64,000 nucleotides of DNA from an uncultured Actinomycetota bacterium (lineage in GTDB: Bacteria; Actinomycetota; Actinomycetes; Mycobacteriales; Jatrophihabitantaceae): contig CAWKNB010000021.1 of the NCBI GenBank assembly GCA_963850835.1, positions 8,525 through 72,524 on the forward strand, read 5' to 3'. Under the pieces are notes generated by a model. The model saw only the letters and a list, made by a program, of their open reading frames with translations, had not been told where the DNA came from and made no database searches. How positions within the stretch are numbered: position 1 is the stretch's first letter; the number at the start of each line of letters is the position of its first letter. The translations under genes were made by a program, and so were the position numbers. Shown here piece after piece: positions 1 to 64,000 of the stretch.

Positions 1-899
1 ACTGCCCCGGCCGGCGGCGTACGCGCACCGCGCCACACCGCACGCAAGGTGCGGCGCAGGTCGACCCCGTCGACCGGCACGGCGCGCAACTGACCAGCGG
101 TCACATCGTCGGCGACGGCCAACTCACTGAGCACTGCCGGGCCCGCTCCGGCCCGCACCGCCTGCCGAACGCCGGCCGACGTGGACAACTCGAGCGCCGG
201 CGCAGCGATCACCGCGTCGTGTCCCAACGCCGCGACGAGCGCGCTGCGCAGCGCGTCGCGAGTGCCCGATCCGGGTTCGCGGGCGACGAGCGGCGTACCG
301 GCAAGCGTTGTGGCCGATACCGGCCGGGTCCGGCGCGCCCACGGGTGGTCGGGCGGCACGACGAGCGTGAGCACGTCATGCCCCACGACCCGACTGCGCA
401 GCGTGCGTGGCACCCGCGGCCCTTCGACGAATCCCAGCTCGGCCGTGCCGCGCTGCACGTGTTCGAGCACGGTGTCGCTGTTCGTCGTGGTGAGCACGAC
501 CTCCGGCGGCGTGCTCCCCCGGACACTCGCCGCGAGTCGTAGCGAGACCAGCCAGCCGGGCAGCAACTGTTCGGCGACGGTCAGGCTCGCACTGATCTTC
601 AGCCGGCGCCGACTGTCGTCGCGCAGCGCTGCGATGCCGGCGTCGACCTCGGCGGCGACCCGCAGCAACCGATCGGCCCATTCGACGACGACCGCGCCTG
701 CTGCGGTGAGCGTCGAGCCGTGCGCGCTGCGCACCAGCAGCGTCACGCCGGTGCGGGCCTCGAGTGCGGACACGCGCGCCGAGATCGCTTGCTGCGTCAC
801 GCCGAATTCGGCGGCGGTGGCGTTCAGGCTGCCGGTGCGTGCCACAGACAGCAGCACGTCGAATGCGGCGAGTTCGGGCATCCGCGGTCCGAGCACCAC
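1..899 (-). CDS. LysR-family transcriptional regulator (3' end runs off the window)
   Basis: Not in the ORF track; translated by hand from GTG at 899: VVLGPRMPELAAFDVLLSVARTGSLNATAAEFGVTQQAISARVSALEARTGVTLLVRSAHGSTLT (LysR HTH), ending ...LRRTLRAVWRGARTPPAGA at the window edge. An in-frame stop upstream at 909-911 bounds the start. Confidence 0.9.
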   Translation of the reverse strand, partial: MVLGPRMPELAAFDVLLSVARTGSLNATAAEFGVTQQAISARVSALEARTGVTLLVRSAHGSTLTAAGAVVVEWADRLLRVAAEVDAGIAALRDDSRRRLKISASLTVAEQLLPGWLVSLRLAASVRGSTPPEVVLTTTNSDTVLEHVQRGTAELGFVEGPRVPRTLRSRVVGHDVLTLVVPPDHPWARRTRPVSATTLAGTPLVAREPGSGTRDALRSALVAALGHDAVIAAPALELSTSAGVRQAVRAGAGPAVLSELAVADDVTAGQLRAVPVDGVDLRRTLRAVWRGARTPPAGA

Positions 900-950
900 G
901 GTCGAAGCCTAAATCGTGTCGCTAAGCTGGGCGCGACCAGATGATGCCCT

Positions 951-1003
951 GGTGTGGAGGCCCGCCTCCCGAACCGCCGACCGTCCGGCTGATGGCTTCT
1001 GCG
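951..1003 (+). ncRNA. Fluoride (crcB) riboswitch, variant
   Basis: GGTGTGGAGGCCCGCC...GAACCGCC...GGCTGATGGCTTCT matches the crcB-motif layout. GGTG/CGCC forms P1 and GAGGCC/GGCTTC the pseudoknot. It lies directly upstream of two crcB genes. Matched by eye, not with a covariance model. Confidence 0.7.
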
Positions 1004-1013
1004 GCGTTCGTCG

Positions 1014-1472
1014 TTGTCCGCGGAAGGAGGTCCGGCTGATGGTCGCGGTGCGCCCTCCGCGCCGCCTCGCCTGCTGCCGCGTCTCGACGTGCGCGAGGTG
1101 GCCGCAGTGTTCGTCGGCGGCGCCGTCGGCACGCTGCTGCGCGCCGCACTCGCACAGGCGTGGAGGCACGGTCCGCACAACTGGCCCTGGCCGACCTTCA
1201 TCGTCAACGTCGTGGCAGCTGCGCTACTCGGGTATTTCGTGACCCGGCTGCAGGAGCGGCTGCCGCTGTCCAGCTATCGCCGACCGCTGCTCGGCACCGG
1301 GATCTGCGGCGGGTTGTCGACGTTCTCCACCATGCAGGTCGAGCTGGTGAGGATGATCGACGCGCACGCCTACGGCCTGGCCGCTGCATACGCCGCGACG
1401 TCGATCGTCGTCGGTTACGCCGCCGTACACCTGTCCACCGCAGCGGTCCGTCGCACCTGGACGCGCCGATGA
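1014..1472 (+). CDS. crcB: Fluoride efflux channel CrcB/FluC (copy 1)
   Basis: [15 protein letters not shown]-like WPTFIVNV, and [12 protein letters not shown] motifs. The start is uncertain: a strong SD (AAGGAGG) with ATG at 1039 is out of frame. Confidence 0.92.
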
Positions 1473-1834
1473 GCGTGTGGATCTGGCCGCTCGTGACGCT
1501 CATCGGCGGCGCCGGGTCGGTGGCCAGATTGATGGTCGACGGCGCGGTCGGCGCTCGCCTGGGCCGCGACTTCCCGTACGGCACGCTCGTCGTGAACGTT
1601 TCCGGCGCGGTGATCCTCGGTGTGCTCAGCGGGCTCGCCCTCTCCGACGACGCGGCGTTGTTGGCCGGCACCGCGGCCGTCGGCTCCTACACCACGTTCT
1701 CGACCTGGATGTTGGAGACGCAACGGCTCACCGAGGAGCGCCAGTATCGGCCGGCGATCGTCAACATCGTGGCGAGCCTGGCGCTCGGTGTGGCGGCCGC
1801 GGCACTCGGAAAGTGGTTGGGGGTGCGCATATGA
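1469..1834 (+). CDS. crcB: Fluoride efflux channel CrcB/FluC (copy 2)
   Basis: ATG at 1469 overlaps the crcB1 stop (ATGA). Motifs [20 protein letters not shown] and GSYTTFSTW. Confidence 0.93.
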
Positions 1835-2908
1835 GTGACGATGCGTTGAAACTGACGGCCTACTTCGGCGAACGAAAGCGGACCGAGGGCAGGTTCGTCG
1901 CCGAGGCGCTGCTCGACCTGTTCGCGCAGCACCAGCTCGCGACGTCGATCCTGATGCGTGGCGTCGAAGGCTTCGGGATCAGGCACCACCTGCGTACCGA
2001 CAGCTCGCTCACGCTGTCCGAAGACCTGCCGGCAGTGGCCGTCGCCGTGGACACGCGGCAACGCATCGATGCCCTCGTCGGCGACGCCGCCGCCGTCTGC
2101 GAAGGCGCGCTGTTGACCCTCGAACGCGCGCGGCTGTTCAGCGGCAACGACCACGCCATCGCGGTGCCGCCCGCACTCGGCGCGGAAACAAAACTGACCG
2201 TCTACCTCGGCCGGCACGAGCGGGCTGCCGGCTCGCCGGCGTACGCCGCGGTCTGCGACCTCTTGCGGCGCCGCGAGATCGCCGGCGCCAGCACCCTGCT
2301 CGGCGTCGACGGCACGGCGCGCGGCGCTCGGGAACGAGCCCGCTTCTTCGGCGGTAACGCCACGGTGCCGACCATGGTCATTGCGGTCGGCGCGTCCGAG
2401 CGGATCGCCCTGGCGCTGCCCGAGCTGAGCAGCCTGCTGCGCGATCCGCTGGTCACGCTCGAACGCATCCAGGTCTGCAAGCGCGACGGACAGCTGCTCA
2501 GCACCCCGCACCCGTTGCCGGGGACCGATGAGCACGGCCTGACGCTGTGGCAGAAGTTGATGATCTACACGTCGGAGTCGCAGCTGTGGCAGGGTCAGCC
2601 GCTCCACCGCGTCATCACCCGCCGGCTGCGCAGCGCCGGTGCTGCGGGTGCAACCACGCTGCGCGGCATCTGGGGATTCCACGGCGCGGGCGTCCCGCAC
2701 GGCGATCGCACCTGGCAGCTCGGCAGGCAGGTGCCCACGGTCACGATCGCGATCGACACGCCCGCGCGGACCGCGAAATGGTTCGAGATCGTCGACGAGT
2801 TGACGGCCGAGGCCGGCCTGGTCACCAGCGAGATGGTGCCGGCGCTGCGCACCGGTGAGGGTGACGGCGGCGCGGGGCGGGTTGCGCCTGGCCCGGCATC
2901 GATACTGA
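1831..2908 (+). CDS. DUF190 double-domain protein (PII-like), 1-bp frameshift near 2875
   Basis: [14 protein letters not shown]..., ILMRGVEGFG and TTLRGIWGFHG. Removing one G from the G-run at ~2871-2881 gives the natural end ...GGLRLARHRY* (TGA 2906-2908). crcB-crcB-DUF190 is a known actinobacterial arrangement. Confidence 0.85.
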
Positions 2909-2914
2909 CGTCGA

Positions 2915-3419
2915 TCAACCGCGTCCGGGCGTTGTTCTTGCGCTCCAGATGCTCGACGGGCATGCCGGGGCCGGGCTGCGCCTGCACGGTGGCCGGTTCG
3001 GCGATCGGACCGCACGTCTCGCACACCAGCTGCTGCCCCACCGCGGTTCCGCACGTGGCGTGCCGGTAGAGGATCGGCGGCCCGTCCGGCGCCGCCCACG
3101 TGTCACCCCACGCGGTGAGCGCGACGAGCGCGGCGGTCAGGTCGCGGCCCATCTCGGTGAGGATGTACTCGTGCACGTCGGGCTGCCCGGGCGCCGGTTC
3201 GCGGCACATGAGCCCGGCTGCCACGAAGCTGTCCAGGCGATTCTGCAGGACGTTGGTGGCGATCCCCAGCGAGCGCTGGAAATCGCTGTAGCGCGTCGTG
3301 CCCGCAAAGACCGCATCGCGAATGATGAGCAGGCTCCACCGCTCGCCGACGAATTCCAGCGCGCGCGAGATCGAACAGATCTCTGCGTCGTAGGTCCTGC
3401 CGAGCACCCTGTCGAGCAT
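2915..3419 (-). CDS. HxlR-family winged-helix regulator (3' end uncertain)
   Basis: CSISRALEFVGERWSLLIIRDA, RYSDFQRSLGIATNVLQNRL and EYILTEMGRDL. The ORF reads through to 2595; a stop at 2915 is reachable with one indel. Confidence 0.85.
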
Positions 3420-3483
3420 AGACACCGAGCTTGCATGACGAAAGCGACGCAGGCTGCGTCATAGCCGAGGACCGGCTGCGAGG

Positions 3484-6400
3484 ATGTCGCCTGTGATCGA
3501 TGGGTCGGGAACCGCCGAACAGCTCGCGGTGCGCCCGCGAATCCTCGGCGACCACGACGACGCCCCGCCGGCCCGGACGCTGCTGGACGTGTTCGCGGCG
3601 AGCGTGGCCGCCCATCCCGATGCGCCGGCCGTCGACGACGGACGCACCGCGATGTCGTACAGCGAGCTGGCCGGCGCTGCCGAGGCGCTCGCCGACCGGC
3701 TGGCCGCCGCGGGCGTGGGTCGTGGCGATCGCGTCGGCGTCCGGCTGCCCTCGGGAACGTGCGGGCTCTACGTCGCGATCCTCGGCGGTGCTGGCGGCCG
3801 GGGCGGCGTACGTGCCGGTCGACGCGGACGACCCCGACGAACGCGCCCGGCTGGTCTTCGGCGAGGCCGGGGTCACATTGGTCCTGGATGCGGACTCGAA
3901 TCTGCCCGGCGTGGACGGCGTGCTCCGCCAGCGACCGCAGCTCGGCGACGACGCCTGGATCATCTTCACCTCGGGGTCGACCGGGACGCCGAAAGGGGTG
4001 GCGGTCAGCCACCGCAGCGCGGCCGCGTTCGTCGACGCCGAGGCGCGGTTGTTCCTGGTGCGGCGAGCCGATCCGCCCGGGTGACCGGGTGCTCGCCGGC
4101 CTGTCGGTGGCGTTCGACGCGTCGTGCGAAGAGATGTGGTTGGCGTGGCGCCACGGCGGATGCCTGGTACCCGCGCCGCGCTCCCTGGTGCGCAGCGGGG
4201 TCGACCTGGGTCCGTGGCTCGTGGATCAGCGGATCACGGTGGTGTCCACCGTGCCGACCCTGGCCGCGCTGTGGCCGCACGACTGCCTCGACGGCGTCCG
4301 GTTGCTCATCTTCGGCGGTGAAGCGTGTCCGCCGGAGTTGGCCGAGCGGTTGGTCGAGGACGGCCGCGAGGTGTGGAACACCTACGGCCCGACGGAGGCC
4401 ACCGTGGTGGCCTGTGCAGCGCCGTTGACCGAAGACGGCCCGGTGCGCATCGGGCTGCCGCTCGACGGCTGGGAGCTCGCCGTCGTCGACAAGGACCGGC
4501 GGCCGGTCGACGTCGGCGAGATCGGCGAACTGATCATCGGCGGGGTGGGCCTGGCCCGGTATCTCGATCCGGCGAAGGACGCCGAGAAGTTCGCCGCGAT
4601 GCCCGAACTCGGCTGGCCGCGGGCGTATCGCAGCGGCGACCTCGTGCGGTTCGACCCGGCCGGGTTGCTGTTCGTCGGCCGCGCCGACGAGCAGGTCAAG
4701 CTCGGCGGCCGCCGGATCGAGCTCGGCGAGGTCGACGCGGCGCTGCAGGCGTTGCCGGATGTGGCGGGCGCCGCCGCAGCAGTTCGGAAAACGAAGGCCG
4801 GGAATCAGATCCTGGTCGGGTACGTCGTCGCCGGGTCGGGGTTCGACCAGAACGCGGCTGTGGCGCACCTGCGCGACGTGCTGCCCGCGGCGCTGGTCCC
4901 GAGCCTGGCCGTCGTCGAGACGTTGCCGACCCGGACGTCCGGCAAGGTCGACCGTGATGCGCTGCCCTGGCCGCTGCCGTCGGTGCAGGGCGCACCGGCC
5001 CACAACCTCACCGGCACCGCCGGCTGGCTGGCGACCCACTGGTCGGAGATCCTCGGCGCGGCGGTCACCGGGCCGGACGACGACTTCTTCGCCCACGGTG
5101 GCGGCAGCCTGTCGGCTGCGCAACTGGTCTCGGTGTTGCGAACCCGCTATCCGCAGGCGACCGTCGCGGATCTCTATCAGCACCCGCGTCTCGGCGATCT
5201 GGCGCAGTTGCTCGACTCCACATCGACGTCTGCCGCAATCGAGACGCGGACGGTGCGCCCGACGCCGCTGACGTCGCAGGCGGTGCAGATCGCGGTCACT
5301 GCCGTGGTGAACACGCTTGCCGGGTTGCGCTGGCTCACCGTCCTCGCGGCTCTGAACAACCTGCTCAGCTGGACCGGCAGCTACTCGTGGGCACCGACGC
5401 TGTCCTGGTGGTGGGTGCTGGCCGGCTTCGTGGTGTTCATGAGCCCGCTCGGCCGGATGGCGATCTCGATCGCCGGCGCCCGGTTGCTGCTGCGCGGGCT
5501 GCGGCCGGGCACGTACCCGCGCGGCGGCAGCGTGCATCTGCGGATCTGGTCGGCCGAACGTCTGGCCGAGGCGGTGGGTGCTGCCAACCTTGCCGGCGCA
5601 CCGTGGATCGTCTACTACGCAAAGGCGTTGGGCGCCAAGGTGGGCCGCGGCGTCGACCTGCACACGCTGCCACCGATCACCGGGATGATGACGCTCGGCA
5701 AGTTCTGTTCGATCGAACCCGAGGTCGATCTGTCCGGCTACTGGGTCGACGGCGACCTGCTCCGGCTGGGCGCCGTCCGGGTCGGCGCCAACACGACCGT
5801 GGGCTCGCGCAGCACGCTCGGTCCGGGCACCCAGATCGGCGCGAGCGCTCAAGTGGCACCGGGGTCGTGGGTGTCCGGAGTGATCCCCGACGGCGAGCGA
5901 TGGGCCGGCGCGCCCGCGGCCAAGGAGGGCCGGGCCCGGCACGAGGGCCCGAACCGCCGCCCACCACGCGCCGTCGGATGGTTGGTGATGTACGGATTCA
6001 CCTCGGCGTTCCTGTCCGCGTTGCCGTTGCTGGCAGCGATCCCCGGACTGCTCATCATCGCCGCGTTCGTCCGGCACTCCGGTTCCTTGGCGTCGGCGGC
6101 GGGCGGGGCGATGGCGGCCGTACCGCTCGCTACGCTCGCCTGGCTGGTCACCTACGCCGTGCTGACGGTGGTGATCGTCCGGATGCTCGGCATCGGATTG
6201 CGCGAGGGCTACCACCCGGTGCGCAGCCGGATCGGCTGGCAGGCCTGGGCCACCGAGCGGGTCATGGACGCCGCCCGTACCTTGCTCTTCCCGCTGTACT
6301 CCAGCCTGCTCACCCCGGTGTGGCTGCGGGCGCTCGGTGCCAAGGTGGGCCGCGACGTCGAGGCATCGACGGTGTTGTTGCTGCCCAAGATGACCACGGT

Positions 6401-7361
6401 CGGCGACGGCGCGTTCCTCGCCGACGACACCATGGTCGCGTCCTACGAACTCGCCGGCGGCTGGCTGCACATCTCCCCCGCCCGGGTCGGGAAGCGCGCC
6501 TTCCTCGGCAATTCCGGGATGGCCGCGCCCGGTCGCGTCGTGCCGAAGAACGGCCTCGTGGCAGTGCTGTCCGCAGCGCCGCAGAAGGCCAAGAAGGGTT
6601 CGTCCTGGCTCGGCAGCCCGCCGGTGCAGCTGCGCCGGGCGGCCGACACCGCCGACCAGAGCCGCACGTTCGCACCGCCGGTGCGCCTCAAGGTGGCCCG
6701 CGCCGCGGTGGAGACCGGGCGATTGATCCCGACGATGTGCACCGTCGCGATCGGGGTCGGGTTGCTGCTGACGCTCGAGCTGATCGTCGGCGAGATCTCG
6801 TTCCTCGCGGCGGGTCTGCTGGGCGGGCTGACACTGCTCGCGGCCGGAGCCGTGGCCGGCGGGGTGGCCGCAGTGGCCAAGTGGGTGCTGGTCGGCCGCA
6901 TCCGGGTCACGGAATACCCACTGTGGAGCTCGTTCGTGTGGCGCAACGAGGTGATGGATACCTTCGTCGAGATGGTCGCCGCGCCGTGGTTCGCGAGCGC
7001 CGCGTCGGGGACGTCGGTGCTCAACCTGTGGCTACGCAGCCTCGGCGCGCGCATCGGGCGGGGCGTGTGGTGCGAGACCTACTGGCTGCCGGAGGCCGAC
7101 CTGATCACGCTCGGTGACGGCGCCACCGTGAATCGCGGGTGCGTGCTGCAGACCCACCTGTTCCATGATCGGATATTGCGGATGGACACCGTCGAGCTCG
7201 CCCCGGGCGCCACGCTGGGGCCGCACGGCATCGTCCTGCCCGCCGCGTCGATCGGCCCGGGCGCCACCGTCGGGCCGGCCTCACTCGTGATGCGCGGCGA
7301 GGCGGTCCCGGCCGGGTCTCGGTGGATCGGCAATCCGATCGCGCCGTGGACCACGACGTGA
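3484..7361 (+). CDS. pls: Pls/PosA-family membrane-bound NRPS (epsilon-poly-L-lysine synthetase-like), two +1 frameshifts (~3785, ~4060)
   Basis: A-domain cores IIFTSGSTGTPKG, FDASCEEMWLAW, NTYGPTEAT, YRSGDL and PTRTSGKVDR. PCP motif FFAHGGGSLSAAQL. Three TM-pair plus left-handed beta-helix repeats. Assembled from the three ORFs at 3484, 3500 and 3759. Confidence 0.9.
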
Positions 7362-8701
7362 AGCCGCACGCTTCGGACTCGCCCAGTCACGGCTCGAGCT
7401 CCGCCGGTGACCCGTACGTGCCCGACAGCGGCAACGGCGGCTACCGGATCACCCGCTACGAACTCGACCTCACCTACCGAATGAGCAGCAATCTGTTGCA
7501 CGGACGCGCTCGGCTGTTCGCGGTGGCCGGTCAGTCGTTGTCGCGATTCACCCTCGACCTCGCCGGTCTGCGGGTGGCGAAGGTCAGCGTGAACGGACAC
7601 CGGGCGCATCGCTTCAGCAACCGGGGTCGCAAGCTGCGTGTGTGGCCGCATCAGCCCGTGAGCGTCGGCGCGACCTTCACCGTCGACATCCAGTACTCGG
7701 GGAACCCGCGACCGCTCCGTGGTCCGTGGGGCGAACTCGGCTGGGACGAGCTCACCGACGGTGCGCTGGTGGCCAACCAGCCCAACGGCGCGGCGTCGTG
7801 GTTCCCCTGCAACGATCACCCCAGTAACAAGGCCAGCTACCGGATCACCGTCACCACCGATTCCCCGTATCGCGTCGTCGCCAACGGCCGCCTGCTGGAC
7901 CACACGGTGCGCGGCAGCAACACCACGTGGGTCTACGACCAGCCCGAGCCGATGGCCACCTATCTCGCGAGCGTGCAGATCGGCCAGTACGAACTTCTCA
8001 ACGTCGCCAAGAAGCCGGTGCGACAACAGGCGGCGTTGCCCCAGCGCCACCGTCAGGAATTCGCGACTCGGTTCGGCCGCCAGCCGGAGATGATGTCAGC
8101 CTTCGAGAAGCTGTTCGGTCCATTTCCTTTTCCGCAATACACGATCGTAGTCACCGACGACGACCTCGAGATCCCGATCGAGGCGCAGAGCATGTCGATC
8201 TTCGGCGCCGACATCCTGGGCGACGACGGTGACGAACGGCTGATCGCCCACGAACTTGCGCATCAGTGGTTCGGCAACAGCCTGACCGCGGATGCCTGGG
8301 AACACATCTGGTTGCACGAGGGATTCGCGTGCTACGCCGAGTGGTTGTGGTCCGAGGAGTCCGGCAGTACGTCGGCCGCGCGCCTGGCCGCCCGCCACCA
8401 CGAACGGCTGGCGGGCCTGCCGCAGGATCTCGTGATCGCCGATCCGGGGCCGCAGCTGATGTTCGACGACCGGCTCTACAAGCGCGGCGCGCTGACGTTG
8501 CACGCGATTCGGCGCACCGTGGGTGACAAAGCGTTCTTCGCGCTGCTGCGCGACTGGGTGGCCGCTCACCGACACGGCAGCGTCAACACGGCGCTGTTCG
8601 TGGCGCACGCCGAGCAGTACGCCGAGCGCTCGCTGCGTCCGTTGTTCACCGAGTGGCTCCTCCACAAACCGCTGCCCGCCCTGCCGGCCGGTCGCCGGTG
8701 A
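7358..8701 (+). CDS. M1-family zinc metallopeptidase
   Basis: HELAH...WLHEGFA (HExxH-18-E) and YKRGALTLH. GTG at 7358 overlaps the pls stop (GTGA). Confidence 0.92.
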   Translation: MKPHASDSPSHGSSSAGDPYVPDSGNGGYRITRYELDLTYRMSSNLLHGRARLFAVAGQSLSRFTLDLAGLRVAKVSVNGHRAHRFSNRGRKLRVWPHQPVSVGATFTVDIQYSGNPRPLRGPWGELGWDELTDGALVANQPNGAASWFPCNDHPSNKASYRITVTTDSPYRVVANGRLLDHTVRGSNTTWVYDQPEPMATYLASVQIGQYELLNVAKKPVRQQAALPQRHRQEFATRFGRQPEMMSAFEKLFGPFPFPQYTIVVTDDDLEIPIEAQSMSIFGADILGDDGDERLIAHELAHQWFGNSLTADAWEHIWLHEGFACYAEWLWSEESGSTSAARLAARHHERLAGLPQDLVIADPGPQLMFDDRLYKRGALTLHAIRRTVGDKAFFALLRDWVAAHRHGSVNTALFVAHAEQYAERSLRPLFTEWLLHKPLPALPAGRR

Positions 8702-9765
8702 CGCCGGACGACCACGCCGCCATCGCGGCGCAGTTCGTCGGCGCCGGCGCCGAGGACTTCCCGACCTCGCCGCTGTATCGCTCGCTGCGCCCGGTGGTGG
8801 CCGGGCAACCGGACCTGCTCGAGCTGCTGAGCCATCGCCGGCCCGGTCAGCAGGCGCCCTACCTGTTCTTCGGCGCGGTGCACTACCTGCTGCTGGCCGG
8901 CGCCGAACATCCGCTGCGGGACTACTTCCCTTCGCTTGTGGGTGATGCGGCGAAGGACCCGAACGATGCCGGCTCGGTGCTGCTCGACTTCTGCCGCGAG
9001 CATGTCGACCACCTGGAACCATTGATCCGCACCCGACTCGTCCAGACCAACGCGGTACGCCGCGTCGTCGGGCTCCGGGTGGCGCTGGCGGCGATCTGCG
9101 CGCAGACCCACGGCACACCGGTCCATCTCGTCGAGGTCGGCGCCAGCGCAGGAGTCCATCTGTTCGTCGATCGGTATCGGTACGACCTCGACGGGATCTT
9201 CGCCGGTCCGCCCGATGCCGAGGTCACGATCCGAAGCACGTGGCGTGGGCCGGGCGCGGCGCCTCCGCTCGATCCCGTTCCGCCGATCGCGAGCCGGGTC
9301 GGGATCGACCTGCACCCGGTCGATGTCACCGACCCCGACGAGCGTCGCTGGCTGCGGGCGCTCGTCTGGCCGGAGAACCTGGCCGATGCCGAGCTCCTCG
9401 AACACGCCATGGACGTCGTCGCCGCCGACCCGCCCCCGCTCGTCGCGGGCGATGCCATCGACATGGTGCCGGAGATCGGCGCCGGCCTGCCGGACGGCGA
9501 ACCGTGCGTGGTCTTCCACGCCGCCACACGCATGCACGTTCCGACGGATCGCCGCGCCGCCTTCGACGACGCGATCGATGCGCTGGCCGGGCGCGGGCCG
9601 CTGATCCACATCTGGCTCGAGCCCGATCCGCACCGGGGCGACGCCGCCGACGACCGGCCGGCGCTGCGAATGCACCGCGACCGCGAAGCCACCCAGAACG
9701 TGATCCTGATGAGTGGTCACGGTCAATGGCTGGCACCGATCAGCGAGCGCGACGCGCCTCGATGA
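8698..9765 (+). CDS. DUF2332-family protein (SAM-methyltransferase-like motif I)
   Basis: VQTNAVRR, LVEVGASAGVHL, RVGIDLHPVD and WLRALVWPE. GTG at 8698 overlaps the peptidase stop (GTGA). Confidence 0.8.
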   Translation: MTPDDHAAIAAQFVGAGAEDFPTSPLYRSLRPVVAGQPDLLELLSHRRPGQQAPYLFFGAVHYLLLAGAEHPLRDYFPSLVGDAAKDPNDAGSVLLDFCREHVDHLEPLIRTRLVQTNAVRRVVGLRVALAAICAQTHGTPVHLVEVGASAGVHLFVDRYRYDLDGIFAGPPDAEVTIRSTWRGPGAAPPLDPVPPIASRVGIDLHPVDVTDPDERRWLRALVWPENLADAELLEHAMDVVAADPPPLVAGDAIDMVPEIGAGLPDGEPCVVFHAATRMHVPTDRRAAFDDAIDALAGRGPLIHIWLEPDPHRGDAADDRPALRMHRDREATQNVILMSGHGQWLAPISERDAPR

Positions 9766-10495
9766 GGTGCCGGGTCGAATGGGCCACGAACACGCCGTCG
9801 CGCCTGATCCGCGCGTCGAGAGCGCGAAGCCGGTCGCGGTAACGCCCCACGCCGAAGTCCGGCACCCACCAGACGCACTTGCGCAGGATGTAGACCACGG
9901 CAGCGATGTCGAAGAAGTCCATCCGGCACCGGGCCGTGCGCAGGTCGGTCACGACCAGACCGGCACTCTCGGCGGCCGCTGCCTCGCGGAGCGGATCTCG
10001 TTCCAGCCGGTGGTCCGGTAACGGGCCGAGGAAGTACTCGATCAGCTCGAATGCCGACGCCGGGCCGACGTGTTGGGCCAGGTAGTGGCCACCAGACACC
10101 AGTACACGGTGGAACTCTGTCCAATCAGGTCGCACCGGATGTCGCGCGGTGACCAGGTCGAACGTCGCATCGGCGAACGGGAGCGGCATGCCTTCCCGCG
10201 TGACATGCACCTCGACCCCACGCGGTCCGAGCAACTCCCGCGCCCGGGCGGCGTTCGGCGGCCACGACTCCGTGACACACATCCGGGCCGGCAGCCGGGC
10301 GGCTTCGGCGAGCACCTCGCCGCCGCCGGTGTCGATGTCCACTGCGGATCGCACCGTCGGCAGCCGCCTGGCCAACAAGCGCGCGTAACCCCACGGCGGC
10401 CGTTCCTCGGTCGCCCGCCCGTCGAGCCAGCTGAAGTCCCATCCCGTCACGTCAGCCGACGCGCCCTCGGCCACCAGCTCGTCGAAGGCCCGCAC
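9740..10495 (-). CDS. Class I SAM-dependent methyltransferase
   Basis: GWDFSWLDGR, VDIDTGGGE, TESWPPN and LPFADATFDLVTARHP. Confidence 0.88.
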   Translation of the reverse strand: MRAFDELVAEGASADVTGWDFSWLDGRATEERPPWGYARLLARRLPTVRSAVDIDTGGGEVLAEAARLPARMCVTESWPPNAARARELLGPRGVEVHVTREGMPLPFADATFDLVTARHPVRPDWTEFHRVLVSGGHYLAQHVGPASAFELIEYFLGPLPDHRLERDPLREAAAAESAGLVVTDLRTARCRMDFFDIAAVVYILRKCVWWVPDFGVGRYRDRLRALDARIRRDGVFVAHSTRHLIEARRAR

Positions 10496-10680
10496 ACCCG
10501 AGATTGTGGCTCAACGAGGTGACGGTCGTTGCAGCAGGTCGAGCCCGGGTGTCATCGCCCCCGTCGCGGCTCGGTACGAGTGTCCTCCCGGCGCACGCGC
10601 CGTTCCAGGGCACTGCACAACCGTTCCCGCGGGAGTCACGCCTTCCACGTGACAGCGTTCTGGTCCCGAAGGAGGACACC

Positions 10681-11061
10681 ATGCCCAGCACCAATCGGAT
10701 GTCGACCCCGGTCGGCGTCGACATCGAGCAGCTCGAGGGGCGCTATGCCCCGCTTGGCGACTACACCGTCGGCTTCGAGCGTTTCAAGCAGGACACCGAC
10801 CCAGCGCCGTACTTCGTCGGGCTGCCCGACGACCGCTGCCAGTGTCCGCACTGGGGCGTGGTGAATGCGGGACAGCTCACCTTCCGCTGGCTTGACCACG
10901 AGGAGACCTACGTCGCGGGCGACGCGTACTACGCACCGCCCGGGCATCTTCCGTTGTTGACCGGCGGCACGTCGATCGTCGAGTTCAGCCCGAGCGCGGA
11001 TCTGGCGGCGACCATGGCCGTCGTCGAACGGAACCTGACCGCGCAAGCAGCGACATCATGA
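10681..11061 (+). CDS. Cupin-fold protein
   Basis: SD AAGGAGG at 10669-10675. CQCPHWGVVNAGQL and AGDAYYAPPGHLP are cupin motifs 1 and 2. Confidence 0.75.
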   Translation: MPSTNRMSTPVGVDIEQLEGRYAPLGDYTVGFERFKQDTDPAPYFVGLPDDRCQCPHWGVVNAGQLTFRWLDHEETYVAGDAYYAPPGHLPLLTGGTSIVEFSPSADLAATMAVVERNLTAQAATS

Positions 11062-11474
11062 GCGCCGCACAAGCACCCACGACCGCCGGCACCGCCGTGG
11101 CCGACCTCATCCGGTTCCTGGAGACCGGCATCGTGGCGGACCGGCTGTTCGCGCCGGACCTGTTCGCCGACCTGTCCCTGCCCCACTGGCGGATCCAGAC
11201 GGAAACCGCAGCCGACATCCTCGCCGAGCGCGTGGCAGGCCACCCGTTCCCGGGGCAGGTCCGGGTCGAGCGGGTCGAGCACACCGGCCACGGGTTCACG
11301 ATCGAGTTCGAGGAGCGCTGGGAGCACGAGGGCCAGCACTGGTACTGCCGGGAGATGATCCGCGCCGACGTCGAGGGCGACACCATCGTGGACATGTCGA
11401 TCTACTGCACCGGCGACTGGGACGAGGCGAAGCAACGCGAGCATGCGGCCTCGGTCCGATTGATCCGCCCGTGA
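11058..11474 (+). CDS. NTF2/SnoaL-like fold protein
   Basis: LFAPDLFADLSLPHW...IEFEERW...YCTGDWD. ATGA overlap with the cupin gene. Confidence 0.65.
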   Translation: MSAAQAPTTAGTAVADLIRFLETGIVADRLFAPDLFADLSLPHWRIQTETAADILAERVAGHPFPGQVRVERVEHTGHGFTIEFEERWEHEGQHWYCREMIRADVEGDTIVDMSIYCTGDWDEAKQREHAASVRLIRP

Positions 11475-11503
11475 TCTACGGCGTCGTCCTACGATGAGGC
11501 GCG

Positions 11504-13303
11504 ATGAGCGCATCGTCGACCAGCGTCGATCTGCTCGACCGGGCCGATGCAGCCCGTGCAGCCGGCCGAGCGGACGAGGCTGCGCGCCTCTACGACGAGG
11601 CGATCAGCGAATGTCGCGACCTCGACGACCTCGCCGGCTGGATCCGGGCCGCACTCGGAGCGGCGTCGCTGTACCTGTTCGGCACCGATCCCGGCAAGCT
11701 GCCCGCGCAGCTGTACGACGTGCTGGCCCGGACCACCGACGACGCCGACCGGGCCCGGTTGGCCGCGGCGTTGGCCCGTTGCTGGGCCTACGCCGGTCAG
11801 CCGGCCCGGGCGGTGCGGTTCGCCGACGAAGCTGTCGCGCACGCGCAGCGGCGAGCCGAGCCGCAGTTGCTCGCCGATTGCCTCGATGCGGCGCTCGCGA
11901 CGCACTGGGGGCCGGACGAACTTCAAACCCGGATCACCCTGGTGGCCCGGCTGGACGAGGTCGCGGCACACGTACTGGACCCGGTGGCGCGCACCCAGGC
12001 GCACCTCTGGGGCTTGCAGATCGCCTGCGAGGTGCTCGACATCCCGGCCATGCACCAGCACATGCGGGCGCTCGAGCGACTGGGCGAGGAATCACCTCGG
12101 GCCGAGTTCTTCGCGGCGTCGCGGCGGCTCATGCTCGATCTGATGCGCGGGCGCACCGACACCGCGGATCGGCTGATCGAGGTGGCTGCGCAGGCCGGAC
12201 GGCGGTCGGGGCTGGCCGATGCCTGGATGGTGATCGCAGCGCTGACCGGATACACGGCGGTCCAGTCCGGTGACACCGTCCTGTGCGCCCGGCTGGCGGC
12301 GCAGTGCGAGGAGTTCGCGCTCGCCGAGGGCGCCACGACGGTGTGCGCCGAAGCAGCGTTCCTGTGGGCCGGCGCCGGCGATCTCGACCGGGCCCGGCGG
12401 CTGGTGCGCACCTTCGCCGGTTCCGTGTTGGACGAGTTGCCGCGCGACGTCAACTGGCTGCTCGTCCAGCAATGCGTGCTCGAGGCGGCGTTGGCGAGCG
12501 GCGAGCGTCCGGTCATCGAGACCGGGGCGCGGCTCCTCGGGCCGTACGCCGGGCGCGCGGTCGTCAACGCGGGGGCGGTGATGTTCCACGGAGTCACGGA
12601 CGACACCCTTGCCCGTGCTGCCGAGGTGCTCGGTGACGCCGCGGCAGCGCAGGCGTTTCGCGCCAGAGCGTTGGCGACCTACGAGCGCATCGGCGCGAGT
12701 TGGTGGCGTGAGCGACTTCGGAACTGGAAATCTCCGCTCGTGCCCGTGGCTGCGCCGCGTGTGCGCCTGCACGAGACCGCCGACGGTCTCTGGCTCATCG
12801 GTGCGGTCGACTCGGCCGTCCCCATGCGGGCGCTGCGCGGCTACGGCTACCTGCACACGCTCGTCGAACACGTGGGGCGACCCGTGCCGGCGCTCGACCT
12901 CATCGCCGGCGATGGGCACGTCACCCAATCGGATCTGGGCGAGGTGATCGACAAGCAGGCGGTCACCGCGTACCGGCAGCGCTTGCGCGATATCGACGAC
13001 GACCTCGCGCAGGCCGATGAGTGGTGCGACAGCGCACGCTCGGCGCGGCTGAGCGCCGAACGCGATGCGCTGATCCGAGAACTCGCCGCAGCGACCGGTC
13101 TCGGCGGCCGGGCCCGCACCACCGGTTCCAGCCAGGAGCGGGCCCGGATCGCCGTGACCAAAGCGATCACGGCTGCGATCACTCGGATCACCGCGGTGGA
13201 CGCGGCACTCGGCCAACACCTGCGCGGTGCCGTGCACACCGGTGCGCGATGCAGTTACGAGCCGCCTGCGGGCGACGGGCCGGAATGGATCCTCGCGCAG
13301 TGA
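11504..13303 (+). CDS. Putative transcriptional regulator (TPR-like helical region plus C-terminal DNA-binding-like domain)
   Basis: 599 aa, Ala/Arg-rich helical repeats. The C-terminus ERARIAVTKAITAAITRI...HLRGAVHTGARCSYEP resembles the tail of actinobacterial ATP-binding regulators. No Walker A seen. Confidence 0.6.
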   Translation: MSASSTSVDLLDRADAARAAGRADEAARLYDEAISECRDLDDLAGWIRAALGAASLYLFGTDPGKLPAQLYDVLARTTDDADRARLAAALARCWAYAGQPARAVRFADEAVAHAQRRAEPQLLADCLDAALATHWGPDELQTRITLVARLDEVAAHVLDPVARTQAHLWGLQIACEVLDIPAMHQHMRALERLGEESPRAEFFAASRRLMLDLMRGRTDTADRLIEVAAQAGRRSGLADAWMVIAALTGYTAVQSGDTVLCARLAAQCEEFALAEGATTVCAEAAFLWAGAGDLDRARRLVRTFAGSVLDELPRDVNWLLVQQCVLEAALASGERPVIETGARLLGPYAGRAVVNAGAVMFHGVTDDTLARAAEVLGDAAAAQAFRARALATYERIGASWWRERLRNWKSPLVPVAAPRVRLHETADGLWLIGAVDSAVPMRALRGYGYLHTLVEHVGRPVPALDLIAGDGHVTQSDLGEVIDKQAVTAYRQRLRDIDDDLAQADEWCDSARSARLSAERDALIRELAAATGLGGRARTTGSSQERARIAVTKAITAAITRITAVDAALGQHLRGAVHTGARCSYEPPAGDGPEWILAQ

Positions 13304-13323
13304 CACCTGCTCGGCGGCCGATC

Positions 13324-13878
13324 TCAGCGCCGCCGACGGTATCGGGTGAGCACGGTGCCGCTCTCGAACGCTGTGCACTCGGCGAGTCCCAGCGACAGCG
13401 CCGGCGTCTCCCGGAACAACCGCTCCCCCCGTCCGCGGGCGTACGCGAAGGTGAACAGGCGGAACTCGTCGACCAGGTCAGCCGCGATCAGCGCCCGGCA
13501 CAGCGTGATGCTGCCGGTACACACGATGTCGGCGCCCGGTCGTTGCTTGATCTCGGCGACGGCGTCCGGCAGTGGACCGCGCAAGACCTCGGTGTTGTCC
13601 CACCGCGGCTCGGTGAGCGTCGAGGAGACCACGTACTTCGCGACCCGGTTGAGGTGCGCCGTCACGCCGGTGGTGTCGTCGGTCTTCGGCGCCCAGTAGT
13701 CACGCATCGCCTCGAAGGTGAGGCGGCCGGTGAGGAAGCCGTCGGACGCATCGCGTTGCGCGGCCAGGGCCGCCACCTGATCGGCGCTGACGTTCTCCCC
13801 GGTGAGCGCGAACCAATCGTCGGTCGCCTCGATCACGCCGTCGACCGTGCAGTTCTGGGTGATGATGAGATCTCTCAC
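13324..13878 (-). CDS. Dihydrofolate reductase/RibD C-terminal-domain family protein
   Basis: ITQNCTVDGVIEA, LTGRLTFE, KYVVSSTL, GSITLCRAL and VDEFRL. Confidence 0.88.
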   Translation of the reverse strand: MRDLIITQNCTVDGVIEATDDWFALTGENVSADQVAALAAQRDASDGFLTGRLTFEAMRDYWAPKTDDTTGVTAHLNRVAKYVVSSTLTEPRWDNTEVLRGPLPDAVAEIKQRPGADIVCTGSITLCRALIAADLVDEFRLFTFAYARGRGERLFRETPALSLGLAECTAFESGTVLTRYRRRR

Positions 13879-13996
13879 GACATCACTATGGCTCGTTGCC
13901 TTCAGTTTATACCCGATTCGCAAACCTCATGAGGCGCCGATCTGTGGCGCAGAATCGCCGCGGACGTGCGACCAGAACGAATGAGGAGCTGCGGAA

Positions 13997-16543
13997 TTGG
14001 GCTACATATCGACTCTTCAGGAGACCGACCGGAACCAGGTCTCGGTGGTGGGCGGCAAGGGCGCGCAGCTGGGCGAGCTTTCGCACATCGACGGTGTCCG
14101 GGTGCCGGACGGCTTCTGTGTGACGACCGATGCCTGGCGCCAGATCATGGCCCGAACGCCGTCGATCGACGTCATGCTCGATCGGCTCGCACGCCGAGAT
14201 CCCGACGACCGCGATGCGATCCGCGTCTCGAGCGCGCAGATCCGCGATGCGATCGAGACAATCGCGATCCCGAACGATGTGGCGGCGGCGATACGCACAC
14301 AGCTGGCACGGCTCGGTGAACAGGCTGCCTACGCCGTGCGATCCAGCGCGACCGCGGAGGACCTGCCGGGCGCATCGTTCGCCGGTCAGCAGGACTCCTA
14401 CCTGAACGTCGTGGGTCCGGCGGAGATCCTCCGACACGTCAGCCGGTGCTGGGCCTCGCTGTTCACCGAGCGGGCCGTGACGTATCGCATGCGCAACGGG
14501 TTCGACCACCGCCGCGTCCAGATGGCCGTGATCGTGCAGCAGATGGTGTCCGCGCACGCGGCCGGCGTCATGTTCACGGCCGACCCGGTGACCTCCAACC
14601 GCAGGGTCGTCTCCATCGAGGCGATTCTCGGTCTCGGTGAGGCCCTCGTCTCGGGTTCGGCGAACCCCGACACCTACCAGGTGCGTGACGGCAAGCTCGT
14701 CATCAAGCCGATCACGACTGCGGGCCCGGTGCCGGCGCTGACGGACGAGCAGGTCGTGCGGCTCGCGCAGCTGGGCCGGCTGATCGAGTCCCACTTCGGG
14801 TGTCCGCAGGACATCGAATGGTGCCGCGTCGACGACGACTTCTCCTTCGTCCAGAGCCGGCCGATCACCACGCTGTTCCCGGTTCCTGCAACGAAAGACG
14901 ACCAGAACCATGTGTACGTGTCCGTCGGGCACCAGCAGATGATGACCGACCCGATGAAGCCGCTCGGCCTGTCCGTGTGGCAGCTGACCACACCACGGCC
15001 GATGGCCGAGGCCGGCGGACGCTTGTTCGTCGACGTCGGCCCGGCGCTGGCTTCGCCGGGGAGTCGTGCGAGTGTCCTCGACGCGTTGGGCAAGTCCGAT
15101 CCGTTGATCACCGACGCGTTGCAGTCGGTACTCGACCGCGGCGATTTCATCATCGAGGTGCCGGAGCCCGATGCCGACGGGAAGCACGACGGTGAGGCGC
15201 CCGCACCGATCGCGACCGATCCGGCCGTGGTCACCGAACTGATCGAGGACAGCCGGTCGTCCCTCGCCGCCCTGGAACAAGACATCCGAACCGTCTCCGG
15301 GCCGGCGCTGTTCGACTTCATCCTGACCAACATCCGCGGCGAGCTGAAACGGCACCTGTTCAGTCCGCTCAGCATGCAAGTGATCATGGCCGGGATGGAG
15401 GCACGGTGGTGGCTCAACGACCGGCTCCAGGAGTGGCTCGGCGAGAAGAGCGTGGCCGACACCCTCACCCAATCGGTCCCGCACAACATCACGTCCGAGA
15501 TGGGTCTCGCGCTGCTCGACCTCGCCGACGTCATCCGTCCGTATCCGGAGGTGGTGGCGTTCCTGCAGGACGTGGAGAACGAAGACCGCGACGACGGCGG
15601 CTTCCTCACCGAACTGTCGACACTCGCGGGCGGCCGCGAGTCCCGAGATGCCATCTGTGGGTACCTCGACACGTACGGCATGCGCTGCGCCGGCGAGATC
15701 GACATCACCCGCCCGCGCTGGAGCGAGCAGCCCGCCACGCTCGTGCCCATCATCCTGAGCAACATCAAGAACTTCGAGCCGGGCGCTGCGAAGCGGCGGC
15801 TCGAGCAAGGGCGACGCGAGGCCGAGCAGAAGGAACACGAATTGGTGGCCCGCTTGCAGGTGCTGCCGGACGGCGCGCAGAAGGGGGATGAGGTCAAGCA
15901 GATGATCGACCGCGTCCGGACCTTCGCCGGGTTTCGCGAATACCCGAAGTACGGCATGGTCTGCCGCTACTTCGTCTACAAGCAAGCACTGCTGCGCGAA
16001 GCCGAACGCCTCGTCGACGCGCACACGCTGCACGACAAGGAAGACATCTTCTACCTGCGCTTCGAAGAGCTCCACGACGTCGCACGCACGAATCGGGTGG
16101 ACCAGCACCTCATCGATCAGCGCAAGCGGGCGTTCGAGTCGTATGCCGCGCTCGCGCCACCGCGGGTGCTCACCTCCGACGGCGAAGCCATCACCGGCGA
16201 GTACCGGCGCACCGATCTTCCGGCCGGCGCACTGGCCGGCCTCGCGGTGTCGACCGGGACGATCGAAGGGCGCGCCCGCGTGATCACCGACATGGCGCAG
16301 GCCGACGTCGAGGCGGGCGACATCCTGGTCACGCCCTACACCGACCCCAGCTGGACGCCGTTGTTCGTCACCGTCGCCGGTCTGGTGACCGAGGTCGGCG
16401 GCTTGATGACGCACGGTGCCGTGATCGCTCGCGAATACGGCCTGCCGGCCGTCGTCGGGGTCGAGAACGCCACCCGGCTGATCCTGGACGGACAGCGAAT
16501 CCGGGTGCACGGTACGGACGGCTACGTCGAGATCCTCGGCTGA
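13997..16543 (+). CDS. rph: Rifamycin-inactivating phosphotransferase (PEP-synthase-like)
   Basis: ATP-grasp VGGKGAQL, VRSSATAEDLPGASFAGQQ. Rifamycin-binding GHQQMMTDP and REYPKY. His-swivel GGLMTHGAVIAREYGLPAVVG. SD GAGGAG upstream of TTG. Confidence 0.9.
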   Translation: MGYISTLQETDRNQVSVVGGKGAQLGELSHIDGVRVPDGFCVTTDAWRQIMARTPSIDVMLDRLARRDPDDRDAIRVSSAQIRDAIETIAIPNDVAAAIRTQLARLGEQAAYAVRSSATAEDLPGASFAGQQDSYLNVVGPAEILRHVSRCWASLFTERAVTYRMRNGFDHRRVQMAVIVQQMVSAHAAGVMFTADPVTSNRRVVSIEAILGLGEALVSGSANPDTYQVRDGKLVIKPITTAGPVPALTDEQVVRLAQLGRLIESHFGCPQDIEWCRVDDDFSFVQSRPITTLFPVPATKDDQNHVYVSVGHQQMMTDPMKPLGLSVWQLTTPRPMAEAGGRLFVDVGPALASPGSRASVLDALGKSDPLITDALQSVLDRGDFIIEVPEPDADGKHDGEAPAPIATDPAVVTELIEDSRSSLAALEQDIRTVSGPALFDFILTNIRGELKRHLFSPLSMQVIMAGMEARWWLNDRLQEWLGEKSVADTLTQSVPHNITSEMGLALLDLADVIRPYPEVVAFLQDVENEDRDDGGFLTELSTLAGGRESRDAICGYLDTYGMRCAGEIDITRPRWSEQPATLVPIILSNIKNFEPGAAKRRLEQGRREAEQKEHELVARLQVLPDGAQKGDEVKQMIDRVRTFAGFREYPKYGMVCRYFVYKQALLREAERLVDAHTLHDKEDIFYLRFEELHDVARTNRVDQHLIDQRKRAFESYAALAPPRVLTSDGEAITGEYRRTDLPAGALAGLAVSTGTIEGRARVITDMAQADVEAGDILVTPYTDPSWTPLFVTVAGLVTEVGGLMTHGAVIAREYGLPAVVGVENATRLILDGQRIRVHGTDGYVEILG

Positions 16544-16562
16544 CGGCCGAGTCCACCGATCG

Positions 16563-17465
16563 TCACTCGACCGACAGTACGAGCTTCCCGCGCAGGTGGC
16601 CGTGCTCGCCGACCCGGTGCGCCTCGGCGATGTCGGCCAGCCGGAAGGTCTGCGCCACCGCGACCGACAAGCGCCCGGACTCGATCAGGTCCCCGATCTC
16701 GTCGAGCACGTGCATTGCGCGGCCGGCGTCGCCGCGGCTGAACCTGACCCCGAATTCCTGGGCGCCGCTGAAGTCGGCGACGGTGATGACGCGCTCGGCC
16801 CCGCCGGTGAGTTCGATGAGCTCGGGCAGCACCCCGCTCCCTGCGACGTCGAGCGCGAGGTCGACACCGCCGGGCGCCAGCGTGCGGACCCGCTCCACCA
16901 GGCCGTCGCCGTACGCGACGGGCACGGCGCCCAACGCGCGCAGGTACTCGTGGTTGACCGGGCCGGCGGTGCCGATCACGCTCGCGCCACGCGCCACCGC
17001 CAGCTGCACCGCCGCGCTCCCCACACTCCCGGAGGCACCGTTGACGAGCACCGTGGCGCCGCTGCCGACGCCGAGCTGATCCAGCGCGCGCGTCGCCGTC
17101 TCGACAGCAGCCGGCAACGCAGCAGCTTCGGCGAAATCGAGCGACGGCGGGATCGGCGCGTAGTAGGCCAGCACCGCCAGCTCGGCCTGCGCGGCCTCGT
17201 CGGCGGTGAAGCCGAACACCCGATCGCCGACGGCCACGTCCGTGACACCCTCGCCGAGCTCGTCGACCACGCCCGCAGCCTCATGACCCATCGTCTGCGG
17301 CAGTGCTTCGTCCATCAATCCTTCGCGCTTCTTCCAGTCGCTGGGATTGATGCCCGCCGCGCGTACCGCGATCCGGACCTCACCCGGACCCGGATGCGGA
17401 TCGGGCAGGTCCACGATCTCGAGCACCTCCGGGCCGCCGAACCGGCTGAACCGGGCTGCTTTCAT
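16563..17465 (-). CDS. NADP-dependent (MDR/quinone) oxidoreductase
   Basis: MKAARFSRFGGPEVL, AGINPSDWK, LVNGASGSVGSAAVQLA and HLRGKLVL. Confidence 0.9.
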   Translation of the reverse strand: MKAARFSRFGGPEVLEIVDLPDPHPGPGEVRIAVRAAGINPSDWKKREGLMDEALPQTMGHEAAGVVDELGEGVTDVAVGDRVFGFTADEAAQAELAVLAYYAPIPPSLDFAEAAALPAAVETATRALDQLGVGSGATVLVNGASGSVGSAAVQLAVARGASVIGTAGPVNHEYLRALGAVPVAYGDGLVERVRTLAPGGVDLALDVAGSGVLPELIELTGGAERVITVADFSGAQEFGVRFSRGDAGRAMHVLDEIGDLIESGRLSVAVAQTFRLADIAEAHRVGEHGHLRGKLVLSVE

Positions 17466-17566
17466 CGTCTGCTCCGATCTGGCATCGGCGGGTAATCGGT
17501 ATGCGTGCGATCTACGCTGCGAAACATGTATCACTGGCCGCGATTGCTCGACACACGGGGTCACGA

Positions 17567-18769
17567 GTGACCACTGGCGGGTTCTCGTCGAAACGGTTGT
17601 CCCGGGTGCGTGACGTGCTCGCTCGTCACATCGACGCCGGCGACGGTCCCGGCGCGGTCGCCGTCGTCGCCCGCCGCGGCGAGGTCCACATCGATGCACT
17701 CGGCAAGCTCGCCTTCGATGGCGCCGGCTCGACGACGCCGATGGCGCCCGACTCCATCTGCCGCATCGCCTCGATGACGAAGCCCATCGTCGCCGCGTGC
17801 GCGATGACCCTCGTCGAGGATTGCACGCTGCGCCTCGACGATCCGGTCGACGAGCTCCTTCCGGAACTGGCCGACATGAGGGTGCTCGCCGATCCGAACG
17901 GCCCGCTGGACAACACGGTCGCGACACGACGCCCGATCACGCTGCGGGATCTGCTCACCTTCACTCTCGGCACCGGGATGGCCGTCGGCATCGACATCGG
18001 CGCCGCACCGGGCGACGAGCCGGCAACCACCCCGATCGCCGAACTGGTGAACGCGCTCGAGCCGCCCCCGCCGCCGGACGAGTACATCCGCCGGATCGGC
18101 GATCTTCCGCTGTTCTTCCAACCGGGCGAGCGATGGATGTACGAGCTCGCCGCGGACGTGACCGTGGTGCTCGTCGCCCGGGCCACCGGGATGTCCTTCG
18201 GGGACGCCCTGCAGGAGCGCATTTGCCGGCCGCTCGGGATGAACGACACCGCCTTCAGCGTGGCCGGCGAGAGCCTCGACCGGTTGGCGACCGCATACCG
18301 GCGTGACAGCGACACCGGCAAGGCCGTCGTCGAAGACGGCCGCGACGGCTACTGGAGCCGGCCGCCGGACTTCGAGTCCGGCGGCGGCGGGCTCGTGTCG
18401 ACCGCCAACGACTACTTCGCCTTCGCCTCGGCACTGCGCGCGGGCGGCACACACGACGGCGAGCGGATCCTGTCGCCGGCGGCGGTGACGCTGATGACCA
18501 CCGACCACCTCAGTCCGGCGCAGAAAGCGGTCTCCGGATTCTGGCCGGGGTACTTCGACGACTTCGGTTGGGGATTCGGGATGTCGGTCCGCACCCGCCG
18601 CACGGACCTCGGACCCTGCGTCGGCAGCTACGGATGGAACGGATTCGGTTGCGCTTGGTACAACGACCCCGCCGAGGACATGACGACGATCCTGATGGCC
18701 CAGCAGTTCAACGCGCCACAGTGGCGCCTCGACTTCCTGACGGCTGCCTACCAGGCCGTCGAGGATTGA
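17567..18769 (+). CDS. Serine hydrolase, beta-lactamase (class C-like) family
   Basis: SxxK in RIASMTKP, plus LLTFTLG, FQPGERWMY and SGGGGLVST. Confidence 0.88.
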   Translation: MTTGGFSSKRLSRVRDVLARHIDAGDGPGAVAVVARRGEVHIDALGKLAFDGAGSTTPMAPDSICRIASMTKPIVAACAMTLVEDCTLRLDDPVDELLPELADMRVLADPNGPLDNTVATRRPITLRDLLTFTLGTGMAVGIDIGAAPGDEPATTPIAELVNALEPPPPPDEYIRRIGDLPLFFQPGERWMYELAADVTVVLVARATGMSFGDALQERICRPLGMNDTAFSVAGESLDRLATAYRRDSDTGKAVVEDGRDGYWSRPPDFESGGGGLVSTANDYFAFASALRAGGTHDGERILSPAAVTLMTTDHLSPAQKAVSGFWPGYFDDFGWGFGMSVRTRRTDLGPCVGSYGWNGFGCAWYNDPAEDMTTILMAQQFNAPQWRLDFLTAAYQAVED

Positions 18770-19456
18770 TCACCGGCGGTCGACCAGCATGCTGATGGCG
18801 ATGTACTGACAGATCCACGCGGCGATCGTGCACGCGTGGAACACCTCGTGGAAGCCGAACCACGACGGCGCCGGGTCAGGGCGCTTGATCGCGTACACCA
18901 CCGCGCCCGCCGTGTAGAGCACACCGCCGGCAAGCGTCAGCACGAACACCGCGACCCCGGCCGAGTGCAGGAGGTCGCCGAGGACCGGCGTGATCGACCA
19001 ACCGAGCGCGACGTAGAGCACTGTGTACAGCGCCCGTGGCGCGGTGGGCCACAGGTAGCGAAACCCGACGCCGAGCGCCGCGCCGGCCCAGATCAGCCAC
19101 AGCATCACGGTCCTGGTGGTGCCGCTGAGGGCGAGCGTCACGACCGGTGTGTAGGTGCCGGCGATGAGCAGGTAGACGTTGCCGTGGTCGGCCCGGCGCA
19201 GCCACGCATACGCGCGGGCACCCCAGGTGCCGCGGTGGTAGACCCCGCTGGTGGCGAACAGCGCGAGACCGCAGATCGTGTACACGACCACGGCAAGGCG
19301 CGGCGCACCGGCCGGCGCCATCACGATGAGCACGAGGCCGGCCACGAGCACGAGCGGTGCCATCACCGCGTGCAGCCAACCACGCATCCGGGGCTTCACC
19401 GGATCGGCATGCGTCGCGACAGGTCGCTCGATCATCGGATCGTCGTGACCGTCCAT
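18770..19456 (-). CDS. Hemolysin III/PAQR family membrane protein
   Basis: KPRMRGWLH, SGVYH, RRADHGNVYLLIAGTYTP and FGFHEVFH. Confidence 0.92.
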   Translation of the reverse strand: MDGHDDPMIERPVATHADPVKPRMRGWLHAVMAPLVLVAGLVLIVMAPAGAPRLAVVVYTICGLALFATSGVYHRGTWGARAYAWLRRADHGNVYLLIAGTYTPVVTLALSGTTRTVMLWLIWAGAALGVGFRYLWPTAPRALYTVLYVALGWSITPVLGDLLHSAGVAVFVLTLAGGVLYTAGAVVYAIKRPDPAPSWFGFHEVFHACTIAAWICQYIAISMLVDRR

Positions 19457-19485
19457 GACACCGAGCCTGTCACGAGACTCGCCGC

Positions 19486-19911
19486 TCAGGTCGGGAGGAT
19501 GCCGCGCAGGTCCCATGCTCGGGCACCGTCGAGACCCAGGCGCAGGATCGCACCCGGGCCGCGGTTGGCGGTGAAGCGGTCGCCGTCGTCGGTGCCGAGG
19601 TAGAGCCGGGCGATCGCACGTCGGGCTTCGGTGACGCCGTCGCGGTCGAGCACCGGGCTGCCCTCGATGCGCACCGCGCGGAACGGGGCCGTCGCCTCGA
19701 AGACCAGCAGCGCGCACAGCGGACGGCGTTGCAGGTGCTGCAGTTTGACGTCGCCGTCGGCGATGACGACCTCGAGCGCGTCGCCGAAACGCCGGAACCA
19801 CACCGGTGAGCCGACCGCACTGCCGTCCTTCCGGTAGGTGGTCAGCACGGCGGGTGACGGGTTGTCGAGCAAGGTGTCGAACTGCTCATCTGTCGCGTTC
19901 ATCGGTGTCAT
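19486..19911 (-). CDS. PPOX-class (split-barrel, probable F420-binding) protein
   Basis: AVLTTYRKDGSAVGSPVWF and KLQHLQRRPLCALLV. Confidence 0.8.
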   Translation of the reverse strand: MTPMNATDEQFDTLLDNPSPAVLTTYRKDGSAVGSPVWFRRFGDALEVVIADGDVKLQHLQRRPLCALLVFEATAPFRAVRIEGSPVLDRDGVTEARRAIARLYLGTDDGDRFTANRGPGAILRLGLDGARAWDLRGILPT

Positions 19912-19971
19912 CTCTTGCTGCCGGCAGGTCGGGACGTGGACCGATCGACGTGCGAAGGCGCAGTCGTTCGG

Positions 19972-20550
19972 TCAGCTTGGTGAGCGAGTGGAGGAAAAGG
20001 AGTACTCGCTGCCGCTGGAACTCACGAGGTCGACGAACAGCTGCCCGTAGGCGGCACTGAAGTGGCCACCGTCGGGCGCATAGAAGGTCATCGGCCCGAA
20101 GTTCCACGTGCAGCTCTTCGCGTCGGTGCACGTGACGTTGTGGGTGAGCACTTCCTGCTGCCCGCTCGCCGAGCAACTGAACCCGGACGGGAACCCGACC
20201 GAGCAACCCGACAGCCCCGCTCCGGTCAGGATGAATTCGAAGTGCATCTTGATCTTGTGCGCCGTTCTTCCGTACCCGGAGTAGCAGTCCATCAGGTCGT
20301 GGACCTTCGCTACGCCGCCGGAATACACGGAAAGCTTGTCGCTGTACAGATAGCCGGTCCACGACCAGTTGTATTGCGCGTCGCCGCCCAGTTTCGACGC
20401 CCAGCTGGTGCCCCACGCCCTCGAGCACGCAGACGTGCCCGACTTGGCAGCGATCCAGGACCCGCCACTGGCATTCGCTGGGGTGACGCCGAGCGCGATC
20501 GTGAGCAACGCTGCCGCCAACACGACGACTGTCCGACGGATGCGATGCAC
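19972..20550 (-). CDS. Hypothetical secreted protein, 6 Cys
   Basis: Signal peptide MHRIRRTVVVLAAALLTIALGVTPANA. Ser/Gly/Thr/aromatic-rich mature part with coding-like codon usage. Confidence 0.7.
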   Translation of the reverse strand: MHRIRRTVVVLAAALLTIALGVTPANASGGSWIAAKSGTSACSRAWGTSWASKLGGDAQYNWSWTGYLYSDKLSVYSGGVAKVHDLMDCYSGYGRTAHKIKMHFEFILTGAGLSGCSVGFPSGFSCSASGQQEVLTHNVTCTDAKSCTWNFGPMTFYAPDGGHFSAAYGQLFVDLVSSSGSEYSFSSTRSPS

Positions 20551-20692
20551 GTGTCCCCCCGGTGGTCGTGAGCGTATGGATTACAGCACAGGCCACGGTG
20601 AGATAGCGAGCACTTCGTGAAGTCGATGCTGTCGACCTGGTTCGCGTGCTACGACTGGGACAGGAACAACAGGATCGGGACGGAGACCGTCG

Positions 20693-21187
20693 ATGGACCG
20701 CGAAGAGATCAACGAGGAATTGGGAGTGCCCGAAGCGCAAGAAATGCTCGCATCGACATCGGCAGCCCACTTGGCCTACGTTGCCGCGGACGGCACGCCG
20801 CGAGTCATTCCGGTCGGATACTTCTGGACCGGCGCGGAATTCGTCGTCGCTACGGCGCCGGCCTCGCCGAAAGTCAAAGCACTCTCGACTCGTCCGGACG
20901 TCTCATTGGCCATCGACTCGGGCGGTACACCTGGCTCGGCGCGAGCCCTGTCGATTCGCGGACGAGCGCGTGTCGAGATCGTCGACGGTGTCGTGCCGGA
21001 GTACCTCGCCGCCGCCCGGAAGAGCATGGACGCCGAGGCCGCGGCAGAGTTCGAGCGCAACGTTCGCGCGATGTACGACCAGCAGGCCCGAATCGCAATT
21101 ACCCCGGAATGGGTGCGGTTCTACGACTTCGGTGCCGGCCGCATGCCGAAGTTCCTCAAGGACCTGGCCGAGCGTGACCGCGGATAG
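20693..21187 (+). CDS. Pyridoxamine 5'-phosphate oxidase-family (split-barrel) protein
   Basis: AHLAYVAADGTPRVIPVGYFW and KVKALSTRPDVSLAID. Confidence 0.85.
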   Translation: MDREEINEELGVPEAQEMLASTSAAHLAYVAADGTPRVIPVGYFWTGAEFVVATAPASPKVKALSTRPDVSLAIDSGGTPGSARALSIRGRARVEIVDGVVPEYLAAARKSMDAEAAAEFERNVRAMYDQQARIAITPEWVRFYDFGAGRMPKFLKDLAERDRG

Positions 21188-21292
21188 TGAGCCCGTCGAG
21201 GGCCAGCTCGAACAGGCACAGTCCGTCGATGAGCGCGGACGTGTCAGGGGACGTGGCCTGGACAACCATCGGATCGACGCTGACGTTCTGAA

Positions 21293-22628
21293 TCAGAAGG
21301 CCAGGACATCAAGGCCGTGCGTGACACCGATCAGGAGTCTTCGGCCGGACACGGCGGGCGTGGTGAACTGGGTCGGGAGCACACCGATCGTCACCGTCGC
21401 CCGCAGGGCGCCGGTGGTGGCGCTGTAGCCGTAGAGAACGTGAGCCGCCGTGTTCAGCGACCAGATGACACCACCGCCGTACACCGGCGACGCCGTGGCA
21501 TTCGCGGCGTGCCAGAGGACATGCATCGCGCCGGCGGCATCGATGCGCACCGCGCGGATACCGTCCTTGCAGGGCACGTAGACGACATCGTTGATCACGC
21601 TCGTGCCGCCGAAGGAGCGGCACAGGTCGACCTGGCTGACTTCGCCGCCGATCCCGCCGAGATCGTCCTGCCGCAAGACGTAGGCCGGCCCGGACTTTCC
21701 TGCGACGAAGATCCACGGCCCGACGAGGGCCGGTTGTTGCGAGCCCAGGCCGACGTCGCCCTGGTTGTTCTCGGCCCAATCGCTCGGCGCGAACGAGTCG
21801 AGCACGGTGCCGGTGGCCGAGGAGAGCTCCAGCAGCGAGTTGGTGAAGTCGTAGGCATCGCCGGGGAACGCGGCACCGTTCGCCGACACGACGAACAAGT
21901 GACCCTTCCCGTCAGTGGTCGGGCCGGAAGGCGCCCAGATGCCGCCACCACGCTCGGTCGGCGCCGTGTAGGCGAGCGTTGAACCACTGCCCGACAGCGG
22001 AACACCTACGAGTCGGCCCTTGTAGTTGCCGCAGTCGCCGGCGAGCGCGCCGAACGGCACCCAAACGCGACCGACAGAAAAGGTCAGCGCGCCGCGCTGC
22101 TGCATCGCGGCCGGATCGACACCTGACAGATCAAGACTGTGCGAGAACCGAATTGCGCCGGTGCGGGCGTTCAGCGCGTACAGCCGATGAGTGGGCGGCG
22201 AGGTCCCCAGCTCGGCCGCCACGTACATGGTGTCCGTGGCGGAGTAATAGACCGGGGTGCTCGTGATGCCGAGCGGGTCGATGTCGCCGCATGGGCGTTG
22301 ACTCGCCGGCGACGGCGCGCCCAGATTCCGCTTCCACACCAGCTTGTTGTTGACGTCGAAGGCGTACACGCTGTTGTTCTCGGTCGCTGCGTAGGTCAGA
22401 CCGTCCGCGACGATCGGCTGTGCGTAGACCGCGCCGTCGAGCACCAACCGCCTGATGATGTGCATACCGCCGGTGTAGGTCGGCATGCTCGTCGCGTAGC
22501 CCGTTCGCTGCGCCGTTGCCGTGGTAGGCCCACCAGGCATTCGCCGTCAGCGCGGCCGCGCCGCTCGGCGCGGCGGTCAGGAACGGGGCGAGGACGACGA
22601 GGATCGCGAGCACAAACCTGCGGCGCAT
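21293..22628 (-). CDS. Secreted PQQ-like beta-propeller protein, frameshift ~22510
   Basis: The signal peptide MRRRFVLAILVVLAP...WWAYHGN is in one frame. The propeller blades (LDGAVYAQP, VYAFD...LVWKRNLG, GGGIWAPSG, DVGLGS) are in the next frame. Confidence 0.8.
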
Positions 22629-22840
22629 ACGGACAGTGTGCACGCATTACGGACTGTAGCGAAGGCCTCGGCGCCATCGACCTCGCAACCCGTCGCGGAA
22701 TCGCCCTGTTTGCTACGTCCGTGGCGGTGCGGCTGGATTCAGCGCGTCGCTTTCGTGGCCACTACTGGTCTTCCGGCGTCCACGGCGGCCCTCGCATCGG
22801 TATTTCCGATATCGAGAACCGGGCAACGACTGGAGGCACG

Positions 22841-23668
22841 ATGCGAAGAGCGCTAGGCATGCTGTTGGTAGTGACGGCTGGATTGGTGGCGGCTCTGATG
22901 GCGGTCGCGGCACCGTCCGGCGCGGCTGGTCCGGCCAAGGTGAGTGTGGTGCACGGAATTCCGAACACACCCGTGAACGTCTTCGTCAACGGCAAGTCGA
23001 CACTGCAGGATTTCAAGCCCGGTAGCGTCGCCGGGCCACTCGACCTGGCAGCCGGCACCTACACGGTCACGATCTTCCCGGCCTCGAACACGAAAGGCAC
23101 CGGCACACCGGTGATCAAGGCGACGGCGAGCGTCACAGCGGGCAACAACTACTCGCTCGTCGCACATCTGACCACCGCGGGCAAGCCGACGCTGACGGCC
23201 TATCAGAACGATGTCTCGAAGGTCGCCGCAGGCAAGGCCCGACTCGTCGTACGGCACGACGCGGCAGCTCCGGCGGTCGACGTACGCGCCAACGGCAAGG
23301 TCGCCTTCGCGAACCTCACCAACCCCAACCAGGCAAAGGCGGACCTGCCGGCCGGCTCGATCAAGGCCGACGTGGTGCTGGCCGGCACGTCGACGGTCGC
23401 AATCGGCCCGGCGACGCTCGACCTCGGCGAGGGCACCGCGACCATCGTCTACGCGATCGGTTCTGCAACCGGCAAGACCTTGGCGCTCGTGACCCAGACC
23501 ATCGACGGGCTGCACATGGCACCCGGCGGCGTGCCGGCTGGATCAGGCGGCCTGCTGGACCGCGACCCGGGCACTCCGGGATGGGTGTGGTTCGCCGGCG
23601 CAAGCGCGTTGCTGGTGGCGCTGCTCGGCGCGGGTGGCGCATACCGCCTCACCCGCACCGGAGGCTGA
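22841..23668 (+). CDS. DUF4397-domain secreted protein with C-terminal VPAG + TM sorting signal
   Basis: SD GGAGG, signal peptide, VSVVHGIP and RLVVRHDAAAPAVDV, C-terminal GGVPAGSGG followed by a hydrophobic helix and RLTR. Confidence 0.85.
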   Translation: MRRALGMLLVVTAGLVAALMAVAAPSGAAGPAKVSVVHGIPNTPVNVFVNGKSTLQDFKPGSVAGPLDLAAGTYTVTIFPASNTKGTGTPVIKATASVTAGNNYSLVAHLTTAGKPTLTAYQNDVSKVAAGKARLVVRHDAAAPAVDVRANGKVAFANLTNPNQAKADLPAGSIKADVVLAGTSTVAIGPATLDLGEGTATIVYAIGSATGKTLALVTQTIDGLHMAPGGVPAGSGGLLDRDPGTPGWVWFAGASALLVALLGAGGAYRLTRTGG

Positions 23669-23687
23669 TGATCGAGGAGCACCAGAG

Positions 23688-24440
23688 GTGAGACGGCGCA
23701 CGGCGCTGATCGCGTGCACGGCGGCAATCGTCGTCGGCAGCGCCGGCGCCGTCGCCATACCGCTGATCTGGGGAGCATCGCGGCATCACGTCACCGCGGT
23801 GGCGCCGGTCGGCACCGGTGCTGCCACCAGGCTGGCAGCCGAAACCCCCGCGCCGGTCGCGTCGCCGTCTGCAGCGGCGCGACCGTCGCCGACCGTTCGA
23901 CATCGCACGCCGGTACCGCACTCGAGTTCGCATGGCCGATCGACCCACTCGGCCACATCCACGCTCGGCGGCCGGCCGGGGCCGATCGGGCGCGGCCCGG
24001 GGCCGGTGTCCGTCGCCGCGCCGAGCGTCGGTATCCGGGCCGCGGTCTACCCCGTCGGCGTCGACGCGGCCGGCGAGGTCGCGATACCCGAACGGGTCGA
24101 CACCGTCGGTTGGTACCGGTTCGGTGCACGACCGGGATCGGCGCAGGGATCCACCGTGCTCGTCGGGCACGTCGACTCGGCCGTGCAGGGCGCGGGTGCG
24201 TTCTTCCGTTTGCAGGAGATCAAACGCGGTGCCCGCATCGCGCTGACGCTGCCTTCCGGGCGGACCGCGGCCTATCACGTGGTTGCGCGCGAAGCGTTCC
24301 GCAAGGGTTCGGTTCCGCTCGATGCCCTGTTCTCACTCACCGGCGCACCTCGGCTGACCATGATCACCTGCGGCGGCTCGTTCGACCCGCGCGCCCGCTC
24401 GTACCGCGACAACGTGGTCGTCACAGCGGTGCCCATCTGA
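23688..24440 (+). CDS. Class F sortase
   Basis: VGWY...PG...VLVGHVDS and LTMITCGG...YRDNVVV, with an N-terminal TM anchor. Confidence 0.9.
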   Translation: MRRRTALIACTAAIVVGSAGAVAIPLIWGASRHHVTAVAPVGTGAATRLAAETPAPVASPSAAARPSPTVRHRTPVPHSSSHGRSTHSATSTLGGRPGPIGRGPGPVSVAAPSVGIRAAVYPVGVDAAGEVAIPERVDTVGWYRFGARPGSAQGSTVLVGHVDSAVQGAGAFFRLQEIKRGARIALTLPSGRTAAYHVVAREAFRKGSVPLDALFSLTGAPRLTMITCGGSFDPRARSYRDNVVVTAVPI

Positions 24441-24460
24441 CCTGCTCGCGCGCGAGGACA

Positions 24461-24865
24461 ATGCCGGACATGCCCAGTGAGTGGACGCAACCAGACCTGG
24501 CGAAGATCGAGGGCGCCGACGAGCTGCGGATCGCGACGAGGCGTCCGGACGAAACGCTGCGACGTGCCGTACCGATCTGGGCGGTCGCGGTCGACGGGTG
24601 CGTCTACGTGCGCACCTGGCATCGGCGCGCCACCGGTTGGTTCGGCCACGCCGTCAGCTCCGGCGCCGCGCGGATCGCCGTGCCGGGCCTGGACACCGAC
24701 GTCACGGTCGTGCAGGTCGGCCCGCATCGGCGGGCGCGCATCGACGCTGCCTACCGGACCAAGTACGGCGGCTACGGTGCCGCGACCGTCGCACAGATGG
24801 TGAACGACGACGCCGTGGAAACCACGCTCCGGCTCGACGCGACCGAGACGGCCCCGACCCCGTAG
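24461..24865 (+). CDS. DUF2255-family protein
   Basis: ELRIATRRPDETLRRAVPIWAV and IDAAYRTKY. Confidence 0.8.
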   Translation: MPDMPSEWTQPDLAKIEGADELRIATRRPDETLRRAVPIWAVAVDGCVYVRTWHRRATGWFGHAVSSGAARIAVPGLDTDVTVVQVGPHRRARIDAAYRTKYGGYGAATVAQMVNDDAVETTLRLDATETAPTP

Positions 24866-25024
24866 CCCTTGCAACTCTCCTTGACGGCAAGTCGTGGCAT
24901 CACGAATTGTCCGTGGACGACCTGGGGACGATGCCGGATTCGGCGCCGGCCCGCGAGGCTGCGAGGAATAGCCCGACCGGAGAGATGCTTACGGCACGAA
25001 CAGCCCACGAGCGAAGGAGATCCG

Positions 25025-25927
25025 GTGCTCGCATTGCAGTATCACGCCTATGGAGGGCCCGAGCAGCTCGAGGTGGCAGAGGCTCCCGAGCCGCACGCCG
25101 GGGCCGGCCAGGTACGTATCGCCGTCCGCGCGGTCAGCGTCAACCCGCTCGATTGGAAGTTGCTGTCCGGAGCCATGTCCGGCGGCGAGGCCCCCGACGG
25201 CCCCGGGTTCCTCGGCTTCGACGCGTCCGGGGTCGTCGACCAGGTCGGCGAAGGGGTGTCGGGCGTGTCCGTGGGCGACGAGGTCTTCGGCACCGGTCAG
25301 AACACCGACGCGCAGTTCGCCGTGCTGAACGCCTGGGCGCCGAAGCATCCGTCGATCGATTGGGCCGTCGCGGCCGCCGCCGGGGTCGCGGGCGAGACGT
25401 CCGAGCGCGTGCTGCGGCTGCTGGGCGTCACGAGCGGTGACACGATCTTCATCGACGGCGGCGCGGGCGGCGTCGGCGCAGTAGCCGTCCAGGTGGCCGT
25501 CGCGGATGGCCTGCGCGTGGTCGCGTCGGCGGGCCCCGACAACCAGGACTACTTGCGCGAGATCGGCGCGACACCGGTGCTCTACGGCGACGGCGTCGCC
25601 GATCGGGTACGCGCGGCGGCCGATGCCACGATCGCCGGCGTCGTCGACGTCGCCGGCAAAACCCCGATCGACGTGCTGATCGGTCTCGTCGCGGAACCCC
25701 GCCAGGTCGTCACGATCGCCAATTTCGGTGCCGGTGAATCAGGCGTCCAGATCACCGGCGGCGGCGCAGACGCGCACCCGTTCGAAGCCCTCACCCAGAC
25801 CGCCGGGCTGCTCGAGCAGGGCAAGCTCGTCATCAAGGTGCAGACCTTCCCGATGGACCGCGCCGGCGAGGCGTTCCAGATCAGCCGGTCCGGGCATGTC
25901 CGCGGCAAACTCGTCCTCCTTCCCTAG
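25025..25927 (+). CDS. NADP-dependent (MDR/quinone) oxidoreductase
   Basis: SD GAAGGAG before GTG. YGGPEQL, VNPLDWK, IDGGAGGVG and HVRGKLVL. Confidence 0.9.
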   Translation: MLALQYHAYGGPEQLEVAEAPEPHAGAGQVRIAVRAVSVNPLDWKLLSGAMSGGEAPDGPGFLGFDASGVVDQVGEGVSGVSVGDEVFGTGQNTDAQFAVLNAWAPKHPSIDWAVAAAAGVAGETSERVLRLLGVTSGDTIFIDGGAGGVGAVAVQVAVADGLRVVASAGPDNQDYLREIGATPVLYGDGVADRVRAAADATIAGVVDVAGKTPIDVLIGLVAEPRQVVTIANFGAGESGVQITGGGADAHPFEALTQTAGLLEQGKLVIKVQTFPMDRAGEAFQISRSGHVRGKLVLLP

Positions 25928-25962
25928 CCGGGCTCGAAATCGCGTCCGGTAGAACTGGCAGG

Positions 25963-26830
25963 GTGCGCTACTCGATCAACATTCCCAACTTCGGCGAGTT
26001 CGCCGACGCCCGCACGGTAGCGACGGTCGCCGCCGCGGCCGAGGCAGCGGGGTGGGATGGCTTGTTCGTCTGGGACCACGTCGTTCACGACAAGCGAGCG
26101 CGCCGGGGACAGCCGTTCGGAGATCCGTGGATGTTGTTGACCGCCGCCGCGCTGACGACGTCGACACTGCGGATCGGCACGCTGGTGACTCCGGTAGCGC
26201 GCCGCCGCCCTGAACAGCTGGCTCGCCAGGTTGCCACCCTCGACCTCATGTCCGGCGGCCGTGTCGTTTTCGGCGCCGGGCTGGGGGGTCCGATCGATGA
26301 TGAGTTCGCGAGTTTCGGCGACACCACCGATCCGCGGGTTCTCGCCGAACGGCTCGACGAGGGCCTGGGAGCTGCTCGGCCGGTACTGGTCCGGTGAGAC
26401 GGTCGATCACGACGGGCGGCACTACCGAGTCCGTGACACCGCGCTCCTGCCCGCGACGGTCCAGCGGCCCCGACCTCCGGTATGGATCGCCGGCTATTGG
26501 CCGCACCGCCGGCCGATGCGCCGCGCGGCACAGTGGGACGGTGCGGTGCCGTTGTTCGAGTCCGCGCGGCACGGTCAGGCGCCATCGCCGGAGCAGGTGC
26601 GCGATCTCGCTGACTACCTCGGCAGGCATCGCGGTGAGCGGCGAGAGCAGCCGTTCGACATCGTCGTCGGCGGCGTGAGCGACCCGTCGAGCGCCCCTGG
26701 GCTGATCAGAGCACTCCGCGACGCCGGCGCCACCTGGTGGGACGAACGCCAGCTTCAGACGACCCCAGACCTCTACCGCGCCGATTCGGTGCTGCGCCGT
26801 ATCGAAGCCGGGCCACCCGCAATCGACTGA
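25963..26830 (+). CDS. LLM-class flavin-dependent oxidoreductase, +1 frameshift ~26368
   Basis: GWDGLFVWDH, DPWMLL and RQVATLDLMSGGR, continuing in the 26231 frame with VQRPRPPVWIAG. Confidence 0.85.
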
Positions 26831-26838
26831 CCGCCGCG

Positions 26839-28542
26839 TCAGCCGGTGATCCAAACGATGTAGATCACGCCGGCCTGGTTCGTCGCGTCGGTGGTGAGGG
26901 TGGTGTTGCTGAACTGCGCGGAGATCGTCGAGGATCCGGCTCCCCCGCCCCCGCCGGCGCCGATGCCATCGCCGCTGCCGGCCGTCCCGGCGGATCCGCC
27001 TTTGACGCCACCGCCGCCACCACCACCGGTGTCGTCGTACTGGTCGCTGCTCGCGGTTTGGCCGACACCGGTGGACATGTATCCGCCCTTGCCGGTGCCA
27101 CCGCCGTCGATACCGCCACCCGAACCGCCGTTGTCGGCCTTGGCCCCGGCAGCGCCACCGTTGCCGTGCTCTGCCGTCCCGGCATTCGGGTAACCGGATC
27201 CTGCGCCGCCTCCGCCGCCGGCGACCATGATCGGGGTGCCGTCGCTGGTCTGCACGACAGAGGCCGTTCCGCCCCCTCCGCCACCGGTGGAATCGGAAGC
27301 CTTGCCGCCGCCGACCGTTCCGCCGGCACCGCCCTGGTAGGCGGCGAGCCCTTGCCCGGCGACGCCGCCGGAGCCGCCGCCAGAAGTGCGGAACTGTCCC
27401 TGCCCGCCGGCGGTCAACGTGAGCTGTTCTCCCGCTGTCACCGTGAGCGTTCCGGCGGCGAGAGCGCCGTTCCCGCCGTGACCGGCATCGTGGATGCCGC
27501 CGGTGCTGCCTCCACCGCCACCGATCGCGACGAAGGTGCCGCCCGTGACGCCTGCTGGCACCGTGATGGTCTGGGTCTGGCCGTTGACCGGGATCAGGAC
27601 GCCGGGCAGGCCTTGCCAGTAGACCGTCACCGACCCGCCGTTGGTGGTCGTGCCGGGCCGGATGGACGACACGGTCACCCGGGAGGGATCGGTCCACGAG
27701 CTCCCGGCGCCGCCGCCACCCCCACCGGCGGACTGGTGCTGATTGGCCGTCTGTCCTGCATCGCCGGCGGCGCCGCCGCGATAACCGCCACCGCCGCCAC
27801 CGCCACCGATGGCGCTCGCCGTGTACTGGCCGCCCGCTCCGCCGCCGGCGCTCTGACCCCCACCTGCACCGCCGGCGGCGGTGTATCCGGGGTAAGAGCA
27901 ACCGGACCCGTTGAACGCCGGGGTCCCGTCTGCACCGCCGGTGCCTCCGGTGCCGTAGCAGGAACTGAAGCCGGACTGTTGACCGTTCCCACCACCGCCG
28001 CCGGCGACGATCAACGGGGCGCCGCTCGAATCGAGGATGGCTGTCGCGCCTCCCCCGCCACCACCAGGCGACGACGCTTCACCGAGGCCGCCGCCGTCGC
28101 CACCGTTCATTCCACCGGGGCCCGCGCCGCCGTTCCCGTCGCTGCCGTCGGCACCGACACCGACCGTCAGGTCCTCACCCGGGGTCACCGACAGCGTTCC
28201 AGTGACCGAAGCCCCCGGCCGGAACGCGCCATGCCCACCGCTGTCGCCCGCGCCACCCTGCAGGAACACGATCGCCTGCGTCACGCCCTGCGGAACATGC
28301 ACCGAGTTCGTCGAACCCGGCGTGCTGTACGAAGCCTGCAGACCGGACGGCACCGGAGGAACCGGTGCGTCGGCGACTGTGGCGCGCGACGTGGTCGATT
28401 TCATCATCGGCCCGGCGGCGCTGACATCGTCGGAATCGGCACTGGAGCAGGCTGTCAACGCCAGGGCCGACACGGCGACCAGCGTGGCCGTCGCAGTCGT
28501 CGTCACGGTGCGCAATGTGGCTCGAGTCCGGTCGAGGCTCAT
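26839..28542 (-). CDS. Glycine-rich secreted lipoprotein with two tandem Gly-rich (polyglycine-II-type) domains
   Basis: Lipobox ALTAC. Two repeats of VPxGVT...GG.G...GTL(S/T)VT(P/A)GE.LT...GGGGG...P(L/I)(I/M)VAGGGGG. Confidence 0.75.
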   Translation of the reverse strand: MSLDRTRATLRTVTTTATATLVAVSALALTACSSADSDDVSAAGPMMKSTTSRATVADAPVPPVPSGLQASYSTPGSTNSVHVPQGVTQAIVFLQGGAGDSGGHGAFRPGASVTGTLSVTPGEDLTVGVGADGSDGNGGAGPGGMNGGDGGGLGEASSPGGGGGGATAILDSSGAPLIVAGGGGGNGQQSGFSSCYGTGGTGGADGTPAFNGSGCSYPGYTAAGGAGGGQSAGGGAGGQYTASAIGGGGGGGGYRGGAAGDAGQTANQHQSAGGGGGGAGSSWTDPSRVTVSSIRPGTTTNGGSVTVYWQGLPGVLIPVNGQTQTITVPAGVTGGTFVAIGGGGGSTGGIHDAGHGGNGALAAGTLTVTAGEQLTLTAGGQGQFRTSGGGSGGVAGQGLAAYQGGAGGTVGGGKASDSTGGGGGGTASVVQTSDGTPIMVAGGGGGAGSGYPNAGTAEHGNGGAAGAKADNGGSGGGIDGGGTGKGGYMSTGVGQTASSDQYDDTGGGGGGGVKGGSAGTAGSGDGIGAGGGGGAGSSTISAQFSNTTLTTDATNQAGVIYIVWITG

Positions 28543-28758
28543 CGTGTGGTCCTTCGGTGCAAGAGGGTCGGCTCGTGCCGAGTTGCAGGAACCGACAGCA
28601 CCGTAGGTCCCGACGTGCCGCACCGTCTGTTCGAACGCTGACAGTGCGCGGGTGATCGCGGCGACATCACCGACGCCCGATGCGAGGTGAACGAGGGCAG
28701 CGGCTTCGCCGACGAGTTCGGATGGTACGAAGGAGCACATCCGACCAAGGAGCTGACA

Positions 28759-30663
28759 GTGCCCTACAGCCCGAACGACGCGACGTCGGCCACCGCGCAG
28801 TTCAACCGTGACGCGATCGCGCGCTACGACATGGACGACCGGCAGGATTTCGCCGATGCCGACCGCGGGCTGATCGCGCCGTTGCCGGGGCCGGTCTTGG
28901 GCCCGGACGGCCACGTCATCTATGACGCGGATTGGCTTGATTACCTCGGCGATGAGCAACCGACGCCGGACACGGTGAACCCGAGCCTGTGGCGGCAGTC
29001 GCAGCTCATCAAACGCGGTGGTCTGTACAAGGTCGTGGACGGGCTCTACCAGGTCCGCAACAACGACATCGGGGATCTCACCATCGTCGAGGGCGACGAC
29101 GGCCTGGTGATCGTCGACTGCACGAGTTCGGTCGAGAGCGCCAGACAAGGCCTCGACCTGTTCCACGAACACGTGAGTGACAAGCCGGTCGTCGCAGTGA
29201 TCTACACGCACACCCACATCGATCACTACGGCGGCGTGAAAGGGGTCGTGGACCCGGCCGACGTGGCATCGGGCAAGGTGCCGATCATCGGGCCCGGCAC
29301 CATCGCCTCGTTCGACAAGTTCGCGATCGGCGAGAACGTAGTAGCCGGCAATGCGATGTCACGGCGCGCGCAGTACGCGTTCGGCGGTCTGCTCGATCTT
29401 GGCCCGACGGGAACGGTTTCGTGCGGTATCGGCATGCTGTCGACCCGTGGCCCGAGCATCTCCTACATCTCGCCGACCGACGCGATCACCGAGACCGGTA
29501 CCAAGCGCGAGCTCGCCGGGCTGGAGTTCGAGTTCCTGTACGCGCCGGACACCGAGGCGCCGGAGGAGATGCACATCTGGATCCCGCAGCTCAAGGCATT
29601 GACCTGCGCGGAGAACGCCAACCACTCGCTGCACAACATCCAGACCCTGCGGGGAGCCCGAACCCGCGATGCCCGCAACTTCGCCCGCTACCTCGACGAG
29701 ACCCTCGAACGCTGGGGCGATCAGGCCGAGGTCCACTACGGGCCGCACACCTGGCCGGTATGGGACAACGCCAACATCGTCGGGTTCATCGAGTCGCAGC
29801 GCGACACCTACAAGTACGTCCACGACCAGGCGCTGCGGCTGGCGAACAAGGGCTACACCCCGCTCGAGGCAGCCGAGGTGATCGAGCTGCCCGAGGAGCT
29901 GGGCCGCAAGTGGTACAACCGCGGCTACCACGGCACGCTGCACCACGACGTGCGAGCCGTGTACACCAAGGAGCTGGGCATGTGGGACGGCGACCCGGTG
30001 TCGCTGCACCCACACCCACCCGTCGAATCCGCGAAACGGTTCGTCGACCTGCTCGGCCCCGAGAAGATCCTCGCCGAGGGCAAGCGAGCCTTCGATGCCG
30101 CCGATTACCGATGGGCCGCCGAGATACTGCACAAGCTGGTGTTCGCCCAGCCCGACAACACCGAGGCCAAGAACCTGCAGGCCGACGCCTACGAACAGAT
30201 GGGTTACCAGGCCGAAGGACCTCAGTGGCGCGGCATCTTCCTCACCGCCGCCCGTGAACTGCGCGAAGGCGCACTCCCCGCCGCGTTCGCCACGGCCAGC
30301 CAGGACTCGATCATGGCGATGCCGATCGACATCTTGTTCGACTTCGCGGCCGTGCACGTCGACGGCGACAAGGCCGCCGAGGTCGACCTACGGATCGACT
30401 TCGTGTTCACCGACCTCGACGAGACCTGGACGGTGTGGGTCAGGCGCGGCGTGTTGAACGCCCGGCGCGGCGCGTCGGCAGACACCCACGTCACCGTCTC
30501 CGGGCCCAAGGCGGCCCTCGTCGGCGCTGTCCTCCAACCCGCGGCGGCGGGCAAACTGGCCGAGGCCGGTCAGCTCACCCTCGACGGCGACGCGACGGTG
30601 CTGCAGACCTACGCCGGCGTCCTCGACGAGTTCGATCCCAACTTCAACATCGTCACCCCGTAA
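28759..30663 (+). CDS. Alkyl/aryl sulfatase (SdsA1/YjcS family; MBL fold + dimerisation + SCP2 domain)
   Basis: DFADADRG, NPSLWRQ, YTHTHIDHYGG, TEAPEEM, HNIQTLRGARTRD and a C-terminal SCP2-like region. SD AAGGAG. Confidence 0.92.
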   Translation: MPYSPNDATSATAQFNRDAIARYDMDDRQDFADADRGLIAPLPGPVLGPDGHVIYDADWLDYLGDEQPTPDTVNPSLWRQSQLIKRGGLYKVVDGLYQVRNNDIGDLTIVEGDDGLVIVDCTSSVESARQGLDLFHEHVSDKPVVAVIYTHTHIDHYGGVKGVVDPADVASGKVPIIGPGTIASFDKFAIGENVVAGNAMSRRAQYAFGGLLDLGPTGTVSCGIGMLSTRGPSISYISPTDAITETGTKRELAGLEFEFLYAPDTEAPEEMHIWIPQLKALTCAENANHSLHNIQTLRGARTRDARNFARYLDETLERWGDQAEVHYGPHTWPVWDNANIVGFIESQRDTYKYVHDQALRLANKGYTPLEAAEVIELPEELGRKWYNRGYHGTLHHDVRAVYTKELGMWDGDPVSLHPHPPVESAKRFVDLLGPEKILAEGKRAFDAADYRWAAEILHKLVFAQPDNTEAKNLQADAYEQMGYQAEGPQWRGIFLTAARELREGALPAAFATASQDSIMAMPIDILFDFAAVHVDGDKAAEVDLRIDFVFTDLDETWTVWVRRGVLNARRGASADTHVTVSGPKAALVGAVLQPAAAGKLAEAGQLTLDGDATVLQTYAGVLDEFDPNFNIVTP

Positions 30664-30682
30664 TTGCCAGGGAAGGTCTCGA

Positions 30683-31084
30683 CTACGGAGCGACCGTGAA
30701 CAGCACCTTCGAGGTTCCCTTGCACGTGGTGTGTTGCATCTCGAGGTTGGCGCCCTTGAGGTGGACGGACAGGTCGAACCGGGCGGTCAGCACCAACTTC
30801 TGAGGGCCGAACAGCGCGACCGTCATGGCCTTTTCGAGCGCGTTGAGATTGCCCACCGGGGCCAGGCCTTTGGCCACCATGTTCTTCTCCACGTACCGCT
30901 GCGCCTCCACCGACACGCTGCTGAAGTTGTATGCCTTCAGCGCGGTGACGAACTTGACGATGTGCGGTTTCGGGATCTTCTTGGCGGTCAACGCCTTCTC
31001 GACCTTCGTGACCGTTTCGGGTTCCTTCGGATACTTGGGCTTGTTGACCGACTTGATCGTGTCGAACGTGTACACCACTGCCAT
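30683..31084 (-). CDS. Hypothetical lysine-rich 133-aa protein
   Basis: MAVVYTFDTIKSVNKPKYPKEPE...; 18 Lys against 2 Arg, with G/C-ending codons consistent with a real gene. Confidence 0.7.
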   Translation of the reverse strand: MAVVYTFDTIKSVNKPKYPKEPETVTKVEKALTAKKIPKPHIVKFVTALKAYNFSSVSVEAQRYVEKNMVAKGLAPVGNLNALEKAMTVALFGPQKLVLTARFDLSVHLKGANLEMQHTTCKGTSKVLFTVAP

Positions 31085-31278
31085 GATCGGACTCCCGCAC
31101 GGTTTTGGATCGGGCGAGGAAATACTCGTGCGGCGTCCGGCGCCCACGCAAGGTCTCGGCCTGTCGGATATTTGTCGATCTCGGCGGAGCAACGCTGCCG
31201 GACCGGTGGTATCAGCGCACCGGCATCGCGCCTCCTACGGTCGGGAAGGGTTCCCGCGGCTGGTTTCAGGGGGTTGTC

Positions 31279-32004
31279 ATGGCAGGTCGGTTTTCACTAC
31301 GTCGTCGAAGCGTTGCTGTCTTCGCCGCCGGCGCTGTGTCCGCGGTGATCGTGATCGGCGGCGGGGCCGCCATCGCCTCCATTCCATCGACCACAACCGG
31401 GGCCATTACTGCCTGCGTGAAGACGTCCAGCGGTGGGGTGCGAATCATCGACGCTCAAGCCGGCCACCGCTGTGTCACGGGCGAGACGACACTGAACTGG
31501 TCGAAGGGCTACACCTACCGCGGTGCCTGGTCGGCCTCCGTGACCTACAGCGTTCTCGACGTCGTCACCAGCGGCGGCACGTCCTACCTCGCCAGGGCCG
31601 CCTCGCACGGCAAGGCCCCGACAACCAACCCGACGTACTGGAGCGTGCTCGCCGCCCGCGGCGCGACCGGTGCCACCGGCGCGACCGGTGCGGCCGGACC
31701 ACAGGGCCCCGCCGGTCCTCAGGGCCCGGCCGGCGCCAGCGGTTACAACGTGGTCACGCAATACGTCACCGTCAACACCGGAACCCAGCAGCTCGTCGAT
31801 GTCCACTGCCCTTCGGGGCAGGTTCCCGTCGGAGGCGGCGCACACTACGGCAACGCCTTCCCCGGTCTGGGCAACGCGCAGTGGGCCTACGTCTCCGAAT
31901 CGAGCATCGACGAGAGCCGAACCGGCTGGGCGTCGACCTTGGTCGTCACCTCCAACCAGTACAACACCTATTTCGAGGCGAATGCGATCTGCATCAACGC
32001 ATGA
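31279..32004 (+). CDS. Secreted collagen-like protein with CBM5/12-like module
   Basis: Signal/TM region, ITACVK...RIID, YRGAWSASVTYSVLDVV...YW and (Gly-X-Y)9. Confidence 0.75.
   Translation: MAGRFSLRRRSVAVFAAGAVSAVIVIGGGAAIASIPSTTTGAITACVKTSSGGVRIIDAQAGHRCVTGETTLNWSKGYTYRGAWSASVTYSVLDVVTSGGTSYLARAASHGKAPTTNPTYWSVLAARGATGATGATGAAGPQGPAGPQGPAGASGYNVVTQYVTVNTGTQQLVDVHCPSGQVPVGGGAHYGNAFPGLGNAQWAYVSESSIDESRTGWASTLVVTSNQYNTYFEANAICINA
31660..31740 (+). repeat. Collagen Gly-X-Y repeat (9 triplets)
   Basis: GAT GAT GAT GAA GPQ GPA GPQ GPA GAS. Confidence 0.9.
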
Positions 32005-32044
32005 CTGGAGCGGGGACGAGTGCGCGCGGTGAGCCGTACCTCAA

Positions 32045-32608
32045 CTACGCCGACCTCACGGCAGGCAGTCCGGCACCATGGCTGACGTTCACGCACGCTT
32101 CGCAGATACTCCCTCGGATGAGTCCGATACGCATCAGTGCGGCGAATATTCGGCACCCCACGCACACCGCCGCGAGCGATTCGAGGGACGCGAAGACGAT
32201 GATCATCGCAAGCAGGATCTGGGCGACTCCGTACTGACCGACGGCCGTCAGCACGACGACGCACGTGGTGACGACTGCGCCGATCGCCTGCGCGAACCGT
32301 TTCGGCGGGCCCGGAACCAATCGCGGCGCACCCAACCGGGGCGCAACGACGCGAGTGGCGAGCTGGGCGAGTGGGCTCAGCGTCGGGCCCGAGGCGACCC
32401 GGGCGAGGAAGCCGTACGCGAGGAACACACTGAGCCAGAGCCAGTTCGCTCCAGCGGTCAGGCTCAGAACGAGCGTGACAAGCGCCAACAGCAGGACGCC
32501 GGCGGCGACTGTTCGCGCCGCTCGTTCGTTGACCGGGTTCGGGAACGTGAAGAGTCCGCCCGCCCGCTCTCGCCGCTCGAGCCGCGTGGGCGCGGTATCG
32601 GAGATCAT
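32045..32608 (-). CDS. DUF4395-family membrane protein
   Basis: [28 protein letters not shown] and [15 protein letters not shown] overlap with the carbonic anhydrase stop. Confidence 0.88.
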
Positions 32609-33183
32609 GTCGCACGTCCGGCCGCTGTCGCCTCCGGCACCTCGACGAGCCGGCCGGTGGCCACGTCGTAGATGTAGCCATAGATCGGGATGCGACCAGG
32701 GACGAGCGGATGCCGGCGGATGCGGGAGACGTCGTCGGCGACGCTGCGGGCGTTGTCGGAGATGGTGAGCCAGTCGATGTAAGCGCCCTCGGCCGAACCC
32801 GGTCCGGTGCCGACGTCGCGGAAGCCGTCCGCGCCGAGTTCGGCAGTGTCGAGACTGTTCGCGAGCAGGTCGCGGATGACGTCGTCGGTGAAGAACTCCA
32901 TGCCGCAGTTCGTGTGGTGGATGACGAACCATTCGGTGGTGCCGAGCAGCTTGTAGGAGATCACCAGCGAGCGGATGGCGTCATCGCTGGCGCGGCCACC
33001 GGCGTTGCGGATGACGTGCGCGTCGCCTTCACTCAGCCCGGCATATTTCGCCGGGTCGAGCCTGGCGTCCATGCACGTCAGTATGGCGAATCCGCGAGCC
33101 GGCGGGAGCGCAAGGTCGGCTTTGGCGCCGAACGTTGCCGCGTACTGCTCGTTGGCCTCGAGGACCTCGGTGATCACAGACAT
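32605..33183 (-). CDS. Beta-class carbonic anhydrase (clade D, Rv1284-like)
   Basis: Zn ligands CMDARL and HHTNCGM, plus IRNAGGR. Confidence 0.93.
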
Positions 33184-33245
33184 CGTTACTCCCGTTGTTC
33201 GGTCGGCATGACGGTAGCAGGCGCCTGACCGCGTACTCTATTAAC

Positions 33246-33264
33246 TCTATCGGTATGATAGACA
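33246..33264. promoter_or_regulatory. Palindromic operator copy A (TCTA-N9-TAGACA), overlapping a TATGAT -10
   Basis: TCTATCGGTATGATAGACA, in the divergent region between the carbonic anhydrase and ABC operons. Confidence 0.75.
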
Positions 33265-33270
33265 ATACGA

Positions 33271-33351
33271 GTGAACTCCGGAGCGACGTTGACGTGGATG
33301 ACGGTGGTCGGCCGACCGCGCCACGCAGGCCCTTGTTGTCCGACGTCCTGA
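33271..33351 (+). CDS. Putative Cys-containing leader peptide (MNSGATLTWMTVVGRPRHAGPCCPTS)
   Basis: GTG...TGT TGT...TGA, 26 aa, between operator A and the SBP gene. Confidence 0.5.
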   Translation: MNSGATLTWMTVVGRPRHAGPCCPTS

Positions 33352-33412
33352 CTCCCCTCGCCGATCCTTCGTCGCCGGCCACAGCCGCACCAGAACCCAC
33401 GCAGGAAGTGTC

Positions 33413-35011
33413 ATGCAGACATCGCCCGTTCCCGTTCCCACTCGCCGTTCATTCCTGGCCGCAGCCGGTGCCAGCGGCCTGCTCGCGGTCCTGGCCGCGT
33501 GCACCTCCGGCGATCCGAATGCTCCCGAGTCGTCCGGTGCCAGCCAGTCGGCCGCCGGGTCGGCCCGCAAGCGCGGCGGCACCATCAAGGTCGGCATTCC
33601 GGCACCCCCGACCGCGGTGGACCCGGTGACGATGTACGACGGCTCGGCAATCATCATCGTCCAACTCGTTGCCGACTATCTGATCTGGCTCGACAGCGAC
33701 CTGAAGCTCGTGCCCCGCCTTGCGACGAAGTGGACGGCCGAGCAGGGCGGAAAACGCTGGGCGTTCACGCTGCGCTCCGGCGTGTCCTTCTCCGATGGCA
33801 CGCCGCTGACCGCCCAGGCGGTGAAGGCCTCGTTCGACCGGCTCCTCGACCCCAAGAACAAGTCCGCGGCGTTGTCGGCCTTCGATGGCATCCTCGCCAG
33901 TGGCGGGGTGACCATCCGTGACTCGAGGACGGTCGTCTTCACCCTGCAGCGGACTTTCTCCGACTTCCCCTACCTCGTCTCCGCCGGCAACTACAACGCC
34001 GTCATCCTCAAGGCCGATTACGCCGGCGACTTCGCCAAGAAGCCGATCGGGACCGGCCCGTTCCTGCTCGGCAGCTACAGCACATCTGGTGGAGCGACGC
34101 TGACGCGCAACCCGAAGTATTGGCAGTCCGGCAAGCCCTATCTCGACGGCGTGCAGATCCACTTCTATGCCGACAGCCAGGCCCAGACCTTGGCACTGCA
34201 GGGCGGAGCCGTGGACGTCCTGGGCCTCACCCAGATCAACGATGTGCCGACCGGCGGCAATATTGCCATCGACAAGACGCCGGGCACCGGCATCACCACC
34301 TTCACGCTGCGCACGGACAAGGCGCCCTTCGACAAGAAGGAGGTACGGCAGGCCGTCGCATACGCATTGGACCGCCCGGCGATCAACACCGCCACGAACG
34401 ACGGCATCGGCCAGCTCGGCAATGATCACCTGCTGGCGCCGCTGTTCCCGGCCGCGCCGAAGGACATCGCCCAGCGTGCGAAGAACGTGGCGAAGGCGCG
34501 CTCCCTGCTCTCGACGGCCGGGGTCGACAAGCTCGCGTTCACCCTCACCTATGATCCGCCGAGCAAGGACTTCGCCCTCGCCGTCCAGGATCAGCTCAAG
34601 GACGCCGGGATCACCGTCACCCTCGATCAGCAGAGTTCGCAGGCGTTCTACGGCGGCAACCAGACGAAGGACACACCGTGGCTGTTCTCGACGGCTAATC
34701 TGGTGGGTTGGGCCGGGCGCGCCGTACCGAGCCAGTTCGTCGCCCCGATGGTCACCAGCAAGGGGGTGTGGAACGGCTCGAAGTACGCGAACCCGAAGCT
34801 CGACGCGGCGCTCGTCGCCTACGACGCCGCGGCGACGGCTGCCGAGCGGGCGGCGCAGGCCGAGATCATCGCCTCCGCGATGCACGAGGACGTGCCGGTG
34901 ATCATCGCGGTGTGGAACGGCGCAGCCCGTGCCTACGACCGGACCACGTTCGTCGGCGTGCGGGCCCACCCGGAGAGCTTTCTCGACCTGACTGACGTAT
35001 CCCGGGTCTGA
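33413..35011 (+). CDS. ABC transporter substrate-binding protein (family 5, peptide/nickel type), Tat lipoprotein
   Basis: TRRSFL twin-arginine motif, LAAC lipobox, PRLATKW...FTLRSGVSFSDGTPLTA and PIGTGPF. Confidence 0.92.
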   Translation: MQTSPVPVPTRRSFLAAAGASGLLAVLAACTSGDPNAPESSGASQSAAGSARKRGGTIKVGIPAPPTAVDPVTMYDGSAIIIVQLVADYLIWLDSDLKLVPRLATKWTAEQGGKRWAFTLRSGVSFSDGTPLTAQAVKASFDRLLDPKNKSAALSAFDGILASGGVTIRDSRTVVFTLQRTFSDFPYLVSAGNYNAVILKADYAGDFAKKPIGTGPFLLGSYSTSGGATLTRNPKYWQSGKPYLDGVQIHFYADSQAQTLALQGGAVDVLGLTQINDVPTGGNIAIDKTPGTGITTFTLRTDKAPFDKKEVRQAVAYALDRPAINTATNDGIGQLGNDHLLAPLFPAAPKDIAQRAKNVAKARSLLSTAGVDKLAFTLTYDPPSKDFALAVQDQLKDAGITVTLDQQSSQAFYGGNQTKDTPWLFSTANLVGWAGRAVPSQFVAPMVTSKGVWNGSKYANPKLDAALVAYDAAATAAERAAQAEIIASAMHEDVPVIIAVWNGAARAYDRTTFVGVRAHPESFLDLTDVSRV

Positions 35012-35013
35012 CC

Positions 35014-35976
35014 GTGCGTCGGATGCTCGCGCGCCGCCTGCTGACGCTCCCGCTGGTGCTGCTGGCGGTGTCGGCGTTGGTGTTCGTCGCGACGCAGGTG
35101 CTTCCGGGTGACGTCGCACGGGCGGTGCTCGGTCGGGAAGCGTCGGATGAATCGGTGCGCGAGTTGCGCGACCAATTGCACCTCGACGATCCGATCGTCG
35201 CGCAGTATCTGCGCTGGCTGGGTCACTTCGTCACGGGTGACTGGGGCCAGTCGTACACCCTGCGGGTGCCAGTGCGTGAGCTCGTCCTCGATCGACTCGG
35301 CAACAGCATGTTGCTGGCCGGGTTCGCGTTCGTCCTGCTCGTCCCGGTCTCGCTCGGCCTGGGCATCGTCGCCGGCCTCTGGCATGACCGCCCCGTCGAT
35401 CGGGGCATCTCGGTCCTGAGCCTGGTGTTCGGCGCGATCCCCGAGTTCGTGACCGGTGTCGTCCTGTTGCTGGTCTTCGCCGTGCAACTGGGGTGGTTCC
35501 CGGTCTCGGGACAGGTCCTACCTGGCACCGGGCTGGTCGAGCGGCTCTACCACCTCGTGCTGCCCGCAATCACGCTCGTGCTCTTGTGCACCGGTTACGT
35601 CGCGCGCCACGTCCGCGCCAGCACCATCGCGGTCGTGGAGAGTCCGTACGTGCGCGCTTCGGCACTGCGTGGCGTGTCATGGTCGGCGATCGTGCGGCGT
35701 CACGTGTTGCGAAACTCGACGGTCCCGGCGACCAGCGCGCTGGGTGTGCAGGCGCAGTTCCTGCTCGGCGGGCTCGTCGCCGTCGAGTTGCTCTTCGACT
35801 ACCCGGGTATCGGTGCGCTGCTGCTGTCCTCCGCGGTGAACAAGGATCTGCCCACCCTGCAGGCCACGGCGATCGTCCTGGGCTTCATCTACCTGCTGAT
35901 CATGTTGGCCGTCGAGGTCGTGTATCGGCTGTTGGATCCGCGTATCCGTGCTGCAGGCGAGCGGGTGAGCATATGA
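35014..35976 (+). CDS. ABC permease (DppB-like)
   Basis: LPGDVA, QYLRWL...GDWGQS and EAA loop SPYVRASALRG. Confidence 0.92.
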   Translation: MRRMLARRLLTLPLVLLAVSALVFVATQVLPGDVARAVLGREASDESVRELRDQLHLDDPIVAQYLRWLGHFVTGDWGQSYTLRVPVRELVLDRLGNSMLLAGFAFVLLVPVSLGLGIVAGLWHDRPVDRGISVLSLVFGAIPEFVTGVVLLLVFAVQLGWFPVSGQVLPGTGLVERLYHLVLPAITLVLLCTGYVARHVRASTIAVVESPYVRASALRGVSWSAIVRRHVLRNSTVPATSALGVQAQFLLGGLVAVELLFDYPGIGALLLSSAVNKDLPTLQATAIVLGFIYLLIMLAVEVVYRLLDPRIRAAGERVSI

Positions 35977-36836
35977 CCGTCGTGCTCGCGAAGGACACCG
36001 CGCCGACGCTCGAGGACTCGCCGCCCCCGGTCGTCCGGCGGCGCCGCCCGATCGCGCTCGTCATCGGAGTCACGATGATCGGGGTCTGGGTGGTGTCTGC
36101 GATCGCCTGGCCATGGCTCGTCCCGTTCGACCCGGCGCACTTCGACATCACGCACCGGTTCGCCGCCCCGAGTAGGGAGCATCTGCTCGGCACCGATCAG
36201 TTCGGTCGCGACACCTTCTCGCGGCTGCTCGCCGGCGCGCGTCCGGTGCTGGAGGTGGCACCCATCGCCACTGCGGTGTCGGTCGCGTGCGGAACGGCGT
36301 TGGGCCTGCTCGCCGGTGCTTCGGGGGGACGGGTCGACACGGTGATCATGCGAGCACTCGACATCGTGATGGTGTTCCCGGCGATCATCGCAAGCATCCT
36401 GTTCGTGGCTTTACTCGGTCGTTCGACCACAGTGCTCGTGATCGTCATCGGGCTCGCGTTCGTTCCGATCGTCACCCGCAGCGTGCGCGCCGCCACACTC
36501 GTGCAGCGTGAGCTGCCCTACGTCGATGCCGCCCGCCTGCGTGGTGAGCCGCAATGGTCACTGCTGGCTCGCGAGATCCTGCCCAACGTCAACCGCACCG
36601 TGCTCGTCGAGGCGACCTCCCGTCTCGGCGACGCGGTCTTCGCCGCGGCAACGCTGTCGTTCATCGGTCTCGGTCAGCCGCCCGGCTCGCCCGACTGGGG
36701 CGCATCGGTCGCGGACAACCGGTCGTGGTTGCCGATCGCGCCATGGACTGTTCTCGCCCCGGCCCTTGCTATTGCGTCCCTCGTCATCGGCGTGGCGCTC
36801 GTCAGCGACGACCTGCGCTACCGGCTGGACGCCTGA
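35973..36836 (+). CDS. ABC permease (DppC-like)
   Basis: HLLGTDQFGRDTFSRL, YVDAARLRGE and ILPNV; ATGA overlap. Confidence 0.92.
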   Translation: MTVVLAKDTAPTLEDSPPPVVRRRRPIALVIGVTMIGVWVVSAIAWPWLVPFDPAHFDITHRFAAPSREHLLGTDQFGRDTFSRLLAGARPVLEVAPIATAVSVACGTALGLLAGASGGRVDTVIMRALDIVMVFPAIIASILFVALLGRSTTVLVIVIGLAFVPIVTRSVRAATLVQRELPYVDAARLRGEPQWSLLAREILPNVNRTVLVEATSRLGDAVFAAATLSFIGLGQPPGSPDWGASVADNRSWLPIAPWTVLAPALAIASLVIGVALVSDDLRYRLDA

Positions 36837-36837
36837 C

Positions 36838-38610
36838 ATGGACGGGTTGCGCGCACACTCGCTCTCTGTCGATTTCGCGACCCGCCGCGGCCCAGTCCAC
36901 GTGCTGCGATCCGTCGACATCGCCTGCGCACCCGGTCGGATGCTCGGCGTTGTCGGTGAGTCCGGCTCGGGCAAAACCACCCTCGGCCGAGCATTGGGCA
37001 ACGGGCTCGACCCCGGTGCGCGGGTGAGCGGCAAGGTCGAGGTCGACGGCGTGGATGTGCTCGGTCTCTCGGGCCGGGCGCTGCGCGAGTGGCGGGCGTC
37101 CTCGCTCGCCGTCGTCCATCAGGAGGCGGGTGCCTCGCTCGACCCGACGATGCGCATCGGCACGCAGCTCGCCCAGATCCTCGAACTGCACGGCGTGCCG
37201 CGTGCCCGGCGCACCGAACAGGCCGCAGCATTGCTGGATCAGGTACGGCTGCCAACCACTGCGGCCCAGCGCTATCCCTATCAACTGTCCGGCGGTCAAC
37301 AGCAGCGCGTGGTCATCGCGGCCGCCCTGGCCGGCCGGCCCCGGTTGCTCGTTCTCGACGAACCGACCACCGGCCTGGACGCCTCGGTCGAGGCCGGTGT
37401 GCTGGCCCTCATCGAGGAGCTGCGGGTCCAGCTCGACTGCGCTGTCATTCTGATCAGCCACGACCTCGGCCTGGTGGGTCACCTGTGCGACGACGTCACC
37501 GTGCTCCACGCCGGGCGAGTTGTCGAACACGGTGCCGCCGCCGAGGTGCTCACCCGTCCTGACCACCCCTACACGCGCACATTGCTGCAAGCCGTTCCAG
37601 AGCTCGGCGTTCCCCGCAGCCGGCGTCGCCTCACTCCGACGACCGAGGATGGCGAGATCCCGCCAGAACCAGGCGATGCCCTGCTCGAGGTGCGCGACCT
37701 GCGCCGCAGCTACGGGCGACACGTCGCCGTCGACGGCATCGATCTCGACGTGCGGGCCGGTGAGGTGCTCGGCATCGTGGGCGAGTCGGGCAGCGGCAAG
37801 TCCACGCTGGCGCGGGCGATCGTCGGCCTCGGCCCCCGCGGCGGCGGCACCGTTCGCCTCGCCGGCGAGCCGCTGGCCGAGCAGGTGGCGCGTCGTCCGC
37901 GAGAAGTGCTGCGCCGGCTGCAGATGGTCTTCCAGGAGCCCGACGCGACGCTGAACCCGGCGCACACGACCGCTCGGGTGCTGTCCCGCGCGATCCGCAC
38001 GCTCGGCGGCACGCGTTCGGCCGAACAGCTGGCCGAATGGGCGCATCTCGAGCCGGCGCTGCTGCCGGCCCGGACATCGACGCTGTCCGGCGGGCAGAAG
38101 CAACGGGTGGCCATCGCCAGAGCGTTCGCGGGGTCGGCCGACCTGGTGGTGTTGGACGAACCGGTCTCGGCACTGGACGTCAGCGTGCAGGCCCAGATCC
38201 TCGACCTGCTCGCGGACAGCGCAGCCCGCGAGCGCACCGCGTATCTGTTCGTGTCGCACGACCTGGCCGTCATCAGCTACCTCGCGGACCGGGTAGCGGT
38301 GATGTACCGGGGCCAGGTCCTCGAAAGCGGATCGACGACCGACGTCATCGACGGCCCGCACCATCCCTACACCGCCGAGTTGGTCGGCGCGGCCCGACGC
38401 CGGCCGGTGTCTACCGGCACGGGGAAAACGCTCGACCATCGGGCGGATGACCGCGGTTGCCGGTATGCGGACCGCTGCCCGTTGCATCTCGGCGACGTCT
38501 GCGACGAGCAGACGCCGCCACTGCGCGACATCGCGGCGGGGCATGCCGTGCGGTGTCACCTGCCTGTGCCACAACTGCCTGTCAGCTCAACAGAAAGGAG
38601 ATCAGCATGA
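36838..38610 (+). CDS. ABC ATP-binding protein, fused double domain (DppD/F-like)
   Basis: Two Walker A motifs (GESGSGKT, GESGSGKS), two LSGGQ signatures and a C-terminal CRYADRCP...C...C oligopeptide-type tail. Confidence 0.93.
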   Translation: MDGLRAHSLSVDFATRRGPVHVLRSVDIACAPGRMLGVVGESGSGKTTLGRALGNGLDPGARVSGKVEVDGVDVLGLSGRALREWRASSLAVVHQEAGASLDPTMRIGTQLAQILELHGVPRARRTEQAAALLDQVRLPTTAAQRYPYQLSGGQQQRVVIAAALAGRPRLLVLDEPTTGLDASVEAGVLALIEELRVQLDCAVILISHDLGLVGHLCDDVTVLHAGRVVEHGAAAEVLTRPDHPYTRTLLQAVPELGVPRSRRRLTPTTEDGEIPPEPGDALLEVRDLRRSYGRHVAVDGIDLDVRAGEVLGIVGESGSGKSTLARAIVGLGPRGGGTVRLAGEPLAEQVARRPREVLRRLQMVFQEPDATLNPAHTTARVLSRAIRTLGGTRSAEQLAEWAHLEPALLPARTSTLSGGQKQRVAIARAFAGSADLVVLDEPVSALDVSVQAQILDLLADSAARERTAYLFVSHDLAVISYLADRVAVMYRGQVLESGSTTDVIDGPHHPYTAELVGAARRRPVSTGTGKTLDHRADDRGCRYADRCPLHLGDVCDEQTPPLRDIAAGHAVRCHLPVPQLPVSSTERRSA

Positions 38611-39140
38611 CTGCCGCACCTGTCGGCCCGGAGAACGAGTTCGCCGACCTGTCCGGAGAAGTCACCGTGCAACGTCACTGGTTCACCGCCTCCGTCGGCG
38701 GACATGTCAGCGCCGTCGTCTGGGGCACCGGCACACCGCAGTTCGTGGTGCTGCCCGACGACGGTGTGACCGCCCGCGACCTCGACGAACTGGGGGCTCG
38801 CCTGAGCACCCCCGTCGTCCTGGTCGACCGACTCGGCACCGGACGATCGAGCGGTCCCGCACCCTCGACGCCCGCGCGCGAGGCTCGTCCGCTCGCCGAA
38901 GCCGCGTGGTCGTTCGCACCGAAAACCGAAACACTCGTCGGGCTCGGCGGCGGTGGGGCCGCCGCCGCACTCGCCGCAGCCGCGCGAGCCCGCTCGATCA
39001 CCCGCGTCGTGCTCGTCGGAGTCCCGGCGCCTGACAACCCACCACCCGCGCTCGCCGAGCGCGGTATCCAGATCACCACCCATCCCGACACCGACCCAAC
39101 AGCCCCGGCCGCGGTAGCGGCCCTGCTCGCTAGGCAATAG
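38607..39140 (+). CDS. Truncated alpha/beta-hydrolase-fold protein lacking the nucleophile Ser
   Basis: VSAVVWGTGTPQFVVL and VLVDRLGTGRSS. The elbow reads LVGLGGGG. ATGA overlap and SD AAGGAG. Confidence 0.6.
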   Translation: MTAAPVGPENEFADLSGEVTVQRHWFTASVGGHVSAVVWGTGTPQFVVLPDDGVTARDLDELGARLSTPVVLVDRLGTGRSSGPAPSTPAREARPLAEAAWSFAPKTETLVGLGGGGAAAALAAAARARSITRVVLVGVPAPDNPPPALAERGIQITTHPDTDPTAPAAVAALLARQ

Positions 39141-39156
39141 AGAGGAACGGATCACC

Positions 39157-40194
39157 ATGACCACAACCCCTACCGAGAACATCGCCTTGATCGATCTCGG
39201 CCGCGCTCTCGACGGCGACCGCACCGAGCTCGACCGGCTGCGGTTCGCCGGCCAAGACCTCGGCATCATCCAGGTCGTCGATCACGGCGTCGATCAGGCG
39301 CTGATCGAGGAGTTCCACGATCGCATCGCGGCAATCCTGGCCCTGCCTCGCGAGGACAAGATCGAGTTGGCGAGTCCGACCGGGCACCCGTACCGCGGCT
39401 GGCGGCAGTGGCCGGACGATTTCGGTCGACTCGAACTCGAACGGTTCACCTTCGGCAAGTACGACTCGACGGAAGACGCGCGCAACGCGGGTCTCGAGCC
39501 TGAGTACAGCCTGGAGTACGCGCACGCCAACGTCTGGCCGCCGCAGCAGCCGGGCCTGCGGGAGGTCGCGAAGGCCTATCACGCGGCGGCCGATGCACTG
39601 GCACGGCGGGTGCTGGGTGCCTATGCACTCGCGCTCGGGCACGAGCCGTCGGTGTTCCCGGTGGGCGACGGACCGGATCACAGTCGACTGGTCGTGAACA
39701 ACTATCCGACGTGGACCTGGGACGGCTACGACGCGTCGGCGCCGGACGAGCAGAAACTCCTGCTCCTCGAGCACGCCGACGGCAACGTGCTCACCGTGCT
39801 GCACCAACGCGGCGACTACAACGGCTTGCAGGGCCAGCGCGAGGACGGCACCTGGATCACCGTGCCGATCATTCCCGGCGCCCTGCAGGTCTTCTCGGGA
39901 GGCAATCTCGCGCGCTGGACCAACGGCGCGCTGAAGCCGGGCCGGCACCGCGTCGTCGCGGGCGGCAGCGTCACCCGTCTGTCCAGCGGCATGTTCTGGA
40001 GTCCACGCGTCGACACCACCATCGAACCGTTGGCCGCCTTCGTCGGTGACGGCGAGGCGGAGTTCGACCCGGTGGTGATCTGGGACGGCGTCAAGAACGA
40101 CGTCGACGAGTACCTCGCGGTCTTCGGCAGGCCCGAGCAGATCGCGGCCTGGCGCGAAGGCCGCCCGTTCGTCGCCACGTTGGCCGACGCATGA
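39157..40194 (+). CDS. Isopenicillin-N-synthase-family 2OG-Fe(II) oxygenase
   Basis: QVVDHGVD, EHADGNVLTVL (HxD), PGRHRV (distal His) and RLS (RxS). Confidence 0.9.
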   Translation: MTTTPTENIALIDLGRALDGDRTELDRLRFAGQDLGIIQVVDHGVDQALIEEFHDRIAAILALPREDKIELASPTGHPYRGWRQWPDDFGRLELERFTFGKYDSTEDARNAGLEPEYSLEYAHANVWPPQQPGLREVAKAYHAAADALARRVLGAYALALGHEPSVFPVGDGPDHSRLVVNNYPTWTWDGYDASAPDEQKLLLLEHADGNVLTVLHQRGDYNGLQGQREDGTWITVPIIPGALQVFSGGNLARWTNGALKPGRHRVVAGGSVTRLSSGMFWSPRVDTTIEPLAAFVGDGEAEFDPVVIWDGVKNDVDEYLAVFGRPEQIAAWREGRPFVATLADA

Positions 40195-40964
40195 CCCAGA
40201 CTGCCCTGCAGGCGTCACGGCGCCATCCGGTGCCGGCGGGCGTGCTGACCTGGGAGCCGAGCGAGCGTCATGTCCACGGTGACCTCGGCGGCGTCACCGT
40301 CGTCGACTCGTTCCGGCCGGTACTGGTGTGGGAGCCCGATGCACCCGTCCCCCTCTACGCCTTCCCGCAGGAGGACGTTCGCACCGACCTGCTGCGTCCG
40401 AGCGACCGCGCCGGCGACCGTCCCGGCGCGGTCGCGTGGTTCGACCTGTCCGTGGCCGGTGAGCGGCGCGAAGCGATCGCCTGGCGTTACGGCGGGGCCG
40501 GTGAGCTGGACGAGCTGATCGGCTTCGACTGGTTCCGTCGCCGCAGTCCCGGTCTCGACCACTGGTTCGAGGAGGACGAGGAGGTGTTCGTGCACCCGCG
40601 CGACCCGTACAAGCGGGTCGATGCGTTACCGACGAGCCGGCACGTCGTGGTTTCGTCGGGGGGTGAGGTGCTGGCCGAATCGGACAACACGGTTGCGGTA
40701 TTCGAAACTCGCCTGCCGACCCGGTGGTACTTGCCGGTTGAGGACGTTCGCACCGACCGGCTGCACCTGGCGCCGCACACCACCCGTTGCCCGTACAAGG
40801 GCATCGCCGACGCGTTCACCCTGGCCGGCGCCGACGGCAGTGACATCGCATGGCGCTACCGGGACCCGCTCCCGGCCGTCGAGCCCATCCGCGATCGCAT
40901 CGCGTTCTACAGCGAGCAGGTCGACATCCAGGTCCGACCGGCAAAGGACGTGTCCGAGGAATGA
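40191..40964 (+). CDS. DUF427 protein (two domains)
   Basis: HWFEEDEEVFVHPRDPYKRVD, FETRLPTRWY and TRCPYKG; ATGA overlap. Confidence 0.88.
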   Translation: MTQTALQASRRHPVPAGVLTWEPSERHVHGDLGGVTVVDSFRPVLVWEPDAPVPLYAFPQEDVRTDLLRPSDRAGDRPGAVAWFDLSVAGERREAIAWRYGGAGELDELIGFDWFRRRSPGLDHWFEEDEEVFVHPRDPYKRVDALPTSRHVVVSSGGEVLAESDNTVAVFETRLPTRWYLPVEDVRTDRLHLAPHTTRCPYKGIADAFTLAGADGSDIAWRYRDPLPAVEPIRDRIAFYSEQVDIQVRPAKDVSEE

Positions 40965-40992
40965 CGCCACCTCCGCACGTGTTGGTGAGGAC

Positions 40993-41382
40993 ATGACAGC
41001 TACCGCAACCGGTTACCTGCAGCGGCCCGACTACCGCGTCGACCTGCTCCGGCGCCGCAACCGCGTCGTCGTGCGGCAGGGCGACGTGGAGCTCGCCGAC
41101 ACGAGCGCGAGCATCGTCGTCGACGAGCAGGATCACGGGCTCGTCTTCTACATCCCGGTGCAAGATGTGCGCCGCGATCTGTTGGTCGAGACCGACGACG
41201 AGTCGCGGTGCCCGTACAAGGGTGATGCCAGGTATTGGCGTCTCTCGGACGGGCGCGAGCCGGTCGCGTGGGATTACCCCGAGCCCTACGACGAGGTAGC
41301 CCGGCTGCGCGACCACATCGCCTTCTACCAGGACCGGGTCGACGTGCTCGTGGGTGTCGCCACGCCCGCCGTGTCGCGATGA
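40993..41382 (+). CDS. DUF427 protein (single domain)
   Basis: DEQDHGLVFYIP, SRCPYKGDARYW, AWDYPEP and IAFY. SD GAGGA. Confidence 0.88.
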   Translation: MTATATGYLQRPDYRVDLLRRRNRVVVRQGDVELADTSASIVVDEQDHGLVFYIPVQDVRRDLLVETDDESRCPYKGDARYWRLSDGREPVAWDYPEPYDEVARLRDHIAFYQDRVDVLVGVATPAVSR

Positions 41383-41383
41383 G

Positions 41384-41482
41384 TCAGCTGTAGCGCCGCG
41401 CGAGCGTCGCAACGACGTCCGCATCGGAACCGAGCAGCGCCGCGGACACGTAGCCGTGCCACCAGCGGCGAAGCAGCGTCAT
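41384..41482 (-). CDS. Unannotated 32-aa small protein (MTLLRRWWHGYVSAALLGSDADVVATLARRYS)
   Basis: ATG 41482 overlaps the LLM stop (ATGA). It fills the gap almost exactly and has GC3-biased codons. Confidence 0.6.
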   Translation of the reverse strand: MTLLRRWWHGYVSAALLGSDADVVATLARRYS

Positions 41483-42603
41483 CGATGCCGCCATTCGTTC
41501 GCCAGCAGCTCGTAGGAGCGCACGCGGTCGGAGTGGTCATGAGTGATCGTGGTGATCAGGAGCTCGTCGGCCTCGGTCGCGTCGCGTAGGCGCTCGAGCT
41601 GATCGGCGACATGTCGTGCGGACCCGACGAACTGCGTCTGCACCCGGTCTTCGACCAGGGCACGGTCGGCGTCCGTCCAGCGGTGGCGCCGGGCCTGCTC
41701 CGGGGTTGGGAATGCGATCGCGCCCTCGCCCGATCGGATGCTACGCACCCACAGCGGATACCCGGTGGCCAGCTCCTGAGCCGCGCCGTCGTCCTCGGCC
41801 ACCACGACATCGGCAGAGACGATCACATACGGCGCTTCGAGATCGGCCGACGGCCGGAAGGCGGCTCGGTATCCGTCGACCGCCTCGAGCACGGTCGCCG
41901 GGCTGACATGGTAGTTCGCGCCGAAGCGCAGCCCGCGTTCACCGGCAAGCACTGCGCTTTCCCCGCCGCTGCTCCCCAGGATCCACACCTGCAGTCCAGC
42001 ACCCTCGCCGGGGACGACGTGCGCCTCCTGCCCGTCCTTGACGTACCGCCCGGCGAACAGGTCGAGGATGTCACGCACCTGCTCGGTGTAGTTCTGCGGA
42101 TGCGCGTCGGGCTGCGTGAGCAGTGTCTTCTGCAGCACGAAGCGGGGTGAGGACAACAGGGCGGCCGGGGACCACTTCTTCGGAATGCGAAGACCGTTGT
42201 CGGTCCATCCGTCAACGACCCGTTCACGACCGTTGACCACCGCAGGCTCTCTGACCGGTGCCGGTTTGCCGCCGGAACGGCCCAGGCCGAGATCGAGGCG
42301 GCCGGGGTGCAGGGCGTCGATCAACCCGAATTCCTCGACCGTCGACAGGGCGGTGCGGTGACCGAGCTGGACCGCCCCTGACCCGAGCCGGATCTCGGTC
42401 GTCGCCGCGGCGGTGAGTGCCAGCACGACTGCCGGCGAGGTACCGGCGACACCCGGGTTCAGGTGATGTTCGGCGAACCAGTATCGGGTGTAGCCCTGTC
42501 GTTCGCCGTGTTGCGCGAGATCAATGCTGTTTCGCAGCGCTTCGGGCGCTGACGAGCCCGAGGAGATCGGGACGAGGTCGAGAATGCCGAGCGGTGTGTT
42601 CAT
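41479..42603 (-). CDS. LLM-class luciferase-like monooxygenase (CmoO/YhbW-like)
   Basis: ILDLVPI, YWFAEHH, IRLGSGAVQL, GRLDLGLGRS and WILGSSG. Confidence 0.9.
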   Translation of the reverse strand: MNTPLGILDLVPISSGSSAPEALRNSIDLAQHGERQGYTRYWFAEHHLNPGVAGTSPAVVLALTAAATTEIRLGSGAVQLGHRTALSTVEEFGLIDALHPGRLDLGLGRSGGKPAPVREPAVVNGRERVVDGWTDNGLRIPKKWSPAALLSSPRFVLQKTLLTQPDAHPQNYTEQVRDILDLFAGRYVKDGQEAHVVPGEGAGLQVWILGSSGGESAVLAGERGLRFGANYHVSPATVLEAVDGYRAAFRPSADLEAPYVIVSADVVVAEDDGAAQELATGYPLWVRSIRSGEGAIAFPTPEQARRHRWTDADRALVEDRVQTQFVGSARHVADQLERLRDATEADELLITTITHDHSDRVRSYELLANEWRHR

Positions 42604-42625
42604 GCGAATGCTCCGGTCAGGTATT

Positions 42626-44003
42626 TCACGAAGCCACCCCGGTGGCGGTGCGGACGGCCGGCAACGGCGCGAGGCCGAGGTGATCGCGAAGTGTCGTGCC
42701 GGTGTAGTCGGTGCGGAAGCTGCCCCGTTCCTGCAGCAACGGGACGACGGTGTCGGCGAATTCGTCCAGGCCGCCGGGAGTGATGTGCGGGACGAGGATG
42801 AATCCGTCGCTCGCGTCCTCCTGGACGAACCGGTCGATGGTGTCTGCCACGGTCGCGGGAGTACCGATGAACGACTGCCGGCCGGTGACCTCGACGATGA
42901 GTTCGCGGCTGGTCAGATTCTGCGCCTCGGCCTTGGCGCGCCACTCGTTGGCCGTCGCGATCGGATCACGGTGCATGCGGACGCTGGCCCGTCCCTTCGC
43001 GATGGTGTTCTCCCCGACGACCGGATCGACCACCGGCAGCGGCCCGTCCGGATCGTGATCGGAAAGGTCGCGGTTCCACAGCTGTTCGAGGAACTTGATC
43101 GCGGTCGCCGGGCTGACCTGCTGCAGGCGTATCTCGCGCGCCTTGTCGGCCGCATCGCGTTCGGAGTCGACCGAGGACGAACGTCGCGGCGGGCAGGATC
43201 TTGAGTTCGTCAGGCTTGCGACCGTAGCGGGGCAGGCGGCTCTTGAGGTCTCGATAGAAGGCCTTGCCGTCACTGAACGTCGAGTGCCGGCTGAAGATCG
43301 CATCGGCACTGGACGCGGCGAATTCCCGGCCCTCGTTCGAGTCACCGGCCTGGAAGATGACCGGATGGCCCTGTGGGCTGCGTGGCACCGGGAACTGCCC
43401 GGAGATGTCGAAGTGCGCGTCGTGATGCTCGAACGTGCCGGCAAGACCGTCGGTCAGGAATCGGCCCGATGCCTTGTCCGCGACGACCTCGTCACCGTGC
43501 CAGGAATCCCAGAGCTCGATCGCGGTCTGCAGGAACGTCCTGGCCCGCTCGTAGCGGTCCTCCTCGGCCAGGAAACCGCCGCGGCGGAAGTTCTCTCCGG
43601 TGAACGCGTCCCAGGAGGTCACGACGTTCCAGGCAGCCCGGCCGGCCGACAGGTGATCCAGCGTGGCGAACTGCCGAGCCACCTCGAACGGCTCGTTGAA
43701 CGTGGAATTGATCGTGCCGGCCAGGCCGAGCCGCTCGGTCACCGCGGCGAGCGCGGACAGGATCGCGAACGTGTCCGGACGGCCGACCACATCCAGGTCG
43801 TAGATCCGACCGCCCTGCTCGCGCAGGCGCAGTCCCTCGGCGAGGAACAGGAAGTCGAACTTCGCCCGCTCCGCGGTCTGCGCGAATTGCTGGAACGAGC
43901 TGAATTCGATGTGACTGCCCGCCGCCGGGTCGCTCCATACCGTGGTGTTGTTGACCCCCGGGAAGTGCGCAGCGAGATGGATCTGCTTGCCGGCCCTGCT
44001 CAT
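42626..44003 (-). CDS. NtaA/DmoA/DszA-family FMN-dependent monooxygenase, frameshift ~43170
   Basis: IHLAAHFPG, AERAKFDFLFLAEGL, PRSPQGHPVIFQAGDS and, after the shift, LQERGSFRTDYTGTTLRDHLGL. Confidence 0.9.
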
Positions 44004-44034
44004 GCATGTCCTCCGGTGCGTTCGGGTCGCCGGT

Positions 44035-45232
44035 TCATGCGGCGTAACGGTTTGACGGCCGCGGCAACCCGAGCCGACCGCGCAGGGTGTCGGACCCGTA
44101 CGCGGTGCGGAACGCGCCACGGCGTTGCAGCTCGGGGATCAGCGACCGGGTGATCCTCGTCAGGTCATCAGGAATCGCGGCCGGTCGCAGCCGAAATCCG
44201 GACAGGCCGACGTGCTGCCACTCCTGCAGCAGATCGGCCAGCTCGGCCGCGGTGCCGGCGAAGATCAGGGCATCGCTGCGGTATTCCCCGCCCGCCGTGT
44301 CGTCCAGGCGACGCAGCCGAGCGCGTGCGGCCGTCGACGTGTCACCCAGGATCACGACGAGATCGCCCCATACGTGCAGGCGCTGGCCCGACCGACCGGC
44401 GGCAGCTGTCTCCCGGCGGATCTCGGTCACGATGTCGCGGGCACTGTCGGCGTTGTCCGGGGTGACGAACACCAGATCAGCGGATGTGGCGGCCAGCCGG
44501 TAGGGGATCGCCTGGTGCGCCAGGAGGCTCACGATCGGTTGGCCCTGCGGCGGCCGTGGCGTGATCGAGGGCCCGCGGACGCTGAACCTCGGCCCGTCGA
44601 AGTCGATGTAGTGCAACTTGTCGATGTCGATGAACCGGCCGGTGCCGGCGTCGCGGATCTCGGCGTCGTCCTCCCAACTGTCCCAGAGCCGGCGAACGAC
44701 CTCCACCCAGTCGCGGGCCTCGTCGAACAGCTCCTCGATCAAACGCTGCGATCTCGGGCCGGTCGCGTTCGGCGTAGCCGAACCTGGGGATCGTTCGGCG
44801 ACCGAAGTGCGCTGCCTCGTGGGCGCGGGCCGAGACCTGCACGCGGACTCCGGCCCGGCCGCCGCTGACGTAGTCGAGCGTCGCGACCGCCTTGGAGAGG
44901 TGAAACGGCTCGGTGTGCGTGACGACGGCAGTGGGAACCAAGCCGATGTGACGGGTCAACGGAGCCACTCGGTTCGCCACCAGCACCGCGTCCAACCGGC
45001 CGCGCACACGATCGGTCCGCGGCTGGGGGCCGGACCAGTGGCCGGTCTGCAGACCGAGCGAGTCCTCGATGGTGACGATGTCGAGCAGCCCGGCTTCTGC
45101 CTCGCCGACCAGATCCGCCCAGTAACCGGCCGTGAACAACTCATCAGGACGGGCCGCCGGCTCGCGCCACGCGGCCGGGTGCCAGCCGGCGCCGTCCAGC
45201 GCCACAGCCAGATGGAACGGATCGCTAGGCAT
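44035..45232 (-). CDS. LLM-class FMNH2-dependent monooxygenase (DszA-like), frameshift ~44744
   Basis: HLAVALDGAGWHPAAWR, TEPFHLSKAVATLDYVSGGRAG, WDSWEDDAEIRD, PRPPQGQP and TLRGRLGL. Confidence 0.88.
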
Positions 45233-45285
45233 GTGTGGCTCCTCGACGTCGACGCAGCGCTACCGATGCTGCAAGGGAATAGTCT

Positions 45286-45304
45286 TGTCCATTATTCCGC
45301 TAGG
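45286..45304. promoter_or_regulatory. Palindromic operator copy B (reverse: CCTA-N9-TGGACA)
   Basis: TGTCCATTATTCCGCTAGG, in the divergent region between the LLM and FMN reductase genes. Confidence 0.65.
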
Positions 45305-45364
45305 TAACATATGCATTGCTGATTTCCCTTGGTTCATCGACCTGCGGACAGGAGGACGACCGTT

Positions 45365-45871
45365 GTGAGCACCGCCGTCGTGGTCGGCAATCCGAAGCCG
45401 CAATCGCGCACGTTGCAGGCTGCTGTGCTCGTCGTCGAACGCCTGACCGGGTCCGCGCCCGACCTGGTCGTCGATCTGGTCGGACTCGGTGCCGACCTGC
45501 TCGACGGGAACAACCCTCGCGTGGCCGGCCTCGTCGAGTCCGTGGGTTCCGCGGAGCTGGTCGTGTTCGCGAGCCCGACCTACAAAGCCACCTTCACCGG
45601 CCTGTTGAAGCTCTTCCTCGAACGGTACGGCGCCGGCTCCCTCGCGGCGATGACGGCGATCCCGCTCATGCTCGGCGGCGATCTGCGCCATTCGCTGGCG
45701 CCGGAGGCGTTCCTCAAACCGGTCCTTGCCGAGCTGGGGGCAAGCACGCCCACCCGTGGGCTGTTCCTTCTCGACTCGGACTTCACCGACTCCGAAGCGC
45801 TGCGCTCGTGGCTCGACCTGGCCCGTCGGCAATTGCCGCAGCACCTGCTCGATCCTGCCGGGGCGACGTGA
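45365..45871 (+). CDS. NAD(P)H-dependent FMN reductase (SsuE-like)
   Basis: VVGNPKPQSRT and FASPTYKATFTGLLKLFLE. SD AGGAGG. Confidence 0.9.
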   Translation: MSTAVVVGNPKPQSRTLQAAVLVVERLTGSAPDLVVDLVGLGADLLDGNNPRVAGLVESVGSAELVVFASPTYKATFTGLLKLFLERYGAGSLAAMTAIPLMLGGDLRHSLAPEAFLKPVLAELGASTPTRGLFLLDSDFTDSEALRSWLDLARRQLPQHLLDPAGAT

Positions 45872-46356
45872 GCCGCCCCTCCGTTCTCGATCCCATGCGA
45901 TTACGCGAGGCGTTCAGCACCTTCCCGTCCGGTGTCACCGCGGTGGCTGCGCTCGTCGGCGGCGCCCCCGTCGGCTTGGCAGCGAGTTCGTTCACCTCGG
46001 TCTCCCTGGATCCGCCGCTGGTGTCCGTGTGCATTGCACACATCTCCACCACGTGGCCGGTGCTTCGCGCCGCCGGGATGTTCGGCCTGAGCGTGCTCTC
46101 CGCTGATCAGGAACAGGCCTGTCGGCAGCTGTCCGCTCCCAGCACCGATCGGTTCGCCGATCTCGACTGGCACTCGACCGCGGCGGGTGCCGTGCTGCTC
46201 GACGGCGCGACGGCGTGGTTGGAGTGCAGCATCGAGGCCGAGCACCGGGCCGGCGATCACGACATCGTCGTGCTCGGGGTGCACGACCACCGCGCCGACC
46301 ACGACATCCATCCACTCGTGTTCCACGGCCGGCGGTTCCGGCGGCTGGCACCATGA
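45868..46356 (+). CDS. Flavin reductase (DszD/HpaC-like)
   Basis: LREAFSTFPSGV, SSFTSVSLDPPLV and AGDHDIV; GTGA overlap. Confidence 0.92.
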   Translation: MSRPSVLDPMRLREAFSTFPSGVTAVAALVGGAPVGLAASSFTSVSLDPPLVSVCIAHISTTWPVLRAAGMFGLSVLSADQEQACRQLSAPSTDRFADLDWHSTAAGAVLLDGATAWLECSIEAEHRAGDHDIVVLGVHDHRADHDIHPLVFHGRRFRRLAP

Positions 46357-47240
46357 CCACGGTCGAGTCGAGATTCGCGAGCCCGATCGATGCCGCCGCG
46401 TTCGGGGAGCATCGCGTGGCCCCGGCCCGGCCCGGTGCTCGCAGGTGGCGATTCACCGCACGGATCGTCGACGACGGCACGGCGAACGGTCTGCTGACGT
46501 CGTCGCGGTATCACCTCTACGCCGGCTGGTTCTGCCCCGGTTCACACCGCGCCACCATCGTGCGAGCTCTCGCCGGACTCGGCGCGATGATCTCCGTCAG
46601 CTACGTCGACCCCATGCGTGACGCCCGGGGATGGGCATTCCGAGAACGCACGGGCCCGGACGAGGTCAACGGATTCACCCTGCTTCGCGACGCCTACGAG
46701 GCATCGGACCCCGGCTACGACGGTGTCGTGACGGTGCCGGCGCTGTGGGACCGCCGCGACGGGCGCATCGTCACCAACGATCCGGATCTGATCGACATCG
46801 ACCTGGCCACCGCGCTGCCGGCCGCCGCCACCGTCGACCTCTACCCGCACGCGTTGCGCGCAGCCATCGACACCGCGCAGGCGGAGATCGCCAATCTCCG
46901 CAAGACGATCACCCGAGCGGTGTATCTGGACTCGGCCAAAGTGGAGCTGCGCAGTCAGCTGCGGGCGTTCGACACCCGCGTCGAGCGTCACCCGTACCTG
47001 CTGGGAGACCGCCTCACGCTCGCCGATATCCGATTGTGGGTGTTGCTCGTCCGCTACGACGCGGGTCCGAACGCGACCGGTGCGGCAGGGCCGCGCCTGA
47101 GTGCGTTCACGAACCTCTGGGCGTACGCGCGAGCCCTGTACGCGTTCCCCGCGTTCCGCGACACCACCGACTTCGACTCCTTCACCGCCCCGCTCACACC
47201 GCTTCTCGACTGGACCCTGCCGGCGACCCGTAAGGAGTGA
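46353..47240 (+). CDS. Xi/omega-class GST-fold protein (glutathionyl-hydroquinone reductase-like)
   Basis: RYHLY...CPGSHR, GWAF...GPDEVNG, TVPALWD and LTLADIRLWVLLVRYD; ATGA overlap. Confidence 0.82.
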   Translation: MTTVESRFASPIDAAAFGEHRVAPARPGARRWRFTARIVDDGTANGLLTSSRYHLYAGWFCPGSHRATIVRALAGLGAMISVSYVDPMRDARGWAFRERTGPDEVNGFTLLRDAYEASDPGYDGVVTVPALWDRRDGRIVTNDPDLIDIDLATALPAAATVDLYPHALRAAIDTAQAEIANLRKTITRAVYLDSAKVELRSQLRAFDTRVERHPYLLGDRLTLADIRLWVLLVRYDAGPNATGAAGPRLSAFTNLWAYARALYAFPAFRDTTDFDSFTAPLTPLLDWTLPATRKE

Positions 47241-47241
47241 G

Positions 47242-47757
47242 ATGGAGACCTGGGATGCGATTCGTGCGCGTCGAAACGTTCGTGACTATGCGCCCGACTC
47301 GGTACCCGCCGACGATCTGTCACGCATCCTCGAAGCGGGCTGGCGGGCCCCGTCGGCGGCGAACCGCCAGCACTGGGACTTCGTGCTCGTCACCGATCGT
47401 CAACAGCTGGGCGAGTTGGCCACGGTGTGGCAGGGAGCACGCCACATCGCTGATGCCGCGGCGGCGATCGCTCTCGTCGTACCCGAACCGGGCGATGATC
47501 GGACCCGGGTCATCGATCAGTACGACCTCGGTCAGGCGACGTACGCGATGATCCTCGCTGCGACTGATCTGGGCATCGGGACCGGGCACTCGTCGGTGGG
47601 CGACCAGGACCGGGCACGCGCGATTCTCGGCGTCCCGGAGCGTCACATGGTGTCGTTCTTGATCGGCGTCGGATACCCGGCCGGTCGGCCTCTGCGTCCC
47701 ATCGCCACGCCGGACCGCCGGCCCTTCGACGACGTGGTCCACCGCGGCCGCTGGTGA
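47242..47757 (+). CDS. Nitroreductase-family protein
   Basis: IRARRNVRDY, APSAANRQHWDF and LAATDLGIGT. SD AAGGAG. Confidence 0.9.
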   Translation: METWDAIRARRNVRDYAPDSVPADDLSRILEAGWRAPSAANRQHWDFVLVTDRQQLGELATVWQGARHIADAAAAIALVVPEPGDDRTRVIDQYDLGQATYAMILAATDLGIGTGHSSVGDQDRARAILGVPERHMVSFLIGVGYPAGRPLRPIATPDRRPFDDVVHRGRW

Positions 47758-47770
47758 GCAGCCTCATTCG

Positions 47771-48674
47771 TCAGGCGCCGACTTCCCGGGGCCCGACGGG
47801 AATGTCGCCGCGCAGGGTGATGCGGTGCATGACGCGACGGAAGTCGGCGTAGTTGAAGTCGGCGTAGTGGGCGGTGCTGCGGTTGTCCCACATGACGACG
47901 TCACCGGGCTGCCACCGGTGCCGGACCATGTGTTCGGGCTTGGTGACGTGCGCAAAGAAGGCGTCGAGCAGACCGCGGCTCTCCGCGTCACTCACGTCGC
48001 GGATGCGGGTCGTGAAGCCGGGATTCACGAACAGTGAGCGTCGTCCTGTCTCAGGATGGACACGCACGACCGGATGAGGGACGGGCTTGAGCTGACGTAC
48101 GGGTTCGCCATCCCACTCGTTGCCCTCGCCGCCACGTCGCTGCTCGAGGTAGTCGGCGAACTCGCGGCTGCCGTCGTGTTCGGCGGTGAGTTGATCCGCG
48201 AGCTCACGCATCGCGGGATGCAGCGAGTCGTAGGCGGCCTCGAGGTCGACCCAGTTCGTGTTCCCGCCTACGGTCGGGATGTTCACGGCGCGCAGGATCG
48301 ATGCCATCGGTGGACGCGGCATGAACGTCACGTCGGTGTGCCACACGTCCGAGCGGCCGCCGTCGAGGCTGTCGAGTTCGTACACCTCGGGATGGTCGGG
48401 TGTCGCGCCCGCAACGACGGGATGCGACACCGTTACTTCACCGATGGCCCGGCCGAGTTCGATCTGGCTGTCGTCGTCGAGGTCCTGTGCGGAGAAGAAC
48501 AGCACCTTGTGCTCGGCGAGCAGATCGCGCAGCGCTCGCGGCATCGCCCTGCGCCACGACGTCACGTAGATCGACTCTGCGGATGCGGGCGGCGAACGAC
48601 GGGACCAGTCGCTCGATCGACCATGTCGACGCTCGGGTCGGTTCGCCGACATCGGTCGTGTGGATGGCGGTCAC
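47771..48674 (-). CDS. tauD: TauD/TfdA-family 2OG-dependent dioxygenase, frameshift ~48545
   Basis: EHKVLFF, WHTDV (HxD), HPVVRVHPETGR, WDNRSTAH and RVMHR. The N-terminus is in the 48438..48674 frame. Confidence 0.88.
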
Positions 48675-48690
48675 AACTCACCTCGCAGGT

Positions 48691-48719
48691 TTGACTTCGC
48701 TTATGTCTACAGAGATTAT
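48691..48719 (+). promoter_or_regulatory. Sigma70-type promoter TTGACT-N17-GATTAT, predicting a leaderless start at GTG 48727
   Basis: -35 at 48691-48696 and -10 at 48714-48719, with a 7-nt spacer to the GTG. Confidence 0.6.
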
Positions 48720-48725
48720 AGACAT
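48703..48725. promoter_or_regulatory. Palindromic operator copy C (perfect ATGTCTA-N9-TAGACAT)
   Basis: ATGTCTACAGAGATTATAGACAT overlaps the -10, in the divergent tauD / ABC region. Confidence 0.8.
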
Positions 48726-48726
48726 T

Positions 48727-48804
48727 GTGAGTGAGACTCGGCGCCGGAGCGGCTGCGGTTGTCCGCGTCGGCAGATCGGCGCGGCCTTGGGCTGTCGACG
48801 CTGA
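48727..48804 (+). CDS. Putative leaderless Cys-containing leader peptide (MSETRRRSGCGCPRRQIGAALGCRR)
   Basis: 25 aa with 3 Cys, starting at the predicted TSS. Its stop lies inside the hairpin at 48800-48837. Confidence 0.65.
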   Translation: MSETRRRSGCGCPRRQIGAALGCRR

Positions 48805-48899
48805 TCAGGAGCAGTTCTCCTCACACCTTCGATCAGCTGTGCAGTGGGTGCCGCACCCGCGCCCAATGAATTCGCAAACTCCCACGGAGGAACCCGTCC

Positions 48900-49992
48900 A
48901 TGCGCAACTCGTCAACCAGAGCGTTCGCCTCGTCCGGCCGAGCGAGACTGATGCAGGTGGCCGCGCTCGCCAGCACAGCGATGTTGGCGCTCGCGGGATG
49001 CAGCTCGTCCGGTTCGGGCGGCGGCGGCGCTGGTGGAGGTGGCGGAACCGAGGTCGGTGTCGGCTACTTCGAGAGCGCGACGATCGGTCCCGAGGTGCTC
49101 GTGGCCGGCAACGCCGACCTTGCCGGCAAGGTCGGCGGCAAGCTCAAGCTCACGCCGATCGACTCGGGCGTCACCGGTCTCGCGTCGCTGCGCGGCGGCG
49201 CCTTCCCGTTCGCGTCCGGCGTCGGCAACCCGCCGGTCACGGGCGCCATCGCCAACGACACCAAGCTCAAGGTGGTCTTCGCCGAGTACTACGACGCCGC
49301 CCAGCTCATCGTCGGGTCGAAGATCAAGGCAAACGCCGACCTGGCCGGCAAGACGGTCGGTGACCTCCAAGGCTCGTCCGAGGACTACGAGATCCGCGGT
49401 TGGTTGAAGACGCAGGGGCTCGACGGCAAGGTCAAGGTCGTCGGCTTCCCCAGCGAGCAGGCCGTCGAGGCCGCATACAAGTCCGGCCGCATCGACGGCG
49501 GTTACGTCGAGATCGCCCAGGCGCAGGAACTGTTGAAGAACACCGTCGAACCGCACCGTGGTCACGGCCCAGCAGATCGCCAAGCTCGGCTACGCCTCAC
49601 TCAACGTGTTGGTGGTCACCGACGCGTTCGCAAGCAAGAACAAGACGATCGTGCAGAACCTGGTGTGCCAGATGATCAAGGCGCAGGCGAAGGTCGCCGG
49701 TTCCGACGGCGACACCTACATCACCAATGGCTCCAAGCTCGTCGGCGCGACACCTGCGACGGCCATCGCCGCCACCAAGGGCCTGCCGTTCGTGTCGGCG
49801 CAGGACCAGCTGACGTGGTTCGGCACCTCCAAGGATGCGTCGAACAGCAAGATCGCCGACTCCTACGTCAAGACCGGTCAGTTCCTCAAGGAGCAGGGCC
49901 GCGTCACGAGCGTCCCGACGAAGGCACAGATCGGTGCGCACATCGACCCGACCTACGTTCAGCAGGCGGTCAAGGACGGCTGCGGCTCGTGA
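48900..49992 (+). CDS. Taurine/sulfonate ABC substrate-binding lipoprotein (TauA-like), frameshift ~49550
   Basis: Lipobox LAGC, LRGGAFPFASGVGNPP and DLAGKTVG, continuing in the 49558 frame. SD GGAGG. Confidence 0.82.
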
Positions 49993-50810
49993 CCGCGGCC
50001 CCGGAGGCGCCGAGTAGGTCGTCGGGCAACGCGCCGATCGCTGTCGAGATCAACGGCGTTCGCAAGCAGTTCGCCGGCCGCTCCCGACGGTCGGCGGGTC
50101 GCCTCGCGCTCGACGGGTTCGATCTGACCGTGCGCGAGGGCGAGTTCCTGTGCCTGCTCGGCCCGTCCGGGTGCGGCAAGTCGACGCTGCTCAACCTGCT
50201 CGCCGGCTTCTCCGATGCCGACGGCGGCGAGGTGCTGGTGGACGGGTCCCCGGTGCGCGGCCCGGGCACCGACCGGGGCGTGCTCTTCCAGACACCGATG
50301 CTCTTCCCGTGGCTCACCGCGCTGGACAACGTCCTCTACGGCCCGCGTGCCCGCCACGAGAGCGGCAAGCAGGTGCGCGATCGGGCGATCGAACTGCTCG
50401 AGACGGTGGGCCTCGGCAGTGCGGTGCACTCCTACCCGCACGAGCTGTCCGGCGGCATGCGGCACCGGGCCGCGTTCGCCCGGGTGCTGATCAACAAACC
50501 GAAGCTGCTGCTCATGGACGAGCCGTTCGGTGCGCTCGACGCGATCACCCGGGTGGCCATGCAGAGGTTCCTGCTCGATCTGTGGCAACGCGAACGGATC
50601 ACGATCGTGTTCGTCACCCACGACGTCGAGGAGGCCGCGCTGCTCGGCGACCGGGTGTGCGTCATGACCGGCAGCCCCGGACGTGCCCGGTTGCAGTTGA
50701 CCGTCGACCTGCCGCGCCCGCGCACCATCGAGACCACCGAGACGCTCGAGTTCGTGCGCATCAAGCGCCAGATCCGCGAGGCCCTCGAAAGCAGGGAGGA
50801 CGAGCGATGA
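49989..50810 (+). CDS. Taurine/sulfonate ABC ATP-binding protein (TauB-like)
   Basis: LGPSGCGKST, LFPWLTALDNV, ELSGGMRHR, LLMDEPFGALD and FVTHDVEEA; GTGA overlap. Confidence 0.9.
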   Translation: MTAAPEAPSRSSGNAPIAVEINGVRKQFAGRSRRSAGRLALDGFDLTVREGEFLCLLGPSGCGKSTLLNLLAGFSDADGGEVLVDGSPVRGPGTDRGVLFQTPMLFPWLTALDNVLYGPRARHESGKQVRDRAIELLETVGLGSAVHSYPHELSGGMRHRAAFARVLINKPKLLLMDEPFGALDAITRVAMQRFLLDLWQRERITIVFVTHDVEEAALLGDRVCVMTGSPGRARLQLTVDLPRPRTIETTETLEFVRIKRQIREALESREDER

Positions 50811-51662
50811 GTGACACCGACGTGCAGGAGGACTACAAGGTCGTCGTCGACGACGCGGACCTGGAGCTGGCCGAGCCGCGGCAGCGGCGCCGTTTCTCCT
50901 GGGCCCGCATCGGGTTCGGCGTGCTCGGCCTGCTGGTGTTCCTCGCGATCTGGCAGATCGCCGCCCTGATCAAGGACGACCCGGCGATCCTGCCGACGGT
51001 GCCGGCAACGGCAAAGACCTTCTGGCACTACCTGTTCAACGACTACCCGTCCGTCGGCGGACACACGCTTGTGGGGCACGCGCTCACGAGCACGCGCCGC
51101 ATCCTGACGGGCTGGGCCATCGGCGTGATCATCGGCGTGGCACTCGGCGGGGCCGATGGCCTCGCTACGCGTCCTGCGGTTCATGGTCGACCCGATCATC
51201 GAGCTCACCAGGCCGCTGCCGCCGCTGGCCTTTCTTCCGCTGCTCATCGTCTGGTTGGGCATCGACGACGCCCGAAGATCACGTTGATCGTCATCGGCGT
51301 CACCCCGATCATCACCATCGCGACGGTCACGGCGCTCGATGCCGTCCCACAGGAGCTGGTGCAGGCGAGTCGCAGCCTCGGGGCGTCGCCGCTCTGGTCG
51401 TTGCTGCACCGTGCGCCTGCGCGCCGCGTTACCGACGATCATCACGGGCATGCGCCTGGCCATGGGCGGCGCGTGGACCAGCATCGTGGCCGCCGAGCTC
51501 ATAGCCAGCACGAGCGGCCTGGGCTACCTGATCAATCAGGCCGGCCAGAACCTGCAGATGTCCCTGCTCGTCAGCGGCATCGTGGCAATCGCCATCATCG
51601 GGCTCGCGCTCGACAGCCTGTTGCGGCTGCTGCACCGCCGCACCGACCCCACCAGCCGGTAG
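50807..51662 (+). CDS. Taurine/sulfonate ABC permease (TauC/SsuC-like), about 3 frameshifts (~51150, ~51270, ~51410)
   Basis: Pieces STRRILTGW, PIIELTRPLPPLAFLPL, ASRSLGAS and GGAWTSIVAAELIASTSGLGY. Confidence 0.82.
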
Positions 51663-51666
51663 CAGC

Positions 51667-52795
51667 ATGTCTTTGCACCTGCACTGGTACCTGCCCACCA
51701 ACGGCGACGGGCGCGGGATCGTGGGCTCCGGCCGGGCCGGAGCGGGCGGTGTCGGCGAGACCTACGCCGTGGAACGGCAGCCGACCATCGACTACCTCGG
51801 CCAGATCGCCCGCTCGGTCGAGCAACTCGGCTTCGAGGCGGTGCTCACGCCGACCGGTAGTTGGTGCGAGGACGCGTGGCTCACGACGGCGGCGCTGTCG
51901 CAGGTGACCAAACGCTTGAAGTTCCTCGTCGCGTTCCGACCGGGTTTCATCAGCCCGACGCTGGCCGCGCAGCAGGCCGCAGACCTTCCAGCGGATCAGC
52001 GGGGGACGGCTGCTGCTCAACGTGGTCACCGGCGGCGATCCCATCGAACAGCGGCGCTTCGGCGACTTCCTGGCCCATGACGAGCGGTACGCGCGGACCG
52101 CCGAGTTCCTCCAGGTGTTGCGCGGCGCGAGCAGCGGTACGCCGTTCGACTTCACCGGGGACCATTTCCGGGTCGAGGGTGCGACCGCCGCGCTGAGCCC
52201 CTGGGGGATGCCGCCGCTGTTCTTCGGCGGCGCGAGCCCGGCTGCGGAGAACGTCGCCGCGAGCCACGTCGACGTCTACCTCGCCTGGGGTGAGACACCG
52301 CCGCAGATCAAACAACGGCTGGACCGGATGCGCGAAAAAGCCGCAACGGCGGGCCGCGAGCTCACCTTCGGGATTCGCCTGCACGTGCTCAGCCGGGACA
52401 CCGCGAAGCAGGCCTGGGCCGAGGCGCAACGCATGGTCGATGATCTCGACCCGGCCCGGGTCGCCGAGGTGCAGGCGCAACTCGCCGCGATGGACTCGGT
52501 GGGGCAACGCCGCATGCAGACGCTGCACAGCGGCGGGCGCCGCGACGAACTGGAGATCTACCCCAACCTGTGGGCCGGCTACGGGCTGGTCCGCGGCGGG
52601 GCCGGCACCGCGCTCGTCGGCAGCCACGAGGAGGTCGCCGAGCGACTCGAGGAATATCACGCCCTCGGCATCGATCACGCCATCCTGTCGGGTCAGCCGC
52701 ATCTGGAGGAGGCGTACTGGTTCGGCGAGGGTCCCGGCCGGTTGCTTCGCCAGCAGGGTGTCGTGGCCGCCGAGGCGAGGTCAGCGGCCGGGTAA
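51667..52795 (+). CDS. ssuD: Alkanesulfonate monooxygenase-like LLM enzyme, frameshift ~51980
   Basis: HWYLPTNGD, LTPTGSWCEDAW, FLVAFRPG, LNVVTGGD, LEIYPNLWAG, GGAGTALVGSH and EEAYWFGE. Confidence 0.85.
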
Positions 52796-54055
52796 CCCGG
52801 CTGCCTGGTGAATCGCCGGGCCGGCGTAGAGGGCGGCGTGCCCCGACGCCACACGTCCGGCGCGGACCTCGTCCACCGCTGCCCGGAGGGCCTCGACCAG
52901 ATCGGGCATCACCCGCGCATGCAGCGGCGAGAGCATGACATGCAAACCGCCCGGCTGCCGGTTGAGCCACCAGCGACGATCTTCGAGCGCGTCACCAACC
53001 GCCGCCATGTCGAGGGTGTCACTCGTGAACTGCAGCACCGGGCCGTCCGGCGGCGCGGTCAGGCGCAGGCCGTCGATCGTTTCGACGGCGCCGACCAACG
53101 CGCGCCGCGCGGCCAGCACCGCTTGTGCCTTGGCGCGGTAGCCGGCATGCCCGTGATACGTCAGCGCCGCCCATGCTCCGGCAATCGGCGGCGCGGGGCG
53201 CGTGCCCGCTGGTGTCGGGGTGGCGTACAGACCACCACCCCATACCTGGTCGTCGAACCAGATCCGTTTGCCTGCGAGCTCCGGCGTGCCGAACGCGATG
53301 ATCGAAGCGCCCTTGAAGCTGTATCCGTACTTGTGTACGTCGGCGCTGATACTCGTCACTCCGGGGACGCGGAAGTCCCAGGGCGGCACCGGTTCACCGA
53401 GCTCCTCGAAGAACGGCAGCACCAACCCACCCAGACACGCGTCCACATGACACAAGATGTCGCGTTCGAGCGCGAGCCGGGCGACCGGCCCGACCGGATC
53501 GACCACGCCGAACGGGTAGCACGGTGCGCTGGCGACGAGCAGCGCTGTGTCCGCTGTGATCGCCGCCGCCAGGGCCTCGGCGTTCAAGCGTTTGTCGGCG
53601 CCGACAGGTACCCGGACCTGCTCGATGTCGAGCAGGTGACACGCTTTGGCGAACGCCGGATGGGCCGTGGTCGCGGTGATGATCTGCGGGTACTCGATCC
53701 CACGCTCGTGGGCGACGGTGCGCGCGACCGCGACCGCGACGAAGATGGACTCGGTGCCGCCGCTGGTGAGCCCGGCCGCGCCCGCCGGACCGTGGAGCAA
53801 CCCGCTCACCATGTCGGTCGCCTGGATCTCCAACCGGGCAAGGCTCGGGAACTTCATCGGATTCAGGGCGTTCTCGGCGAGGTACTCATTGCTCACCTGC
53901 CGGAGCAGATCCTCGAGGACCGGATCGTCCGGCGGGAAGATCAGGCTGAAGATGCGGCCCTGCCGCCACGGCGCGTCGCCATCACGGTTGGCCCGCAGCC
54001 GCGCCATGACCTCGCCTGGCTCGGTGCCGTCCTCGGGCAACCCGTGGTCGCTCAC
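52781..54055 (-). CDS. Group II PLP enzyme, sphingosine-1-phosphate-lyase-like
   Basis: TSGGTESI, AHPAFAKA, PCYPFGVVDP, CHVDACLGG, SISADVHKYGY (PLP Lys) and WGGGLYATPT.AGTRP; GTGA overlap with the upstream DsbA-fold gene. Confidence 0.85.
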   Translation of the reverse strand: MSDHGLPEDGTEPGEVMARLRANRDGDAPWRQGRIFSLIFPPDDPVLEDLLRQVSNEYLAENALNPMKFPSLARLEIQATDMVSGLLHGPAGAAGLTSGGTESIFVAVAVARTVAHERGIEYPQIITATTAHPAFAKACHLLDIEQVRVPVGADKRLNAEALAAAITADTALLVASAPCYPFGVVDPVGPVARLALERDILCHVDACLGGLVLPFFEELGEPVPPWDFRVPGVTSISADVHKYGYSFKGASIIAFGTPELAGKRIWFDDQVWGGGLYATPTPAGTRPAPPIAGAWAALTYHGHAGYRAKAQAVLAARRALVGAVETIDGLRLTAPPDGPVLQFTSDTLDMAAVGDALEDRRWWLNRQPGGLHVMLSPLHARVMPDLVEALRAAVDEVRAGRVASGHAALYAGPAIHQAAGLPGR

Positions 54056-54660
54056 CGCGGGATGGTCGTGCGTTTGAACTCGTTGAGGTCGGTCCAGCCG
54101 GACAACAGGTCCACGACCCGTTCGACGGTCCGGATCGATGCGGCCGCGGCGGAACCGAGCGGGGCACGGTCCATCAGCCGGACGAACACGGCCTGGTCGC
54201 CGGCAACGAAGGTGGGCACGCCCCACAAGCTGTGCGACTCGGCGTGGCGCACGTGCTCGGCCCGGACCCGGCGGAGGGCTTCGCCGGAATCGACCAGGGC
54301 GAAGACCGGCCCGGACGGCACATCGTTGCCCTCGAGCACGCGCGCGACGGCGGCTCGGTCGTCGAGCTGCTTGGCCTCGTCGTGGCGCAACGCGAACAGC
54401 GCACGGTGCACGGCAGCGAACTCGTCGGGGTGCTCATCGCGTACCACGACACCGACCTGCAGCGCGAAAATGCCGGTGTCCTGCTCGGGCTTGTCCCAGA
54501 CATCGGGTTGGCCCTCCTCGACATGAACCTGCCCCAACGAGAAGGGCACGAAGCCGACCTGCCAGTCGGCTCCAGCAGCCAGACCGGTGAGAACGTGTTC
54601 GTGCGCGTTGCGCGCGAACGGGCAGCGGTAGTCCCAAGTGACGTCGAACGACGTTGTCAT
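54052..54660 (-). CDS. DsbA/thioredoxin-fold protein, single Cys (CPFA)
   Basis: VTWDYRCPFA and WGVPTF (cis-Pro loop). Confidence 0.8.
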   Translation of the reverse strand: MTTSFDVTWDYRCPFARNAHEHVLTGLAAGADWQVGFVPFSLGQVHVEEGQPDVWDKPEQDTGIFALQVGVVVRDEHPDEFAAVHRALFALRHDEAKQLDDRAAVARVLEGNDVPSGPVFALVDSGEALRRVRAEHVRHAESHSLWGVPTFVAGDQAVFVRLMDRAPLGSAAAASIRTVERVVDLLSGWTDLNEFKRTTIPR

Positions 54661-54694
54661 GCCAACCCAACCCAACGCTCATGCACAGATATTC

Positions 54695-54711
54695 CCTACT
54701 TGTCCAGTAGA
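54695..54711. promoter_or_regulatory. Palindromic operator copy D (CCTA-N9-TAGA)
   Basis: CCTACTTGTCCAGTAGA, upstream of the dsbA-like gene. Confidence 0.55.
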
Positions 54712-54764
54712 GATTACGAAGACCGCCGCGTCAACAAGCGAGCAGGCGGTCCACGGGTTATATT

Positions 54765-54783
54765 CCTATCAATTTTATAGACA
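54765..54783. promoter_or_regulatory. Palindromic operator copy E (CCTA-N9-TAGACA)
   Basis: CCTATCAATTTTATAGACA, immediately before the SD AGGAG of the FAD/TPR gene. Confidence 0.75.
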
Positions 54784-54796
54784 TAGGAGCACACCG

Positions 54797-57466
54797 ATGA
54801 GCACTCGGGCCGTCATCGCGGTGGTCGGTGCGGGCGCGAGCGGCACGCTCGCCGCGGCGCACCTTGCCCGCGAGGCAGCGAGCCGTCAGCGGGCGCTCGA
54901 CATCGTGGTGTTCGACTCCCAGCCGGCCGGACGTGGCGTCGCCTACTCGACGACGGATCCGCGACATCGACTCAATGTCGCGGCCAAAGGGATGAGCGCG
55001 TGGCCGGACGACGGTGACCACTTCCTGCGCTGGCTGCGCCGGCACGTGGCGGCGGACTTTCCCGTAGGCGGCTTCGCGCCTCGCATTCACTACGCGCAAT
55101 ACCTCGCCGACGTGCTCGACACGGCCGCCCGCGCATCCGCGCAGGTCCATCTCGACATCGTGCGCGCGCGAGTGACCGACGTGACCGTGATCGGCCGCCG
55201 GCTCCGCATCTCGCTCGATGACGGCCGCAGTCGGCCGGCAGACGCCGTCGTGCTGGCACTCGGGCACGGTGAACCCGCCACCGGTTGGGTGCCGGCCGAA
55301 CTCCGCCGCAGTCCACGGTTCGTGGCCGACCCGTGGCGCACGACTCCGGACATCCAACTCGAGTTCGGCGACGACGTCGTCGTTGTCGGCGCTGGCCTCA
55401 CCGCGCTCGACCTGGCCCAGCAATGGGGACGCTCCGGAACTCGCGTGCACGTCGTGTCACGGCACGGAATGCTGCCGTTGCCGCACGCGACGTCACCGGC
55501 ATCGGCCGTACCCTCCGTCGACGCTCTGGCACCGACCGTTGCCGCAGCACGGCGATCGGTGTTCACCGCCATCAGGAAGGCCGACGGAGACTGGCGACGC
55601 GTCGTCGACGGACTGCGACCGGTCACTGCCGATACGTGGGCCGGCTGGGCCGAGGGCGAACGGCGGACGTTCCTGCGCGCGGCGTGTCGTCGCTGGGATC
55701 GAGTCCGGCATCGCATCGATCCTGCCCTGCATGCCTGGGTCGAGCAGCGCCGTGCCGACGGGTCCCTGGTCGTGCACGACGGCACAGTGGCCGCTGCCTC
55801 GACCGACGGCGACCACCCAGTGCTCAGCTTGACCGACGGGTCCGTCATCCGCGCCGCGGCGGTATTGAACTGCACCGGCAGTTGCACCAGCATCGACCGC
55901 AGTTCGGACCCGCTGATGATGAACCTGCTGACCAATGGGCTCGTCACCTCCGGCCCGTTGGATCTGGGCCTGGCGACCGACGGACGAGGAAGACTGCGCG
56001 GCAGCGGCGGCGCCGCGCCCATGTGGACATTGGGTCCGCTGCGGCGCGGACAACTGTGGGAAAGCACTGCAGTTCCGGAGATCCGCGCTCAAGCACAGCA
56101 GCTGGCGGTCGATGTGCTCACCGCGCTGCCGCCCGAGACCGTGCGGCGCCGCCCGCGCGATCCCTACGGGCTGCCGATCAGCGCATCGTCGTCGGCCGCT
56201 GCGCAGTACGTGAAAGCGCTGCACCGCATCCTTCGGGTGCAGTCCGGCGCCGAGACCCTCGTGGCAGATGCGGTCCAGGCGGACCCGCAGTTCGCGCTCG
56301 GCCATGCGGTCCTCGCGCTGCTCGGCACCGAATGGGGTGCTGACGTCGATGCGACAGAATCGCTCGCGGCCGCACAAGCGCTCAGCGGTAACGCCGACGA
56401 GCGCGAGCGTCGATTCATCGAGGTTGCTGCCGCTCGAGTGAACGCTCCGGGACAGGCCTCGGCCGCTGCCTTGATCGCTTACCTGCAGTCATATCCCGAA
56501 GACGCGCTCGCGGTCAGTCTGGCGGTACCGACGATCGCTTTCGGCGGAGCCACGGACGTACCGACCGAGGCGTGGGCGCTCGTCGACACGTTGCAACCCG
56601 CCTACGGTGACGACTGGTGGTATCTCGGGCTGCTCGCCTTCACCCGTCAGGAACAGGAACGCTTCGCCGAGGCCGGCGAACTTGCCGCGCGTGCACTCGC
56701 ACTCGAACCAGCGTCAGGGCACGCAGTCCATGCGCAGGCCCACGTGCACTATGAAACCGGCAAACACCGCGCCGGGCTGGCCTGGCTGGACGCATGGATC
56801 GCAACCTGCGGCGCCAGGGCGTCGCACCTGGCTCACTTCTCCTGGCACGCCGCACTGCACGAGCTTGCGCTCGACGACGCAGCGGCGGCGGTGGCGCGCT
56901 ATCGAGCGCAGTTGGCGCCGCCGGCGGCCAGCGGGATGCGTGCACTGGTCGATTCGGCGTCGCTCGTGTGGCGGATCCGGATGACCGGGGCCGGCAGGAT
57001 CGCCAACGTCGCCGACGTGCTCGACAGCGTGCCGGAGCGACTCCTGATCGCGCCACCCACACCGTTCGCCGCGCTGCACGCTGCAATCGCGCTCGCCGGC
57101 GCCGGCGATTGCCACCGACTGGTGGCGTTGCGTCGCTATGCCCGCACGCGCCCCGGTGCGCTGGCCGACATCGTCGCGCCGTTCGCCGATGCGTTGAGCG
57201 ATCTGGTTCACGACGACCCACAAGGCGCGCTGGAGACCCTGCTCGGTCTCGGTCCGGCCGAGGCGTGGGTGCCACTCGGCGGCAGCGCCGCCCAACGTGA
57301 GATCGTGCAAGAGACGCTGATCCATTGCGCAGCTGCCGCCGGTCGCCTCGACCTCGCTGCCGACATCCTGGCGAGCCGCATCGATCGCCGCAACTCCCCC
57401 GCGGACCGTCGTCGGCGCGAGCAGCTCGTGCACACAGCGACTCCGCAAACCCGTGACGCCGGCTGA
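54797..57466 (+). CDS. FAD/NAD(P)-binding protein (YdhS-like) fused to a TTC38-like TPR domain
   Basis: Two Rossmann motifs (VVGAGASG, VVGAGLTALD), GRGVAYST and LGPLRRGQLWESTAVPEIR, then HAVHAQAHVHYE, HFSWHAAL, LVDSASLVWR and GGSAAQRE. One uninterrupted ORF. Confidence 0.85.
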   Translation: MSTRAVIAVVGAGASGTLAAAHLAREAASRQRALDIVVFDSQPAGRGVAYSTTDPRHRLNVAAKGMSAWPDDGDHFLRWLRRHVAADFPVGGFAPRIHYAQYLADVLDTAARASAQVHLDIVRARVTDVTVIGRRLRISLDDGRSRPADAVVLALGHGEPATGWVPAELRRSPRFVADPWRTTPDIQLEFGDDVVVVGAGLTALDLAQQWGRSGTRVHVVSRHGMLPLPHATSPASAVPSVDALAPTVAAARRSVFTAIRKADGDWRRVVDGLRPVTADTWAGWAEGERRTFLRAACRRWDRVRHRIDPALHAWVEQRRADGSLVVHDGTVAAASTDGDHPVLSLTDGSVIRAAAVLNCTGSCTSIDRSSDPLMMNLLTNGLVTSGPLDLGLATDGRGRLRGSGGAAPMWTLGPLRRGQLWESTAVPEIRAQAQQLAVDVLTALPPETVRRRPRDPYGLPISASSSAAAQYVKALHRILRVQSGAETLVADAVQADPQFALGHAVLALLGTEWGADVDATESLAAAQALSGNADERERRFIEVAAARVNAPGQASAAALIAYLQSYPEDALAVSLAVPTIAFGGATDVPTEAWALVDTLQPAYGDDWWYLGLLAFTRQEQERFAEAGELAARALALEPASGHAVHAQAHVHYETGKHRAGLAWLDAWIATCGARASHLAHFSWHAALHELALDDAAAAVARYRAQLAPPAASGMRALVDSASLVWRIRMTGAGRIANVADVLDSVPERLLIAPPTPFAALHAAIALAGAGDCHRLVALRRYARTRPGALADIVAPFADALSDLVHDDPQGALETLLGLGPAEAWVPLGGSAAQREIVQETLIHCAAAAGRLDLAADILASRIDRRNSPADRRRREQLVHTATPQTRDAG

Positions 57467-57500
57467 GTCCGAGCTACGCGAAGTTGCGCCGTGCCGTTGG

Positions 57501-58270
57501 TCAGGCGGTTCGAGCGCCGGTCATGATCGCGACTGCGTCGTCCATCGAATGTGTTGACGGCGAGATCACCGCGGCACGACGACCGAGCCGCTGGACGTGG
57601 ATGCGGTCGGCCAGTTCGAACACACTTGGCATGTCGTGGCTGATCAACACGATCGGCAGGCCGTTCTCGCGCAGCCGCTTGATCAGGTCGACGACCTGGC
57701 CGGACTCGCGCACGCCGAGCGCCGCCGTCGGCTCGTCGAGGATGACGACCTTGCTGCCGAACGCGGCCGCGCGCGCGACGGCGACGGCCTGGCGCTGCCC
57801 GCCGGACAGCGTCTCGACCGCCTGGGTGATGTCCTGCAGCGTGGCGATGCCGAGAGCCTTGACCTGCTCCTGCGCCTGCTCGCGCATGCGTGGCGGTGTC
57901 GAGGAAGCGGAACGCTCGCCCGAGCGGGTCCGCTGCGGCGGATCTCCCGGCCGAGGTACATGTTCGAGGCGATGTCGAGCGCCGGCGCGACGGCGAGGGT
58001 CTGGTAGACGGTCTCGATCCCTGCGGCCTTCGCCTGCTGCGGCGTGCGGAAGCGCACCGGCTCGCCGTCGAGCAGGATCTCGCCCTCATCCGGGACGGCC
58101 GCCCCGGACAGGCACTTGATCAGCGACGACTTGCCGGCGCCGTTGTCGCCGATGACGGCGAGGATCTCGCCCGGCAGCAGTTCGAAGTCGGCGCCGCGCA
58201 GCGCCGCCACCCGTCCGTAGAACTGCCAGAGGCCTTTCGCCTGCAGCACCGGGGTCTTCTCGTCGCTCAT
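57501..58270 (-). CDS. Sugar ABC ATP-binding protein (FrcA-like), frameshifted
   Basis: IGDNGAGKSSL, ETVYQTLA, LSGGQRQ and ILDEPTAALG, spread over frames. Confidence 0.85.
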
Positions 58271-59319
58271 CTGCGTACCCTCCGGATCCACTGGTCGACG
58301 CTCACCGCGGCGATCACCAGCAGCCCCTCCGCGAGTTGCTGGTACAGGTCGGGCACGCCGGCCAGGGCGAGCCCGTTCTGGAACACCTGCACGATCAGCG
58401 CGCCGAAGAGCGTGCCGATGACGACGCCGCGGCCGCCGAACAGGCTGATGCCGCCGATGACCGCGGCGGTGATGCTGTCGAGGTTGAGCGTTGAGGAGAT
58501 GTTGGTACTGGCGTCGCCGACCCGGCCGATCTGCACCCAGGCGGCGATGCCGTAGACGACGCCCGCGGTGACGTAGACGCTGAAGAGCACCCGCGTGGTC
58601 GGGATGCCCATCAGCCGGGAGGCTTCCTGGTCGTCGCCGACCGCGTAGACGTGCTTGCCCCACGCGGTTCGTGCCCAGCGCCACGCCGACGAGGACGTAG
58701 AGCACGAGCATGATCAGCACGCCGGTGGTGATGTGGAACGTCGCCGAACTTGATGATCTTGCCGGTCCACAGCAGCAAGCTGCCGCTGCGCCGGGGTGAT
58801 GGTCTGGCCGTTCGCGTACTTCAACCCGACGGCGGTGAACACCCCGAGCGTGCCCAGTGTGGCGATGAACGGGGGGATCGCGCAGTTTCGTGACGAGCGG
58901 CGCCGTTGACCAGACCGGTCACGAGCGCCGCGATCAGCCCGATGATGATCGCGAGCGCCGCCGGGACGCCGGAGTTGACGGCGAGACCCGCCATCACCAT
59001 CTGCGAGAGGATCATCGCGGCGCCGACCGAAAGGTCGATGCCGGCGGTGAGGATGATGAGGCTCTGCCCGAGCGCGAGCAGCCCGATGACCGCGACTTCC
59101 TGGAGCATGATCGACAGGTTGGCCAGCTGCACGAACCGGGTGTTGATGCACGCGAACACCACGGCGGCGACGATCAGCACCGCGAGCGGACCGAGGGCCG
59201 GGTGTGCGTGCAGCTGCGCCTGGATCGGATTCTGCCGACGCTGCGGATGCGTCGTCCGGCTCGGCGGGAGAATCGTCCGGCGCGCCGGCAGTCTCTGACG
59301 AGGTGACGCTGGTAGTCAT
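58267..59319 (-). CDS. Sugar ABC permease (FrcC-like), frameshifted
   Basis: ILTAGIDLSVG, PPFIATLG, HVYAVGDD and LDSITAAVIGGISLFGGRG, spread over frames. Confidence 0.85.
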
Positions 59320-59325
59320 GTCGTT

Positions 59326-60407
59326 TTACCACCCCAACAGATCTTCTGGGCCTGCGTTGTCGTCAACCCAGCGACGCCGTGCTGCGGATCGTCGGTGTAC
59401 AGCTTCGTACCGGTGTTGATGAAGTCCTGGCCCGGTTGATTCGTCGGTCTTCTTACCGGTCTTCGCGAATTTGGCGACCGCGTCGACGCCGAGCCGGGCC
59501 ATCTTGTCCGGGTACTGGCCGGCGGTTGCGCCGATCGCGCCGCTCTTCACGAAGTGCAGCGCGGCGCAGCCGCCGTCGACGGTGACCACGGTGACGTCCT
59601 TCTTCCCCTGATTGCGCAGCGCCGTCGTCGCGCCCTCGGCTGAAGGCTCGTTGATCGTATAGACGGTGTTGATCTTCGGGTCTTTCGACAGGCACGTTTC
59701 CATCGCCTGTTGACCGCCGGTCTCGGCCCCCTGCGTGGCGAGTTGGCAACTGATCTTGTAGGTACCGCCCTTGCCGCCGGTGTAGTGCCCGCTCTTCGGC
59801 TCCGCGCCGTTGACGCCCGGGTTGCCGACCGGGATGCCCATGCCTTTGAGGAACCCGTGATCGCGGCTGACATCGACGCTGAGCACCTGGTCGGACAGGT
59901 CATCGAGCAACGCGATATCGGCGGACTTGCCGTTGAGCTTGGTCGCCATCCATTTGCCGACCAGCATGCCGGCCTGGGTGTTGTCGGTGGCATAGGTGAC
60001 GTCGGCCGTACTCGCCGGCACCGGCGCCGTGTCGAGGACGACCACGGTGATGCCATAGGTCTTGGCCTGGTTCAACGCAGTGTTCACCGCGTCGCCGTTC
60101 GGGGTGATGATGATGCCCTTGACGCCCTCGGCGATCGCGGCGTCGACCTGGTTGATCTGTGAATACGTGTCGTCGTCGGTCTTTCCGGCGGTCACCTGCA
60201 AGTACAGATGTTGCTTGGCGGCCTCCGTCTTGGCAGCGGCCTCCATCGAGATCCAGTAGGGGTTCGTGAACTCCTTGAGGATGAGCGCAACCTTCGGCGG
60301 CCACCACCAGGGCCACTGCACGCGACGAGCAACGCCGCGGCGACACACATCGGAACAACGAACGCAACCAACCGGGTGAACCGGCCGATCGCACTCCGTC
60401 GAACCAC
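59326..60407 (-). CDS. Sugar ABC substrate-binding lipoprotein (FrcB-like), frameshifts near both ends
   Basis: Lipobox LVAC in one frame. Core LILKEFTNPYW, ATDNTQAG and YTINEP. The C-terminus INTGTKLYTD...AQKICWGG* is restored by an indel. Confidence 0.82.
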
Positions 60408-60518
60408 GCAAGAGTGCTTGCCCGGCACCTCCCCTGGATTAACACACGCCTTCACGATCGTTCAGGTGCGCGGCAACTAGGCTTCTCCCATGACCAGTTC
60501 ACGTGAACGGCAGCGCTG

Positions 60519-60968
60519 ATGTCCGACCAGGTGCATTACCGAGAACCGGGCTGGTTCACCCGCAACGTGGCCAATCGTGTCGTCGCGGGGTTGACTCGGG
60601 CCGGCATCAGCGTGTGGGGCAGTCGCGTGCTCGAGGTGCCCGGTCGGACCAGCGGTGTACCCCGGCGGGTGCCGGTGAACCTGTTGCGCCTCGAAGGGCG
60701 CGACTACTTGGTGTCCGCACGCGGAACCGGCTCGTGGGTTCGCAACGTCCGAGCCGCCGACGGCAGCCTCACGTTGCTTCTCGGCAAGCGTCGCGAACGG
60801 CGGCACGCCACCGAATTGCCGGACGCGGACAAGGTGCCGGTGCTGCGCGCCTATCTGGCGAAGTGGAAGGCAGAGGTCGGCGCCTTCTTCGACGGCGTCG
60901 ACGCGAAATCCTCGGACCAGCAGATCGCCGCGATCGCCGCCAAGCACCCCGTCTTCGTCCTCGACTGA
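60519..60968 (+). CDS. Deazaflavin (F420)-dependent nitroreductase-family protein
   Basis: LEVPGRTSGVPRRVPV, GSWVRNVRA and HPVFVL. Confidence 0.85.
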   Translation: MSDQVHYREPGWFTRNVANRVVAGLTRAGISVWGSRVLEVPGRTSGVPRRVPVNLLRLEGRDYLVSARGTGSWVRNVRAADGSLTLLLGKRRERRHATELPDADKVPVLRAYLAKWKAEVGAFFDGVDAKSSDQQIAAIAAKHPVFVLD

Positions 60969-61012
60969 ATCCGAGCACTGGGCCCCAGTCGCGTGACCAC
61001 CAGTTGGATGGA

Positions 61013-62093
61013 TCAGTCGGTCGCGTAGCGGGCGAGCACGTCGTCGTCCCAATTGACACCGGTGCCGGGCGCGTCCTCGTCGATGACAGCGTGGCCGTCG
61101 TTGAGGGTGAGCGGCTGTTCCAACACGGTGTTCCACCAGTCGGCGTACTCCAACCGGTGCGCCGTCGGGGTGACGCACAGCAGGTGCGCGCTGATCTCGG
61201 GGAACAGGTGGCTGCTGACCGGCAGTTGATGCGCGGCGGCGAGTCTGCGACACGCAGCCAGCCGGTCACTCCGCCGACCTTCATGACGTCGGGCATCAGG
61301 TGGTCGCTCGCGCTGAGTCGGACGGCGGGCCGAATTCCTCCGGCCCACCAGCTTTCCCCGGCCTGCAGCGGCGTGCGGATCTCGCGGGCGAGCGCGGCCA
61401 TGCCGGTGTAATCGTGGCTGGCCAGCGGCTCCTCGATCCACGCGAGGCCCTCGTCGTCGAGGGCGCGTAGCCGCACCCGGGCCTCGGCCGGGTCGAGTGA
61501 CTGGTTGTAGTCGACCATGATCTCGACGTCGGGACCGACGGCAGCGCGGATCGCCCGCACCACCGCGAGGTCCTCCGCGAGCGTCGGGTAGCCGATCTTC
61601 GGCTTGACCCCGCGCACCCCCTGCTCGACCCAGGCCGCAGCCCGAGCAGCGGACTTGTCAGCGCCGTCGTAGCCGATGCCGCCGTACACCGGGATGGGAC
61701 GAGCGCGGGCGCCGAGCAACCGCACCAACGAGAGCCCGCGCTGCGCGCCAGCGCATCCCAGACCGCCATGTCGATGGCCGCGATTGCCATTCCGGTGAGG
61801 CCGTGCGTTCCGACGAGCCGGAACTTCGCGGTCAACGTCCGGGAAACGTCGGCCGGCGAGAGCGCCGCGCCGACCAGCAGCGGCGCGGCGTCGTCGATCA
61901 GCCGAGCCGTCGGTGCAAGCGCTTCGACGCAATAGGTAAATGCCATACCGCGCCCGCGCACTCCGTCGCTCGTCCTGAGCTCGACGAGGACCAGCGGCGA
62001 CTCGTGGACGGTGCCGGCCGCCGTGCGGTGCGGATGCGGCATCGGCACCCGCACAGCGTGGGCAGTGAGTCGTTCGATGTTCGGAGGCGCCAT
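61013..62093 (-). CDS. Mandelate racemase-like enolase-superfamily enzyme, several frameshifts
   Basis: VKPKIGY (KxK), MVDYNQSL, WIEEP, QAGE, MPDVMKVGGVTGW, SSHLF and LEY. Confidence 0.85.
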
Positions 62094-62141
62094 GGCGCCA
62101 TCGCTACGCCGCCACCCGCGCCGGTGTCAATGGACCCTGCC

Positions 62142-62800
62142 TCATCGTGCGAACGCCCACGCCACCATCTTCGGGAATTCCCGACGCCAGAACGGATCGC
62201 CGTGTGATCCGGCGCGCTCCGTCATGACGACGTCCGCGCCGGCCGCTTGGAATGCCGCCGCCCACCGGGTCGCGTTCGCGTGAAAGAACGGCTCCTCGGT
62301 TCCGGCGACGAAGTACGCCCGTGGTAGCGGCGTCGGCATCACCGCAGGCGGTCGGAACCCCGCGCCCGGCGAGGCGCAGAATATGGCGCCGTAGGTGTTC
62401 GGGTGACGGAGTCCCATAGCCAGCGCCAACTCCCCGCCGGCCGAGACGCGAGCACCGCTGTGCGTTCAGCGGGCACCGCCACACCGAACCGAGATGTCGT
62501 CCATCTCCGGACCTCATCGACGAAGAACGCCTCATGAGCCGTGAACCGTTGCGGATCGAAGCTCGGCGAGTACTCCTGAAGCCGCAGCGTCTCGTCGGCC
62601 CGTCGGTGAACACCGACGATCAACGTGGGCGGCATGTCGGCCGCCTCGAGGTCGACGCCCCAACGTGTGAGCTCCTGACCATCTCCGGCGAACACGACCG
62701 CCTCGGGCCGCTCCGGGGGCACATACACCGTCACCTGCCGCCCTTCGTCGTACTTGAACGTCTCGGTGACGAACTCGCCGTCGGCGAACGGCATCATCAT
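62142..62800 (-). CDS. Putative esterase (alpha/beta hydrolase), frameshift ~62450
   Basis: RQVTVYVPP, AGDGQ and RLQEYSP. The (G)VSAGG elbow is restored by one base. Also CASPG and SHGDPFW. Confidence 0.8.
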
Positions 62801-62831
62801 CGCCTCCCCTCATGTCGGTGATACTCAATGG

Positions 62832-63195
62832 ATGATTCACGTCGAACCGCCGCCCGGCTACCGGTCGGTCACTCCGCGATTCGTCTCTGGCGTCGCTGCC
62901 GCCGTCGAGTTCCTCCGATCGGTTTTCGGCGCGACCGGCGAACTGCAACCGGCGCGTCCGGCAAGCTGCGGATCGGGACTCACTCGTCATGATCAGCGAG
63001 GCGGGCGAACGCGGGCCATTTCCCGTCTTCCTCTACGTCTACGTCGACGACGCCGACTCGATATGCCCGGGCCGTCGCAGGCGGAGCGTGAGCATGGAGG
63101 AGCCACTCGACACTCCCTACGGCGATCATCGCGCGATGGTGCGTGACCGCTGGGGCAACCTCTTCCAGATCGCGCATCCCCTGACGACGACCTGA
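62832..63195 (+). CDS. VOC/glyoxalase-family protein, frameshifted
   Basis: YRSVTPRF...FLRSVFGA, then LRIGDSLVMISE, LYVYVDDAD and PYGDHRAMVRDRWGNLFQI. Confidence 0.8.
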
Positions 63196-63207
63196 TCGGC
63201 TCATACT

Positions 63208-63231
63208 CATATACGCTTGCACATATATATG
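63208..63231. promoter_or_regulatory. Probable ArsR autoregulatory operator (CATATA-N12-TATATG)
   Basis: AT-rich inverted repeat just upstream of arsR. Confidence 0.5.
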
Positions 63232-63251
63232 TTGATACGTATGTTGAATCG

Positions 63252-63599
63252 GTGCCAGCAACCTCGACGGTCCTCGAAGTGATCGCTGAACCAACGCGGC
63301 GGCGGATCCTCGATGCCGTTCGCGGTGGCGAACGGTCGGTCGGTGAACTGGTCGAGAAGGTCGGAATGCATCAGCCGGGCGTGTCCCGTCACCTGAAGGT
63401 GCTGCGTGACGCCGGGTTGGTGGAGGTCCGCCACGATGCTCAGCGACGGTTGTACCGCCTGCGTCCAGAGCCGCTGATGGAGCTCGACGCGTGGCTGGAG
63501 CCGTATCGAGCGGAGTGGGCAGCGCGGCTCGATTCGCTCGAGGACCACCTGGGACGCACGGCGCTTCCGGTCCCTCGAAATTCGAAAGAGCGCCGATGA
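63252..63599 (+). CDS. ArsR/SmtB-family regulator
   Basis: IAEPTRRRILD, SVGEL, QPGVSRHLKVLRDAGLV and QRRLYRL. Confidence 0.92.
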   Translation: MPATSTVLEVIAEPTRRRILDAVRGGERSVGELVEKVGMHQPGVSRHLKVLRDAGLVEVRHDAQRRLYRLRPEPLMELDAWLEPYRAEWAARLDSLEDHLGRTALPVPRNSKERR

Positions 63600-64000
63600 A
63601 CGGCCTCCCGTCCGCTTCCTACGACGGCACGTTGGAACGCACCACCGACGGTGGTGTCATCCGGTTCGAACGCCACCTTCGCTATCCGGTCCGCGAAGTA
63701 TGGGACGCGATCACGAATCCGGCGCGGCTGGCCGAATGGTGGCCGTCGTTCGACGCCGACATCACGATCGACCTCCGGGCCGGCGGCCGGATGGTGATTG
63801 CCCCGCGCAGTCAGGAGCCGATGACGATCACGTGCATGATCCTTCGCGTCGAGGCGCCCGTGTTGTTCGAGCACACCCACTTCGACGCCGAGTCGTACCT
63901 GCGTTGGGAGATCGAGCCCGTCGACAGCGGTTGCGTGTTGCGGCTGAGCCATTTCTTGACCGACCCGGCCGGCGCGATCGACAAGTCCTATGTCGCTGGG
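63596..64000 (+). CDS. SRPBCC/AHA1-family protein (3' partial)
   Basis: ATG 63596 (ATGA overlap). IRFERHLRYPVREVWDAIT.P.RLAEWW and LRWEIEP. Confidence 0.88.
   Translation, partial: MNGLPSASYDGTLERTTDGGVIRFERHLRYPVREVWDAITNPARLAEWWPSFDADITIDLRAGGRMVIAPRSQEPMTITCMILRVEAPVLFEHTHFDAESYLRWEIEPVDSGCVLRLSHFLTDPAGAIDKSYVAG

What the first reader, a model, noticed from the sequence alone, without database searches (positions are those of the whole stretch)
52781..54711. S1P-lyase-like PLP enzyme under sulfur control: a possible sulfonolipid (capnine) lyase yielding taurine
Seen: an SPL-type motif set (GGTES, HPAFAKA, HVDACLGG, ADVHKYGY, WGGGLYATPT.AGTRP). It is coupled by a GTGA overlap to a single-Cys DsbA-fold gene, sits behind operator D/E, and abuts the tauABC-ssuD operon with tauD. 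Known: S1P lyase cleaves C2-C3 of sphingoid-1-phosphates to phosphoethanolamine plus fatty aldehyde, and capnine is the 1-sulfonate analogue made by Bacteroidetes. Inference: the same cleavage of capnine would release taurine, the TauD substrate, giving a route for scavenging sulfur from neighbours' sulfonolipids that I do not know to be described. An alternative is cysteate or cysteine-sulfinate decarboxylation to taurine or hypotaurine.
Basis: inference. Interest (0 to 1): 0.82.

Follow-up and report, generated by a model that had tools for sequence, protein, structure and literature searches.

The report
S1P-lyase relative in sulfonate-scavenging cluster
A soil actinobacterium keeps a soluble relative of the enzyme that cuts sphingosine-1-phosphate beside its genes for taking sulfur out of taurine-like sulfonates, a pairing conserved in related genera that suggests an undescribed step feeding some sulfonate into that pathway, with the substrate still unknown.

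Summary
Window 52781-54055 (-) encodes an intact 424-aa PLP enzyme. Its nearest solved relatives are all sphingosine-1-phosphate lyases (human SPL E 4.5e-76; MfnA 2e-22; GAD 1e-12). Its GTG start overlaps the TGA of a one-cysteine DsbA-like gene. A 17-bp palindrome precedes the pair and recurs before tauA and one other operon. The gene ends tail-to-tail against tauABC-ssuD, with tauD beyond.

In 9 of 16 loci holding orthologues (at least 58% identity; Jatrophihabitans, Frankia, Motilibacter, MAGs), an ssuD-like gene lies directly next to the SPL-like gene, in three different arrangements. None of 55 loci with more distant homologues shows this. The DsbA-like partner is not conserved. Five or six sister lineages pair the gene with an amidase and/or a gamma-glutamyltransferase instead.

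The protein keeps the SPL catalytic set but changes the head-group pocket (A103L, Y105F/Y, H129N, PHG to P[FY]G) and gains an invariant Arg.

My reading is an SPL-family enzyme recruited to sulfonate-sulfur scavenging, probably yielding taurine. Retro-aldol cleavage of capnine-type amino-hydroxy-sulfonates (about 0.3) and cysteate decarboxylation (about 0.25) cannot be separated with these tools. I found no paper describing either. Other notes of this scan report SPL-like genes beside taurine genes in unrelated phyla.

The parts
52781..54055 (-). SPL-like PLP enzyme, 424 aa. The GTG start overlaps the stop of the upstream gene. PLP Lys is K242. It is cytoplasmic, with no TM segment or signal peptide.
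   Evidence: phmmer against PDB gives human SPL 259.6 bits and StSPL 246.2 bits, against MfnA 82.8 bits. The top 23 Foldseek hits are all S1P lyases.
54052..54660 (-). DsbA-like thioredoxin-fold protein, 202 aa, with a single Cys (C13 in CPFA). It is the first gene of the two-gene operon.
   Evidence: Pfam PF01323 scores 28.2 bits. The AF2 model (pLDDT 87.6) is nearest to DR2335, Rv2466c, FrnE, HCCA isomerase and GST kappa.
54765..54781 (.). 17-bp palindromic operator-like site, CCTATCAATTTTATAGA, shared by the DsbA-SPL operon and the divergent FAD gene.
54693..54713 (-). Second, degenerate palindrome TCTCTAC-N7-GTAGGGA, lying between the operator and the DsbA-like start codon.
   Evidence: Read from the sequence. 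It has 3 mismatches to the pattern and resembles the L001 tauA/tauD site.
54797..57466 (+). Divergent 889-aa gene. It has an FAD/NAD(P)-binding N-half (PF13454) and a roughly 600-aa C-half without a confident family.
51667..52795 (+). ssuD-like FMNH2-dependent monooxygenase, convergent with the SPL-like gene with a 15-nt overlap of the ends. The frame changes near 51975.
   Evidence: Intact orthologues score 430-447 bits on TIGR03565, whose cut-off is 518.
48900..51660 (+). tauA-like binding protein, tauB ATPase and tauC permease. tauA changes frame near 49545 and tauC between about 51150 and 51400.
48706..48722 (.). Perfect operator copy TCTACAGAGATTATAGA in the tauD/tauA divergent promoter region.
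   Evidence: Related sites occur in the same intergenic region of L001, L008 and L009.
47771..48652 (-). TauD-family Fe(II)/2-oxoglutarate dioxygenase.
   Evidence: E. coli TauD scores 208 bits and AtsK 173 bits.

Best explanation
The gene encodes a soluble, cytoplasmic member of the sphingosine-1-phosphate-lyase family that has been recruited as an accessory enzyme of a sulfonate-sulfur scavenging module (TauABC-type importer, SsuD-like monooxygenase, TauD-like dioxygenase). In this genome it is expressed from its own promoter under the same palindromic operator as the tau operon.

The mechanism I favour is as follows. The amino group of a 2-amino-3-hydroxyalkane-1-sulfonate (capnine-type sulfono-sphingoid, or a shorter analogue) forms the external aldimine on K242. 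The anionic head group sits in the remodelled pocket (N62, K248, T285, L38, N65, F40). The C2-C3 bond is cut by a retro-aldol step as in S1P lyase. This releases an aldehyde and taurine, and the TauD-like enzyme then converts the taurine to sulfite.

What is shown: family membership, intact catalytic residues, the altered pocket, the conserved ssuD/tau linkage and the shared operator sequence. What is inferred: co-regulation by sulfur supply, the reaction type, the sulfonate head group, and taurine as the product.

I put about 0.7 on the general role (part of sulfonate-sulfur scavenging). The figure given as confidence is for the specific lyase mechanism.
For: Family:
- phmmer against PDB gives nine S1P lyases at E 4.5e-76 to 8e-63. 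MfnA is at 2e-22 and GAD at 1e-12.
- An AF2 model (pLDDT 84) gives S1P lyases as Foldseek hits 1-23.

Residues listed for S1P lyases in Table 3 of PMC6148460 that are kept:
- G168/T169, H201, D274, C276, H310, K311, the SPL-specific K317 (K248), N126 and the substrate-entry Y482 (Y410).
- The channel motif W-x-GG-[LIV]-Y-x-[ST]-PT-x-AG-[ST]-RP is also kept. The roughly 40%-identity Streptomyces-type clade has lost it.

Head-group pocket changed: A103L, Y105F (Y or F within the clade, 92:28), H129N, PHG to P[FY]G, and an extra invariant R366.

Linkage:
- An ssuD-like gene lies directly adjacent in 9 of 16 orthologue loci.
- The arrangements are convergent (window, L008, L065, L009, L001, L002, L041), co-directional tauD-ssuD-SPL with 4-nt overlaps (Motilibacter, L005), and SPL followed by ssuD (L006).
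- The count is 0 of 55 loci for homologues at 38-55% identity.
- In the tree, the tau-linked lineages occupy three branches of one clade with 100/100 support.

Operator: the only three good sites in 4.97 Mb precede this operon, tauA and a third operon of the island.

Sister lineages couple the gene to an amidase-signature hydrolase (L010, L043, L045, L062) or a GGT (L003, L010). This would fit N-acylated substrates.

Rat S1P lyase tolerates a head-group change to phosphonate, as reported in PMC6148460.
Against: - No assay exists.
- The tau-type loci have no deacylase, lipid transporter or fatty-aldehyde dehydrogenase. The importer is a TauA/SsuA-type small-solute system.
- A ThrC-like PLP enzyme recurs in two of these loci (L005, L065). 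This hints at amino-acid-type sulfonates such as cysteate or homocysteate.
- The protein lacks the roughly 65 N-terminal residues of StSPL.
- The pocket signature is shared by Acidimicrobiales, Myxococcota and Chloroflexota homologues that have no tau/ssu linkage. It is therefore not specific to the sulfonate context.
- Positions A103 and H129 also vary in a bona fide S1P lyase: T and Q in the Burkholderia enzyme.
- The new invariant Arg could bind a carboxylate, which would favour a decarboxylase.
- The local TauD-like protein has V, S and E where E. coli TauD has Y73, N95 and S158. I recall those three as the amine ligands, from memory.
- The orthologous loci are related genomes, so the 9 of 16 are not independent events. 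Three distinct arrangements are the safer count.
Confidence: 0.3

Rival explanations
1. It is an amino-acid decarboxylase built on the SPL scaffold. L-cysteate (or cysteine sulfinate, or homocysteate), imported by the TauABC-like system, is decarboxylated to taurine (or hypotaurine, or homotaurine). The TauD-like or SsuD-like enzyme then desulfonates the product.
For: - The SPL family is nested in the group II decarboxylases (PF00282 at 41.9 bits; MfnA model at 183 bits).
- This reading explains every part of the module without needing lipid uptake or deacylation.
- The side-chain sulfonate would occupy the same anion pocket as in the lyase reading, and the product is the same.
- ThrC-like PLP enzymes, whose relatives include cysteate synthase (from my own knowledge), recur in L005 and L065.
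- An invariant Arg (R366) absent from S1P lyases could hold a carboxylate.
- A 43%-identity homologue sits next to an amino-acid permease.
Against: - The protein is far closer to lyases (260 bits) than to any decarboxylase (83 bits or less).
- It stays below the equivalog cut-offs for MfnA (183 against 299) and GAD (80 against 380).
- It keeps the SPL-specific K317, the entry Tyr and the channel motif.
- The amidase and GGT partners of the sister lineages are not explained.
- I found no paper on a bacterial cysteate decarboxylase of this family.
Confidence: 0.25
2. It acts on a different anionic 2-amino compound linked to sulfur scavenging. One example is a 2-amino-3-hydroxyalkyl O-sulfate, isosteric with S1P, giving ethanolamine O-sulfate for an AtsK-like dioxygenase. 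Another is a gamma-glutamyl or N-acyl amine released by the amidase or GGT partners. It might also process an amine or aldehyde product of TauD or SsuD.
For: - The local TauD-like protein scores nearly as well on the sulfate-ester dioxygenase AtsK (173 bits) as on TauD (208 bits), and it differs at the recalled amine-ligand positions.
- The pocket has lost two His and one Tyr hydroxyl, as might suit a mono-anion.
- The partners are varied: amidase, GGT, class-III aminotransferase, rhodanese, flavin reductase and TauE.
Against: No specific candidate is favoured by the data. Natural amino-hydroxyalkyl sulfates are rare, to my knowledge. The reading is diffuse and hard to test.
Confidence: 0.2
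3. It is an ordinary sphingoid-base-1-phosphate lyase that degrades scavenged sphingolipid. Its position beside ssuD is inherited synteny without a functional link.
For: - About 35-38% identity to active bacterial and human S1P lyases, with all PLP and catalytic residues present.
- StSPL and the Burkholderia enzymes are active although their hosts make no sphingolipids (PMC5234717).
- H129 and A103 also vary in the Burkholderia enzyme.
Against: - The linkage survives three rearrangements, including an overlapping tauD-ssuD-SPL operon.
- The operator is shared with tauA.
- Y105, invariant in the five characterised enzymes of Table 3, is freely F or Y here.
- No sphingosine kinase or phosphoethanolamine-using gene was seen in the loci.
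Confidence: 0.1

Closest known systems
Sphingosine-1-phosphate lyase (EC 4.1.2.27): StSPL of Symbiobacterium thermophilum, human SGPL1, yeast Dpl1p, Burkholderia pseudomallei S1PL2021
   Same: - Fold-type I PLP enzyme of the group II decarboxylase subfamily, with about 35-38% identity over about 400 residues.
- The same PLP cup, Schiff-base Lys, second Lys six residues on (K317), Asn126, Cys276, entry Tyr482 and GG[LI]Y channel motif.
- Soluble, like the bacterial enzymes.
   Different: - Three of the five substrate-phosphate pocket residues differ (A103L, Y105F/Y, H129N).
- The His of the PHG motif is F or Y.
- There is an extra invariant Arg (R366).
- The N-terminus is about 65 residues shorter than in StSPL.
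- The genomic context is sulfonate desulfonation rather than lipid metabolism or host manipulation.
MfnA (tyrosine/aspartate decarboxylase) and GAD/CSAD group II decarboxylases
   Same: Same superfamily and fold. CSAD makes taurine from cysteate or hypotaurine from cysteine sulfinate, which is the product proposed here.
   Different: The sequence relationship is much weaker (83 bits or less against 260). The protein is below the NCBIfam equivalog cut-offs. It carries the SPL-specific K317 and channel motif.
E. coli tauABCD and ssuEADCB sulfate-starvation systems
   Same: An SBP-dependent sulfonate importer plus a TauD-type dioxygenase and an SsuD-type FMNH2 monooxygenase, with flavin reductases nearby (45.3-46.4 kb).
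   Different: - The two systems are merged into one tauABC-ssuD operon.
- All three enzyme and binding-protein models score below the equivalog cut-offs.
- The module carries an SPL-like PLP enzyme, which the E. coli systems lack.
Rv2466c (mycothiol-dependent DsbA-like reductase), DR2335 and FrnE of Deinococcus, HCCA isomerase, GST kappa
   Same: The upstream partner has the cytoplasmic DsbA-like fold (Foldseek TM 0.66-0.79), with its active-site Cys at the N-end of helix 1.
   Different: It has only one Cys (CPFA rather than CxxC) and no sequence-level match in the PDB. It is linked to the SPL-like gene only in this lineage.

Membership tests
Sphingosine-1-phosphate lyase family (EC 4.1.2.27) | Sequence and fold closest to characterised S1P lyases | tested here: met
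   E values run from 4.5e-76 to 8e-63 for nine S1P lyases. Foldseek ranks 1-23 are all S1P lyases.
Sphingosine-1-phosphate lyase family (EC 4.1.2.27) | PLP-binding set: G168, T169, H201, D274, C276, H310, K311, S353 | tested here: met
   The query residues are G100, T101, H132, D205, C207, H241 and K242. S353 is T285, a conservative change.
Sphingosine-1-phosphate lyase family (EC 4.1.2.27) | Substrate-phosphate pocket Y105, H129 (Q in Burkholderia), A103 (T), N126, K317 (Table 3 of PMC6148460) | tested here: not met
   N62 and K248 are kept. Y105 is F40, H129 is N65 and A103 is L38. Across 120 clade members L and N are invariant, and the Tyr position is Y in 92 and F in 28.
Sphingosine-1-phosphate lyase family (EC 4.1.2.27) | Substrate-entry Tyr (Y482) and channel motif GG[LI]Y[AF]SPT | tested here: met
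   The query has Y410 and WGGGLYATPT.
Sphingosine-1-phosphate lyase family (EC 4.1.2.27) | Retro-aldol cleavage of sphingoid base 1-phosphates | not testable with these tools
   This needs an enzyme assay.
Group II PLP decarboxylases (MfnA, GAD, CSAD) | Reaches the curated equivalog score of a decarboxylase model | tested here: not met
   MfnA TIGR03812 scores 183.3 against 299.4, and GAD TIGR01788 scores 80.5 against 380.4. The general Pfam domain PF00282 is met (41.9 against 27).
DsbA-like thioredoxin-fold oxidoreductases (partner gene) | PF01323 domain and DsbA-like fold | tested here: met
DsbA-like thioredoxin-fold oxidoreductases (partner gene) | CxxC redox pair | tested here: not met
   The motif is CPFA and there is one Cys in the whole protein. 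C13 is invariant in 30 homologues.
SsuD alkanesulfonate monooxygenase (neighbour) | Reaches the equivalog score of TIGR03565 | tested here: not met
   Intact orthologues of the neighbour score 429-447 against 518.2, so they are SsuD-like but not certified equivalogs.
TauD taurine dioxygenase (neighbour) | Fe/2OG and sulfonate ligands, and the equivalog score | tested here: inconclusive
   H70, H99, D101, V102, H255, R266 and R270 are kept. The J. fulvus orthologue scores 275 against 313. The positions I recall as amine ligands (Y73, N95, S158) are V, S and E.

The most novel reading that the evidence does not exclude
A subfamily of S1P-lyase-like enzymes cleaves sulfono-sphingoid bases (capnine and relatives) made by Bacteroidota. 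No kinase is needed, because the sulfonate replaces the phosphate. The cleavage releases taurine, which TauD-type or other taurine pathways then turn into sulfite. This would be a route by which actinobacteria, and according to other notes of this scan unrelated anaerobes too, mine their neighbours' membrane sulfonolipids for sulfur.
Probability: 0.27. Interest if true: 0.82.

Novelty: new variant of a known kind. Interest (0 to 1): 0.62.

Why it matters
Sulfonates make up a large share of soil organic sulfur, yet the known aerobic scavenging enzymes (TauD, SsuD, MsuD, SfnG) cover only simple sulfonates. No route is described for freeing sulfur from sulfonolipids, and the aerobic assimilatory route from cysteate is poorly defined.

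A conserved PLP enzyme of the S1P-lyase family built into the tau/ssu module marks a missing step that can be tested directly with a purified protein. It would also give a first physiological role to the many soluble bacterial S1P-lyase homologues found in organisms that have no sphingolipids.

Finally, it defines a broad subfamily with a remodelled head-group pocket (L / Y-F / N / N plus an extra Arg), found in at least five phyla.

Tried and rejected
- GC3-based gene calling gave misleading ORFs until homologues were laid on by tblastn. That step exposed frame changes in tauA, tauC and ssuD.
- Exact and direct-repeat searches did not find the operator. AT-rich window scanning did.
- The Y105F change looked like a marker of the sulfonate context, but Y and F alternate without regard to context.
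- The DsbA-like partner is not a conserved partner.
- Homologues at 38-55% identity were surveyed for tau/ssu, amidase, GGT, TauE and aminotransferase genes. None showed the linkage.
- The amidase partner matches only generic amidase models.
- Literature searches for SPL-like enzymes in sulfonate use, for capnine degradation and for bacterial cysteate decarboxylase gave nothing relevant.
- I tried to learn the role of MfnA R371, to judge the new Arg, and failed.
- No sigma-70-type promoter was predicted in the 54600-54850 gap.
- The AF2 models could only be used for fold search.
Full report
**The sequence**

Its GTG start (54055-54053) overlaps the TGA (54054-54052) of a 202-aa gene at 54052-54660. 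That gene has a single cysteine, in the sequence W-D-Y-R-C-P-F-A.

A 136-nt gap separates this two-gene operon from a divergent 889-aa gene (54797-57466). That gene has an FAD/NAD(P)-binding N-half (PF13454, 136 bits) and a long C-half without a family.

Downstream, the stop of the PLP gene overlaps by 15 nt the stop of a convergent ssuD-like gene. That gene ends a tauA-tauB-tauC-ssuD operon (48900-52795), and tauD (47771-48652) diverges from tauA.

Further upstream lie three luciferase-like monooxygenases, an FMN reductase, a flavin reductase, a Xi-type GST and a nitroreductase. The whole 41-57 kb stretch therefore looks like an organosulfur-scavenging island.

**What the PLP protein is**

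- Pfam gives only the general Pyridoxal_deC domain (41.9 bits). NCBIfam puts MfnA first at 183 bits, well under its 299-bit cut-off, and GAD at 80 bits.
- Against the PDB, the nine best sequences are all sphingosine-1-phosphate lyases: human 4.5e-76, StSPL 5e-72, Burkholderia 1e-65, yeast 1e-64, Aspergillus 8e-63. MfnA follows at 2e-22 and GAD at 1e-12.
- An AlphaFold model built on 39 homologues (mean pLDDT 84) gives S1P lyases as Foldseek ranks 1-23 (E 1e-34 to 5e-25). MfnA comes next.

**Active-site residues**

I used the StSPL alignment and the residue table of the Nat Prod Rep review (PMC6148460, Table 3).

| Role | StSPL residue | Query residue |
|---|---|---|
| PLP cup | G168, T169 | G100, T101 |
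| PLP stacking | H201 | H132 |
| PLP pyridine N | D274 | D205 |
| PLP region | C276 | C207 |
| PLP cup | H310 | H241 |
| Schiff-base Lys | K311 | K242 |
| PLP phosphate | S353 | T285 |
| Second Lys, SPL-specific (its yeast equivalent is essential) | K317 | K248 |
| Head-group pocket | N126 | N62 |
| Substrate entry | Y482 | Y410 |
| Head-group pocket | A103 | L38 (changed) |
| Head-group pocket | Y105 | F40 (changed) |
| Head-group pocket | H129 | N65 (changed) |

The channel motif is kept: WGGGLYATPT, against WQGGIYASPT in human SPL and WPGGLYFSPT in StSPL.

In 120 close homologues L38 and N65 are invariant, while the Tyr position is Y in 92 and F in 28. That split shows no relation to genomic context. 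Two more clade-wide differences appeared. The His of the PHG motif is F or Y, and an invariant Arg (R366) sits where S1P lyases have Q, G or A.

This signature is not limited to the window's relatives. Homologues from Acidimicrobiales, Myxococcota, Chloroflexota, Hydrogenedentota and a proteobacterial MAG share it. A separate Streptomyces-type clade at about 40% identity has Y/Y/N/D, and has lost both the channel motif and the entry Tyr.

The changes are real, but only suggestive. A103 and H129 also vary in the active Burkholderia enzyme, where they are T and Q.

**Is the sulfur context more than chance?**

I looked at 16 distinct loci holding orthologues at 58-81% identity.

- An ssuD-like gene is the immediate neighbour in nine of them.
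- In seven the arrangement is convergent, with tauCBA and tauD beyond: the window, L008, L065, L009/L066, J. fulvus L001, Frankia sp. AgB1.9 L002, and L041.
- In Motilibacter peucedani the order is tauD-ssuD-SPL, co-directional with 4-nt overlaps. A divergent tauABC is followed by a ThrC-like gene.
- In L006 the order is SPL then ssuD, 20 nt apart.
- The other lineages of the same clade pair the gene with an amidase-signature hydrolase (L010, L043, L045, L062), with a gamma-glutamyltransferase (L003, L010), or with neither (L061).
- None of 55 loci with homologues at 38-55% identity has ssuD, tauD or tauABC within 10 kb.

A maximum-likelihood tree places the tau-linked lineages on three branches, and the amidase-linked lineages on two branches, of one clade with 100/100 support. 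That clade is separate from the human and StSPL sequences.

The genomes are related, so the independent evidence is the three arrangements rather than nine counts. Even so, an overlapping tauD-ssuD-SPL operon is strong evidence of a shared function.

**Regulation**

Three AT-rich promoter regions in the window carry a 17-bp palindrome of the form TCTAYM-N5-KATAGA:

| Position | Sequence | Location |
|---|---|---|
| 33246-33262 | TCTATCGGTATGATAGA | before a third operon of the island |
| 48706-48722 | TCTACAGAGATTATAGA | between tauD and tauA |
| 54765-54781 | CCTATCAATTTTATAGA | before the DsbA-SPL operon |

In the whole 4.97-Mb assembly these are the only sites with at most one mismatch in an AT-rich context. 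Related sites lie in the tauA/tauD gap of L001, L008 and L009.

Co-regulation with the tau operon is therefore a fair inference. Control by sulfur supply is assumed from the gene content, not shown. The regulator was not identified, and no canonical promoter was predicted.

**The DsbA-like partner**

It just reaches Pfam DSBA (28.2 bits) and has no sequence match in the PDB. Its model (pLDDT 88) is closest to DR2335, to the mycothiol-dependent reductase Rv2466c, and to FrnE, HCCA isomerase and GST kappa.

The family is very conserved, at 70-78% identity across Saccharopolyspora, Pseudonocardia, Frankia and Nocardiaceae. It is not tied to the SPL-like gene. In Pseudonocardia it diverges from three monooxygenases and a rhodanese. 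A DsbA-like/HCCA-isomerase protein was found only in the sulfur-limited culture of Rhodococcus qingshengii (PMC8557817).

It is probably a one-cysteine thiol transferase or reductase of the sulfur-limitation response, joined to the PLP gene only in this lineage and in L008.

**Mechanism**

Both leading readings yield taurine on the cofactor.

The lyase reading is retro-aldol cleavage of a 2-amino-3-hydroxyalkane-1-sulfonate such as capnine. It is favoured by the close homology to lyases, by the retained K317, entry Tyr and channel motif, and by the amidase partners of sister lineages.

The decarboxylase reading is L-cysteate to taurine. It is favoured by parsimony, because a small-solute importer is present and no lipid-handling genes are. 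The ThrC-like neighbours and the gained Arg also point this way.

A third possibility is another anionic amine, for example an O-sulfate ester. An ordinary S1P lyase with inherited synteny cannot be excluded either. My estimates are:

| Reading | Probability |
|---|---|
| Retro-aldol lyase on capnine-type sulfonates | about 0.3 |
| Cysteate-type decarboxylase | 0.25 |
| Another anionic amine substrate | 0.2 |
| Ordinary S1P lyase, synteny only | 0.1 |
| Unassigned | the remainder |

I put about 0.7 on the broader statement that the enzyme belongs to sulfonate-sulfur scavenging.

**Novelty**

Full-text searches found no paper that links SPL-like enzymes to sulfonate use, to capnine degradation, or to a bacterial cysteate decarboxylase of this family.

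Other notes of this scan report SPL-like genes beside taurine, TauE or xsc genes in unrelated phyla. They are unchecked leads. I did not test them, and they do not count as support, but the scan has met this pattern before on other DNA.

**Limits**

There are no enzyme data and no expression data.

tauA, tauC and ssuD each change frame once in this assembly, while tauB, tauD, the PLP gene, the DsbA-like gene and the 889-aa gene are intact. The related contig L008 is fragmented in the same way. I therefore suspect assembly indels, but pseudogenes cannot be ruled out.

Noticed in passing
window 49545, about 51150-51400, about 51975; also 57600-58300: tauA, tauC, ssuD and a ribose-type ABC ATPase each switch reading frame once when compared with intact orthologues, while neighbouring genes are intact. 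These are either assembly indels (the related contig L008 is fragmented in the same way) or recent pseudogenes.
   Followed up: partly
window 33246-33262, 48706-48722, 54765-54781: The palindrome TCTAYM-N5-KATAGA has only these three good copies in the 4.97-Mb assembly, all within 21.5 kb, so the regulon seems confined to this island. The regulator gene was not identified. A possibly related site, CACTATCTGCTATAGATAG, lies at G000 contig C17 near 48562.
   Followed up: partly
window 47771-48652 (-): The TauD-like protein keeps the Fe, 2-oxoglutarate and sulfonate ligands of E. coli TauD. It has V, S and E at the positions I recall as the taurine-amine ligands (Y73, N95, S158), and it scores nearly as well on the sulfate-ester dioxygenase AtsK. 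Its substrate may not be taurine itself.
   Followed up: partly
L005:1513-2688 (-) and L065:2-481 (+): A ThrC-like (threonine-synthase family, PRK08197) PLP enzyme recurs inside tau/SPL loci of Motilibacter and a Jatrophihabitans MAG. It could be a desulfonating or sulfite-handling enzyme acting on cysteate or homocysteate-type substrates.
   Followed up: no
L067-L088 (Acidimicrobiales loci): The homologues at 50-55% identity sit in a conserved co-directional string: P450, flavin reductase, SPL-like, MobA-like nucleotidyltransferase, rhodanese, RNase D. Its function is unknown, and it is a second, looser association of this subfamily with sulfur-related genes.
   Followed up: partly
L024-L040 (Streptomyces-type and other actinobacterial genomes): A separate, widespread SPL-like clade at about 40% identity has Tyr at A103 and Asp at H129, and has lost the channel motif and the entry Tyr. 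It probably has a different, possibly cationic, substrate. In all, 92 of 401 sampled genomes of the class carry some SPL-like gene.
   Followed up: no
window 54052-54660 (-); L064: The one-cysteine DsbA-like protein is 70-78% identical across distant actinobacterial genera, so it is more conserved than its neighbours. In Pseudonocardia it lies beside three luciferase-like monooxygenases and a rhodanese. It is an uncharacterised, probably mycothiol-linked protein of the sulfur-limitation response.
   Followed up: partly
window 54797-57466 (+): The divergent 889-aa protein has a YdhS-like FAD/NAD(P)-binding N-half. About 600 further residues have no family hit, apart from a faint TPR-like signal at 620-667. 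It shares the operator with the DsbA-SPL operon.
   Followed up: no
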